NCBI GenBank assembly: GCA_951406725.2
Contig: OX597837.1
Span: 16,492,001 to 16,556,000, forward strand
Reading direction: 5' to 3'
Length of the DNA stretch: 64,000 nt
Source of the DNA: Octopus vulgaris
Taxonomy: Eukaryota
This document shows, in pieces, positions 1 through 64,000 of this stretch (positions within the stretch are counted from its first letter, which is position 1; every line of letters begins with the position of its first letter). A program made the position numbers and the translations under genes. The notes beneath the pieces are model-generated. The model did no database searches, had not been told where the DNA came from, and saw only the letters and a list, made by a program, of their open reading frames with translations.

Positions 1-108
1 TGAACTTATTTGTTTTCGTATTTCATGTTGTTTACTGTTGGTGATGTCCTGTACCCAATATGCATGTGTGTGTGTGCTATCTATCTATCTAGCTATCTCT
101 CTCTCTTC

Positions 109-151
<43 letters not shown>

Positions 152-272
152 TACTGTACAAAAAGTGTACTCCACCTGGTGAGAGATGAATATGATTTAA
201 TAAACACATGTTTTTATGTACTATGGTTACTATTAGTCTCATGTGATGAAAACATGCCAGAAATGCTTTAAA

Positions 273-318
273 ATGTTGTCTGACACGCTTTCATTGCACG
301 AAACTAATAGTAGCACAT
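273..318 (+). ncRNA. Degenerate type I hammerhead ribozyme motif (Penelope-like pLTR remnant)
   Basis: atgttgt-CTGACAC-gc tttcatt gc-ac-GAAA-cta a tag-TA-gcacat. Stems I and III pair, GAAA and UH are in place, but the CUGANGA box is mutated. Confidence 0.5.
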
Positions 319-1134
319 AGAAACATATATTGTGTTTATTAAATAATATCTGTGTATGTGCGTTCGCATATTACACACACGCACATGAGAGAAAGCAGGA
401 ATACTAGATATGGCAACCTCAAAAGAAAGAAAGAACTCAATACAAATGTATAAATCTATATCAAGAAAATTAAAGATCCAATTCTCAAAGTGACTGACCA
501 ATTTATTCCTATTTGGAAAGTCTGAAAACTTCCAACAGGAGGGATGTCTGCCTGTAGAAAATCTGCTTTAATAAACTACACTTAACCCATGCAAGAATGG
601 GAAAAGCAGATGTTAAAACAATGACGATGATGATGATATACACACATACAACAGGCTTCTTTCAGTTCAAATTGACTAAGAGCTGTTTTCCCTAAAATAA
701 TACAGGCAGTCCCATACTAAATTTGCAAGAAATTAGCACACACAAATATTTTAACATAATTCCTCAAAATAATTCATTCACAGAAAATTTTTAAAAGACA
801 CCCCCCTCCCAAACAAAACATTAAACACAAAGAAAAATCTTTAAAAAAGTCAAAGTCTATTTTACAGAGAAGGTTTAGAGGTGAATATGTGTTGAGTGAA
901 AGTGAAAGAAGATTTTCTTTAGAAGATTGCTTAATATAACAGAAGTGACATCAGTTAAATAAATTCTAAGGTAACATAACTGGGGTGAGGAGGTACACAA
1001 CCTGAAGGATGTTTTACCTGAATGCCTGGCTGAGTTCTAGCTGAATCATCAACACTGTATCCCAATCCCATACTCTTACTATCCATACTCATCAATTAAG
1101 AAATAGGACAATGAGGAGAGAAGAGGACAAGGTG

Positions 1135-1171
<37 letters not shown>

Positions 1172-1206
1172 GTAAGTGAAGGTGAATGAATGTAGCACAC
1201 GCTCAC

Positions 1207-1330
1207 CCAGGGTCTGCATTTATACATTACAACTGTTGAGTGACAAATCATCCATCAAGTTAACCTGCCTCGAATCAGGGTTTTGGAATCTGTTTTTGAA
1301 GACGAAGAAAACTGCCGATTACGTGCACAC
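1207..1330 (-). other. Candidate first/5' exon of a minus-strand host gene (ATG CAG ACC CTG G|GTGAGC)
   Basis: Apparently non-repetitive, CpG-containing segment between (GA)n/(CA)n tracts, ending in a strong donor G|GTGAG at 1207/1206. No transcript evidence. Confidence 0.25.
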
Positions 1331-2489
1331 ACTCACACACACACGTACGTGTGAGAGAGAGAGAGAGAGAGAGAGGGGTGAGGGACAGATGTGAATGCAA
1401 CTACCATTCACTGAAGTGTTTATGCCTTTCACAACAGCAATATTAAAGTACACTGCTTATGCATTTTAATTAAATGAAAATTATCAATATTTGGAGAGAT
1501 GGGTTTGGAACATAGAAGTTCTTTCATAAAATTTATAATGAAAGGTTTTAATTAAAGTCTGAACACTTAAAAGTGAGAGACTACAAAGTCCAGGCTGTCT
1601 CGGGCAGGTTGATATTGAAAGAGTTAATTGGAATTTACTTCATTATTGTAAATATCACAAATTCCCAAAAGCTTTCAAGAAAGGGCTTCTGCCAAAGGTC
1701 CGAGAGTGGAAGGAGACATTTATGGTGTTAAACAGATAAAGACAAAGTTTTCCCCAATTTGACCATAACTGGATTGTATTTCAGTACATTTCTCTTTAAT
1801 CAGAGCTTAGCAGGGGCGAAACAGGAATAACAACAAATTACCTACAATGAACCTAAGACCTCTGAGCTAGTACCTCAATACCATATCACTTTGCCACTTT
1901 ATTTCTACCCGTAGAAAGATAAGCACACAAGTCCACCCCTTATATGTGTGCGTGTGTGTGTGTGTGTGTGTGTGCGCGTCTGTTTATTTGCTTGCTTGTA
2001 ACATAGTGTTAGTTTATTTACTTCCTTGTAAGTTAAACAGTTTGGTAAAGAGAGAAAAGAGTAAACTTGCTATCACCTTAGATATATGAATTTATGCAAT
2101 TTCTCAAAAAAAAATGAAGGTGCCAAAAAATATGAAAAACCAGACAAATGATGATAGTGCCAGTGATGATGATTATGATGATATAATCGAAGATTACAGT
2201 GGTGAACTCAGTTTACATGTGTTACTTAGTGTATTCTAGATATTACATTTTTGAAAATTTCAAATGAAAATTAAGCTCAATGACAACTTCCATTTCTACT
2301 AACACCCATTATATTTGTAAATTTGTTGGGTTTTCCTTGGTTTTGGTTGCCTTTAGTCTCTTCATTCTTAATTTTCTTTTAATGCCTAATTACATGGTAT
2401 TCTTGTAACTAAGTCAGTCCTCTTTCAAAATTTTCCACAGCAAAAAATATATATAGGCCTAGAACAGAAATGATTTCTGAAATAAGCTG

Positions 2490-4830
2490 GAGGCCATGCA
2501 CTTCTAGAACCATGGAGCAGATAATTTAATCAACCCTTATACTAGGTACGACTATGAATTTTAAAAAATATTTTAAAGTAATTTCTACTGTACTTTTCTT
2601 GGAGAACATCCAAAAAGAAACATTTTGATAGCTCATTTGTGAAATTTGGATATTTTAGGAAATATGACAATCTGAACAGCCAGCAAATTGGTTGAAATCT
2701 TCTGTAATTGGCCTAAATGAATAATCAGCCATATCTGTGATTAGGTTATATCTTTGGGACTGAGGTTATCTTCAAATTATACCAATTAATAGTTTCCATA
2801 GTATACAGGTGAAGTATACCAACAGTTTGAAAAAGAAAGCAGTGAACTTAGGCTTTTATTTGCTTACAATCCGACCAGCTCTGAAAGAATATACACACTT
2901 TAATTTACATTCATTCAGTAAGATACAAATATACACTATTAATATCCAGCACAATTCCACACACTCAAACAAGAGTCTACATATTTAAACAAATGAATCA
3001 ATATATTCACCTGATTGAATTCACTCATTTTTACTTTCCATTTAATTTTCTAATAACACTGTAATATAATTTAAATGCACAAAATCAGATGAAATGGGTT
3101 CAAATTCTATGGCTGTATCTGAGAACTATAAAATACATCCGAAAGCCTTTCTACAATCTACATAATTACATAAAATCACAATAAGCAGTTGCCTACTTTT
3201 TCTGAAAATGAAACTTTTTTGTATTAATTTTTTAAATATTTATGTAAAGCCTATTTTGTTTAGTCAATTTCACTGTGTTTTCAGACCTAGCTAAATCTAA
3301 AAGTACAAACCACAGGAGTTTCTGAGATTTTGGGACATGATAGATAGCATTTCAAGAAAATTTTAATGGACTATTAAAAATGGCTATAAATGGTTGAGTT
3401 TTGGATCAGGATGCTCGCAAAAGTTGGATTTTCTGTTTTGATGGAGATTTTTCCAATTTTTTCTTCACTATGGCCTTGGGGAAAATGGGAAGAAGCTTTT
3501 TATGCAAAAAATTGTTTTGAAAATTTTTGATTTTTTTTCATCATCCCTCAGGACCAATTTTTGTCACACTACATACTTAAAAATGATGGCAGAAGCCCTT
3601 TTGGTTAAAACAAAAAAATTTCAAACAAAAAGGCATGTGATTTAAGGGAGATTTAGCTGTTGTTTCTAGAGCACCTCACAACCACCTTTCTCAGAATTGC
3701 ATGTAAGCCTAGATTAAAAAACAAAGAAAATGTGAAAACTAATTCCTTACAAGGAAGTAAATAAACTAACATTAGAAGTACAAATTAAAGACATTGAAAA
3801 CATCAGTAACTTACAGCACACTCGTTAGTAGGAGAGAGAAAAAAAAATCAAAACAAATATGTAAACACTACCACAAATTATCCAAAAAAAAAAAAAAAAA
3901 TCTACCACATCAGACTTTTATAGTTTACAGAATAATATTCATTGCACAATATAATTTCACGACCAATATTTCTCTAAGAAAAACAAAATTTACATCTACA
4001 AGAATATCCATTAGGTAAAATTCAAATGTTTTTCTCCCTATGTTGTTAAAACAGTGAGAGGGAATAAACAATGTTCTCAATACAATGATTCCAGGCTAAT
4101 TTTGGGCTCTAGAAGACTTACGAGTATGTAGCTCAAGTTAGAGTATTTTCCCATAGAAATATTTACTTAATTTGTCCATTTCTTGAAATTCTGGCTCAAG
4201 CTTGATATTTGAAGCCTTGGATTCATGTTCCATTTGACTTTGCACAATGCAAGAATATGTCAGTTTGGCAAGTCGCATCAGTATAGAACCTTCTTTACTG
4301 TCTTTGTACTTTTTCATTGTATTGTGGCCAGATTTGGTAATGACCATATTGAATTTGTGAAAAATTTTCTTTCTTATGATATAAAAATCTTGAAATGTTC
4401 TTTCTTAAGTAAAAATTAATAAAATTTTCACCTTTTTATTTCATAACAATTATCTGACCTACCCCCATCAATTTTTATATCAATATAAAGCTAAAAAATG
4501 TCCTAGTCATGACTATCTGATTCTCAAAACAAATCAGGTTATAGCACTCCAGCACATTGCGAATGGGTGAAAATACCAGGGTGACTGAGGGACCCCGGTA
4601 TGATATGTGTTGGATCTTGATCAAAACTATATGAGAAGAAAGTTCATATTCAAAACTTTCAAATGATATATAATTTTCCACAGAAAAATGTATTTTGACA
4701 TAAAAATGAAGCAAAGTATGTTTTTGTATGGTCAAACTGTGCTTGTCTCTCTCTTTTATGGTGAAGAGGTTCATGATTGCAAAACGAAGTTCTTCACCAA
4801 TCAGACACATTTCATTTCACCACATTTTTC
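2490..4830. repeat. Old unclassified repeat, probably DNA-transposon-derived; related copy at about 23130-25110
   Basis: About 4100-4750 is the diverged reverse complement of about 23150-23920, and about 2560-3390 of about 24600-25100. About 3400-3530 matches about 24220-24340 directly. Confidence 0.55.
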
Positions 4831-7800
4831 TGTTTTTGTTTAACCTGACAGACAAGAACAGAGTTAAATTACATTAGTCTGTCTTGCGTAGCAATTATTC
4901 CAGCAACCAAAAACCATGGATTTGAAAGGTATAAGACATAGGCATTCACTCACACCTTTTGAAACTACAGAATCAGCTACTCTAACTCATCATACTTACT
5001 CCCAGTCTTCCCTTCCTCAATCCCACTCTAGACTCTCTGCTTTAGTGAATTTTTTAACCTAGTTTCTCCAGAGAAATACCCAAGAAACAATACTTGTGCA
5101 AAACATTTCACTTAACAACAAAAAAACCTATCACTCCTAATCCCCTTTCTACCACGGTTACTAATATTGCTTCTAACATCAGTGCAAGGACCTGAGATTT
5201 AGAGGACAAGGTTAGCTGCAATACTTTAGTACAACTTCAGCACTTTATTTTTCAAGATGGAAAGGATGAAGTTGACCTTGGCAAGATTTGAACTCAGAGA
5301 TACTGACTAAATATACACATGGCTGAAAGCAGGCTTTCAGCCATCTGTGTGAACCTGTCAATCAACTTAGTTGTCAATACTAATAAAGATTCTTTAAAGG
5401 CAGTGGAGCAGGCAGAATCGTTGACACAATGGGCAAAATACTTAGTGACATTTTACCCATCCTTATGAACTGAGTTCAAATTCCATGTTGGTTGACAAAA
5501 TAAATACCAGTGATGCACCAGGGTTGACGGAATCACTTCCAAAATTTCCAGCCTTGTGTCAAAATTTGAAACCAATATTAATAAAGATTTGGTAGCTTAT
5601 TGGTGATATTCTTACAAATCTGAAAACACCAAAGAAAGATTATTTAAAAGTAATAACTATTTTAAAAGGTTTTAGTTGTTATAAAACAGGGCTCTATGCA
5701 GAGTAGAATCGGTGATGCATCAGACAAAATAGTTTTTTTTCTTTTTTAAGCTATCGTCCTCTTACATTCTGAGTTTAAATCCTGTGAATCAACTTTGTCT
5801 TTCATTCTTCCAAGTTCATTAAGCAATTACCAATGAAGCTATAATTAATTACACTCCTGAAGGTGGTGCCTCAGCATGGACATAGCTCAACAAGAAAGCA
5901 ATAAAAGAATAAAAGACAAACAAAAGTAAATAACCTAAATTTTTTTCTTCTCCAATTATGCACAATGCTAATTAAGAAATTGATGACAAGGATATATAAT
6001 AAGTATTGATTAGGAAATATAAAAAGCAACAAATAAATCATCTTTAAAATTATATGGATTAAAAATGGGAGGATTTAATTGATTCTATAAACCAGATAAT
6101 ATTTAAAAGATTTTATTTTATCAAACTTAACAGGATTTGAACTTGGGAACATAAATGGGCATAACTGTTAACCACATGACATTTTGCTCAGAGTTGTCTC
6201 ATGTACTTGCCAAACAATATCAATAATATTGAGTAATAATGACAATATTTGTTTTAATCCACAGCATAAATATTTCTAGTTTAGCTTTTTATAATGTTTC
6301 CAGCATTATATGTTAACACCAACTCAACTATTCTAATTCATTCAGATGAGGTCATTTATGCCTTTAAATAATTGTTTCAAATTTAAGGTTAGTAATTTTA
6401 AGAAAATCTAATTGATGAAATTAACTCCAGCACTTGACTAGTACTTTATTCTAGTGACCCCATGGGGATGAAAGACAAAGCTGACTTCAGCAAGATTTGA
6501 ACTCATTAGGAATAAGACAGGAACAAATATTGCAAAGCACATTTTTTTCAAACCCTCTAGGGATCCTGTTAATTCACCAGCATTTTAATATTCCAGGTAA
6601 TAGCAATTACTTTGCCTATTAATTCCAGCTGTGAATAAATTAGGTCTGCAGCAAAAACTAACAGACACTGACTGCAAACTACATAATCCAGTACAGTTAA
6701 TAAAACCCCAAAATCCATAGAAACTAGCAGAGTGGGATCCTAGATCTGCAAAAATGACTTAACATCATCACCATTTAAATATCTACCTTTCTGTACTTGC
6801 ATGGATCAGACAGAATCTGTTGTGGTAGATTTTCCGTTGCTGAATGCTCAAGCTTTTGCCAACCCTTGCTTGTTTCCAAAGAAGGTAATATTTGCCCATG
6901 GCCAGACATTTTTTTTTACAAAAGACTGGAAAGTGAACAACCCTGACTGTATAACAAGGATGCCCATTTACAACCATCACATGTTATAGAGACAAGGGCA
7001 TACATACAAGGCTGTGGCCAGCCCAATATGCCATGTTGTGGGACTGAACCCAAGACCACATGGTTGGAAGCCACACAGCCACATCTGTAGTTATAATGTT
7101 TGCAAACAGTGTTTACAAATTTGAAATAAGATGTATGCTCTGAGGAGTTAGAGGTACTGACATATGCCCAGCACTCTTCTGCTGAGAAAAACGACAGCAC
7201 AAAACAAATGAACTTTTGTTAGTTGTGCTGTCCTGGAAACTTTTAAATACCTCACTCAGAAAATGAACACACAAATCTCCCCATGGCATACAACTTAACC
7301 AAATTTGCAAACTAATACAATTAGATTACTTTGAATATGTGATGGTTGAGAGGAACAGATTACTGTTCAGTATTGGATTACTGGTTTTTATCACAAGAGG
7401 ATTAAATAAACCCACTAACTGCCTACCCCACACTACTTTAAAATGTTCAAGCCAACAAAGAAGCCTTTAGAGAGTCACTGAGCCTGCAACAAAATAACGG
7501 CCAAATACACTTAAATTTCTCTCAACATCTTAAAAAAAGTACATATTGGACAATGTAGTCATAGATTTCCAAAAACAGGAGTGTGTGACTCTGAAAGTAC
7601 GAGCTTGAAGCTTAAACAATACTAAAAGGGATCTATAAATGATAAAATCTAAATAAATATAGAGGTGGTGTGAAAAAACCTGGAGTAAAATTTATTGATC
7701 TATGCTAGCACGGAACATAGACATTAAATGATGATACAAAATAGCTGACATTTACTTCCGTTATTTACACTTTCAGAATGTTGAAGACTAGGCTTTTAAT

Positions 7801-8761
7801 TCTGACTGAACAATTTTCTTGCCAATACTATTGTTAATCCCTGCCAATCCTTCTCTTAACAGCATTTAGCCTCCCAGAAAAAAAAACAATTTAAATCACT
7901 TCATCAGAATATGAAGAAAAAGTGAGAGATATGAATCACGTTAAAGCAGCCAAAACATTCTTATAAAATCTCTGTGTATTTACTTAAAAAACAAAAGATC
8001 ATTTATTCATTGCTGCCACAGCAGCAAAAGTTGACAGTGTTGAACATCTCAAGTAGAAAGATTTAGAGATTTGGAGAAACTGCAAAATCAACATCATTCT
8101 ATCTTTCATACAATTCCATAAAATCTTTCTCTCTTTCTACTCACACCACAGACCACATGGCACTTGTAACAATAGCAGTTTGTTAAATCCTAATACTACC
8201 TTAGATTTCATAGTAAGCATAGGGGGTTATTAGGATCAGTGTTGTTAGGGCAATGAAGGACAGAATTAGTAATCATCACCATCATCATCATCATTTTAAC
8301 AGACACTTTCCCATGCTTGCATGGACCAGATGGAATTTGTTAAGGCAGATTTTCTATGACCAGATGCCCTTCATGTCACTAACCCTCGCCTATTTCCAAG
8401 TAAAGTGATAATACTTCCCCTGGCCAAACATATTTTTCACAGAAGACTGGAAACAATGTTGCTTGTATGACAGTGGTCCTCGTTTACAGTCACAAAAGTG
8501 TAGAAAAGTGGACACACGAAATGGTGATGAATTAGCTTGATGAAGGGTTACAGGGTTGTGCTCTTGAATTAACACCCAACAGTCTTCTATACAGTGTCTT
8601 TCTACCCAACTTAATGCACAAAGTATGGGTCAAGCCAAAGCTATTGAAAATGACATTTACCCAAGATGCTATGCAGTGGGACTGAACTTAAGACCAAATG
8701 ATTGCAAAATAAACTTCTTAACTATTCAACCGATACACACACACACACACATATATATATA

Positions 8762-8955
8762 TCAGTTGCCATGATAGATCGTTAGCCACTACACACATTT
8801 TTTTCTCTCCTTGTTTTTTCTGTGTCCCTTTCTGTAGAAGAGCATAGGCTCGAAACGTAAAAGACTTTTTCTATTCCTGAGCATTATACTAATACATCTG
8901 TTTGTTTTATACACCACCTGTTTTCGTCTTTTGTTTTTTTCGTAAACTCTCCTTG
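8762..8955 (+). mobile_element. Penelope-like element terminal repeat fragment with minimal hammerhead motif (8824-8865)
   Basis: gtcccttt-CTGTAGA-a-gagc atag gctc-GAAA-cg-TA-aaagac: 4-bp stem II and a palindromic minimal stem III typical of PLE hammerheads. Flanked by (TA)n. Confidence 0.6.
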
Positions 8956-8966
8956 TATAAATAAAT

Positions 8967-8997
<31 letters not shown>

Positions 8998-11230
8998 TAG
9001 ATAGAGAGATATAGACAGCCAGACAGAAAGAAATAGATAGACAGATAGATATCTTTTACTTGTTTCAGTTATTGGACTAAGTCCATGCTGGGACACTGCC
9101 TTGAAGGGTCCAGTTGAACAATATATCTCAGTACTTCTTTTGACAAACCATTAAATTATAGGGATACAAACAAACCAACACTGGTTGTCAAATGGTGACA
9201 GGGGACAAACACAAAAACACACACACACATACATATGATAGACTTCTTTCAGTTTCCAATTATCAAATTCATTCACAAGGCAATGGTAAGCCCAGGGCTA
9301 TAGAAGAAGAGACTTGCCCAAAATGCCACGTGGAGAGACTGAACCCAGATTCATATGGTGACAAAGTGTACTTTTTAACCCCACAATCTATGCCATGGAG
9401 GAGACAGGGACTCTGCCAGCTGCAATATGTGCAACTTTTCTAGGAGAGCAGGAACTTTGATTAAAAACTGATATGAGATAGAAAAGACTCTTCAATCTTG
9501 ACCAGAGATAACTTTTCTAGGGTGGTCACACATGAAATTTGTACCCAGTTCATGTTGTAAAATGGTTAGTGACAGGCAGAGCATCCAGAAATGTTGGGAA
9601 CAAAAAAATAATTGTCAAACTCATAACACATACAACAAACAAGGTTGGGTTTTCTCTTACTATGAGTTCTATCCAACTGATGTGAGCAGAACAACAACAG
9701 ATGTAACACTATGATAAAGACAGTATTGTATGCGTGTGTGTGTGTGTAAAATCACATACATACCATTATACACACAAACACACACACACACATATATATA
9801 TGGCATAAATCAGTTCATCTAAGTAATGCAAACATTGACTGTATATGCAAACAGTTTAGAGAGAGAGAGAGAGAGAGAGAGAAAGAAAAAGAAAAACACT
9901 AGACTAAATATAAATTATAAACAGATGCATGAAATCTAAATATTAAAGCAGAGAGCCTGGCAGCAAATGTATAGAATAAATAGCAATGTTTGTATGGGTC
10001 AGAATTGAGTTGGTTGTAAAGCTTCATATTTTGACCTCAGTTTGAAGCTGCTTCAACTCATTGCTGCCTAATTGCATAATGGTTTAGAGTTGAGGAATTA
10101 TGCTAGAAACCTGTAATCAACAACACTATTCACAAAATTCTTAAAAGAAAAAAATAACGAACTGGATTGTTAAAAATAATGCTATTACTGGTAAGATGAT
10201 AGTATTTTTACTCATTAAGTATAACAATAATTTTCTAGTATAGGCACAAAGCCTGAAATTTTTGCAGGAGGGGCCAGTGACTTAGTTCAACCTCAGTGCT
10301 CAGCTGGTACTTATACTGTCAACCTGGAAAGGATGAAAGGCAAAGGTGAACTCTGCAGAATTTGAACTTGAAAACATAAAGCTGGAAGAAATATAGTTAA
10401 GCATTTTATCTGGCTTGCTAACAGTTCTGCCAGCTGGCCACTTTAAGCAATAATAATTATGATTTCTGACTTAGGCATAAAGCAAGTGATTTCGAGGGGA
10501 GGGGCTAAGTCAATACCACTGACTCTGGTATTTGACTGGTAAGCTAGTTTATTGATTCTGGCACTCTGTTGATTACAGCAGATCATCTGATCAACAGTAC
10601 AGCCTGCTCATTAAACTGATGTGCAAGTGACTAAGCACCCCACAGACACAAGGTCCCTTAATGTAGTTTCCTTGAGATTCAGCAAGGCACAGCATGTGAC
10701 AAGGCTGGTGCAACAGGAAATAAAATAACTAGCTCAAGAAAACAATGAGAAACCAGAAATTGAACTCATGACCTTACAATTGAGCCAAATAGCCTAACCA
10801 CTAAGCCATTTATCAATGTTGCAGGGCAGAAAGGCAAAGCTGATCGTGGCAGAATTTGAACTCAGAATAGAAAGAGCCGGAACAAATAGCAAAAAGAAAC
10901 TTTTTTCCAACACTCTAACAATGCTGCTAACCCATAGCCCTTTAGAATAACAAAAATAACAGTTTGTAAGAAAGGCAAAAGACCAGAAATTTTAGATGGG
11001 AAAAACAATCAATTATACTGACCTCACTGGACCAATGTCTAATTAATCAACTCAACCTAAGAAGGACAGAAAGGTACAAAAGTACAGATGATCTCAGTGG
11101 GATCTAAGCTCAGAATGCAAGCATCACCACAAGGTATTTTTGCTGACACTTGAAAAATTCTGTCAGCTTTAATAATAACAAAACCTGAACCCTAATAACA
11201 CCCAAAGAAAAACATCTAACTTGCTGTTAC

Positions 11231-11420
11231 CTGAGGTTTCTGGGCAGGAATAGAAATAGCTCATAGAAAACAATACAACCACAATAAAGAATAATAATTT
11301 TTTACAGAAAATCTGATTAATGGGGAAACCAGATGATGTAACATTCATGCCTTTTCTCAGCTCATTAGCAATGTAAGGAAGTGGCTGCCATGGCAGAGAA
11401 GAGGAAGGAAAGTAGGTCAT
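11231..11420 (-). CDS. Candidate coding exon with signal-peptide/TM-like segment (...KKLLFFIVVVLFSMSYFYSCPETS-G|gtaac), phase 1
   Basis: Open frame in apparently non-repetitive sequence, basic-hydrophobic-polar pattern, donor CAG|GTAACA at 11231/11230. Confidence 0.3.
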
Positions 11421-11566
11421 AGACTTAGTTGAGATCTTCCTAGAATTTCAGTTAATGATGCAGTTGAAGAGTTAGAGTGGTAGATTCAGTTGTAAGTTAA
11501 TAGGTATGTTTGTGTCCATACACTCACATTGTATATATTGTGTTATGTGAGTGTTTATATATGCAT

Positions 11567-11567
<1 letters not shown>

Positions 11568-11617
<50 letters not shown>

Positions 11618-11810
11618 CATATATATATACACATATATATATATATATACACATATATATATACACACACATATATATATACACACACATATATATATAC
11701 ACATATATATACACATATATATATATATATATATACACATATATATATATAGACACATATATATATATACACACACATATATATATATATATGTATACAC
11801 ACACATTTTG
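11568..11810. repeat. Compound (TA)n/(CA)n microsatellite
   Basis: Direct reading; source of the YI/HT-rich pseudo-ORFs. Confidence 0.95.
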
Positions 11811-12362
11811 ACAGTCTATATATATTTGCATGTATGCATATTTATGCATATACTGTCCATGTTTTTGTTGTGTGTGTGTATTATATTTAAATATGTTTAG
11901 ATATGCATATCTGAATTTATGCAAGTATATGGGGGTATTGTATGCATGTGTTTATGTTAGACACACACATAAATGGAATGAGGAAGGAGAGGAAGAGATG
12001 AGGCATACAAAACACAATCATCATCATTTCACTCTGATGTTCGGTGCAAGGATGGAACATTTATATACAATTGTACACACACAAATATGTACTCATACAT
12101 ATAAATACACAGGCATCAATAGTGAACACATCATAAAGATGTACTTACTAGAAAGTTATTAATTATGTTATGAGAATTACCAGTGAAGAACCAAGAAAGG
12201 ACTTTGGTAAATGAGTCACTAGGACCACCACTACAGTAAAAACTCCTCAAGTAGATTCTTAAGAACTGACCATTTTTATTTTCAGCCAAATGAACCACAC
12301 AAACAACCCAGTCAAGCTGATAAGGTATTAGAATAAGCAAACACTTGAGAAGTTAGTACAAG

Positions 12363-12394
<32 letters not shown>

Positions 12395-12438
12395 GTGAAA
12401 GTATGTATGGAAGAGTGGTTGTGATGAAAATGACAAAA

Positions 12439-12656
12439 TATTCTTTTCTACTCGAGGCACAAGGCCTGACATTTTTGGGGAGGGAGCCAGTCAATTAGAT
12501 TGACTCCAGTACGCAACTGGTACTTAATTTATCGACCCTGAAAGGATGAAAGGCAAAGTCAACCTTGGCGGAACTTGAACTCAGAACACAAAGACAGACA
12601 AAATACCGCTAAGCATTTTGCCCAGTGTGCCAACATTTCTGCCAGCTTGCTGCCTA
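12439..12656 (-). mobile_element. tRNA-derived SINE (family B) with 13-bp TSD GAAAATGACAAAA
   Basis: TSD at 12426-12438 and 12657-12669; B-box GAGTTCAAGT; central GCCTTTCATCCTTTCAGGGTCGATAAATTAAGTACCAG core shared with many copies in the window. Confidence 0.85.
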
Positions 12657-12932
12657 GAAAATGACAAAAATATTGTTAAACTTTGTAATATTTTTTATCA
12701 ATTTTTACTTGTTTCAAACATTAAACTGTGGCCATGCTGGGGCACTACCTTGAAGAATTTTTGGTTGAATGAATTGACCTGAATATTAATTTTTTAAAGC
12801 CTAGTACCCGTTCTATCAGCCACTTTTGCTGAACCACTGGGTTATGGAGATGTAAACAAACCAACACTGGTTGTCAAGTGGTGGCTGGGGGACAAACACA
12901 CAAACTTATAAGACAGGCTTCTTTCAGTTTCT

Positions 12933-13163
12933 TATTTCTTTATTGCCCACAAGGGGCTAAACATAGAGGGGACAAACAAGGACAGACAAAGGGATTAAGT
13001 CGATTACATATACTCCAGTGCATAACTGGTACTTAATTCATTGACCCCGAAAGGATGAAAGGTAAAGTCGACCTCGGTGGAATTTGAACTAAGAACATAG
13101 CAGCAGACGAAATAACGCTAAGCATTTCGCCTGGCGTTCTAACGTTTCTGCCAGCTCACCGCC
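12933..13163 (-). mobile_element. tRNA-derived SINE (family B) inserted into a family-A SINE, 10-bp TSD TTCAGTTTCT
   Basis: TSD at 12923-12932 and 13164-13173; host SINE halves at about 12705-12932 and 13164-13345. Confidence 0.85.
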
Positions 13164-13577
13164 TTCAGTTTCTATCAACCAAACTGAAAGGCTTCTTTCA
13201 TTTTCTTTCAACCAAATCTACTCACAAGGCTTTGGTTGGCCTGGGGCTAGAGTAGAAAACATTTGCCCAAATGCTACGCAGAGGCACTGAACCTGGAAGC
13301 ATGTTGTTGGGAAGAAAGCTTCTTACCACATAGCCATGCCTGCATCTCATAAGATGCTGGATGGGTTTACGTTTCTTTTACGGTTTTCCTTACATCATCA
13401 TCATTTCACATCTGTTTTTCCATCCTTGCAAAGGTTGGTCAAATCTTTTCGGGCAAGTGTCTTACCACTTGCCAGAGGGGCACATCTTGAAACTGTGCCA
13501 TCATCTTTCTTTCTCTTCCACAAGTTCTTCCATCTCAATCACTTGGCACTTCTTTACTTAACTGTCATCCTCCATAT

Positions 13578-14763
13578 ATCATCATCATCATCATCATCAT
13601 CGTTTAGCGTCCGTTTTCCATGCTAGCATGGGTTGGACGGTTCTACTGGGGTCTGGGAAGCCAGAAGGCTTCATCAGGCCCAGTCAAATCTGGCAGTGTT
13701 TCTACGGCTGGATGCCCTTCCTAACGCCAACCACTCCGTGAGTGTAGTGGGTGCTTTTTACATGCCACCCGTACAGGTGCCAGACAGAGCTGGCAAACGG
13801 CCACGAACGGATGGTGCTTTTTACATGCCACCGGCACGAGGCCAGTCGGGGCGGCGCTGGCAACGGTCGTGAAACGGAAGGTTCTCTTACATGCCACCGG
13901 CACTGGTAACACATCTGCAATTTCCATTGATCGATTTCGATTCTGATCCTCACTTGCCTCAACAGGTCTTCACAAGTAGAGTTTTGTGTCCCAAGAAGGG
14001 AAGGTATGCATACGTAGGCTGGCTCCATCCCATGTAGAAGGCCACGTGTTATGGACTCACTTGTCCTGCCGGGTCTTCTCGTGCACAGCACACTTCCAGA
14101 GGTCTCGGTCTCTAGTCATTTCCTCAGTGAGACCTAAACTTCGAAGGTCGTGCTTCACCACCTCGTCCCAGGTTTACCTGGGTCTGCCTCTTCCGCAGAT
14201 TCCCTCAACCGCTAGGGTGTGGCACTTTTTCACACAACTATCTTCATCCATTCTCACCACATGACCATACCAGCGCAAACGTCTCTCTTGCACACCACAA
14301 CTGATGCTTCTTAGGTCCAGCTTTTCTCTCAAGGTACTTACACTCTGCCGAGTATGAGTACTGACATTACACATCCATCGGAGCATACTGGCTTCATTTC
14401 TTGCGAGCTTACGCATATCCTCAGCAGTCACGGCCCATGTTTCACTGCCATGTAGCATGGCTGTTCGTACACACGCATCATACAGTCTGCCTTTCACTCT
14501 GTGCGAGAGGCCTTTTGTCACCAGCAGAGGTAAGAGCTCTCTGAACTTTGCCCAAGCTATTCTTACTCTAGCAGTTACACTTTCAGCACACCCGCCCCCG
14601 CTGCTGACTTGGTCACCTAGGTAACGGAAACTGTCAACTATTTCTAGTTTTTCTCCCTGGAAAGTGACGGAAGTTGGTCTCAGAGCATTTTCAGTGTTTC
14701 TTGTTCCTGAGCATCTGCCACAAACAAAAACCATCTTCCTAGTTAGCCTTCTTTTGACATTGC
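13578..14763 (-). mobile_element. RTE-clade LINE, 5'-truncated: end of PHD, RT C-terminus, full 3' UTR and (ATG)n tail
   Basis: ORF 14174-14734 with FRYLG, RLYDACVRTAMLHGSETW, RRLRWYGHV and GRGRPR; closely similar to 57830-58545. Confidence 0.92.
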
Positions 14764-15767
14764 TATATATATATATATTACAAGTCTATACTAGCACAGT
14801 CTCTTTCTTGCACACTACATTTGGTCAGAATGAGATGATTGGCTGTGTCTGTTTGAACTCTGGTGATTTGGCAGTTTCAACTGGATTTAACTAAGCCTGT
14901 TTTGGTGACAGTACTTTTTGGCACTGGAAGGAGACACACATGCACATGAGCAAATAAACACACACAAACAGATAGAGAGTGAGACAGTACATCTGACGCA
15001 AACACTTTCCTTATCCTCATACACTTAAGTGAAAGATGCTCACATACATAAATGAAGGGAAAGAATGAGAGAAAGTGTTTAATATCAAATAAGTCAGCTT
15101 TGAATAAGCAATGCCAAATAGTTGGGTCCATATCAGCTGAACCAAAACGTTCCATATCTCTTATACCAGCTATTTTTCCAATCTCAACTTACACCTTGTT
15201 ATTCATGCACACTAACATTACACAACTAGTGAAGCCTGTTAACCTAATTTCTCTCCAGTTTTAGCACATCCTTCACTTTCAGTGAACATGTTTCACTACC
15301 ATACAACTCTGCACTCAAATATCAAACAAACTACCCTTCAGTCTGAGAGAACTCCTTTGGTGCTAAAGAAGTACCCTAGACTTTTTCAAACTTATTCTCT
15401 AGCTCTAGTTCATGTTCTAGCTACTATACTTTCAGAAAACACCACAACTAATTAGATCACCTACTGAGGCTCAAACAACTACTTCTATGCAGCCTTTCAG
15501 AGAATTTAATTTACCAATGCTCATATTGCTAATTACTGTTGTGCACAGATACATCCTACATGAGTGGGGAAAAGAACCCACTTGACACATTTGATTGACT
15601 TCATGCAACTTAAAGTTTCACAGACTTTGAATAGAAGCCAAATCAAACTGTTTCAAATAATAATATCATCATCATCATATATTTATGCATATAAACAAAC
15701 ACACAAATGCAAAACAAGGTGGACAAAATAGTACTCAAATACTGAAGGTAGAGTAATATGTGTTTTC

Positions 15768-15929
15768 TATTAAAGCTGCAAAAACATCAAAAAAATGGCT
15801 ACTCAGAGTTTCACATTCCTGTTTGTTGGGCAGTTGTGATCAAGATTTCATTCTTGATCACAACTGCCCGACAAATGGAAATCTGAAACTCTGAGTAGAA
15901 GTTTTTATGATGTTTTTGCAACTTTAATA
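15768..15929. repeat. Fold-back palindrome (about 78-bp arms, 6-nt loop), each arm carrying a degenerate hammerhead motif
   Basis: Centre gatcaaga-tttcat-tcttgatc at 15838-15859. Right arm reads aactgc-CCGACAA-atg gaaa tct-GAAA-ctc t gag-TA-gaagtt. Confidence 0.8.
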
Positions 15930-17222
15930 AAAAAGTATATCTGTATGTATATATATATATACACACACACATTTCTATTTTAGTCCAACTCATACCAGCA
16001 TAAAATATGGATGTTAAATGATACACACACACACACCTTGCACATATATTTTTTTACTCATAAAAAGTATACATGTACACATCTTGCAAACATCAATGCA
16101 TGTTTATCTGTATATCTTGTGGCCATACATGTTTTATGTAAGAAACACATACACACCTAGATTTTCTGTCAGTAAATTTACTTTATGTGTGTGCGTATGT
16201 GCTTTACAAATATGGGTTGTGTATGTAAGTGGGATGGTGATGATGAAATGCTGACATGGTTTTCAGGAGTGAGAGGATAGCAACTGTTTTTACAACTGAC
16301 TGATGGATTCATCCATTAACTATATCTGCTTGTAGACCACTCAAACTGAGCTGAAGTGGGGTGGGGTGGAAGAGGGGGTAATAAATTTCATTGCTATCCA
16401 GGCAGACAGACAGACTGGCAGCATAATATGCTTTACCTAGGGTTACATTTATTCATCAAATACAATACATCAAAATAAAGTAATCACACTAAATATATGT
16501 GTGCTTATGCATAATATTTTATATATACATTCATATATATATATATATATATATATGTGCATGCATACACACACACACACTCACACTATTTTGGTCGTTT
16601 TACATGCCAAGAAAAAAAAAAAAAATAAGAGACCATTATTCGCAGCTAATTTTAGCTGAACATGGCATCGAGCATGATGATTTCATCAATGGTTTTTCAC
16701 ATTTCTAATTTTTTTCTTTTCTCCCTCAACACCCATGTTCATACACATACATCACACCCAATGTGTATGTCATGTTGACCTACAGTAGTTAAAGAGAAGT
16801 TCAACAGCACTCATCAACATTACCAGCCAGGGAGGGTCTGCAAAGGTGATGGGCACTGCCTCTGTTTGTATGCCTGACTAATAAAAAAATAAAAAGTAAT
16901 CCAAAAACATTGTAACAACCAACAAAGTAGTTTTTTGCACAAAGGTAAAGAGATGGCCCAAGTGGGTTAAGTCATGGACACTTACTTAGCTGGTATTGAA
17001 CATATGAACACCAAACCTTTCTGATGATGGATTAACCATGGCCGTATGAAAATGGGTGCGTAGTTACAAAGTTTGCTTCTTAACCACATGGTTCTAGTTT
17101 CAGTCCCACTTTGTGACACCTTGAGTGTCTTCCACTATAGCCCCATGTCAACTAAAGGTTCAAGAGTGGATTTGGGAGATAGAAACAGAGACAAGCCCAG
17201 TGTGTGTGTTTGTGCGTGCACC

Positions 17223-17254
<32 letters not shown>

Positions 17255-17759
17255 TGGGTATGTCTATATTTATTCCACCTTGTGTTGACATCACATGATA
17301 GCTGTACATGAGTGTCACAGTCAATATCCTTCATTTCCAATCTTCTGCAAAAATATGTCTGGTCATGGGGAAATTTTACCATGATTGAAAACAGGTAAGA
17401 GTTGGTGACAGGAAGGGCATCCAATTGTAGAGCATATGCCTCAATAATCTCCATCCAATCCAAGCAAGTATGGAAAAGTGGCTATCTAAACGACGATGAT
17501 ATAGTTGAAAAGTCCTCATCCTTTATTAGGATGCTGAATTCTCTAAAATATAATATTTCATATGGCTTGGTACAGGGCACGATAGCAGTGACCAACAATA
17601 GCAGAAAAAGATAGAATGTGTGTATTAATCTCTTCTTTGCTCACTTCCATGAGATGTGTTGATCCCTCCTCAGAAGCTTGGTGTATGAACTAATTAACCT
17701 GTTTGATACCAACCCACTTGAGACCACCCTTGGCATAATGTTCAAACTTTCTGTTTTAA

Positions 17760-17978
17760 CCCTTTAGTGTTCAGATTATTCTATCAAACATAATGCATAT
17801 TGATTCCCATTGATTTGAATTAATCATGCATTATCTCATATCTTCAAGATCTTGATGGTGTAATTACTTAATGTAGAATAGCATTGTAGGGTAGGTGTGA
17901 GAGCCTGGATCTGGTCAGTTTGAACATAAAACAGATTAACTATTTTGGCCGGATATGGCCGGTTTAAATACTAAAGGG
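17760..17978. mobile_element. piggyBac-type MITE, 219 bp, TTAA TSD, TIR CCCTTTAG
   Basis: TTAA at 17756-17759 and 17979-17982; near-identical inverted copy at 34390-34608. Confidence 0.92.
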
Positions 17979-18794
17979 TTAAGTAATTTCAATTAAAAAC
18001 TGCCCACCAAAACTTCATGTTAGTTGATATTGCAAACACCAGCTTAGTAATGAGAAAATCAAACTAGAATTAACTAGAAATATAACAAATGGATTAAAAC
18101 AATCTTGAAACTTCATCATGGTCCAGGTTTCAGCTCTGTAGAGTAAAATGCTCTCTACACACACCTTATTAGCTTTGAAATACATTATAACTAAATGTTT
18201 TGAAGCTTTTTACAGGCACTCAAGGATTGTCACTTGCCTGTCACAAAATCTTTTTTAGTGTCAGTAACATAGAACCAAAAAAGTACTGGAATCCATAAAC
18301 CTCTTTGAATTATGTGCCATCATTAAACACATTGGAAGGTGGTTTTTTCATCTCTATTGAAGGACAGTATTATTTGCATTGAGAAACAGACTGACTTTGG
18401 CCGCAGTGTTCACAAGGAATGTTATCAAGTCTTATGCACTCACACAGCTGATAATATATCATTTATGTGATGAACAAGAGGTTATATGTAACAAGCAAAT
18501 ATTTCAGGAGATTGAGTAATTGAATGTTCATCATTGAACACTAATGGAAAATTTATCATTAAATCAATTCCAGAAAGATGAAAGGTATAGTCAATTGTGA
18601 AGAAATCTTATTCACCACTTTAATGATTTTTGACATAGAGAAGAAGGTCTGAAATTCAGGGCAGGAGAGGGTATAGCTGACTGTATCTACATAAGTATTT
18701 CAGTGGTACATATTTCATTGACCTTGGAAAGATGAAAGACAAAGTTGACTTGAGCTGGGTCCTAATAATAATAATGATAATAATAATATTAAAA

Positions 18795-19345
18795 TAAGCT
18801 GTCATGACACAATGAGGTAGCGAAAGTGCTACATTGGAAACTATGCAAAAGGTGGGGTCTAGAGAGAGGCACAAACCGCAGAGAGTGGTGGAGTTGGAGA
18901 CCTGCAAAACCCTCTGGGATTTCCCAATCCAAGCAGATCAGGTGCTAGAGCATAACAAGCTGGACCTAGCAGTGACAGATAAGGTGCACCAAGGTGTTCT
19001 ATATGTTGCATGCCCCTTTGACCAACAAACAGTCAAGGAAGGAAGGCAAAAAAATAGATGTGTGAAATAGTTCAGCTATGGAAAATGAAGTAGGTGAAGA
19101 TAGTGCCAATTATTGTTGGGTCCTTGGGGACAGTATCAGAAGGCATCAAGAGGAATACAAAGGAAATTGGAATAAAGTGCTCAGTTGAGCTATAACAAAA
19201 GGGTTGCCTCCTTGGCAGGACCAGAATAATCAAGAGAGTATAAGATAGCTGAAAAGAATAATAAATAGTAGAGTACTGTAGGCTGCAGGTAGCAAACCGG
19301 CAATGCATGCAAGACTTCAGGTGTTCCATCAAAACTTAAGTTAAT
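18795..19345 (+). mobile_element. R4/Dong-like non-LTR retrotransposon 3' fragment (restriction-like endonuclease), degenerate
   Basis: Peptide remnants HKPQRVVE, LWDFPIQADQVLEHNKLD, VACPFD, VPIIVGSLG, LLGRTRII; flanked by (TAA)n. Confidence 0.8.
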
Positions 19346-20592
19346 AATAGTAATTTTAATTTTTTGCAGAATGCCAGAAATATTAAGGAAGAGGGTTGGT
19401 CAATTACATCAACCCTAGTGCTCAACTCGCACTTATTTTATCTACCCTGTGGAAGGATGAAAAGCAAAGTCACCCTTGATGGAATTTGAACTGAGAATGT
19501 AAAGACAGAAGAAAAGCCGCTAAGCTTTTGTCCAATGTGCAAATGATTCTGTGACTTTGTGATCTTAGTAATAATAATAATAATAATAATAAGGCCAGCA
19601 ATTTCAGGGAAGGGAATGGTCAATTGTATATCTGGTGTGCTAACAATTCTGCCGAGATTGATTTATCACAACAGCCCACCATTAATTAGTATTTTTAAAT
19701 TTCAATTCTTTAAAAATATCAACTGTGAAAAGGTTCTGGATATTTCTAAGATGTTTTAATTATATAACAAAAAGGAAAACAAAACATAAGTAAAAAAGAG
19801 AATATAAGATAAAATAGAAACAACCTATAAGCTCATTGTCATACACAGGCGAATATCATTAGAAAGGAAACATGAGAGAGAGATGTATTGAAAGTAAAAG
19901 ATACAAATCAAAAATTATATAAAATGCTGAAACAGAGACACACACATTCTCTCTCTCTCTCTCTCTCTCTCATCACTGTTCTCTGCCTTTCAGAGAATTA
20001 AGTTAATGGTAGGTTGTGATATACTTTCTCTGCCAATTACATGACAATTAATTGAAGTATAGCAATATAATGGCTGACTGCCAGTATGAAATATTGTTAG
20101 TCCCAATAGTTGAGGTTGGATAGGGTGAGAAGGTGGTGGTAGAGGAGAAACATACTGAAGGTGTGTAAGAAAGGTAGAGAAAGAAGGAGGAGGCAGAAGA
20201 TGGAAGAGCAGGAAGAAAGGAGAGGGAAAAAAAAATATGAAAGAAGTTATTTTCAGATAGACTTCAGAAATGAATGGATCATCAAATGAAATGATGAGAG
20301 GGAGAGAGAGAGCGAGAGACAGAGGGAGACAGTATATTAATATGAAGTGATGCAGCTAGGTGGAAATTCAACAGTGTGAATCCTGGAAGCAGCACTGCAC
20401 AGTGTTGTGTCATTAATGAATATTTCTCACCACATAAATATAAATAGGTACCATGAAGAGGTACAGTTCATAGAGGCCACAACTAAGACTCTTGTCTGGA
20501 TGGTGATTCCCTGCCAAATCCCTCTTTCTGTTTGAGCATTCAGTAAATAGGGTCAGTTCCTACAATTTTGGTACCATCATGAGAAAAATTGA

Positions 20593-21350
20593 CCTGAGTG
20601 GCTGTGTGGTAAGTAGCTTGTTTACCAACCACATGGTTCCGGGTTCAGTCCCACTGCGTGGCACCTTGGGCAAGTGTCTTCTACTATAGCCTCAGACCAA
20701 CCAAAGCCTTGTGAGTGGACTTGGTAGACGGAAACTGAAAGAAGCCCGTCATATATATTTATATATGTACTAGCAGTATTGTCCGGCGTTGCTCGTGTAT
20801 GTTTCGACCCTTTAGAATTGGAATTTTTGAAAAGTAAAAATTTTGCATTATGTACTCTGAAATACACCGAAAAATAGTGACACAGCAGTCAAAAAATAGT
20901 AAAAAATAGGAATTTTCATAGAAAAAAAGCACCTTTTTGATGTAAATAATTTTTGGTGTTAACATGGTCCGATTTGAATTTTTTCTTCTACGGAAGGAAG
21001 AGCAAGCCTTCTTCTATCATACTCTCAATTTTGGTCAACTTGCACCACAGGGTCTCGGAGATAGTGTTAGTTGAAGGCTACCAAACCTGTCATACACAGA
21101 CAACTTTAGCTTTATATATATAGAGATGTATGTGTGTGTATATGTTTTTGTGTCTGTGTTTGCCCCCCCCCCAACATCGCTTGACAACTGATGGTGGTGT
21201 GTTTACGTCCCCGTAACTTAGCGGTTCGGCAAAAGAGACCGATAGAATAAGTACTAGGCTTACAAAGAATAAGTCCCGGGGTCGATTTCCTTGACTAAAG
21301 ACGGTGCTCCAGCATGGCCGCAGTCAAATAACTGAAACAAGTAAAAGAGT
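20593..21350 (+). mobile_element. tRNA-derived SINE (family A), full length, interrupted by a Helitron
   Basis: Head gagtggctgtgtggtaag...ggttccgggttcagtccc (A/B boxes), body gaaactgaaagaagcccgtc, tail actgaaacaagtaaaaga. Inverted copy at about 54975-55345. Confidence 0.85.
20770..21126 (-). mobile_element. Non-autonomous Helitron, about 357 bp
   Basis: On the minus strand it starts TC(TCTATATATATAAAGC) at 21126 and ends CTAG at 20770, with a degenerate GC hairpin just inside. Inserted at A|T with no TSD. Confidence 0.75.
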
Positions 21351-22099
21351 ATACATGACCACAGCCCAATGCATGAAAGAAGAATAAAAGAAGTCTAAGC
21401 CGTCAAGATCACCATCATCAGTAAAAGTAGCAAGACTAACACCAAAATCATAGGCTATTCATCAAGGGTACCGGTACCTCTATATGGTCAATGATGTCAT
21501 ATGATGATGGGGTAACATTGGGAGAATATCCTTTGCCACTGTTGATGATATCAGGTATGTTATCTGTAATTAACTGATAGTTAAACAGTTATACTATTAT
21601 TGATAATATATATCTTCAAAATATACAAGCAAGAAATTTGTTTTATTCAATTTTATTTTAATTTAATAAATATTTCTATTTATAAAAATGAGTATTCAGA
21701 TGCAGGCAAGGCTTTGTGGAGCACAAACTCATTTTGCAGCCATGTTTCCGGTTCAGTCCCACTGTATGGCACCTTGGACCAACCAATGCCTTACGAGTGA
21801 ATTTGGTAGATGGAAACTGTGTGAAACTCTATTGTATGTGTCTCTCTCTCTCTCTCTCTCTCTCATGACAGCTTGACAACATGTATTGGTTTGTTTAAAT
21901 CTCCATAACTTAGTGTTTTGGTAAAAGGGACCAACAGAATGCATAACAGACTTAAAAATAAGTGGGGGAGTTGATTTTTTTCAACTAAACCCGTCCAGCC
22001 CCAATACGGCTGAAATGCAATGACAAACAGTAAAAGATGAAAAATAAGAGAAAAAATGTCATTATTGTACTTATATAAGTATCATTGCTTGATCTTACA

Positions 22100-23050
22100 T
22101 TCATCATCATCATCATCATTTAACATCTACTTTCCATGCTGGCATAGGTTGGATGGTTTAACTGAGGACTGGCAAGCTGGGAGGCTGCACAAGGCTCCAA
22201 TCTGATTTGGCAAGGTCTCTACAGCTGGATGCCCTTCCTAATGCCAACCACTCCAAGAGTGTAGTGAGCAATTTTTATGTGCTACCAGTACAAGAGCCAG
22301 TCAGACGGCACTAGCATAGACCACAGTCGAATGGTGCTTTTTATGTGCCACTCAAGTGGCACTGGCATCAGCCACGCTCAAATGGTGCTTTTTACATGCC
22401 ACTAAGGTGCTTACACTTTGTCATGTAGTAGAGCATACTAGCTTCATTTCTTTCAAGCATATGCATGCCCTCAGCAGTCACAGCCCATGTTTCACTACCG
22501 TGTAGCATGGTAGTTCGCACACATGCATCATACAATCTACCTTTCACTCTGAACAAGAGGCCCTTTGTTACCAGTAGAGGTAGGAGCTCTCTGAACTCTG
22601 CCCAGCCTATCCTTATTCTAGCAGCTATGCTCTCAGACCACCCCTGCTACTTACTTAGTCACCTAGGTAATGGAAGCTATCAACTACTTCTAGGTTTTAC
22701 CTCTGGCATGTGATGAAGTCTGTGACCTGTACATCTTTGGTGTTTATTGCCTCTGTGCATTTGTCACACATAAAAACTATCTTCCCAGTTAGCCTTCCTT
22801 TGATATTTCTGCACTTCTTATGTGTCCATAGCTTACACCGGGTACATCTTATGAAGTTTCTACCTACGCCTTTCCTACAGATCAAGCAAGGCCATCTACC
22901 TGAAGGGATTTGTGATTTATCTGCCTTCCTACTTACTACAACTTTGGTATTTGCCAGGTTGACTCTAAGGCCCTTCGATTCTAGACCTTGCTTCCACACC
23001 TGAAACTTCTCTAGTGACTCAGCTATTAGAGCAAGGTCATCAGCTGCAAA
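22100..23050 (-). mobile_element. RTE LINE fragment (xADD motif, PHD insert, internally deleted 3' part, tail)
   Basis: ORF 22697-22999: WKQGLESKGLRVNLANTK...WPCLICRKGVG...CTRCKLWTHKKC...CDKC. Confidence 0.88.
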
Positions 23051-25672
23051 GTGTGTATGTACACATATTCACAAATATATATAATAAGCATCCCAACTTG
23101 TTTTGCTATAGTTTAATTATTCTAGGTATCACTATAAGGGCCATACTATGGAGACAAGCACAGTTTGAACAGGAAAAAACATTGTTTTCATATCAAAATA
23201 AATTCTTTCCATGGAAAATTATATATTACTTGAAAACTTTGGATGTGAACTTTCTTCTCATATAGTTTTAATTAAAACCCAACAGTTACATATCATGTCA
23301 GGGTTCCTCAAACACCCTAGTAGTATTTTCACACATTTTCAAAGTTATTCCTGTTTTATTTCTTTTCTTTTTTTTTTTTTTTTTTTTGACTGCTGAATGG
23401 TATCCCTCGTTCTAGTTCAATGAGCTTGAGCACCAAAACTTGAGATGTGTTAAAAATCACATGTGCATGTAGATGAATGTTTTAGCTTATTTCGATATAA
23501 AACTTGAGATGGGGGTAGGTTCAACAACTGTCATGAAATATCAAAGTGAAAACTTTATTGTTAATTTTCACTTAGAAAAGAACATAATTTCTTCAAGATA
23601 CCATAAGAAAGAAAAATGTCTTGCTAAATCATCATGGTCATTGCCGATTCTATGGAATGGAAAAAAAAAGCACAACGTTAAAAAAGAGGGTGGCATGCTG
23701 ATGCTTTTTGTGTTCAATTAACACATATTGATGCTACTTGTGAAACTGATGGATTTCCATTTGGTAAGAGGTCATACAGAAGACAGATTCCAGGCTTCAA
23801 ATATTGATTTTGATTCAGAATTTCAAGAAATGGACAAAATTGGTAAGCAAAAATATTCCTATGAGAATTTGCATTAAATTGAGTTAAATTGGGCCTCTAG
23901 AGTCCAAAATTAGCATTAGAACTTCCAAATGAGATATAATTTTCCAAGGAAAATAGGCATTTTGTCATGAGAATGATGTACCAAAAATAGGCTTTTGCAT
24001 GATCAAACTGTGTATCACCCCTTCCACAGAACTCTCCATGGATACTTATTAAATCTATTGTAAAGTTCCAAACTTACAGAAGATTCAGTTTTACATCCTG
24101 TCCAGTATATTAAAATTGAAACCCTTAAAGATAATGGATCACAATATAAGCATGTCTGAATATACATGAAATGCTTGTGATGGCTGTAATTTCATTTAAT
24201 TATTTGTAGGTCTGAGCTTCAGATCAGGACACCCACATAAGTTGGATTTTCTCCATTTTGACAGAGATTTCCCCCATAGCTTTGGAAATGAAGAAGCTTT
24301 TTATGAAACAAAGTTTTCAAAAATTTGATTTGTTTTATCTCAAAATATTTTCATAATTTTTTTCTCCTACTATAAAGGCTTTTTCCATAGCTGTTTAAGT
24401 GTCTAGTGCCCCCCAAATTAGCCTAAATCGGTCTACAGGAAGTGTGAGGGGAGGAAATCACAAACCTTCTAAATTTCTTTTCCATAAAATGCTCCCCCAC
24501 CATCATTTTCAGGGTCATGGTGAGGGAAAATGGGGAAAATCCTCATCAAAACAGAGAAAACCCAACTTATGGAGACATCCTGATCTGAAATTCTGCCATT
24601 TATAGCCATTATTAATAGTCAATCAAAATTTTATTGAAACAATGTCATGTCCCAAAATCTCATGATTTACTTACCTCCACACCTACTACAAATATGCCAA
24701 AACTCAAGTTCTTGTGGCTTGTACTATGGGATTTAACTAGGTCTAAAAACACTGCAAAACTGACAATTTGTTAAATGTAACAAAATAGGCTTTACATAAA
24801 TATTTTAAATATTGCCCTGCAAAAGTTATCTTTCTAAGAACCCCCCCCCCCCCAAAAAAAGGTAACTACTATATCATGGTCACTATTTGTGTAATTTGCA
24901 CCCGAGTTTCAAAGATATGACATTGCAAATATAGCTATTCATTAATTTATGCCAATTAGGTAAAATTTTTACCGTTTTGCTGACCATTCAAATTGTCAGA
25001 TTTCCTAAAATATTCATATTTCACATATGAGGTATCAAAATGTTTCTTTTTGGATGCTCTCTAAGAAATAGAAATTACATTGAAATATTATCAAAAATTT
25101 GGCAATACCTCGTTATACTTCTTTTGTCATTACACAGAACATGAATAACACTTCTCAGCAAAAAAAGGGTGCATCTTAATAATCCCCTAAAAATTTGTAA
25201 GATTGAGTAGGACATATTTACCGCATGTCTTAAAAATTTTTACCCAGAGAGGAGGGGTAAATTTACTGACATTTGAGAATCACTGCCTACCGGATATGCA
25301 ATATGCATCTTACAACCATTTCAGAGAACAAACAATTATATGTTTATAAGCATATTCATATGTATATACAAGTGCTTAATGCACATATATCTATATGTGT
25401 AATGATTACACGGACCCATGATCTTTGAAGGACTTATAACTTCCACAATGCAACTTGAAGTTGTTTTAGCTTCATGTTAGCTAAAGTGCATCTAGGACAG
25501 AATTATCCAACAAAGGGTATGATTTGAGGGGATTTATCTGGCTATTTCTAATAGGTGAAACAACCATGTTGATCCTTTGTTGCTTGTGTGACATGTATGC
25601 ATGTGCACATGTGTGAGAGTGGGTGTGTGTGTGTATGAAAGAGAGAGCATGTGGGGAGTAGATAAGACAATT

Positions 25673-25705
<33 letters not shown>

Positions 25706-26939
25706 TGGGAAAGAAAAGAGATGAGTAAAGTAAAGGAGGTAGAGACAACATGCCCCAAACATATGTGCAAGTGTGTCAATTTGCATGTAATGTTTGAAAT
25801 CAGTCCAATTTATGCAAACAGCAAGTAAGGAGGGAGTAACTGAAAAGAAAGAGATGCAGTGGGGGAATATATAAAAGATGGAGAGGAGAGAAAGAGAGAG
25901 AGAGAGAGATGGCTTTAAATAACTTTTAATGAAAACTAGGAATACTAAATAAATAAAAAAAATTCTACCAACATGTAGTTGCTGGTAGCTAAGTGAGAAT
26001 TATAAATAAATGAACAGTTCCTCACTCAACATATCCTATCTACTAATGGTTGGGTCTCTAGTAACTTAGTCAGCAGACTGTTCTCTTAACCACAATCTAC
26101 CACCCTCTGAGAGGGTGTATACACATACAATATACACTCACATGTTCACACAGACAGCTACACACACACACACACACACTCTCTCTCTCTCTCCAGTCAC
26201 CCAGCCACCAAACTCATAGCAACTGTTAAAATCTGACTGCAGCCAACCTTCATACCTTCTATTCACAGCTAAAAATAAAACAGTCATTTTACCCAAATTT
26301 TCATGTCAAAAAGAAAAACCCACCCATCCAATCTACAGAATACTTAACTCAAATCATAGAGGGAGAATGGCCTCTACCTAGCCAATCAACAAGTTAGATA
26401 TAGTCAACAAATCTCTCACTTGACCAAAATAAAATAAAAAGACCTAGTGCTAGATATACAAAAAAAAAAAAAAGGGCTCAGTACTAGTCTATGTATGTAT
26501 GAAGGTTATGCATGAAGGGACCTTACTACATTGCTTTGCTGGGGGCTATAATGCTGTTAAAATAGCACTGAGTCCCAGATAACCCTACAAACAACAACAA
26601 AGGTTTACGCAACTGAAGTTGATTTAAAAAAAGAGAAAATGTGCCTTGAACCCACAAAGAAGTCTTTATGCAGTTGTTTGAGCTGCTAGAAACAACTGCA
26701 AAATCTCTCTAAAACCTAATACAAATATAAAAAAAAAGTATTGATAAATTAGATAATACAGTTCTAGACACAAATCTGAAAACAAAAGATGAGGTGGTTG
26801 TTGGTTGAACGTTTTAGATCAAAGAAAATCTGCTCAGCCAGAGCAGTCCTGTGGCTAAACAACAACCCATCTACATAACTGTGAACTAATTCTTTTCCAT
26901 AGAAAATATTCTATCATGGTTGACAACTGTTATTAGGTA

Positions 26940-27690
26940 TGACAGAATAAAGCATCAGAAGACACTTGTAGACCCTCACAGACTGTTGAGATAAAAATAA
27001 AGACCAATAAATTGCCTTTAACAGTGGAACTTGAAGCACATAAAGTTATAAATAACAACACTATTGCCAACATAAAACCAAGTGACCATATTTGTAACAG
27101 TGAGTGCTAACAAAATGCAACACATCAGGTACAGAAGCCATATTCATCAAATTACAGCTTTGATGGTCAGGTGATCTCCCACATGTATCAGAATTCTCAA
27201 GCAACTTCTCTTTTGCCCAACAGGAAGGTCAGCTGGAAGGCCACTCTTGCACTTCAAAAGAAAAACTAAAAGACAATCTGAAGTGATGCAACACTCTCTT
27301 TCCTAGGAAAACAAAGAATCAGAACACATGACCTGGTGCTAGTCCTGCTTCCCTGCAGTTCAAAGATTTGAGCAAAGTATACTCAAACATCAGGACCAAC
27401 TTCATGCAAGCCTGAAGGCATGCTGGCTAAATGCTGCTCCTCTAAATGGAAATCTTAGCTTGTGGTTTTGTGGCACAAAGAAAAGCAGGCCTTGCCATCC
27501 ACTTAAGAAAACACAGAGCAAACGAACAACAAGCACTTGAGCAAATTGAGTCCCCATCTTGTACTATTTGAGAAAAGGTTCACAGGGCACTGAGCAGGCC
27601 TCAAGAGACACATTCATGTCCATAGAACATGATCACCACTTTATTTTACTCAACTCTCATTTGCTGTTCAAGATGAGAGAATCCATCATA
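26940..27690 (+). mobile_element. Older RTE/BovB-like LINE 3' end, highly degenerate
   Basis: Remnants resembling WSG..RI.KQLL..GRSAGRPLLHFK..KDNLK and a terminal zinc-finger-like C..GLKRH. Confidence 0.55.
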
Positions 27691-27694
27691 TGTA

Positions 27695-28948
27695 TCAGGT
27701 CATCACACAAGTTCTGTCTGAATTTTGAATAAAGAAAACAAGTTGATAAAATGATAAATTTAATTGAAATTTAATCATCAATGTACTTTCCCTGATTATC
27801 TATGACTTCCTTCCATCTATTTACAAGCTTTTTAATCCCATCAATGTAAAACTCTTTTGGTTTTAAAATGAAGAACTCTGAAATGTCAGTTTCAACCTCC
27901 TCCTGGCTTGTGAAAGTTATGTTCTCCAAATGATTCTGTAAACTACGAAACAAATGGTAGTCTGAAGGAGCAAGGTCAGGAGAATAAGGTGGATAAGGAA
28001 TTTTTTCCCATCCAAGCTCTTCGATCTTCTGTAATCTTTGCAGTGTGGGGTCACATATTGTCCTGATGAAACATCATTCCTTTTCGATTCACTAAAGCGG
28101 GTCTTTTTTTCTTCAAAGCTTGGTTCAAACGCTCTAATTGCTGACAGTAGACCTGAGTATTGATTGTTGCATTAGGTGGTAATAATTCAAAGTGAATTGC
28201 TCCTTTGCAATCTCACCAGATATAGAGAAGAACTTTTTTCCCATGAAGTTCCCTTCTCGGTTGTGGTTGAGCCTTTTCCCTTTTACCAAGCCACTGTTTA
28301 CGACGTTTAACATGTCAATAGAAGATCCATTTTTCGTCACCAGTCACAAGTCTATCCAAAAAGAGTGAAATGAGTTCGCGAGAATGGAGAGAAGAGCAGA
28401 TGTCAACTCAGGATTTGCCGTTGCTTTCAGACAATTCCTGAGGCACCCATTTTCTAAGTTTAGGAACCATTCCATGTTGTTGAAGATGACGATGAACTGC
28501 TGTATGGTTTGAACTAAGCTTTATTGCCAATTCTTCAACTGATAATGCAGGATTTTCTTCAAGTAGTACCGCAAAGAGATTATCATCAAACTTAATTGGA
28601 TGTCCTGTTTAATCTTCACGTTTGAATTTTGTAAACCGTCTTCTGCAAGTTCTTTAATTCAAGCATTCTTTCCCATAAAATGAGTGTATATTTTGAGTCG
28701 CTTCAGCTGCAGAGTTTCCCGTTTTGTACTCATAAAGTCTTATGTGCCTTAAATGGTCGTTGGATACTTCCATGTTAGAAAGGGTTTTAATCAAAGAAAT
28801 TTTAATTCTATTATTCTGTGAAATATTTAATTATTGTACACAAATGCATAAAAATAATTTTTAATTCCATTAGACATTCTAACATACTATTAAATTTCAT
28901 TCAATTTTAAAAAAGGTAAAATCAGTCAGAACTTATGGGATGACCTGA
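27695..28948 (-). mobile_element. Tc1/mariner transposon, full length (about 1.25 kb), with TIRs and TA TSD; transposase pseudogene 27771-28773
   Basis: TIRs TA-tcaggtcatcacacaagttctgtctg and cagtcagaacttatgggatgacctga-TA; motifs WVPQEL, VTGDEKW, YSPDLAPSDYHLF; frameshifts. Confidence 0.93.
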
Positions 28949-28994
28949 TATATATACACACACAAAATTTTCAGGATAGAATCAAGGTATTTAA

Positions 28995-30406
28995 ATAGCA
29001 AAGGCACCAAGGTAAAGTCGGGGATAGTGCACCAGTGCACTAACAATGTGTATGGACATATACATCCTTTTTAAAGTAAATACAGATTCATCCCTACACA
29101 TTCACAAGAACTGATCGAAAACACCTGTACACAAAATTATACAAAATTGACCAAGTGACATATCCTGTGTCTGGTTGGAAGATTCCTGGCTGTAACGTTA
29201 ACGTGGAAAAGTGGGTGGCAGGTATGGGATTTTTTTCACACACCAAAAAGCTCTCAGTGGATTTATATTCCCCTTTGCAGCTGTCGGCACTGTTGCTACC
29301 ATGCTGAACAATGAGCAGGCATAGGAAGTACGTCTATGAAATAAATTAAGCCTATGGGCACACCCAACAGCACCACATGAGAGAAATCTACGTGAAAGAA
29401 ATGACATGGTAAGGGGGGGGGGATTGGCTGAAGCTGTTAATGCAGCATTCCTGGCCAGGTGAATATTATGCTGCCCATCATTTTTCATGGCTCTTGCAAC
29501 ATTTTGTGATTGTCTAATTGAAATCTCATGGGATGATTCATTTGCTCTTTCTCTGCTACTGCCGTTTTTCAACCAATGGAGGATCTCTTCTTTGGAGACA
29601 TTATGTCAAGAAATATGACATAATAAACTAAGATCACAATTGTACTTTAATAATGAAATGTCAATGAGAAAAAGTAAATAATCTCTATATATAAAACTGA
29701 AATGCGTTTTTACTGCTTGGTTCGCTTTCAATGCCACTACGTCCCGTCCGATTCGCTCCAGGGACATGTAGAATGAGGTGACGATGTCCGTGGGCTACCT
29801 TAGAAATCCCTATCTTAAAAGGTGTGGTTGCTACGGGCCATCTTCCTCACTCACGCTATTTCCTCCATTCCCCCCCCCCAACTCCCCTTCATTTATAACT
29901 TTGACAATTCCACTCCCGTTATTTAATGTAAAGTTCGTCAGATGTATCTGTCTGCATTCATAGGGAGAATTATCATCGCCACATGCCACCACCAACACAC
30001 AATCATGAGAACAAATATTATGAATCAGATATTCATTGCGTTCATTTATATGTGTGTGTGTTCGATATATAAATATGTATATATAATGTATATATACAAA
30101 GTGTATATATCTGTATTTATGTATATTAAACTTTTTAATACTTTTTGATAGTTATATATATTTTTAAATAAATTATAAATATAATTTAATAATTTTTATT
30201 TTAAATTTAAATAATCTAAATTTTTCAATTTTATATATTTTCTATATTATATTTTTAAAATTTACAGGAACATGTAAAATGGGGTAACGATGCCCGTGGG
30301 CTACCTTAGAAATATACATGTGTATACATTACACATGTATATATATATATGTATACACATGTATATATACATATGTATACACATGTATATATACATATGT
30401 ATACAC

Positions 30407-30458
<52 letters not shown>

Positions 30459-30870
30459 GTATAGACACATCTTTAATTAAACTATTGACCGCCTTAAAAC
30501 GGATTTCAACAGACAAATATTACTATAATGGGGAATTAAATGTATTTATTTATAAACTTTAAACTGAACTTCAATTGTTTTATAAACCTAACAGCGTGGT
30601 GGTACGTAAATAAACGGCGTAAATTAACGAAGGTATAAACCTGACGTAAATACATGAAATTGACGTACTTTCACTTCTGACAGCTAACAGCATGACAGTC
30701 TGGGTCAACAGTTCGTTTCCTCGGAGGATATGGAAATTCCTATTACCCGTCAGAGAAATAACTACAGCAGCTCACAACTATTTCAACAAAGACAAGATTA
30801 CCTGCTTACCAGTCGAATTCAGCGTCAACGCTCACGTATGAGAGAGACTCCAGCACACAAACACACATAT

Positions 30871-30921
<51 letters not shown>

Positions 30922-32490
30922 GTGTGCGTTATGTGGTCAGTCGGTTTAGCTGAAAATATGCAGACCTATGTTAAAAGTGCTGGCAAGTTTGCATGACAAC
31001 TATTTTTTTTCCTCAAACGAAACGCATTACTTCTAGGACAAAATTCCTCATCTTATAAAATGTGGCCCCAGTACACCTGAATGAAATCGGGTTATATTAA
31101 CCAAAATGTGAAAAGGGGTCTAAATGGGGCTGGAAGGGGATTAAAATTTAAAGGAGCGAGTGTTTAGGAATTCTCTGTTACATCAAGCTAAAAAATTTGC
31201 CCCAGCCTTTTAATCGTCAATGTGTTGCCGTCCATGATGAAGAAGTTTTGAATGCTTGCTATGGTGAGTCTACTGTCGTGAGAAAGAATCACTTCAAAAC
31301 TTGGTGTTTACGAATTTTCTTTTACATCAAGTTCAAAATTTTACGCCAGCCGTTAAACTGTCAATACGTTGCTGTCCGTCGTTAAGAAATGCCAGCCATG
31401 GTGACTCTACTATCCTCAGATTCTATCCCTTCAAACTTTGGTTTCCAATATTTTATTATTTTTATTCAGCTCGCAAGTTCGTCTGTCCCTTTTAAATGTT
31501 AGCGTTTTGCTGTCTGCCTTGAAGCAGACCTTTCCGTTGCCACTGCCTGATATTTATGATTGATCTTTCTAAATATTTTATTTCTCAACTTACTCAAGAT
31601 CTTTTGTTCTTTATAAATGGGAGAGAGATAGATAAAGATAGAGAGTAAGAGAAAACGAGGGAGAGTCCGAGAGAAAGAAATGTAAGAGAGAAAGGAGAGA
31701 GAAACAAAGAGGGAGAATCATCATCATCATCATTGTTTAACGTCCGTTTTCCGTGCTAGTTTGACCGGGGTCTGGGAAGCCAGGAGGCTGCACCAGGCTC
31801 CAGTCTGATCTGGCAGTGTTTCTACAGGTGGATGACCTTCCTAACGCCAACCACTCTGAGAGTGTAGTGGGTGCTTTTTCGTGCCGCCGGCACAGGTGCC
31901 AGGGGGGCTGGCAGCGGCAACGATCGGTTGGTGCTTTTTACGTGCCACCAGCACAGAAGCGAGTCAAGGCGGCGCTGCAATCGGCCACGTTTTTTTTTTT
32001 TACGTGCTGAAAGGAAGCAACAGAAAGTAACAACCACACTCTTACCCGCGCGTAGAGCGGGTCACCTTCAGCTAGTATCAATATATAAGCAAATTTTAAG
32101 GAATACAATGAACTGAGATGACACTGTTATGTTAATAATTAAATGTCAATAAAAAACATTAATATCAATATTTTAAAAAGATGGAAAACGTTCAACAGAA
32201 AAATGTTTACCTAGTAATTTAATAAGTTTTACATAGTAACATGCACAAGTGAATTAATCGCGCTGGATGTAAGGGAAACAATCTGAAAGTTACTTCGCAA
32301 AGAGTTACCTTCCTTGCCCACAGTAATTGTACATAACCCAGGAGAGGGCGTTGTCTGCTTCCATAGGCCCTGTTACACATTATTTGAAACATTTTAAGAG
32401 TCTAAAACCATCTCTAGATCCTAAGTAATCTATGTTCCCAGTTTGGAGAAAATCAGTCATGAACTTCATAAGTTATGTGGGTCTACACAC
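28995..32490 (-). mobile_element. Probable older Helitron remnant hosting the younger Helitron
   Basis: Minus strand near 29600 gives MSPKKRSSIG*K..., resembling Helitron RepHel N-termini. Degenerate xTAG plus GC hairpin at about 28995-29025; Helitron-like 5' region at about 32400-32490. Confidence 0.4.
29682..32075 (+). mobile_element. Non-autonomous Helitron, about 2.4 kb, with internal cargo
   Basis: 5' TC(TCTATATATAAAA) after A29681; 3' hairpin acccgc/gcgggt (32044-32062), CTAG at 32072-32075, then T. Confidence 0.8.
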
Positions 32491-32693
32491 ACACAATATA
32501 AGGTCCTGGTAGGGTATAATGGTAGAGTAATTCCAATGAAGCACTAAACTGAGTTCTTAGATATCAACACTGTTGGCTTCCAGACTAATACTAATACTTC
32601 AGGTGTAGAAAATCTTGGTTTTGTGTGGGTTAAGCAAAGAGTAAAGTATAATCCAAATAAAAAAAACAGAAATACTTTAAACATGTCTTTAAT

Positions 32694-32819
32694 GATGCGT
32701 TACAATTATTTCTGTACCAACTCTACTTGCAATGTCAGTTTACGCAAAAATTCAAAATAGAAATTTACATAATCTTTGCAGTTTCAGACATTAGAGTGGC
32801 ACTTCACCAGACTGGCATC
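32694..32819 (-). ncRNA. Type I hammerhead-like motif with very long stem II
   Basis: gatgccagt-CTGGTGA-a-gtgccactcta...tagagttggtac-a-GAAA-taattg-TA-acgcatc. Stems I and II pair; core A6>G; first base of stem III mutated. Confidence 0.65.
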
Positions 32820-34029
32820 AAAGGTGCACTCTTACATTGAGCATCTTTCAAACATCATTGCTGTTTGCTTACGTTTAGAAATAAAAAATGAAAAAAAGTT
32901 TGGTTATGGGATGAATAATTAGTTTAGCATATGAAAGTATATCTATACACACACACACGTGATGACACTTAGCTGGCTGAAATATCGGAGTTACAGTCAA
33001 TATCATGTGTGTGTGTGTGTGTGTGTATAATTATATATATATAAGGTCGTGTTCTGTCCTTACCTTCGAAACACGCATGGAGTCGAACCGGGGACAGCTG
33101 ATGAAGGGGAATGTTCCTTGTGTTGTTTGTCTTGTGCTCTGTTTTTCCGTTGTTAAAAAAAAGTCCGTTTCCATGTTTTTATGTTTTCGTTTCTCATTGA
33201 GTTCTACGTCTATTTGTGGTGTCTTGTACTCATATATATATATATATATATATATATGCATGTATATATACATGTAGGTATGTACATATATGTATGTATG
33301 TATGCATATATTTTATTTATTAAATTATATATATATATATATACAAATAAACATGCATATAGATATCTATCTGTATGTATGTATATATACACACACACAC
33401 ACACATATGTGTATAAGAAAGAAAAGGGGATTAAGAAAGCCAGGCAGATATCAGTAAACCATTCAGTTTTGAATGAATTTGTTTAACTAATGCCAATAAA
33501 TGCAAGTGGAGTAAAGAGCCCAGGTAATTCCTTATGTATGACAAGTAGATCCAAATAGTATTTAGAAGAATTTCAAGAAATTGAGAGTATTAGACAACAA
33601 AAATACGGATAAAGAAAATCATCTATAATTGAATTCACCTTGCAATGCTAAAATGATTGTTCCTGATGTATTAACATATTCAGATATAGAAAATATTCAG
33701 ATTAATACATCCAAAAATACATATTAACATAACATTTTGAAGGCGATCCAAAATAAGTTAAATTCAAAATGAACTAAGAAAATATTTCTTGTACACAAAG
33801 GCATACAAAAAAGAACGTTAAGAAGAAATACAATATTCTAAGAAAAGGTATTTTAGTATTCAACTTTTGGTCATGGATAATGAAAGAATAAAAAATAAAC
33901 ATAAGAATTCTATGTCACAACAATTAGAAACATAGAGATTCTATAACATGTCAATTAGTTATCTATTTATTAAATTTGCTAAATATTTTTTAGAAAAATT
34001 ATGCTTATATGAAAGGCAATTATAATTAA

Positions 34030-35035
34030 GAATTGAAATTTTTAAATGTCTTCCTAAATTTGTGACATTTCAATGTTATAATTCAATAACATTCATTTAG
34101 AAGTAATTATAGAACACATTTCTTCAAGACAAAGATCACATTTAGAACCGCCAATATTGTATGATGGTGCATAACTAATAATGGACCACTTTAAATAATA
34201 TTTTCTGTTCCTATCCTTTAAATCCCAAATGCATTTACTAAGATTTGTAGAATTACCTTTTCTTTTATACTTAAATGAATGAGAATGATTATAAAATCTA
34301 GATTTCCAAACTGTAGCAGATGAACCTAGGTAATGATACTTATGATCCTCTGTTATTACTTTTCATTTATACACTATATTTTTCCTTAACCCTTTAGTAT
34401 TTAAACCGGCCATATCCGGCCAAAATAGTTAATCTGTTTTATGTTCAAACTGACCAGATCCAGGCTCTCACACCTACCCTACAATGTTATTCTACATTAA
34501 ATAATTACACCATCAAGATCTTGAAGATATGGGATAATGCATGATTAATTCAAATCAATGTGAATCAATAAGCATTATGTTTGATAGAATAATCTGAACA
34601 CTAAAGGGTTAAACACTGATTTTCTAAAGGAAAATTTTGTTTTTACAATTACACAGGCATTTATTCAGTTGTATTTAGTACTCATGGTTAAAAGAATTCC
34701 TACAAGTCCTCCTCTCAGAATTAGGTGTTAACTTGTATTATCAGAATTTGAATAACTTTTGCTTACAGTATCAAAATCTAATTCAGGAAAATTTTCATTA
34801 GAGTTAATTTCACAATTCACACTTATCAATTCTACTTTCATTTACCGATTTTGTGTTGAGATATTCTCTAATGTTCTGTTTGTTATGCACTGCTATAATC
34901 TCAGTCAAATTTCTGGTGGTTGAATCTGAAAATTTTTTATTATGGTGATTAAAAAATTTCCCATATTTACTTGAAGCTGAGAAACATTTATCTAGTACCA
35001 AAGAATTTTCGAGGAATATTGGTAGCTACTGATAA
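34030..35035 (-). mobile_element. Penelope-like element (Naiad-type) 3' ORF relic: thumb/linker plus GIY-YIG endonuclease, interrupted by a MITE
   Basis: VATNIPRKF..LDKCF..KFFN..II..HNK; CNC..PL.NQCL; IVYK*KV...YLG...WKSRFYNHSHSF...STNLSKCIWDLK...KWSII...CDLCLEE...LLN. Confidence 0.82.
34390..34608. mobile_element. piggyBac-type MITE, 219 bp (inverted twin of 17760-17978)
   Basis: TTAA at 34386-34389 and 34609-34612; removing it restores the PLE frame (C-L-R-K-N-I-V-Y). Confidence 0.92.
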
Positions 35036-35231
35036 TATTCCTTGATTTATTTCCAGTCTGATTTGGTTTGGTTTCTATGGCTGGATGCCCTCCCTAACAC
35101 CAGTCGTATTACAGTGAATGCCGGGTGCTTTTAATGTGGCACTGTAAGAGTGCTCTAACATGGCACTAGCTTGAGTGCTTTTTGTGTGACACTGGTACAG
35201 GATTCTTGCTGGGGGGGGGGGGCAGCCTTAA

Positions 35232-36300
35232 CCCTTTCGTTACTATATTTCAGACCAAAATTATGTGTTTCAATTAATTTCTAACGTAATCATAAATTTA
35301 GTCTGGTTTCATTAAACAACTATAACTTTTTTATTTATCAATCGATTAATCTGATTTTTGGAAGATAATTTAATGAAATATTCTCAACCAATTCTAAACT
35401 ATAATTTTTGTCACAAAGTGACTCTAATTGCAGGTAGATACAGGTAAATTCAACAAAATATAAAATTATTAAAATTTTGTTCAAACATCACTATAGAAAA
35501 TGGGTTATTAGCTAATATTCAATTGGGTATACAACAAAATTTTACGATAGAATTTGTTATTCTGGGTAACTTTCTGATACCCATAATAATATTTATGGCA
35601 AAATAGTCTTAATTTCATTTAAGGTTGTAGGAAACCACAAACTATCGTTTCTTTCGCTTTGTTTACGTTTAGCGTAACAGTTCGTTTCCGCCGTAATGAT
35701 TTCAAATAGGCTCATTCGAAAAAGTAAAAAGAAATAGTCTAAGGCTTTACTCTCCTGGGAAAGTCTGTGGCTTGGTCCAGTTTCTTCAGAAAAATCACCG
35801 AAAGAAACAGTTTTTAAATTTTCACTCCATTCAGGTGCCAATACATTTTCTTTATCGCTGTCGGAGATCTCGGATTCACTGTTTTCACTTTCGGAAAATG
35901 AAACATCAGATTCATTATCAAATACCATGTGCTTTTTTTTTTTCAATCATAGAGTTAGATTTGTGAAGGTCTTCAGTAGAAAATCCTTCAAATTCTGACT
36001 CGCTGCTTGATATAATGAAATTCGTATCCATTTTTTGTCAGAATTACAAATTTTGAAAACACAATAGGAACAAATTTCGGAAAAAAATCTCCCAAAATTC
36101 ACGGAATTAAAATTACACTTCGATTATTGTACAAAACTGTAGTTGAACTGTTTACGAAGTATAATACGTGTTTTCACGAATGTACTAAAGAGATTTGCTC
36201 TGATATTCTCATTTAAATATGAATAGGTAAATTCGGGCGGCTTTGGGCGGTTTGGTCACATTAACCAAAATTTTTTTCGGGCGGTTTGGTAACGAAAGGG
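35232..36300 (-). mobile_element. Internally deleted piggyBac transposon (TTAA TSD, TIR CCCTTTCGTTAC) retaining the transposase N-terminus
   Basis: TTAA at 35228-35231 and 36301-36304. Acidic N-terminus, then GPS..LDYFFLLF..IITAETNCYA..W.PTTLNEIK, typical of piggyBac transposases. Confidence 0.92.
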
Positions 36301-38339
36301 TTAATACTTCTGCTGTGGAGGGTCCCCTTGAGTACTGCAAGGTGCCAGGTATCTAGGTCCTTTGTCATTGTGTCTGAAAGGTTCAGTGTCCTGAGGTTGT
36401 CCTTCAGTACTTTGTCCTATGTCTTCCTGGGTCATCTGGTCCATGTATCCCATCCACTTTAAGAGATCAGCACTCCTTTATCGAGATGTCAGCATCTATC
36501 TGCATCACATGACCAAATCAGCAGTCTTCTCTATTGCACACTGCATCTATCTATATATACATGTGGACACACACACATTCAGTTATACGGTGAGTTTCTC
36601 TCAGTTTCCATCAATGAAATCCACTTGCAAAGCTTTGGTCAGCTTCGGGTTACAGTAGAAACACTTGTTCAATGTGCCATGCAGCGGGACTGAACCTGAA
36701 ACTATGTAGTTTGGGAAGCAAACTTCTTAACCACACAGCAAAGCCTGTGGGTTTTAAATGACTTCTGTCAGATCATGCCAATTTCTATACAAGTAGAATG
36801 ATCCAAAATTTCAAAAGTTTCAGCTAGGCCACAAGAACTGTTGAGAGATGCTGTTACCCTGCTGCCTAAAAAAAAAAGCTTAAAGCATTGGAACAAATTC
36901 AGTTTTTCACACTAGTTTATCATTTGAGTGATATTTCTATCTAAACTAGACAAGTGTCCCTTGGGTGGTTGGCAATATACACACATGCAAACACATACAC
37001 ACTGAATTTAGTGAATCAGGAGCAGTTTATTTCTACAATTAGATGCCAGTATGGGGTGCAGAATATTTCAGATATGTTAGTCTTATGCTTGTGCACTATT
37101 TTCTGTCTATAATGCAGTGTCTGCACAATTTACAAACATATGCATAGTTGGATTCTATGTTGGCTTCAATGAGGAAGATTCAGCTGTCCAATCAACTGAA
37201 TTTCCTACTTGTTGAATCAGTGTGGAAGTAGCTGAACCTACCACAGATACCTGTATTTTAACAGTAATTCTCAGGTAGAACCTGTGTGATTGAAGCTGTG
37301 CCTTTGAATTACAAGTGCAATGCATCTGATGGGCTTCTATACAGTTTCCATCTACCCAGTTTCACTCATCCCTTATGAGTTGACTTAAAGCTAAAGAAAA
37401 TGACATTTGCTCAAGATGCCATGCAAAATATGCCTACAGACACACAAACACACACCATTCCCTGTTGCCATAGGTTACATTGCCTTCATTGTCCAATTTG
37501 GTCTTGTTGTATTTCAATTTTGTGAGCCATACAAGCAGTGTCATTCATTTCTAATATTCTGTGGAAACATATTCCAGCCGTGGGGGAATATCACATTGCT
37601 CCCAGCTGTCATAAATCTGCTACAACAAACATGTCTGACCGATGCAAGCATAGAAAAATGGTTGTTAAAATGATGATGATGATGATATCAAATAGCACAT
37701 GTAAAAATAAAAGAAATTACCATTGCAAGAATGGTGGATTTGTAGATTAAGTAGAGCACCAGACAAAATGCATTGCACTCTTCGGTTACATTCCGGTATA
37801 TTCTGAGTTCAAACTTGCCCCACCCCACCCTCTACCCACAGAGAGGAAATGGCATTGCTTTTTGTCCTTTCAGGGTGGATGAAATAAAGTACATCAAGTA
37901 ACTGGAGAATTGGTTTAACTATATAACACACCTCACTTAAAATTTGTGGCCTTGTGCCTATATTACAAATCATCCTTATTATTACTACTACTAACATTTC
38001 AGCAAATTTTATAAGCTTATAGAACAAAGCTAATTCCCCGACCGAAATGATGCAAGGCAGTGTCAGCACCACTTGAGTGATGATAAGGGTTTTAACATTT
38101 CAGCTAATATTTTTGAAATGAAAAATGCCAATCAGCCCCCCTGTGAAACAATGCTAGCTAAAGGTCTTCCGCCTCAGTGAGAAAGGGTATGGGATATGGA
38201 GGGGTGGGAATTTAAAATCCCTGAAATGGGTGGAGGATGGATGTCTGTAACAAACCATTCAAACACATCAGTCTTTCATATAATCTTGTTCTGCTCAAAA
38301 GATTTAGTTGCCAAAGTATAAAACTCTGGTCAGATGAAA

Positions 38340-39070
38340 TGAATAATAATTCTTTCTAGAAATTTTGGAGGTGAGATTGGTCAATTACATCAGATCCTAC
38401 TTCTCAACTGCTACTTATTTTACAGAACCTGGAAGGAAGAAAGGCAAAGTCGACCTCAGCAGAATTAGAACTCAGAATGTAAAGACCAGGGAGGAACACT
38501 ACTAAGTATTTTGTCTGCTGTGCTAACAATTCTGACAGTTTGTTACTTTATTAATGATCCTTTCTAATATAAGCACAAATCCTGGAATTTGGCGGGAGGG
38601 AGGACTAGTCAATTACATCAACACTTGTGTTCAACTGGTGCTTATTTTATCAACTCTGAAAGGACCAAAAGGCAAAGCTGACCTTGGTGGAATTTGAACT
38701 CAGAACATAGACAAATACTGCCAAGTATTTTGTCCAGCATGCTAACAATTCCATCAGCTTGCCACCATATATAATAATCACTTCAAATTTTGACACAAGG
38801 CCAGTAATTTTAGGGGGAGGGGAAGTTGATTTTAATGACCCCAATAGTTGACCAACACTTTATTTCATTGATGGGGACTCAGAAGGTAAAAAGGCTGCAA
38901 GAAATGCTGCTAAACATTTTAATGATTCTACTAATTTTCCACCTTAATAATAATGTTTCTAATTTTGATGGGAGAGGGGTTAGGTGATGCCGGACTTGAC
39001 TGGTACTTCATGTTACTGACTCCGGAGTGATGAAAGGTAAAGTTGGCTGCAAAGGATTTGAACGAATAGT
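38340..39070 (-). repeat. Head-to-tail cluster of about 4 degenerate family-B SINEs
   Basis: Repeated gaaaggcaaagt..gacct...gaatttgaactcagaa cores separated by TAA-rich tails. Confidence 0.7.
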
Positions 39071-39753
39071 CAGATACTGCACATAACTCCACAAATTAAC
39101 AATGCTTGGACATGAATTTATGCAGGCCTGGTTAACAGCAGTGTCATGCTTATAAAATTTATCTTGCACTGGAAATATTCAACTCCTCCTATTAGCACTG
39201 GAAGCTATCCATAGTTCCCAGGCAGGACATCCAATAGCATAAACTGTTCAGTTGACATGCACTGACACACAGCCTCTCCAAGAACATTGCCATTTCTGCC
39301 TACCACGAACCCTCTACAGAATGGATGCACTCCTGATCACATTACCCAACTAACAAGTGGTGAATCTTGAATGTATCCATGATGTACCAATATATACGTA
39401 TATGATCTGTAGAATTAGTCTTCTCTACAAAATGTCTTTATGTAATATACAATTGTATTAGACAATGCTAAATATGCATATTGATGCAAAAATGTATGTA
39501 TTAATTTGGAATGTTAAAATTAATATGACACTAAGATTACAAAACAGCTGTAATCATATGGAAATGATACATAAAGCTGTATTCATTTATCACACTTCCT
39601 GGTTTTGTAATTATTTCCTTCTCATGGAAATATTCACTGCTTGTACATTGTAATTTAATTATGATGTGAACTGATAGCCAATTCCTTGCAGGAGTGCTTA
39701 TGTGTTTACTGTGAGTGCAACTTGATTTTCTGAACAATTTCTTGGGTTTGTAA

Positions 39754-39804
<51 letters not shown>

Positions 39805-42114
39805 CGCGCATAAACAACACACAATTCTGATTTCGTATTCCTCCTTTGACTTAGAGCTGTGTAAGAAATCAATATGTCAGTCTCTACAAGTTGCTGAATT
39901 AAATGCTTAATTCTGTAAAGACATCCATAATCCAATAAGATTACAAATGTCCAGTCTATTAACCCTCATCTTTAGACTCTACAGATATTTACAGCTGTGT
40001 GATCTCCACATCAGAGTCAATTGGGGAACTTTTATTTCTAAATTAAGTGGTTTTTTGCTTTGTTTTTCCACTAGCGCCATCTGCGTGCGCCAGTAACCTA
40101 ATGATCATGGACTTTACTACACTTAGCTTAAAAATTAATGTTCCTAGTTCAAATCCAGTTTGCAACCATATATCTAATCAAGAGTAAAACAATGAATACA
40201 CATGATCAAACAAATTGAAATGTAGTGTCAAGTAATTATCCTGTTAATTAGCAACAATTGCATATCAAGTATTTACATATTTAATCATCACCATCGTTCT
40301 TCTTTCACAATCTGCTACATGTATTTGAGAGTGTTTCTATATGGTCACTCAATCTGCTAAACATAGCAGCCCAAATCACATTCATATTACAACCTATATC
40401 GATAATGAAGACCTAAAGACATTACATCTGTGAAAAGAAGAGAAGAGGATCTGAGTCAACAATTTCAAATGACACTTCTTTTTGTGGGGTAATACGGATA
40501 AATGGATAAATCAAGCTAATGTAAACTTCTTTGCTGACGGGTACAAAAGCTAGCAATTAAATAATACTGAATTATTTCATAGCTCATGCCAGCCTCTTCC
40601 AAATCAAGACATGATAGCCCTTACTTCTCACTGCACTGCACAAAAGTTGGCTGGTTGTCTGGGACCCCAATCAAATAAGCCATGCTATCACTTAAATGGA
40701 ACTCTCAAAAATCTATTAGATACTGTCAGAAGGATAATTGAACAGAGTTGCGAATCATAGCACTTCCATAGCCACAAGACATCATTAATCAACGTAAACA
40801 GTGTCCCACCTGTGTGTGTGTGTGTGTGTGCGCGCGTGCGCAATAGAAAATGCTTGCCAAGATTTTGGGCAGTGGGACTGAACCCAAAACCACTTATAAT
40901 CATCATCAGTTTAATATCCACTTTCCAGGCTTGCATGGGTCGTATGTAATTTGCTGAGGCAGATTTTCTACACTTCAATGCCCTTCTTGTCGCCGATTGT
41001 CAGTTGTTTCCAAGAAAGGTAGGATTTCCCAATGACCAGAAATATTGGAAACAAAGGACTCAGCTTGCATGACAGCAACAGTAATGCACACACACACACA
41101 GTCAATTCATATAAACTCTACCCCTGGATTACATTACTTTTTAATGCATTTGGAGCATGCCGTTTCTGTACCTTTAATTACACACACACACACATACATG
41201 ATGAGTTTCTTTCAAATTCACTCAAAAGGCTTTGGGTGACCTGGGGCTATAGTAGAAGACACTCAAGGTGCCTTGCAATGAGACTGAACTTGGAACCATG
41301 TAGTTGGGAAGCAAGCTTCTTACCACACAGCTTTTTCAAACATATTTTTATTTGTTCCAAAATATGTTGCTAGTAAATAAACCAAAACAAAAAAAACAAC
41401 AACAAAGTTTAAGGAACCACTGCCCAAAACATACACTTTCACTGGGATATATAAGCAAACATAGATATACACTTCTGCCTATCATCTCCATCTCATTCTC
41501 TTTTGGCACTCACAGACAACTTTATATAGGTTGCAATTTATTTTGTTTATGCCATCAACTACTGCTAACCTCATTCAGAGGCCTGATCCACCCACTATGT
41601 TATGATTAGTACATGGAACAAGAAGAAAATGGTTTGCTGAAATTAAAATTTCACTGGTTGTTTCTTGGTTTATATTAAAAACATTTGTGTTTGCAATTAG
41701 GCTTTCATTAGTAGTAAATGCTAAAGCTTTCTTACACTGGCACAAGGCCATAGATTTCAGATAAGAGTCGGTCAATTAAGTCAACCTTAGTATTTGACTA
41801 GTACTTAAATTTATCAGTACTACAGTGGAATTTGAATCCTATGTGAAGAGGAATGTAATTAAATACCACAAGGTATTTTGTCCAACAATCTGTTTCTACT
41901 ATTTATTGATGTTAAAATTTTTTTTTAAATAATGGTTTAAAATGTTGGCACAACTGGTACTTATTTTATTGACTCCAAACAAATGAAAGGCAAAGCTGAC
42001 CTTGGTGGCATTTGATCTCAGAGTGTAAAGACATGAAAAACCACTAAGCATTTTATCTAACATGCTAACGATTCTACCAGCTCATTACCTTAATAACAAC
42101 AATATTAATAAATG

Positions 42115-43192
42115 TCCTGATGCAGTACCAGGCACTGGCTCTCAAGGCTTCTGATCTTTACTGATTGGAGTTGTTATAATGTACACATTTTGTCTTGGTA
42201 TAAAAGATGGGCTAGAGCAAATATTCCGTTCAATAGCACAGATTTGCTAGTCAGTTGTTTAACCATAACCAGTTGAGCATGTCTCTTTGTGGATGATGAT
42301 ATGCGCACCTCTAATCATGAGCACAAGTAGTGGGGGAGCATCAGAGCCATGTGTTGAGAGGACTTCTCTGGGGTTAGAATAATTCATTTCTGGAAACATG
42401 AGTATTTCATTCATCATCCTTAAACAAACCTTATTCAGGGACCTTTCGAGGGGGATGAGCTACTTGACTAGAAGAAAATTCTAACTGGGCCCTATCTGCA
42501 TGGCTATGTGCTGTTTATCTTGATATGAGATTACTATGTCATTCGCATATGGTTGTGATGCCTGTGCCTGGTGTACCCTTATCAGATGAGTAGTCATGAT
42601 GGGTATAATGGGCTTTGTATATTTGTACTCCAGTGTCACTTTGATGGTATGCACTGCTCTCTCACTCAATGACAATGATGATGATAATAATAAACTGATT
42701 GGAATTGATTATCAAGTACCTTTTTGTTTTTGTGTAAAAGATGAGCTGCAGCAAGTATTCTGCTCAAAACCACAGATTTGCTTGTCAGTCACTTGACCCT
42801 AAGCAGTTGAGCATATATCCATTAGGGGCTGATATATGTGCATCTCTGATTACAGGCAAGTATAGTGCAGGAGCAGAGACATGTGTTGAAGGGATTCTTT
42901 GGGGTTTGAGATAATTCACCCTTGGGAACATGGGTGTTTTGTTCTGCATCCTTAAACAACCCTTATTCAGGGACCTTGTGAGTAGGATAGGCTACTCAAC
43001 CTGAAGAAAATTCTAACTGGGTCCCACCTGCAAAGTCAAGAACTATTTATCTTGATATGAGATCACCATGTTGTACACATATGGTTGTGATGCATGTGCC
43101 TGGCATAGCCTTATCACAACAGGTAGTCATGATGGGTATATTGGACTTCATATATGTGTACACCAGCATCACTTTAATGGTATGTACTGCTC
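42115..43192 (+). repeat. Two tandem copies of a 500-550 bp interspersed repeat (third copy at 46878-47386) associated with (TAA)n
   Basis: Shared blocks such as ccttattcagggacc, gaagaaaatt(c/g)taactggg and tagtcatgatg(g/a)gtata in all three copies. Confidence 0.85.
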
Positions 43193-43790
43193 CTCTGTAG
43201 GATGTGTGGCAGCAAAAACAAAACCATTTTGCATATTGTAAGTGAGTGTAGCAAACTGGTCCAAAAGGAATTCAAAAAGAGGATTGAATAATGTAGCTGA
43301 GTTTGTTCACAGAAATGGTATAAGCATAAACATCACAGAGAATAATGAGTATAGGATCTATAGCAATTGATGTTTGGACCAGACATTGTAGTGGATAAAA
43401 GGAGGCAGGAAAGCAAATTCATAGATATTGCCATACCTAAGGATGCACCAATGGGTGACAAAGAGTTGGAAAAGAATGAAAAGTACAAGCTGCAAAAAGA
43501 TGAGGTTGCACAATTGTGGACAATGAAGAAAGTAACTGTGATTGCAGTAGTTTTTATAGGAGCAGCAGTAGCATTAACAACCAGGTTTGAGAAATTTGGA
43601 CTGATATGGGGGGGTAGAACATGCTCAAAAGATTGCTTTATTGGAGAGAGCTAGGGTCTTGAGATTGATACTTGGTTGTTAAGCATTATGGAAAGAGATC
43701 CTGTAAGATCTTTGACAACAGGTTGCTGTCTGCTCTTACAGAATTAACTGGAGCAAGCAAAATCAGGAACTCTGAGATGTGAAATGGAAA
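43193..43790 (+). mobile_element. R4/Dong-like LINE 3' fragment: CCHC knuckle plus PD-(D/E)xK endonuclease
   Basis: CRMCGSKNKTILHIVSECSKL (C-x2-C-x8-H-x4-C), then PDIVVDK..FIDIAIP..ELEKNEKY..LW..V.VIAVV.IGA. Confidence 0.85.
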
Positions 43791-45717
43791 TTTTCTAGTA
43801 CTTGACTGGTAATTTATTTTATTGACCCTAGAAGGATGAATGGCAAAGTTAATCTGAGGAAGATTCAAACTTAGAATATAAAAGGTCGCAATTCTGTCAA
43901 CCCACCACTCTTTATTTGCCACAAGGGCAGCAGATAAGTACAAAAACTATGGTGGTTTATCTTTTGTCTATCACTTGTTGCAGTCACTTGGACAGTGGCC
44001 ATGCTAGGGCACTACTTTGAAGGGTTTAGGCAAACAAATCATCCCCAATACTTATTTTTTAAAGTCTGATATTTATGCTATCAGTCTCTTTTGCACTGAA
44101 CTGTTAAGTTACAGGGAAGTAAACAAACCAACACTGGGTGTCAAGTAGTGGTGACAGGTTAAAACTTCCATCTATTGTATTGGTCAACTTAGGGTTATAG
44201 TAGAAGATGCTTGCCCAAAGTGTTGTGCAGTGGGACTGAACCCAAAATCACGGGGTTGCAAAGCAAGCTTCTTAACCACACAGCCATGCCTGCACCAATA
44301 TGAAGAATAAATATGGTAAAACCAAATGGGAAAACAATATCTATCACAGACGCAAATGATGTGGGGAGTAACAGTTGATGATATCCATCTCACAGCTTGA
44401 CTTAGCATTCATCTTATTGACAAAGGAAAGATCAGAAACAAAGGTAACTTCAGCATGATTTGAACTCTGAACATAAAAGATACAAAAATCAAGCAGTGCC
44501 ATGGTTTACCTAGGCACAGATTTACAAATCCATGGGCAAGGGAACTGTGAATTGAATTGAACACAGTATTTGATACATTTTAGGATGGGAGGCAAAAATT
44601 GAAACCCCCGCTTCAAAATCTAAACCAAAATGGAAACGCTTGAAACCTAAAAACTGCAGGTTATTTTAGTGCCGCTCTCTACTGTTTCTGCCACTCCAAA
44701 ACCATTTGTTTTCATTTAAATATTTGGTTTGATGATGTCCTGTTTGTGCCACTTCAAAAACATTATCATCTTGGCTTTTCAAATTTTTTTTCTGGCATTT
44801 ACAAAGAGAAATAAAAAAATTCTTTTATCTTAAAATATACATAAATAAAAAGTTAAAACTTTTTCTTTTTGTATAATTCTAAACAAAGAGGGGGAAAAAC
44901 CATCTATGTACATTATTGAAACAAATTAAATACACACAGTAGTTACTGTTTTTTTTTTTTTTTTTTTTTTGCTGTGTTCTTTTTTAAAGCACGAATCAAT
45001 AAAGATCCTGCAATAACAAACAGCTCTACAAAAGCGCTCCACCTTCCACCAGCTCTGTTCTTTTCCCTTCAGAAATTGGAAAAGGGTTCTATTCCAAATG
45101 TGAGGCCTCAATACAGTCAATACTGATGATGGTCTCCAACCAACACACATTAAACTTACACACACACTGCAAAGAAAAACAGCCACCACCATCATCTATT
45201 ATAAGCACTGTATAATTATTCTTTGAGTAAGAGAAAGAGAACCAACCATGCAACTACAGCAACCACTGAGAGCCCCAATGAAAGAATCTGAATCCAGTTT
45301 AACCTAATTTCTACAGTGATCCAATAATATGAATAAAATAGCACAGTGATGGCAGATTGGTGGTTCCCAATAGGGAGGGGTGGGTGGAGGTAGAGATTTC
45401 AAAGAAAATGTGAAAAAGAGAAGTCTAAAAAAAAAGGAAAAAAATGTACACACACACACACATCAATAGAAAACTAGAACTGAGTCAGAAAGGGGAAAAT
45501 TAATGAAAACAACTTTGATACAACAAGAACAACAAAAGGCTAACACAGAAGAAAAGTTGAAAAGAAGAAAAATGAAAACAAAAAGAAACAAACAATTTGA
45601 TTCATGGTTAAATTTTTCAACATGAATTGGCAGATGAAAGAGACTGTATGGATGTGTGCGAGATAATCAGAAGGAAGAGCAAAAGAGAGAGAGAGAGAGA
45701 GAAGGAAAGACTGAGAT

Positions 45718-46022
45718 CCAGTGTAGAAATAGCTATAATACACTAAAACAGTATATGGAATATAATACACAGCAACTCTGTAGGAAGTGATATGTAACCA
45801 AAGTGAACAATTAATTATAAGACACAACAGTGTAGAATGAGTTATAATAGATGAGAACATTGTAAAAAGGATAATACTACAAAGCAAGTGTAATGAAAGT
45901 GTAGAAATAGGTTGTAATACACAAAGAGTGTAGAATGTGTGATATTGCATTTGCAAAACAGAGCAGAATGAAGTGTAGATTGGGTAGTATTAACACAGCA
46001 ACGGTGTATATGGGTTACAATG
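45718..46022. repeat. Degenerate minisatellite, unit about 29 bp (agtgtagaatgggttataatacacagcaa-like)
   Basis: Recurrent gtgtagaa...ataatacac. Confidence 0.55.
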
Positions 46023-48536
46023 GTTTTTGATTTTGGTACAAGGCCAACAGTTTTATAGTGAATGGGGTAAGTGGATTACAATGACTTGCGCTCAACTGGT
46101 ATTTATTTAATCGACTCTGAAAGGATGAAAGGTAAAGTCAAAAATTTGAGCTCAGAACAAAATGAGTTGGAAGAGAAGAAACGCCACTTTAAAAGTTCTG
46201 CCAGCTCACCACTTCAGAATGGGTTACACTAATGGCTTAGGATGGGGGCATACAAAAGCAATTTCCAATATCTAAAAATTAAGTAAAAAAAAACAATATT
46301 TCAGATCACACACACTACAAAAATTAGTGAAATTAGGGGGGAGAACATCATCATAATTGAATGCATGTCTCATGAAATTTGTGACTGCAAAAATATTTAA
46401 AATTTATATACTTTTTTTTTTTAAAGTTTGCAAGGAGATGATGATGTTTGATATTAAGGTTCTCTTCTGTTACTTTTAGCCTCCCATAAAACAAAATAAA
46501 GAGTATTCAATGTGGGAGACTGGTGGAAAATAATTAGATTTCATAAAAAAGAAATCACTCAGTTTGATTATTGCTGTTCCACTATGACCATTATTAGTCA
46601 TGCAGTCCTAAGTTGGAATTTTACAGAAGAAATAAACATGAATCTGTGTGTGTGTGTGTAAAAACAATTGTTGCTAATATAGATACAAGACCAGAAACTT
46701 GGGGGAATTGGTTAACCAATTCCCTAAACATCAGTATTTGACTGGTACATTATCTCATCAACATCGCAAGGATGAAACGTAAAGTTGACTGCAGTGAGAT
46801 TTGAACTCAGAGCATAAACAACCTCAGGAAATACCTCAGAGAATTTTTGCTTTTTGACACTATATAGAATAATAATAGATGCAATACCAGGAACTGGCTC
46901 CTGATCTTAACTGATTGAAGGTGTTAACAGGTACATGTTTTGTCTTGGTGTAAAAGATGGGCTACAACAAATATTTTGCTCAATACCACAAATTTCCTTG
47001 TCACTTGTTTGACCATGTCCATTTGTGGCTGACAATATGTGCATCTCTGATCATGAGCAGAAGTAGTAGGGGAGCATCAGAACCATGTGTTAAGAGGAAT
47101 TCTTTGGGGTTTGAATAATTTACTTCTGGAAACATGGGTGTTTCATTCTGCATCCGTAAACAACCCTTATTCAGGGACCTTTTGAGTCCTGAAGAAAATT
47201 GTAACTGGGCCCCACCTGCAAGGCCATGCACTATTTATCTTGATATAAGATCATCATCTCATGTACATATGGTTGTGATGCATGTACCTGGTATACCCTT
47301 ATCAGAGAGGTAGTCATGATGAGTATACTGGGCTTCATATATTTGTACCCAAGTGTCACTTTGATGGTATGCACTTCTCCCTCACATAATAATAATAATA
47401 ATAATGGTTTCAAATTTTGGCATAAGGCCAGCAATTCTGAAAGAAAAGGGTATGTTAGTTACTTCATTAGTTGACTGGTACTTTATTTAATCATGGATGA
47501 AAGGCAGTGTATGTGCATATATATATATGACACACATGATGGACTTCCACGGTAAGCCCAGTGCTATAATAGAAGGCACTTACTTAATGTGCAGTGCTAT
47601 GGGACTGAACCCCAAGACCACATGACTGGGAAACAAGCTTCTTAACCACACAGCCACGCCTGCATCTATAAATATCAAACTGAAAAAACTTTCCTCATTT
47701 TCTCTTCCCCCACTAAATTATTGTACCTCAAATTATACTTGAAACACTCTGACACCACTGAGTGATCTCCTCCTCCTGTAAGCTAAAAGGAGATAGAGTT
47801 AGAGCAGGGGAGATGGAGAGGCACTAAAAGGCCAAAAAGACCTCAGACCAGCAAAGAAAAAAACAAAATAACATCTACTTGTCTCAGAAACACTCAGCTC
47901 CTGTGTGTAGAGAACAATGGGTAGATCTGTGCAACAGCAAGAGGTGTAGTGGTGCTGGTGGAAGTAGTTGTAAACAGCAGCAGCTGTAGTAGTGGGTGTG
48001 CTAGTTGTTTCGTTATTTCCTAAGGACAAGAAATCATTATCAACAACTAAATTTTGTTGAAGACACAAAAGATAATGTTTCTTTATCACACTCATATAAT
48101 ATAAACAGTGATTTCTTTGGTGGTTCTTTTACTTTGTAGATGTCCAGGCTAGACCTCAATTACATCAACTTCACCTGTCTGGGACAACCTGCAAATGTCA
48201 TGGGCACTGCCCCTGCAGCCTCTGATCAACTTATATGAACAAAAACAAAACCTGCTTAGTTCAAAGAAGCTAAACCAAACAATATTGATCAGCCATGTGT
48301 GCATTTATCTCTTATCTTGTACTCGTTTCAGTTAGTGGACAGCAGTAGTGCTGGGGGCACAAAATTGATAAAGTTTCTTATTTAGTCTGATACTTATTCT
48401 ATCAGTCTTTATTGCCTAACTGCCAAGTTACAGGGACATAAAACAACACTGGTTGTCAAGTGGGAACTAATACACACACAAATTGCCTATATTATAAATT
48501 CTTTTTAAAATGAATGTGCTACACACATTGGGACAG

Positions 48537-48570
<34 letters not shown>

Positions 48571-49404
48571 CACACAGTGATATGGAGCACAAGCACACAC
48601 AGAATACAGTACACACGCACACTGATCTGGTACACCCACACAAACAATGTGATACGCCCAAACAGTTATGTATTACACACACACACACACACACACAGGA
48701 ATAAATAAACCTTCACATATTAAATGTAAAGAAAAGTGGAACATTTTATTATTTATAGTTAAAAGACTTGAAGAAAAAAGAGAAAACTCATGAAACAGTT
48801 GAATTTCCCCAACAATATGGAGAGGAAGAGAGAACAATGACAAAATACAACAGATTTTACCATATTTGGCACTTCCAGTTCTAAACTGCTGAGATCTTGC
48901 CAGAATTTACTTAGACTTTTCAACCTGTGGGTATGGAGGATAGGAGTGGGGAGGAGAGGAACAGTGCTTCAAAATACCTACCAATAGTGGAATCATTAGT
49001 GTTGGACAAAAGGCTTTGCCACATTTAGATATGTCCCAAGTTCAAATCCTACTAAGGCCAATTTCGCCATCAATCCTTCCAGGGATACAACACCAGATTT
49101 CCAAGATAAGGAATTCATATTTTCTACATTGTTTAAAAAAGATATATAGTCTTACAGTTATTTCTGGAACATCACGGATATTCCTCCATCAGAGATGATG
49201 TGAGATGATTAAATAGGGGTAAATACTTGAGTTTGAAATAAGGAATTATTATGGAAAAGGAGGTGATAGGGAATATAGAGGGGAATAAGAGAATGAAAGT
49301 AGAAATGAAAATATAAAACATATAAAGATATTGTAGTTGCAATTCCACCATTCGAAGAAAGTGGTGTATAGAAGTAGTAAAAGAGTTTCATGTAGATGAA
49401 CAAA

Positions 49405-49475
49405 TTCAACTTAATGGTAAAGTACTTGATGTGTAATCACAGGGATGCGAGTTCGAGTCTCACGGCTGGTTGCCA
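49405..49475 (+). pseudogene. tRNA-like remnant or SINE head (possibly Thr-TGT-derived)
   Basis: ttaatggtaaag (D-loop/A box), tga-tgTGTaa-tca anticodon-like arm, gagttcgagtctc T arm; acceptor stem does not pair. Confidence 0.4.
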
Positions 49476-49699
49476 ACAGAATCTTCAGGAAATTATGGAT
49501 TGTTTATCCTGTTCATGCTTTATTATCAGCATTATCCACCGTTTGTGAATAAAAATTATTTCCTTATCTGTATCTTTCAATACAGCTCAACACTTCTAAA
49601 GCAAACTTTGTTTATTGACTTCCAACATAAGTTGAATTTAATACATTATATATAAATATATATACATACACACATATAAATATATATATACACATATCG

Positions 49700-50020
49700 T
49701 TACCGCATCGCCTTACTAGCACTTGTGCTGGTGGCACGTGAAACATTTGAGCGAGGTCGTCGCCAGTGCCGCTGGACTGGCTCCTGTGCAGGTGGCACGT
49801 AAAAAGCACCATTTGGGCGTGGCCATTGCCAGTTCCACCAAACTGGCTCTCGTGCCGGTGGCACGTAAAAGCACCCACTACACTCTCGGAGTGGTTGGCG
49901 TTAGGAAGGGCATCCAGCTGTAGAAACTCTGCCAGATCAGATTGGAGTCTGGTTCGCCAGACCTTAGTCAAATCATCCAACCCATGCTAGCATGGAAAGC
50001 AGACGTTAAATGATGATGAT
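49700..50020 (+). mobile_element. RTE 3' UTR fragment ending in the (ATG)n tail
   Basis: Reverse complement of the 13580-13910-type sequence. Confidence 0.85.
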
Positions 50021-50574
<554 letters not shown>

Positions 50575-51137
50575 GGAACACACATGTTAAATGATGATGA
50601 TATTTATACTTAGATATATAGAAAACAAAGTTATTTTATTCCATATGAGTAGAAATACAGGAAAAATAGAAGTTGAAAATGCAATGAGAATAGTTAAAAT
50701 ATATTTTTATAATTATATTTAAGGATTTAACCAGTTTCACAGTTTACACTGATTTTCAAAAGATTGAAATAGAAAAACATGGCTTCTGTTGCAGCTGTGT
50801 TGCTTCTAAGTAGTGTTTCAAGCTGACCTTATTTTGATATGGAGTTCAAGTCTGAAATTAGTATAATGCTTTGAATAGAGTTTGATTGGTAGAGGATAGT
50901 CACATGACTGGTCTTAGAAATGTTTGTGGGTTCCCTATGTCAGTGTGATAGTATTATGTGACATTGTTTAGCGTTGTAAATTAAGGCTGACACTTAACTT
51001 AAGACATCTAGAGGCCATGGTTGAAGCCAATGGTGATTCTATTGAATAAATTTACTCTTTTCATTTCTGCGTAATTTAGACAATTTATTCACTGCACACT
51101 GTCTATATACATACACACACACACACACATATATATA

Positions 51138-51920
51138 TCATCATCAACGTTTAGCGTCCGCTTTTTATGCTAGCATGGGTTGGACGGCTCAACTGGGGTC
51201 TGGGAAGCCAGAAGGCTGCACCAGGCCCAGTCTGATCTGGCAATGTCTCTACGGCTGGATGCCCTTCCTAACGCCAACCACTCCGTGAGTGTAGTGGGTG
51301 CTTTTTACGTGCCACCGGCACAGGTGCCAGACAAGGCTGGCAAATGGCCACGATCAGATGGTGCCCCCTACACGCCACCGGCACGAGGCCTACCAGGGCA
51401 GCGCTGGCAACGGCCACGCTGGGATGGTTCTCTCACGTACCACCGGCACTGGTATCACAGCTGCAATTTCCATTGATGTTGATCAATTTCGATTTTGATT
51501 TTCACTTGCCTCAACAGGTCTTTACAAGTAGAGTTTTGTGTCCCAAGAAGGAAAGGTATGCATAAGTGAACTGGCTACATCCCATGTGGAGGCCACGGGT
51601 TATGGTCTCACTTGTCCTGCCGGGTCTTCTCACGCACAGCATACTTCCAAAGGTCTCGGTCTCTAGTCATTTCTTCGGTGAGACCTAAACTTCGATGGTC
51701 GTGCTTCACCACCTCGTCCCAGGTTTTCCTGGGTCTGCCTCTTCCACAGGTTCCCTCAACCGCTAGGGTGTGGCACTTTTTCACACAACTATCTTCATCC
51801 ATTCTCGCCACATGACCATACCAGCGCAAACGTCTCTCTTGCACACCACAACTGATGCTTCTTAGGTCCAGCTTTTCTCTCAAGGTACTTACACTCTGTC
51901 AAGTATGAACACTGACATTA
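51138..51920 (-). mobile_element. RTE LINE 3' fragment (C-terminal ORF plus 3' UTR)
   Basis: ORF 51608-51883: RRLRWYGHVARM...GRGRPRKTWDEVV...DRDLWK. Confidence 0.9.
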
Positions 51921-51989
51921 CAATGAACACTGACATTACAATGAACACGAATAAATAAATGGAGTTGAACGAAGATGTTAATAAAATTT

Positions 51990-52076
51990 CTTTACTTTCG
52001 ACATATGTTTCGAAGACAACATGGTTTTATTCCAAAGGAATAAACAGTGTAAGATGCAATTTTCTCATCAGGAAAG
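51990..52076 (-). ncRNA. Type I hammerhead ribozyme, intact core (left arm of inverted repeat)
   Basis: ctttc-CTGATGA-gaaaat...gtcttc-GAAA-catatg-TC-gaaag on the minus strand; one mismatch in stem II. Confidence 0.8.
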
Positions 52077-52434
52077 AGAGCCTCTCTCAACAACAAGACA
52101 TTATAACAATTACAATTAAAGGGATAATAAGTAGGGAACAAATAGAGGGGGAGTGATACATTGATTAAAAGAATGTATACTTTGAACAATTAGTTTAACT
52201 TGCACTTCACTTCAATAGAGGAATTTTTTCCCAAGCCTTTGAACATTCTTTTAATCAACGTATCACTCCCCTTCTATTTGTTACCTACTTATTATCCTTT
52301 TAACTCTTCTCTTCCTACTATCTGCCTTTGACATCAAATCTACTAACGGTTTTTTTAAATACTTAATAACATTCTGTTTATCATGTAGGCAGTCATCGTA
52401 ATTGTTATAATGTCTTGTTGTTGAGAGAGGCTCT

Positions 52435-52525
52435 CTTTCTTTCCTGATGAGAAGACTGCATCTTACACCGTTTATTCCTTTGGAATAAAATCATGATGTC
52501 TTCGAAACATATGTCGAAAGTAAAG
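52435..52525 (+). ncRNA. Type I hammerhead ribozyme, intact core; predicted cleavage after GUC at 52515
   Basis: ctttc(52439-43)-CTGATGA(52444-50)-gaagac...gtcttc-GAAA(52504-07)-CATATG-TC-gaaag. Stem II is extended by tttattcc-ttt-ggaataaa; stem III is palindromic. Confidence 0.88.
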
Positions 52526-52919
52526 GAATTTTATTAACATCTTCGTGCAACTCCATTTATTTATTCATCTATAACACACAAATTACTGCACATTAACCCA
52601 GAGTTTCTATCTTTGGATAGGTCGCTTCAACCGTGTTTCTGACGTGAATTTGCTACCCTGGTAACGGTTCATTGAATTTTCCATGTTAACGGTTAACATA
52701 GGATAATTCGTTCACCCATATATATATATATACACACACACACACCCCACACACTTTCTTTCAGTTTCCATTTGCGAAATCCACTCATAAGCCTTTAGTC
52801 AGCCCAAGTTGACATGCAGTGGAACTGAACCCAGAAGCATGTAGTCAGAAAGTAATCTTCTTACCACATACTGACACCTGTAAAATGACAAAGCTATTTT
52901 ACTAAACTTTTCATTTTCT

Positions 52920-54540
52920 AACAGAACTAGAGGAGAAGTTTCAAGTGTGAAAACAAGGATTAGAATCGAAGGGCCTTAGAGTCAACCTAGCTAAAACCAT
53001 AGTCCTAATATGTAGGAAGGCAGGCAAACCACAAATCGCTTCAGGTAGATGGCCCTGCTCAATCTGTAGAAAAGGTGTAGGTAGAAACTCTATAAGATGT
53101 ACCCAGTGTAAGCTATGGACACATAAGAGGTGCAGCAATATCAAAGGAAGGCTAACTGGGAGGATAGTTTTCATATGTGGCAGATGCTCAGGAGCTATAT
53201 ATAACACTGAAAATGTGCAGAGAACAACTCCCACCATGTTCCAGGGAGAAAAACTAGAAGTAGTTCATAGCTTCCGTTACCTAGGTGACCAAATCAGTAG
53301 CGGAGGAGGGTGTACTGAAAATGTACACATGGCTGTTCGTACACATGCATCGTACAGTCTACCATGTATGCCATGGAAACCCCTGACATGCTGTCCAACA
53401 TGTCCATTGAAATCAACAGCCACAAAGAGAAGGTCCCTGTCATTCGTCAACGCGGTAGTCTGCAAGAGGGTGTCATAGAATCGGTCTTTCTGTCCATCAG
53501 GTAGCCCTGGCTGAGGGGCATAGGCTGAGATAATGGTTGCTAACCCATGGTGGAGCACTAATCTAATCTTAAGTATTCTGTCGCATACTCTGACTACCAC
53601 AATTACCTTATCTACCCATTTCTGCACAAGAAGTATACCCACACCCCCAACCCCGTCAGAGTTCACTGCCCAGAAAGTGTACCTGTGTTTTTTGCCTATG
53701 AGGAACCTAGCAGAACCTCCTCTCCACCTAACTTCTTGGATGCAGCACATATCAACACATCTCTGTTCAAGCATCTCAACAATCTCACCAGACCTACTTT
53801 CAGTGTGCCCATGTTGAGAGTGCCAACCCTGAGGGTGTGGAAGGTATGGGACCTTGAGACCCTGGGGCAGGGGACAGTGGTGTCATGTACCTTAAAAGAG
53901 AGCTCACATTTGGCAGGATTCATAGACAAAACAACAATAGACTTAAGTTCAAACCGCGTAAACCACACTATCATATTTTGCATTGTATGATCACTACCTT
54001 GTATAGCAGGGTGTGGGGGTGGCGTAAGCCTTTAGAAGTGTTCATGGGAGACAATCAAGGATGACAAAATTGGGACTTCCGGTACAGGTGGAGTGGACGG
54101 GAGTACCGTGAAAACTAGCAGCCATGAAGGGAAGCATCTCTTGGGGAAGGTATTTTATCGTTGTAGGTATTAAGAGACATAAATGAGAGAGAGATAGTTA
54201 ATTTAACGGGACAGCAAATGTTGATAATAGTAAATAGAATTTAAGAATCTGATAGCCAGTCTAAGATGAAATTGGAGACTAAATGTCTGTGTGATGGACT
54301 TTCATGAATGAGGGAATATGTTGCAGATTTAGGGGAAATGCATGAGCTAAATTTATCTTAGACATCGATAAGTAAGAAGGAACTATAGAGTTATATATTT
54401 AACATGAAGGCGTGAAGCTGAAATAGATGGAGTAAAACAGAATAGAGATAAACTAATGAGGGTTAATCAATTGCGCACAAATAGTACAAGGTAGTTAAAT
54501 GGGTTGAATTTAAAGGAATGCTCTACACTTAAATGGAATC
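52920..54540. mobile_element. Rearranged RTE LINE: 5' UTR and APE endonuclease (minus, about 54540-53360) fused to an RT scrap and an inverted PHD/RT piece (plus, 52920-53325)
   Basis: RVGTLNMGTL, CIQEVRW, GVGILL, ISAYAPQ, DFNGHVG (APE), then GRLYDACVRTAM; plus-strand WPCSIC...FRYLG. Confidence 0.88.
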
Positions 54541-54704
54541 AATTGTACTGTCCTTCTCTGGTTTCTGATGACTGCAACCTACACACACAACCTTTGGTTG
54601 CTTTGATGTGGCAGAGTGCAATGTGGTATTCTGCTGAACAATGTTATAGGTTCAAGTGAGCTCTCTAATGACAGCTGACTGCTTTGCTCTCCAACGGGTC
54701 TTAC

Positions 54705-54748
54705 TTCAAAAGCCTTAACCACATCAAATCTGGGGCTAGGCTTCACAT
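54705..54748 (-). CDS. Candidate 44-nt internal exon (D)VKPSPRFDVVKAFE, phase 1 to 0
   Basis: Acceptor ttttattctgacatttcag and donor GAA|gtaaga; only one of three frames is open. Confidence 0.45.
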
Positions 54749-56469
54749 CTGAAATGTCAGAATAAAATGCTAAAAAGGCTTCACCCCACACAAGAGGAAC
54801 TCACTCATATTTCCAGGAAGAAATTAAACCAAATTTAATGGAATATCATTGCAATTCTTTCTACCCGCAGCTGTGATGGCTGTTAATGTAACTCACATAA
54901 AACTAAATCCACTTTTCTAACTATTTGTCATTCATATTCATTCTACACTCTGTATGTGTGTGTGTGTGTTATATTCTTTTACTGGTTTCAGTCATTTGAC
55001 TGCAGCCGTGCTGGAGTACCGCCTTTAGTTGAGCAAATTGACCCCAGAACTTATACTTTATAAACCTAGTACTTATTCTATTGATCTTTTTTGCCAAACC
55101 ACTAAGTTACAGGGATGTAAACACACACAACGTTGGGGGGACAAACACAGACACAAACACACATATATATATACATATATACGATGGGCTTCTTTCAGTT
55201 TCCGTCTACCAAGTCCACTCACAAGGCTTTGGTCAGCCCAAGACTATAGTAGAAGATACTTGCCCAAGGTGCCATGCAGTGGGACTGAACCCGGAACCAT
55301 GTGGTTGGTAAGAAAAGCTACTTACCACACAGCCACTCCTGCACCTATATACATTATGCTAACAAATGTATGTACACCTGAGCAAGTATCATGCAATCAG
55401 TGTTGCTAACCAAATTTGTTTAAATCTGGCAAATGGCTTGCAGATCCATAGTAATTATTAGACCAGTTAGTATTACATTAACAAGACAGCATCTTTTTTG
55501 AATAAAAATTATTTGCAATATCTATATTTATAATTCCATTCCACAATTATATGTAATTTTCAGTTTTATATGCACTCAAATTTTTTAATATACATTTTTT
55601 CCCCTCCATTTGTATGTGTGTGTTTGAGGGTGAGATGGGCAAACATTCATACATGTTTCAGCACAAAAACTTTAAAATTGTCATTCAATTTGTTGATGAA
55701 ATCCTGACTCAGGATTAAAATTAGTCCATCTGAGCTGTCTTGATATTATTAAACATATAATTCATAAAGACATGGTGATGTTTACATCTGTCTATACATA
55801 GAGCATTGACTAAAACCTGTAAGCCATAGTGCAATATGGCACTAAAACCACATCCTAAATATATCAGTGTTTTATTGCATTTCATTGCATAAATGATACA
55901 CAGCATATTAGATGCACTTTAATTTCAAAAGCGCATATTCAGCACAAAAGCTTTTAGTATATTAAAACTTAGGGAGACCCAACTTTGCATATGGGTCCAG
56001 GATTGATCTTTTGAGACATTTTTGGGGAAAGTTTCAGCTGTTGCAAATTGTACTGGCTGCTGGGGTAGTGCCATGACAGTCACAAGTCAACCAAGGATGG
56101 GGAGAAATTCAGTGGGTCAATGCTCGGCAGGAGGGGGAGAGAGAGAGAAAGAGAGTGGGAGAGAGAGAGTCAGACAGACAGGCAGGAAGTAAGTAGTTAG
56201 TGCAGGTTTTAAGGTGAAGTGGAGTGTGTTGGTGTAGGCTAGGGCAGAGGAAGAACACTACTAGCTTGTTCAAAAACTCAAAAGCCATTATTTAAAAAAT
56301 ACAACATGAATATATAACAGACAAGTTGTTATTTCAGAGACATGTTCAATGCAAATACTGGGACAGGTAATATAGCAGATTAACAAAAGATTTTATTCAG
56401 TCAGCTCATTTCTGCCTGCATTTCAAACACAGCTTTTACCAATAACAAAAGAAAGGCTATTATAAGCAA

Positions 56470-56501
<32 letters not shown>

Positions 56502-56665
56502 CTTATATTTGTAAAGCAGTAGAATTGGAGCAGTGGATAGTGAAAGAATTGTAACATCAGCTTGTAGAAAAGTGATGAGAATAAATATAGTTATTTAGTT
56601 CCAGGTTAGCACCATTCCAACACACCTATAATCAAAACTGTTCTCTTTTCTGATTTTTTTTTTTT

Positions 56666-58562
56666 AGAGAGAATCGTGATGTGGTAGGAGAGAAATGTGT
56701 TCGCATGGATGATGGTTCACTTGCGCTAAATGTGACTGCAAAGAGAGAGGTTTGAAGACGCCACTATGAAAAAGTTGCTGAATAAAGAAAATGAATGGGA
56801 GAAAGGGAGTCTGCCGAATGTCGACCCAACTGAGGGACCAGCTATCCGAGTTGACAGTACCTTGGTAGATAAGGTAATTAGAAGTATGAAGACAGGAAAA
56901 GCCCCAGGCCCATCAGGAATTACTGCAGAGATGCTCAAAATATCTGGCGGTGTTGGCTATAGCCTAGTCACCCATATAGTTAACCAGTTGATACACGAAG
57001 GAGTCATACCCAATGACTGGTATAGCAGCATACTAGTCAACTGCTACAAAGGTAAAGGTGACGCCCTAGATACAAATAATTACAGAGGTATCAAACTGTT
57101 GGATCAGGTAATGAAGGTTACGGAGTGGGTCATAGCCCAACTAATTAGAGAGAGAGTTAGTTTAGATGAGATGCAGTTTGGATTCGTGCCAGGGAAAAGC
57201 ACCACTGATGCCATATTCCTGGTAAGACAGCTGCAGGAGAAATATCTAGCCAAAGATAAGCCCCTGTACCTGGCTTTTGTTGACATGGAGAAAGCCTTCG
57301 ACGGGGTCCCCTGATCCCTCATCTGGTGGTCAATGAGGAAACTAGGGATAGATGAATGGTTAGTGAGAACTGTGCGAGCCATGTACAGGGACGCTGCTAG
57401 TATGGTGAGGGTTGGCAACAAGTACAGTGAAGAATTCCGGGTAGAGGTAGGAGTTCACCAGGGTTCAGTCCTCAGCCCACTCCTATTTATCGTAGTCCTC
57501 CAGGCAATAACAGAGGAATTCAAGACAGGATGCCCCTGGGAGCTCCTCTATGCTGATGACCTTTCTCTAATTGCTGAGTCACTATCAGAACTGGAGGAGA
57601 AGTTTCAGGTGTGGAAGCAAGGATTAGAATCGAAGGGCCTTAGAGTCAACCTAGCTAAAACCAAAGTCCTAATAAGTAGGAAGGTAGACAAGTTACAAAC
57701 GCTTTCAGGTAGATGGCCTTGCTCGATCTGTAGGAAAGGCGTAGGTAGAAACTCAATAAGATGCACCAAGTGTAAGCTATGGACACATAAGAGGTGCAGC
57801 AACGTCAAGGGAAGGCTAACTAGGAAGATAGTTTTTGTATGTGGCAGATGCTGAGGAGCAATAAGCACTGAAATTGCGCAGAGAGCAACTTCAGCCACAT
57901 TCCAGGGAGAAAAACTAGAAATAGTTGATAGCTTCCGTTACCTAGGTGACCAAGTCAGTAGCGGGGGCAGGTGTGTTGAAAGTGTAACTGCTAGAGTAAG
58001 AATAGCTTGGGCAAAGTTCAGAGAGCTCTTACCTCTGCTGGTGACAAAGGGCCTCTCGCACAGAGTAAAAGGCAGACTGTATGATGCATGTGTACAAACA
58101 GCCATGCTACATGGCAGTGAAACATGGGCCGTGACTGCTGAGGATATGCGTAAGCTCGCAAGAAATGAAGCTAGTATGCTCCGATGGATGTGTAATGTTA
58201 GTGTTCATACTCGACAGAGTGTAAGTACCTTGAGAGAGAAGTTGGACCTAAGAAGCATCAGTTGCGGCATGCAAGAGAGACGTTTGCGCTGGTATGGCCA
58301 TGTGGTGAGAATGGATGAAGATAGTTGTGTGAAAAAGTTCCACACCCTAGCTGTTGAGGGAACCTGTGGAAGAGGCAGACCCAGGAAAACCTGGGATGAG
58401 GTGGTGAAGCACGACCTTCGAACTTTAGGTCTCACCGAGGAAATGACTAGAGACCGAGACCTTTGGAAGTATGCTGTGTGTGAGAAGACCCGGCAGGACA
58501 AGTGAGTCCATAACACGTGGCCTTCTACATGGGATGGAGCCAGCCTATGATGATGATGATGA
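56666..58562 (+). mobile_element. RTE-clade LINE, 5'-truncated, near-intact RT with PHD insert; two in-frame TGA stops
   Basis: KAPGPSG, YRGIKLL, QFGF..GKST.DA, FVDMEKAFD, GVHQGSVLSPLLF, YADD, FRYLG. ORFs 56766, 57333 and 58041 share one frame; (TGA)n tail. Confidence 0.95.
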
Positions 58563-59003
58563 CTACGACTACATTTACTATATTCTTGTTCTATAGTCCC
58601 TGACCAGTAACAATTTTTAAGTTAGAGTCAGACATGATTTGAAAAAGATTTAACAGGTACTTTTAATGGTTCAAGAGACCATGTTGAAAGTACCCAGTAA
58701 CATTACCAGGTAGAAAACATGACCGATGATGATGATGATGATGATGGTTAGCCCTATGTCAACCTGATCATGAAAACCTATGATCAAATGTGCTCCAGTT
58801 TGATCATTACTTGACTATCACACCAGTGTTGTTCAAGGTATCCTTCTTAATTTAAGACAGTGGGTATAGTTTAAAGGAGTTATTTTGAGCAGGTAGAGTT
58901 ACCACAATGAGACCCCAATGGAGATGGTAATACTGATCTGAAATTAACGTTAAAATTGCCATCAATTTTTTTTCCCTTGAGAAATTCTTTGAAAATGTTT
59001 TAA

Positions 59004-59397
59004 CCCATTAGCATTTAAATCAACCATATCCAGCCAAGATACTCTACCGGTTTTCAACTGGTTAGATTCTGATTTCACACCTACTCTACAATGTCATCCT
59101 AAACATAAACAGTAACAGAATCAAAATCTCAAAACTATGAGATAATGCACAATTAATTCCAAGCAACATAAATAAATAAACATTACATTTGACAAAGTGA
59201 TCTGAATACTAGAGGGTTAAAAGGTTAACCCATTAGCATTCAAATTACTTTGCTGAATGTAATGTTTATTTTTTAACAATTTTTGGAATTAATCAATCAT
59301 TATCATACAACTTAAAGATTCCAATGATGTAACTGTTCGCCACTGTAGGGTAGGTGTGAGAGGCTGGATCTGGCAGGCCAATTTAAATGCTAAAAGG
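59004..59397. mobile_element. Two adjacent, oppositely oriented degenerate copies of the TTAA MITE (59004-59216, 59229-59397)
   Basis: TTAA at 59000, 59217, 59225 and 59398; internal similarity to the 34390 and 17760 copies. A fifth copy lies at about 62131-62352. Confidence 0.8.
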
Positions 59398-60336
59398 TTA
59401 AAGTAATAATATCGTTGCTTTTGCTCAGTCGTTTCTGCTTATTGGACTCAAATCTTTGAGCACATCATCATCTTTGTCATCCGTCCAACCCCAGGACAGT
59501 AAAATAGGTGCCAGTGACAAACATATATAAAGGTGAGAGAGCACATGTGTGTAAATCTATAACACAAACAAACCTGTCTTCTCACACACACACACACACA
59601 AAATACTGATATTTACTTGTTTTCATTTGCTGATTGAAACAAGCTCATTTACATTGCAGAAGTCTCTGGGGAGGAAGATAAAAAAACATTCCATTTCCTA
59701 TTACAATTATATACATATATGTATTGAATTTATGTTTACACTTTACATTTTTTGCAAGTATAATTCTAGGCTATTTTCTTTCAGCAGTAAGAAGGCAGGT
59801 AAGCAATCCCTGATGTGAAAACCTACTCAGTATGCTCTTCATCCCAGTCTGCTGAAAGTTCTGTGGTTCAAATCACAGGCTCTTATTTCACAACTACACT
59901 AAATATAAGTTCGCTAAACATATGGATATGGCTCCAGATACATATTTATTCACAACCCACACTATACTGATAGTCTACAGGCACCCATACACACTATACA
60001 ATTTAGGCCATGAAATTAAAATCACTATTACAACATCCGTTTATGCATGTTTGCATGGGCTGAACTATATATCTATGAGTACACACAGCCATTTCAAGAC
60101 TATTACACAGCTATTATTAATATCCTAATTAGTATTTCTTCTATACGCCTTCCTAATCACTGTGTTTTAATTGATATTAGTCATGTATTTTTATCTTTTT
60201 ATTTTTTTAGGCTTCCTTTTTGTTCTTATTTTCCCCTCCAGTACTGTTGACACAAATCCAAAATGTCAACAAAACTGCTTCTCTTGTTTATTTCCCACCT
60301 CTTCTATTGAACTCTCCCACCCCTTCACACACACAC

Positions 60337-60470
60337 CTATTTTCCACATCCCCATACTTCCTTTCTAAGACATGAACATTCTTGAATTCCTCTCCACGGC
60401 AGAGTTCCTGCAAAAGCAGAGAACTGCACCTTCTGACAAACTGAAGCTGGCATGGAACCTGAAGTAATGG
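60337..60470 (-). CDS. Candidate 134-nt exon PLLQVPCQLQFVRRCSSLLLQELCRGEEFKNVHVLERKYGDVEN(R)
   Basis: GC-richer, apparently non-repetitive segment with acceptor gacattgtag and donor AG|gtgtgt. Alternative internal acceptors (ttacttcag, cttttgcag) exist. Confidence 0.35.
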
Positions 60471-60654
60471 CTACAATGTCACAACAGTCAACTCTTAAAT
60501 ACAGACATAGATACAGGCATGACTGAGAAGTAAGAAGTTTGCTTCCCGAGCACATGGTTTTGGGTTCAGTCCCACCATGTGACACCTTGAGCAAGTGTTT
60601 TTTCCTTAAAACCTTGAATGTATTTGGTAGAAGGAAACTGAAACCCATCATATA

Positions 60655-61500
60655 CAAGGTGGCATCAAAAGGTTCCTGGACTAGTTCTGTAGTGCACCAA
60701 CAGATGGCAGCATACAGCTGCATGTACAGTGAGAGCTAGCAGTGACCTTCATCAGGCAGTGTGCTGAGTGACATTGCTGTGTTTACTTCACAAGTTGTGA
60801 AATTTGCATTTTTGTGGTCATGTGTATGCTGTAGCCTGTAATTTTGTCATGGACAGGAACAAAGAGCCAACGTGAAATTTTGTGTTAAACCTGAGAAGTT
60901 TGCTACAGAGATATTGAGCATGCTTTGACAAGCTTACAGCAATGAGTTGTACATAATGTTTCGAGTGGCATGGGCACTTCAAAAATAGAAGAATGTCTCT
61001 GGAAGACCTGCCACGAGTGTCAGCCCTGGAAATGTGGTATTGTGCATTGAGAATTCATCCTCTAGGGCCAGGTGATGTTTTGAAGTGTTTGAGGGAGGAT
61101 ATTCAGTGAAAATGACCAGGTCTGTGGAGCATGAAGAATTGGATTTTTCATTGAGCTCTCCTCTCTTGTGAATTTCATGCCAAAAACTGGGTATTGCTTC
61201 TACACCCACCCTATTCACTAGATTTAACACTAGCAGACTTCCATCTCTTCCCTGAGATGAAAATGCAGCTTAAAGGTTGCTGTTTTAACACCATTGTTAA
61301 GATCCAGAGTGAATCACAGAAGGTCCTCAACTCCTTTATGGAAAACAACTTCCAGACCAGATTCCAAAAGTTGCAGGAATACTGGGACCGGTGTATTGCT
61401 GTACAAGATGTCTATTTCGAATGAAATGATGTTAAAACTAGGTAAATAAGTTATTTGTTATTAAACATAATTAGTCCAGAAACTTTTTGACATGATCTTG
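60655..61500 (+). mobile_element. Internally deleted mariner relic inserted in a family-A SINE
   Basis: TIRs caaggtggcatcaaaaggttcctggacta and tagtccagaaactttttgacatgatcttg; EQRANVKFCVK...FEWH..FK and HPPYSLDLTLADFHLFP...WDRCI...YFE. Confidence 0.88.
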
Positions 61501-62904
61501 TGTGTGTGCCATTGTGTTTGTCCTTCATCACTGCTTGACAACCAGAGTTGATAGTTTACATCCCTAGTACCAGGTTTTAAAAAAAGCACTGGGGTCAATT
61601 CATTAATAAAACCCTCCAAAGCAGTGCCCTGGCATGGCTGCAGTGCAATGACTGAAACAAGTAAAAGGTACATGTGCACACACTCACATTATAGTAGAGT
61701 ATTACCTGTCAAAGTATGTAATTATGTACAAATCAGGAAATATGCATACAATAATTTTACTTTCATTAAATTTCTTGGTGCTTATACAAAATAGTGAAAT
61801 GAATACCAATTTTTGAAAGAAAAACATTTATTACTTTAAAATAAATTTTTCCTTCGTATAACTTGTCATTCACTCCCACTCCTCCTCCAGCTCTAGGATT
61901 CTTTGCCTCCACTCATCCTATACACCTTTAATATTAAATCTCTCTCTCTATCTCTTTTATTCTTTCTCCCTCTATCTCTATATACACTATAAATCAACCA
62001 ACCAATATTTATATTGGCTATTCGAACTCAAACTAAATGTGTTGTATCCTTCTTTCGCTTGTTCACTCACTGTAAGTGCATGTGTGTGTGTGTGTGTGTG
62101 TGTGTATCAAGCAATATCACAACGATTGAACCTATAAGCATTTAAACCAACTGTATCCAGCCAAAATATTTCACTTGTTCTATGTTGAAATTGGCCATAT
62201 CTGGCTTCTCGCATTGAGCATAAAATACCATCCTAAAAATCAGCAGTTACATCATAAAAATCTCAAAGCTATAAGATAATGCATGATTAGTTCAAAACAA
62301 TGTGAATAAATAAGCATTACGTGTTTAACAGAATAATTTGAATGCTAAAGGCTTAACAGAGTTATTGCCACCATCATTCAATGTCTGTCTTCTGTGCTAG
62401 CATGGACTGGATAGTTTGACAGAAGCTGACAAACCAAAAAGATCCAGTCTGTTTTGGCATGGTTTTTATAGCTGGATGCCCTTCTCAATGACAACCACTT
62501 AACAGAGTGGACTGAGTAGTTTTTCACATGGTACCAGCACTCCTACTTTTTAACACCTCCAAACAACAATCAATTGATTATATTCTTTCCCCCTGCTCCC
62601 CCAAACATCCCTTCATTGCCTGAAACCTGCTTTATACTCAGCACCACTACAGTGATTTAACTGACCATACTACACACAATTCCTTAAGCCTAAAACATAC
62701 ATACTGGACCAGAAAATACATCAGATTCAATCCATTGCTGATCCTCTACAGGGCTCATGATCCACATTAGACTACTACTCCTCTATACACATCCAAGAAA
62801 GTGCTGTTCAGGCTGCTGTCACACCTAGTACCGTCTTAAGGCTGCAATTCTTATCTATGTATGTTGTGGTTTACTGTCAATAAATAAATACAACAGGGCT
62901 CAGA

Positions 62905-63130
62905 GCAGAGGGGGCTTAGTGGTTAGAGTATAGGACTCATGATTGCAAGATTATAGTTTCAATTCCTAGACCAGGCAATGCATTATGTTCTTGGAAATTT
63001 CATGTTGCTACAGTCCATTCAAGTGGCAAGAATGAGTAATCCTGAAATGGTCCAGCATCCTGTCCAAGGAGGAATATATACACCAGAGAAACTGGCCCTA
63101 TGCAACTTATGGGGTAATGTTGACTAACCA
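62905..63130 (+). mobile_element. Degenerate tRNA-derived SINE of a third family
   Basis: ggcttagtggttagag A box, agtttcaattcc B-box-like, 3' cctgaaatggtccagcatcctgtccaagg. Confidence 0.55.
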
Positions 63131-64000
63131 TAGGGTTCAGAGCATTAATTTGCCTAGGGACCTACAATACTGCAAATACAGCTCTGGTTACACCATATAA
63201 AAACATCTCCAAAAGGAGGTCGTCTGACTTGCAAATTATCCTTCATCAAACACACTACAACTTCCGGTATTCAGGTGTGCTGTTTCTATTCCCTACCTAT
63301 TCTCGCGCTACTACAATGGCCTCTGCTCCACTGAGGTGGCTAGTTGCACACCGTCTTCTCTCACACCTGTCTCTCTACCTGTTGTCACATCACACCACAT
63401 ATTAAACAATTTGCCCAATCTTTCTTCCCCAGGACATCAAACCACTGTTAATTCCCATCCTGCCAATAAGCTGACCATAAATTGTATTAATCTCACCAGT
63501 TTAAAAAAACAAGTTTTGAACAAAAGTATTACTACCTCCCCACCAAAAAGGTTAAGTGATAGCCCACAGTTCTTCATGGGTTTTCAAAAGAAAACAAATA
63601 ATTTTTATTTATTTTTTCCTAAATTTTTACATTTGATATAATTCTCCTTTCAGCTTTCAAACTTCTACTGAAAAAGGTATACATTAGATTTTGGTAAAGT
63701 GAACCATGGAGACTCTTCTAGAAACAACAGCCAAATCATACCATACAACAGTAGTTTGCAAGTGTCTGTGAGCTGACTTCAAAATTTGAATCTGTTGAGT
63801 AAACAGGACCTTTCAAAATGCATGAGATCTGTAGAAAATTCATTTCATCTAAATAAAAGGGGCACTTGGCCATAAAACGTTGGGAACCATTGTCTTACCA
63901 TCTTTAAGAAAAGAAAGAAAAAAAAAAAAGCATTTGATAATGTAATCTGATTCTGGTATGGTGGTGAACCCAGATGAGAAGTTTGAATACAGCTGGAATG

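Follow-up and report, generated by a model that had tools for sequence, protein, structure and literature searches.

A head-to-head pair of 5'-truncated, hammerhead-bearing repeat copies, probably left by one Penelope-like insertion at a TA microsatellite

The available parts of the literature on Penelope-like elements (PLEs) describe insertions in which an inverted truncated copy lies adjacent to another copy and a tail of 30-40 bp is present at one end (Craig et al. 2021; PMC8557442). The inverted copy is 5'-truncated and the tail one-sided also in the account of Arkhipova et al. 2013 (PMC3846280), in which self-priming is proposed for the head-to-head junctions, and a curation guide gives the same insertion pattern (PMC8969392). 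In vitro, both target strands are cut and then extended by a PLE protein (Frangieh et al.; PMC11167929), and the tail is described as what lies between two sites at which the RT can start (PMC11167929). Targets of the form (TA)n are reported for the Hydra and Naiad clades, and the Neptune clade has a microsatellite bias (PMC8557442). Dual minimal hammerheads on opposite strands, 100-700 bp apart and linked to truncated PLEs, were reported by Cervera and De la Pena in 2014 (PMC4209133). As excerpted, an Octopus vulgaris annotation contains 31 recently active Penelope-like families (PMC13282606), and the family described here may therefore already be catalogued in a repeat library.

The stretch of 64,000 nucleotides analysed here (the window) is AT-rich, with many TA/CA microsatellites and LINE fragments. 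Self-comparison and arm alignment bear out the proposal of an earlier note that the window contains a fold-back: a left arm (51949-52176) is the reverse complement of a right arm (52243-52566), with identity at 216 of 228 aligned bases and 12 substitutions, of which nine are transitions and three are transversions. Relative to the right arm, the left arm has gaps of 92 nt (52303-52394) and of 4 nt near 52434; the extra length of the right arm that had been put at about 94 nt is thus real, its exact figure being 92 nt. The predicted fold of the whole unit has an energy of -388 kcal/mol (z = -34.8 against 20 shuffles). The two copies lie head to head with both 3' ends facing outward, and their 5' ends abut at a junction near 52176/52177, target DNA between them being absent. 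The left copy (51949..52176, - strand) is inverted, 5'-truncated and tailless, is without the 92-nt internal segment, and stops at the first (short) 3' end of the family. The 66-nt centre (52177..52242, + strand) is not a spacer but a further-upstream part of the right copy; it is followed by the part of the right copy that is mirrored by the left arm (52243..52568, + strand), which includes the 92-nt family segment missing from the left arm (52303..52394, + strand) and reaches the first 3' end, and then by an extension of 151 nt (52569..52719, + strand), termed the tail below, which ends at the second 3' end of the family and has a terminal hairpin at 52674-52709. An element of about 620 bp had been claimed; the fold-back stands, but its right boundary was misplaced, as family sequence continues to 52719 and makes the unit asymmetric and about 770 bp long. 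No long frame was found within the element, truncated copies not being expected to retain one, and neither a second copy of the fold-back nor a direct (tandem) copy was found elsewhere in the window.

In its 5' truncation, its shorter inverted copy joined head to head, its tail at one end and its likely microsatellite target, the locus resembles the complex insertions of EN+ PLEs as the available parts of two papers describe them (PMC8557442, PMC3846280); it is unlike them in that it has no ORF between the arms, a tail of 151 nt versus 30-40 nt, and no readable target-site duplication. The insertion layout is thus one already published for PLEs, and the occurrence of a single hammerhead on each strand was likewise published in 2014. 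A still closer counterpart among the sequences in supplementary Files S1 and S2 of PMC8557442, so far as these were available, is Penelope-13_HM of the Hydra clade, which shares the (TA)n target, the 5'-truncated inverted copy at the 5' end and a hammerhead on both strands; unlike the present locus it retains coding sequence, and it has a short helix II and a different sequence (PMC8557442). Hydra-1_Obim and Naiad_Obim, from what is likely the same host genus, also have (TA)n targets (PMC8557442 supplement), and both were rejected as parents by eye, the hammerhead row of Hydra-1_Obim and the last lines of Naiad_Obim differing from the family here in the available text (PMC8557442). None of the core motifs of the window was found in the available part of the PMC8557442 supplement, where line breaks could hide a match.

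The distribution of the repeat was examined in four public runs with three organism labels (X1, X2, X5 and X7), which were aligned to 52177-52712 at 80% likeness. Part of the stretch is contained in 20 of 24 listed runs, but the best share of its words is 0.34 and no run has half of them, so that the family majority may reflect other species or subfamilies. No RNA run is named among those containing it, which has no bearing on expression. All four runs yielded family contigs (2504, 844, 2200 and 163), and in all four the summed depth, which is not copy number, is 18-65 times greater over the ribozyme than over the first three (5') bins; the first tail bins have 0.19-0.53 of the ribozyme-bin depth. 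The rise in depth from 5' to 3' is the pattern expected of 5' truncation. The 66-nt centre is covered in all four runs, in the same sense as the right arm; a same-strand joint in X7 connects it to the ribozyme side with 46 letters on the short side, and record 25 of X7 reaches 26 letters beyond 52242, which is below the 31-letter bar. Opposite-strand joints make up 5 of the 13 joints listed and lie at five different position pairs, each joint being one contig per run and contigs being a measure of presence, not of absence. The 13 include neither the centre joint of this locus nor the 92-nt deletion of its left arm. Judged from the contigs, the 92-nt difference is a deletion in the left copy and not an insertion in the right, because many contigs in all four runs cover the segment and its skip is not among the listed joints. 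As a spliceosomal intron the gap was rejected by eye, GT-AG ends being absent on both strands. In X1, two joints omit the letters between 52246 or 52250 and 52299, and near 52300 the depth rises; the skips and the depth step hint at subfamilies without the 52231-52299 segment. A pattern scan for relatives gave no matches in viral contigs and three in metagenome contigs, which were taken as chance, similarity to the element being absent; two of the three are one stretch within a long prokaryotic frame that looks helicase-like by eye.

The earlier note suggested a non-autonomous ribozyme-bearing mobile unit, and these data bear on the reading that the fold-back is itself such a unit, whether MITE-like or a non-autonomous double-hammerhead element, and spreads with fixed ends. 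Its inverted arms are long and clean, one inverted joint in X5 begins at 52177 (which is also the first letter of the reference), and, in the accessible text of the sources, non-autonomous PLE partners are known (Chlamys-N4, PMC9977147) and retrozymes are described as PLE derivatives (bioRxiv 10.64898/2026.07.22.740005). Against this, the ends are asymmetric with a tail on one side only, depth rises steeply from 5' to 3' rather than being flat, five inverted joints other than that of this locus are present among those listed, where the joint and the deletion seen here occur in 0 of 13, and the window is without a second copy. A mobile fold-back is therefore very improbable, other copies being joined at other positions, and a MITE or fold-back DNA transposon is contradicted by the asymmetry of the ends, by the gradient of truncation and by inner joints that vary between copies. 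Metazoan non-LTR retrozymes are likewise short, non-coding and PLE-linked and carry a type I hammerhead, but in the available descriptions they form head-to-tail tandem arrays whose monomers are cut between two sense ribozymes (PMC7229834; bioRxiv 10.64898/2026.07.22.740005); a retrozyme was rejected here, the window having two opposite-strand motifs only and no tandem unit or direct copy.

The tail is linked to the family by 5 of the 32 records shown, from three runs, which span 52568/52569 and have 31 or more letters to either side of it; these records carry 12-27 differing letters and therefore represent other copies. Loose ends, for which the evidence is 24 of 450 rows, define two 3' ends of the family. 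At the first, near 52568, loose ends behind 52557 lead into AT-rich DNA in 13 contigs of X1 and 11 of X2; at the second, near 52719, loose ends behind 52709 lead into (TA)n in 38 contigs of X1, 31 of X5 and 4 of X7. The first of these ends is that of the left copy; the right copy has the second, 151 nt beyond. The tail folds no better than its shuffles (z of -0.91 and -1.64). No PLE tail beyond 30-40 nt was found in the available parts of the literature searched, most subscription papers and Repbase aside, and the 151-nt tail is, like the 53-nt helix II described below, an atypical feature.

In all four runs, depth within the tail peaks at 52627-52662; 6 of the 13 listed joints are at 52645-52649, and loose ends before 52624 have different upstream sequence in two runs. 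The segment 52627-52719 may be an end module of 70-75 nt that results from a preferred stop, or may belong to a second, short family that has this 3' end in common. The hexamer AACGGT occurs 3 times in the element (52345, 52663 and 52688) out of 8 in the window on both strands. Positions 52342-52368 resemble the 5' flank of the Penelope-15_HM hammerhead row as accessible in print, with 23 of 27 letters matching by eye; the segment is AT-rich and the resemblance possibly due to chance.

On the right, the element is followed by a (TA)n/(CA)n microsatellite (52720..52753), which is likely the target site, a similar context being found 3' of other copies. On the left, it is flanked by a 5'-truncated LINE copy (51137..51922, - strand) that is outside the element and whose 3' end adjoins a TA/CA microsatellite (about 51104-51138). 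This LINE has 90% identity over 788 nt to 13590-14371 and 94% identity over 353 nt to 58191-58543, and frames of its family match Pfam RVT_1. The left junction (51905..51948) consists of an 18-nt LINE-derived unit repeated about 2.4 times, which abuts the left arm and sits exactly at the 5' truncation point of the LINE; the repeats suggest slippage during joining. The left junction shows neither a TA tract nor a readable target-site duplication, and for the element as a whole no duplication can be read either. The left end being at the LINE 5' junction and not in (TA)n, either insertion may have come first. The three highest identities of a neighbouring LINE RT frame among 75 homologues (83, 81 and 76%) are to Octopus bimaculoides, which makes an octopus the likely host. 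No Pfam match was obtained for 147 non-LINE frames (the longest among 435 frames of at least 45 aa), among which no host exon was recognised, and a sigma-70 scan, irrelevant to a eukaryote, gave matches at chance level. Elsewhere in the window, LINE 3' ends at 49725-50028 and 51129-51449 point towards one another, with a compound TA/CA microsatellite (about 550 bp) between them, and form a second, weaker inverted pair (75% identity over 327 nt), the 3' UTRs of these LINEs having repeats spaced 61-66 nt; at 52918-53900, a + strand LINE fragment is followed directly by - strand LINE pieces in an inverted arrangement.

The hairpin could also have arisen after or apart from a single insertion, by two independent insertions at one spot, by DNA inversion or template switching, or as an assembly chimera. 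The family is abundant and targets microsatellites, so that neighbouring copies are likely, and the left arm is set apart by a deletion of its own and by a flank that has been rearranged. The arms themselves were compared at the 20 listed variant places inside them, among 40 rows of 104. At three of the 20 (52265, 52271 and 52296), both arms have a letter that is absent from at least 90% of the family depth; these shared rare letters favour one template and one event, with the reservation that the runs may be from other species. Of the 12 arm differences, 7 are places where the left arm has the letter of the family majority and the right arm has another; the other five are outside the listed rows, and three of these are C-to-T changes at CpG in the left copy. 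Taken by their sequence, the differences look like independent neutral decay rather than selection for pairing or catalysis. The shared rare letters are evidence against separate origins, as are the direct meeting of the 5' ends without interposed target DNA and the one-tail pattern of published single PLE events (available parts of PMC8557442 and PMC3846280), and 12 substitutions and two gaps exclude a simple one-molecule fold-back chimera. A separate origin of the hairpin is accordingly improbable.

A hammerhead descriptor applied to both strands of the whole window gave exactly two type I matches, at 52444-52515 on the + strand and 52071-52000 on the - strand; when the window was dinucleotide-shuffled 100 times, the loose descriptor had an average of 0.03 matches per shuffle and the strict descriptor none at all. 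CUGAUGA, GAAA and GUC are present in both motifs, whose stem I is 5 bp long, whose helix III is palindromic and whose core boxes are 53 nt apart. In the right motif (52439..52520, + strand; core 52444-52450 and 52504-52515; predicted cut at 52515/52516), the conserved core nucleotides and all three helices are present, and the long helix II domain of 53 nt (52451..52503, + strand) has a 6-bp base, a short extension, an internal loop and an 8-bp hairpin. In the left motif (51995..52076, - strand; predicted cut between 52000 and 51999), the core is complete but helix II has only three pairs before an A-C mismatch at the fourth, so that the description of an intact hammerhead on each strand is correct for the two cores and incorrect for the left helix II. 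A fold model without tertiary terms predicts a monomer hammerhead fraction of 7e-7 for the left motif versus 3e-3 for the right. A private change of the right arm at 52456 converts a U-G pair of helix II to C-G. No variant is found within the 19 core positions among the 40 of 104 rows listed, where about 1.4 would be expected by chance, too small a difference to argue for core conservation. Judged by eye, the letters at loose ends before 52498 (6 contigs in X1, 7 in X5) could extend helix II to 11 pairs, provided that this subfamily keeps the majority 5' strand; these letters hint that the long helix II is structural. Rfam, to which the earlier note had looked for confirmation, gave no hammerhead match at the gathering threshold in the whole window or at E-values up to 10 in 51700-52900, and matches below the cut-off were to generic hairpin (miRNA) and snoRNA models only, the miRNA matches merely reflecting the hairpin.

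As described in the accessible text of PMC4209133, the minimal hammerheads of metazoan PLEs agree with these motifs in being of type I, in the 5-bp helix I, the G10.1-C11.1 pair and the palindromic helix III, and in their occurrence as opposite-strand pairs 100-700 bp apart. The helix II domain of 53 nt is longer than in the PLE hammerheads tabulated in the available PMC8557442 supplement, where loop 2 reaches about 35 nt; there is precedent for a long loop 2 in PLE-X1_sMoe (about 35 nt) and PLE-X1_sTam (about 29 nt; PMC8557442 File S2).

It had further been proposed that folding of the RNA switches between self-cleavage and a long dsRNA substrate, or that the unit is a cleavage element within a host intron. 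The completeness of both hammerhead cores, the change of a helix II pair from U-G to C-G at 52456 and the likely octopus host, a member of a group with very high hyper-editing (PMC5625713, in part), are points in favour of a functional RNA switch of this kind. Nevertheless the antisense arm would be transcribed first in both directions, with the core complement at 61 versus the sense core at 505 for the + strand and at 206 versus 650 for the - strand, and forcing stems I and II to form is predicted to cost +96 or +106 kcal/mol relative to the duplex. As a transcript carries a single sense motif, it has no dimer partner in cis; according to the available results, single minimal hammerheads of PLEs are not cleaved in vitro and dimers are cleaved weakly (PMC4209133), and an Anolis PLE hammerhead needs protein and is dispensable for insertion (PMC11167929). 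The left helix II is broken, and the differences between the arms resemble neutral decay. A switch or intron element is thus extremely improbable; as to a host intron in particular, the lack of a recognised exon neither shows nor excludes one, and the arms are in ordinary decay. The long dsRNA hairpin expected of read-through RNA is upheld by the folding predictions. If the locus is transcribed, a duplex editable by ADAR is plausible; in the available text, Penelope copies are heavily edited in lizard and the hyper-editing signal of octopus is extreme (PMC5625713). Places with A>G and T>C number 10 and 18 in X7, which is guessed to be RNA, versus 9-11 and 19-20 in the DNA runs; the numbers are alike and show no editing signal, though they come from contigs, which are unsuited to the detection of editing.

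The best account of the locus is that two 5'-truncated copies of the 3' end of an abundant, hammerhead-bearing repeat are joined head to head, probably as the product of a single PLE insertion at a TA microsatellite, and have probably been inert since then. That the repeat is a PLE can be inferred from structural features, no RT or GIY-YIG frame being tied to the family. Present are a type I hammerhead near the 3' end with a minimal palindromic helix III; a dispersed family with strong 5' truncation; an adjacent inverted 5'-truncated copy whose junction varies between insertions; and two 3' termini and a one-sided tail, though 151 nt rather than 30-40 nt apart. As to the target, (TA)n is found at the right and after other copies, with a LINE junction at the left. 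The Penelope-like link that was drawn from the minimal type I hammerheads, inverted termini and dimer-type palindromic helix III fits all of this evidence. In the proposed mechanism, the PLE RT/endonuclease would cut the TA tract at the target, after which either target-primed reverse transcription would begin at two internal sites of the RNA, one for each target strand, or one cDNA would fold back and be recopied; both products would stop early and be joined at their 5' ends. The hammerheads would be passengers of the 3' end of the element. In tandem transcripts of the parent they may act as dimers or with the help of protein, and in read-through RNA of this copy the predicted duplex of about 230 bp would block them. 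It is possible, though on balance doubtful, that this is an octopus PLE family with RT starts 151 nt apart, a distance some four times that of the usual tail, a frequent stop about 70 nt from the far end, and a 53-nt helix II that is missed by Rfam and by short-helix descriptors.

The single locus matters little in itself, as it is a textbook by-product of Penelope-like insertion. The family may be of modest value: a long tail makes the two-start-site model for the RT of PLEs testable over a wide interval that is easy to map, and the hammerhead with a long helix II suggests that descriptor searches undercount the ribozymes of PLEs. Abundant head-to-head pairs could supply substrates for editing in cephalopods. 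If the reading as a two-site PLE with a long helix II is true, the family would provide ready-made fold-back dsRNA, so far uncounted, in a genus with extreme A-to-I editing.
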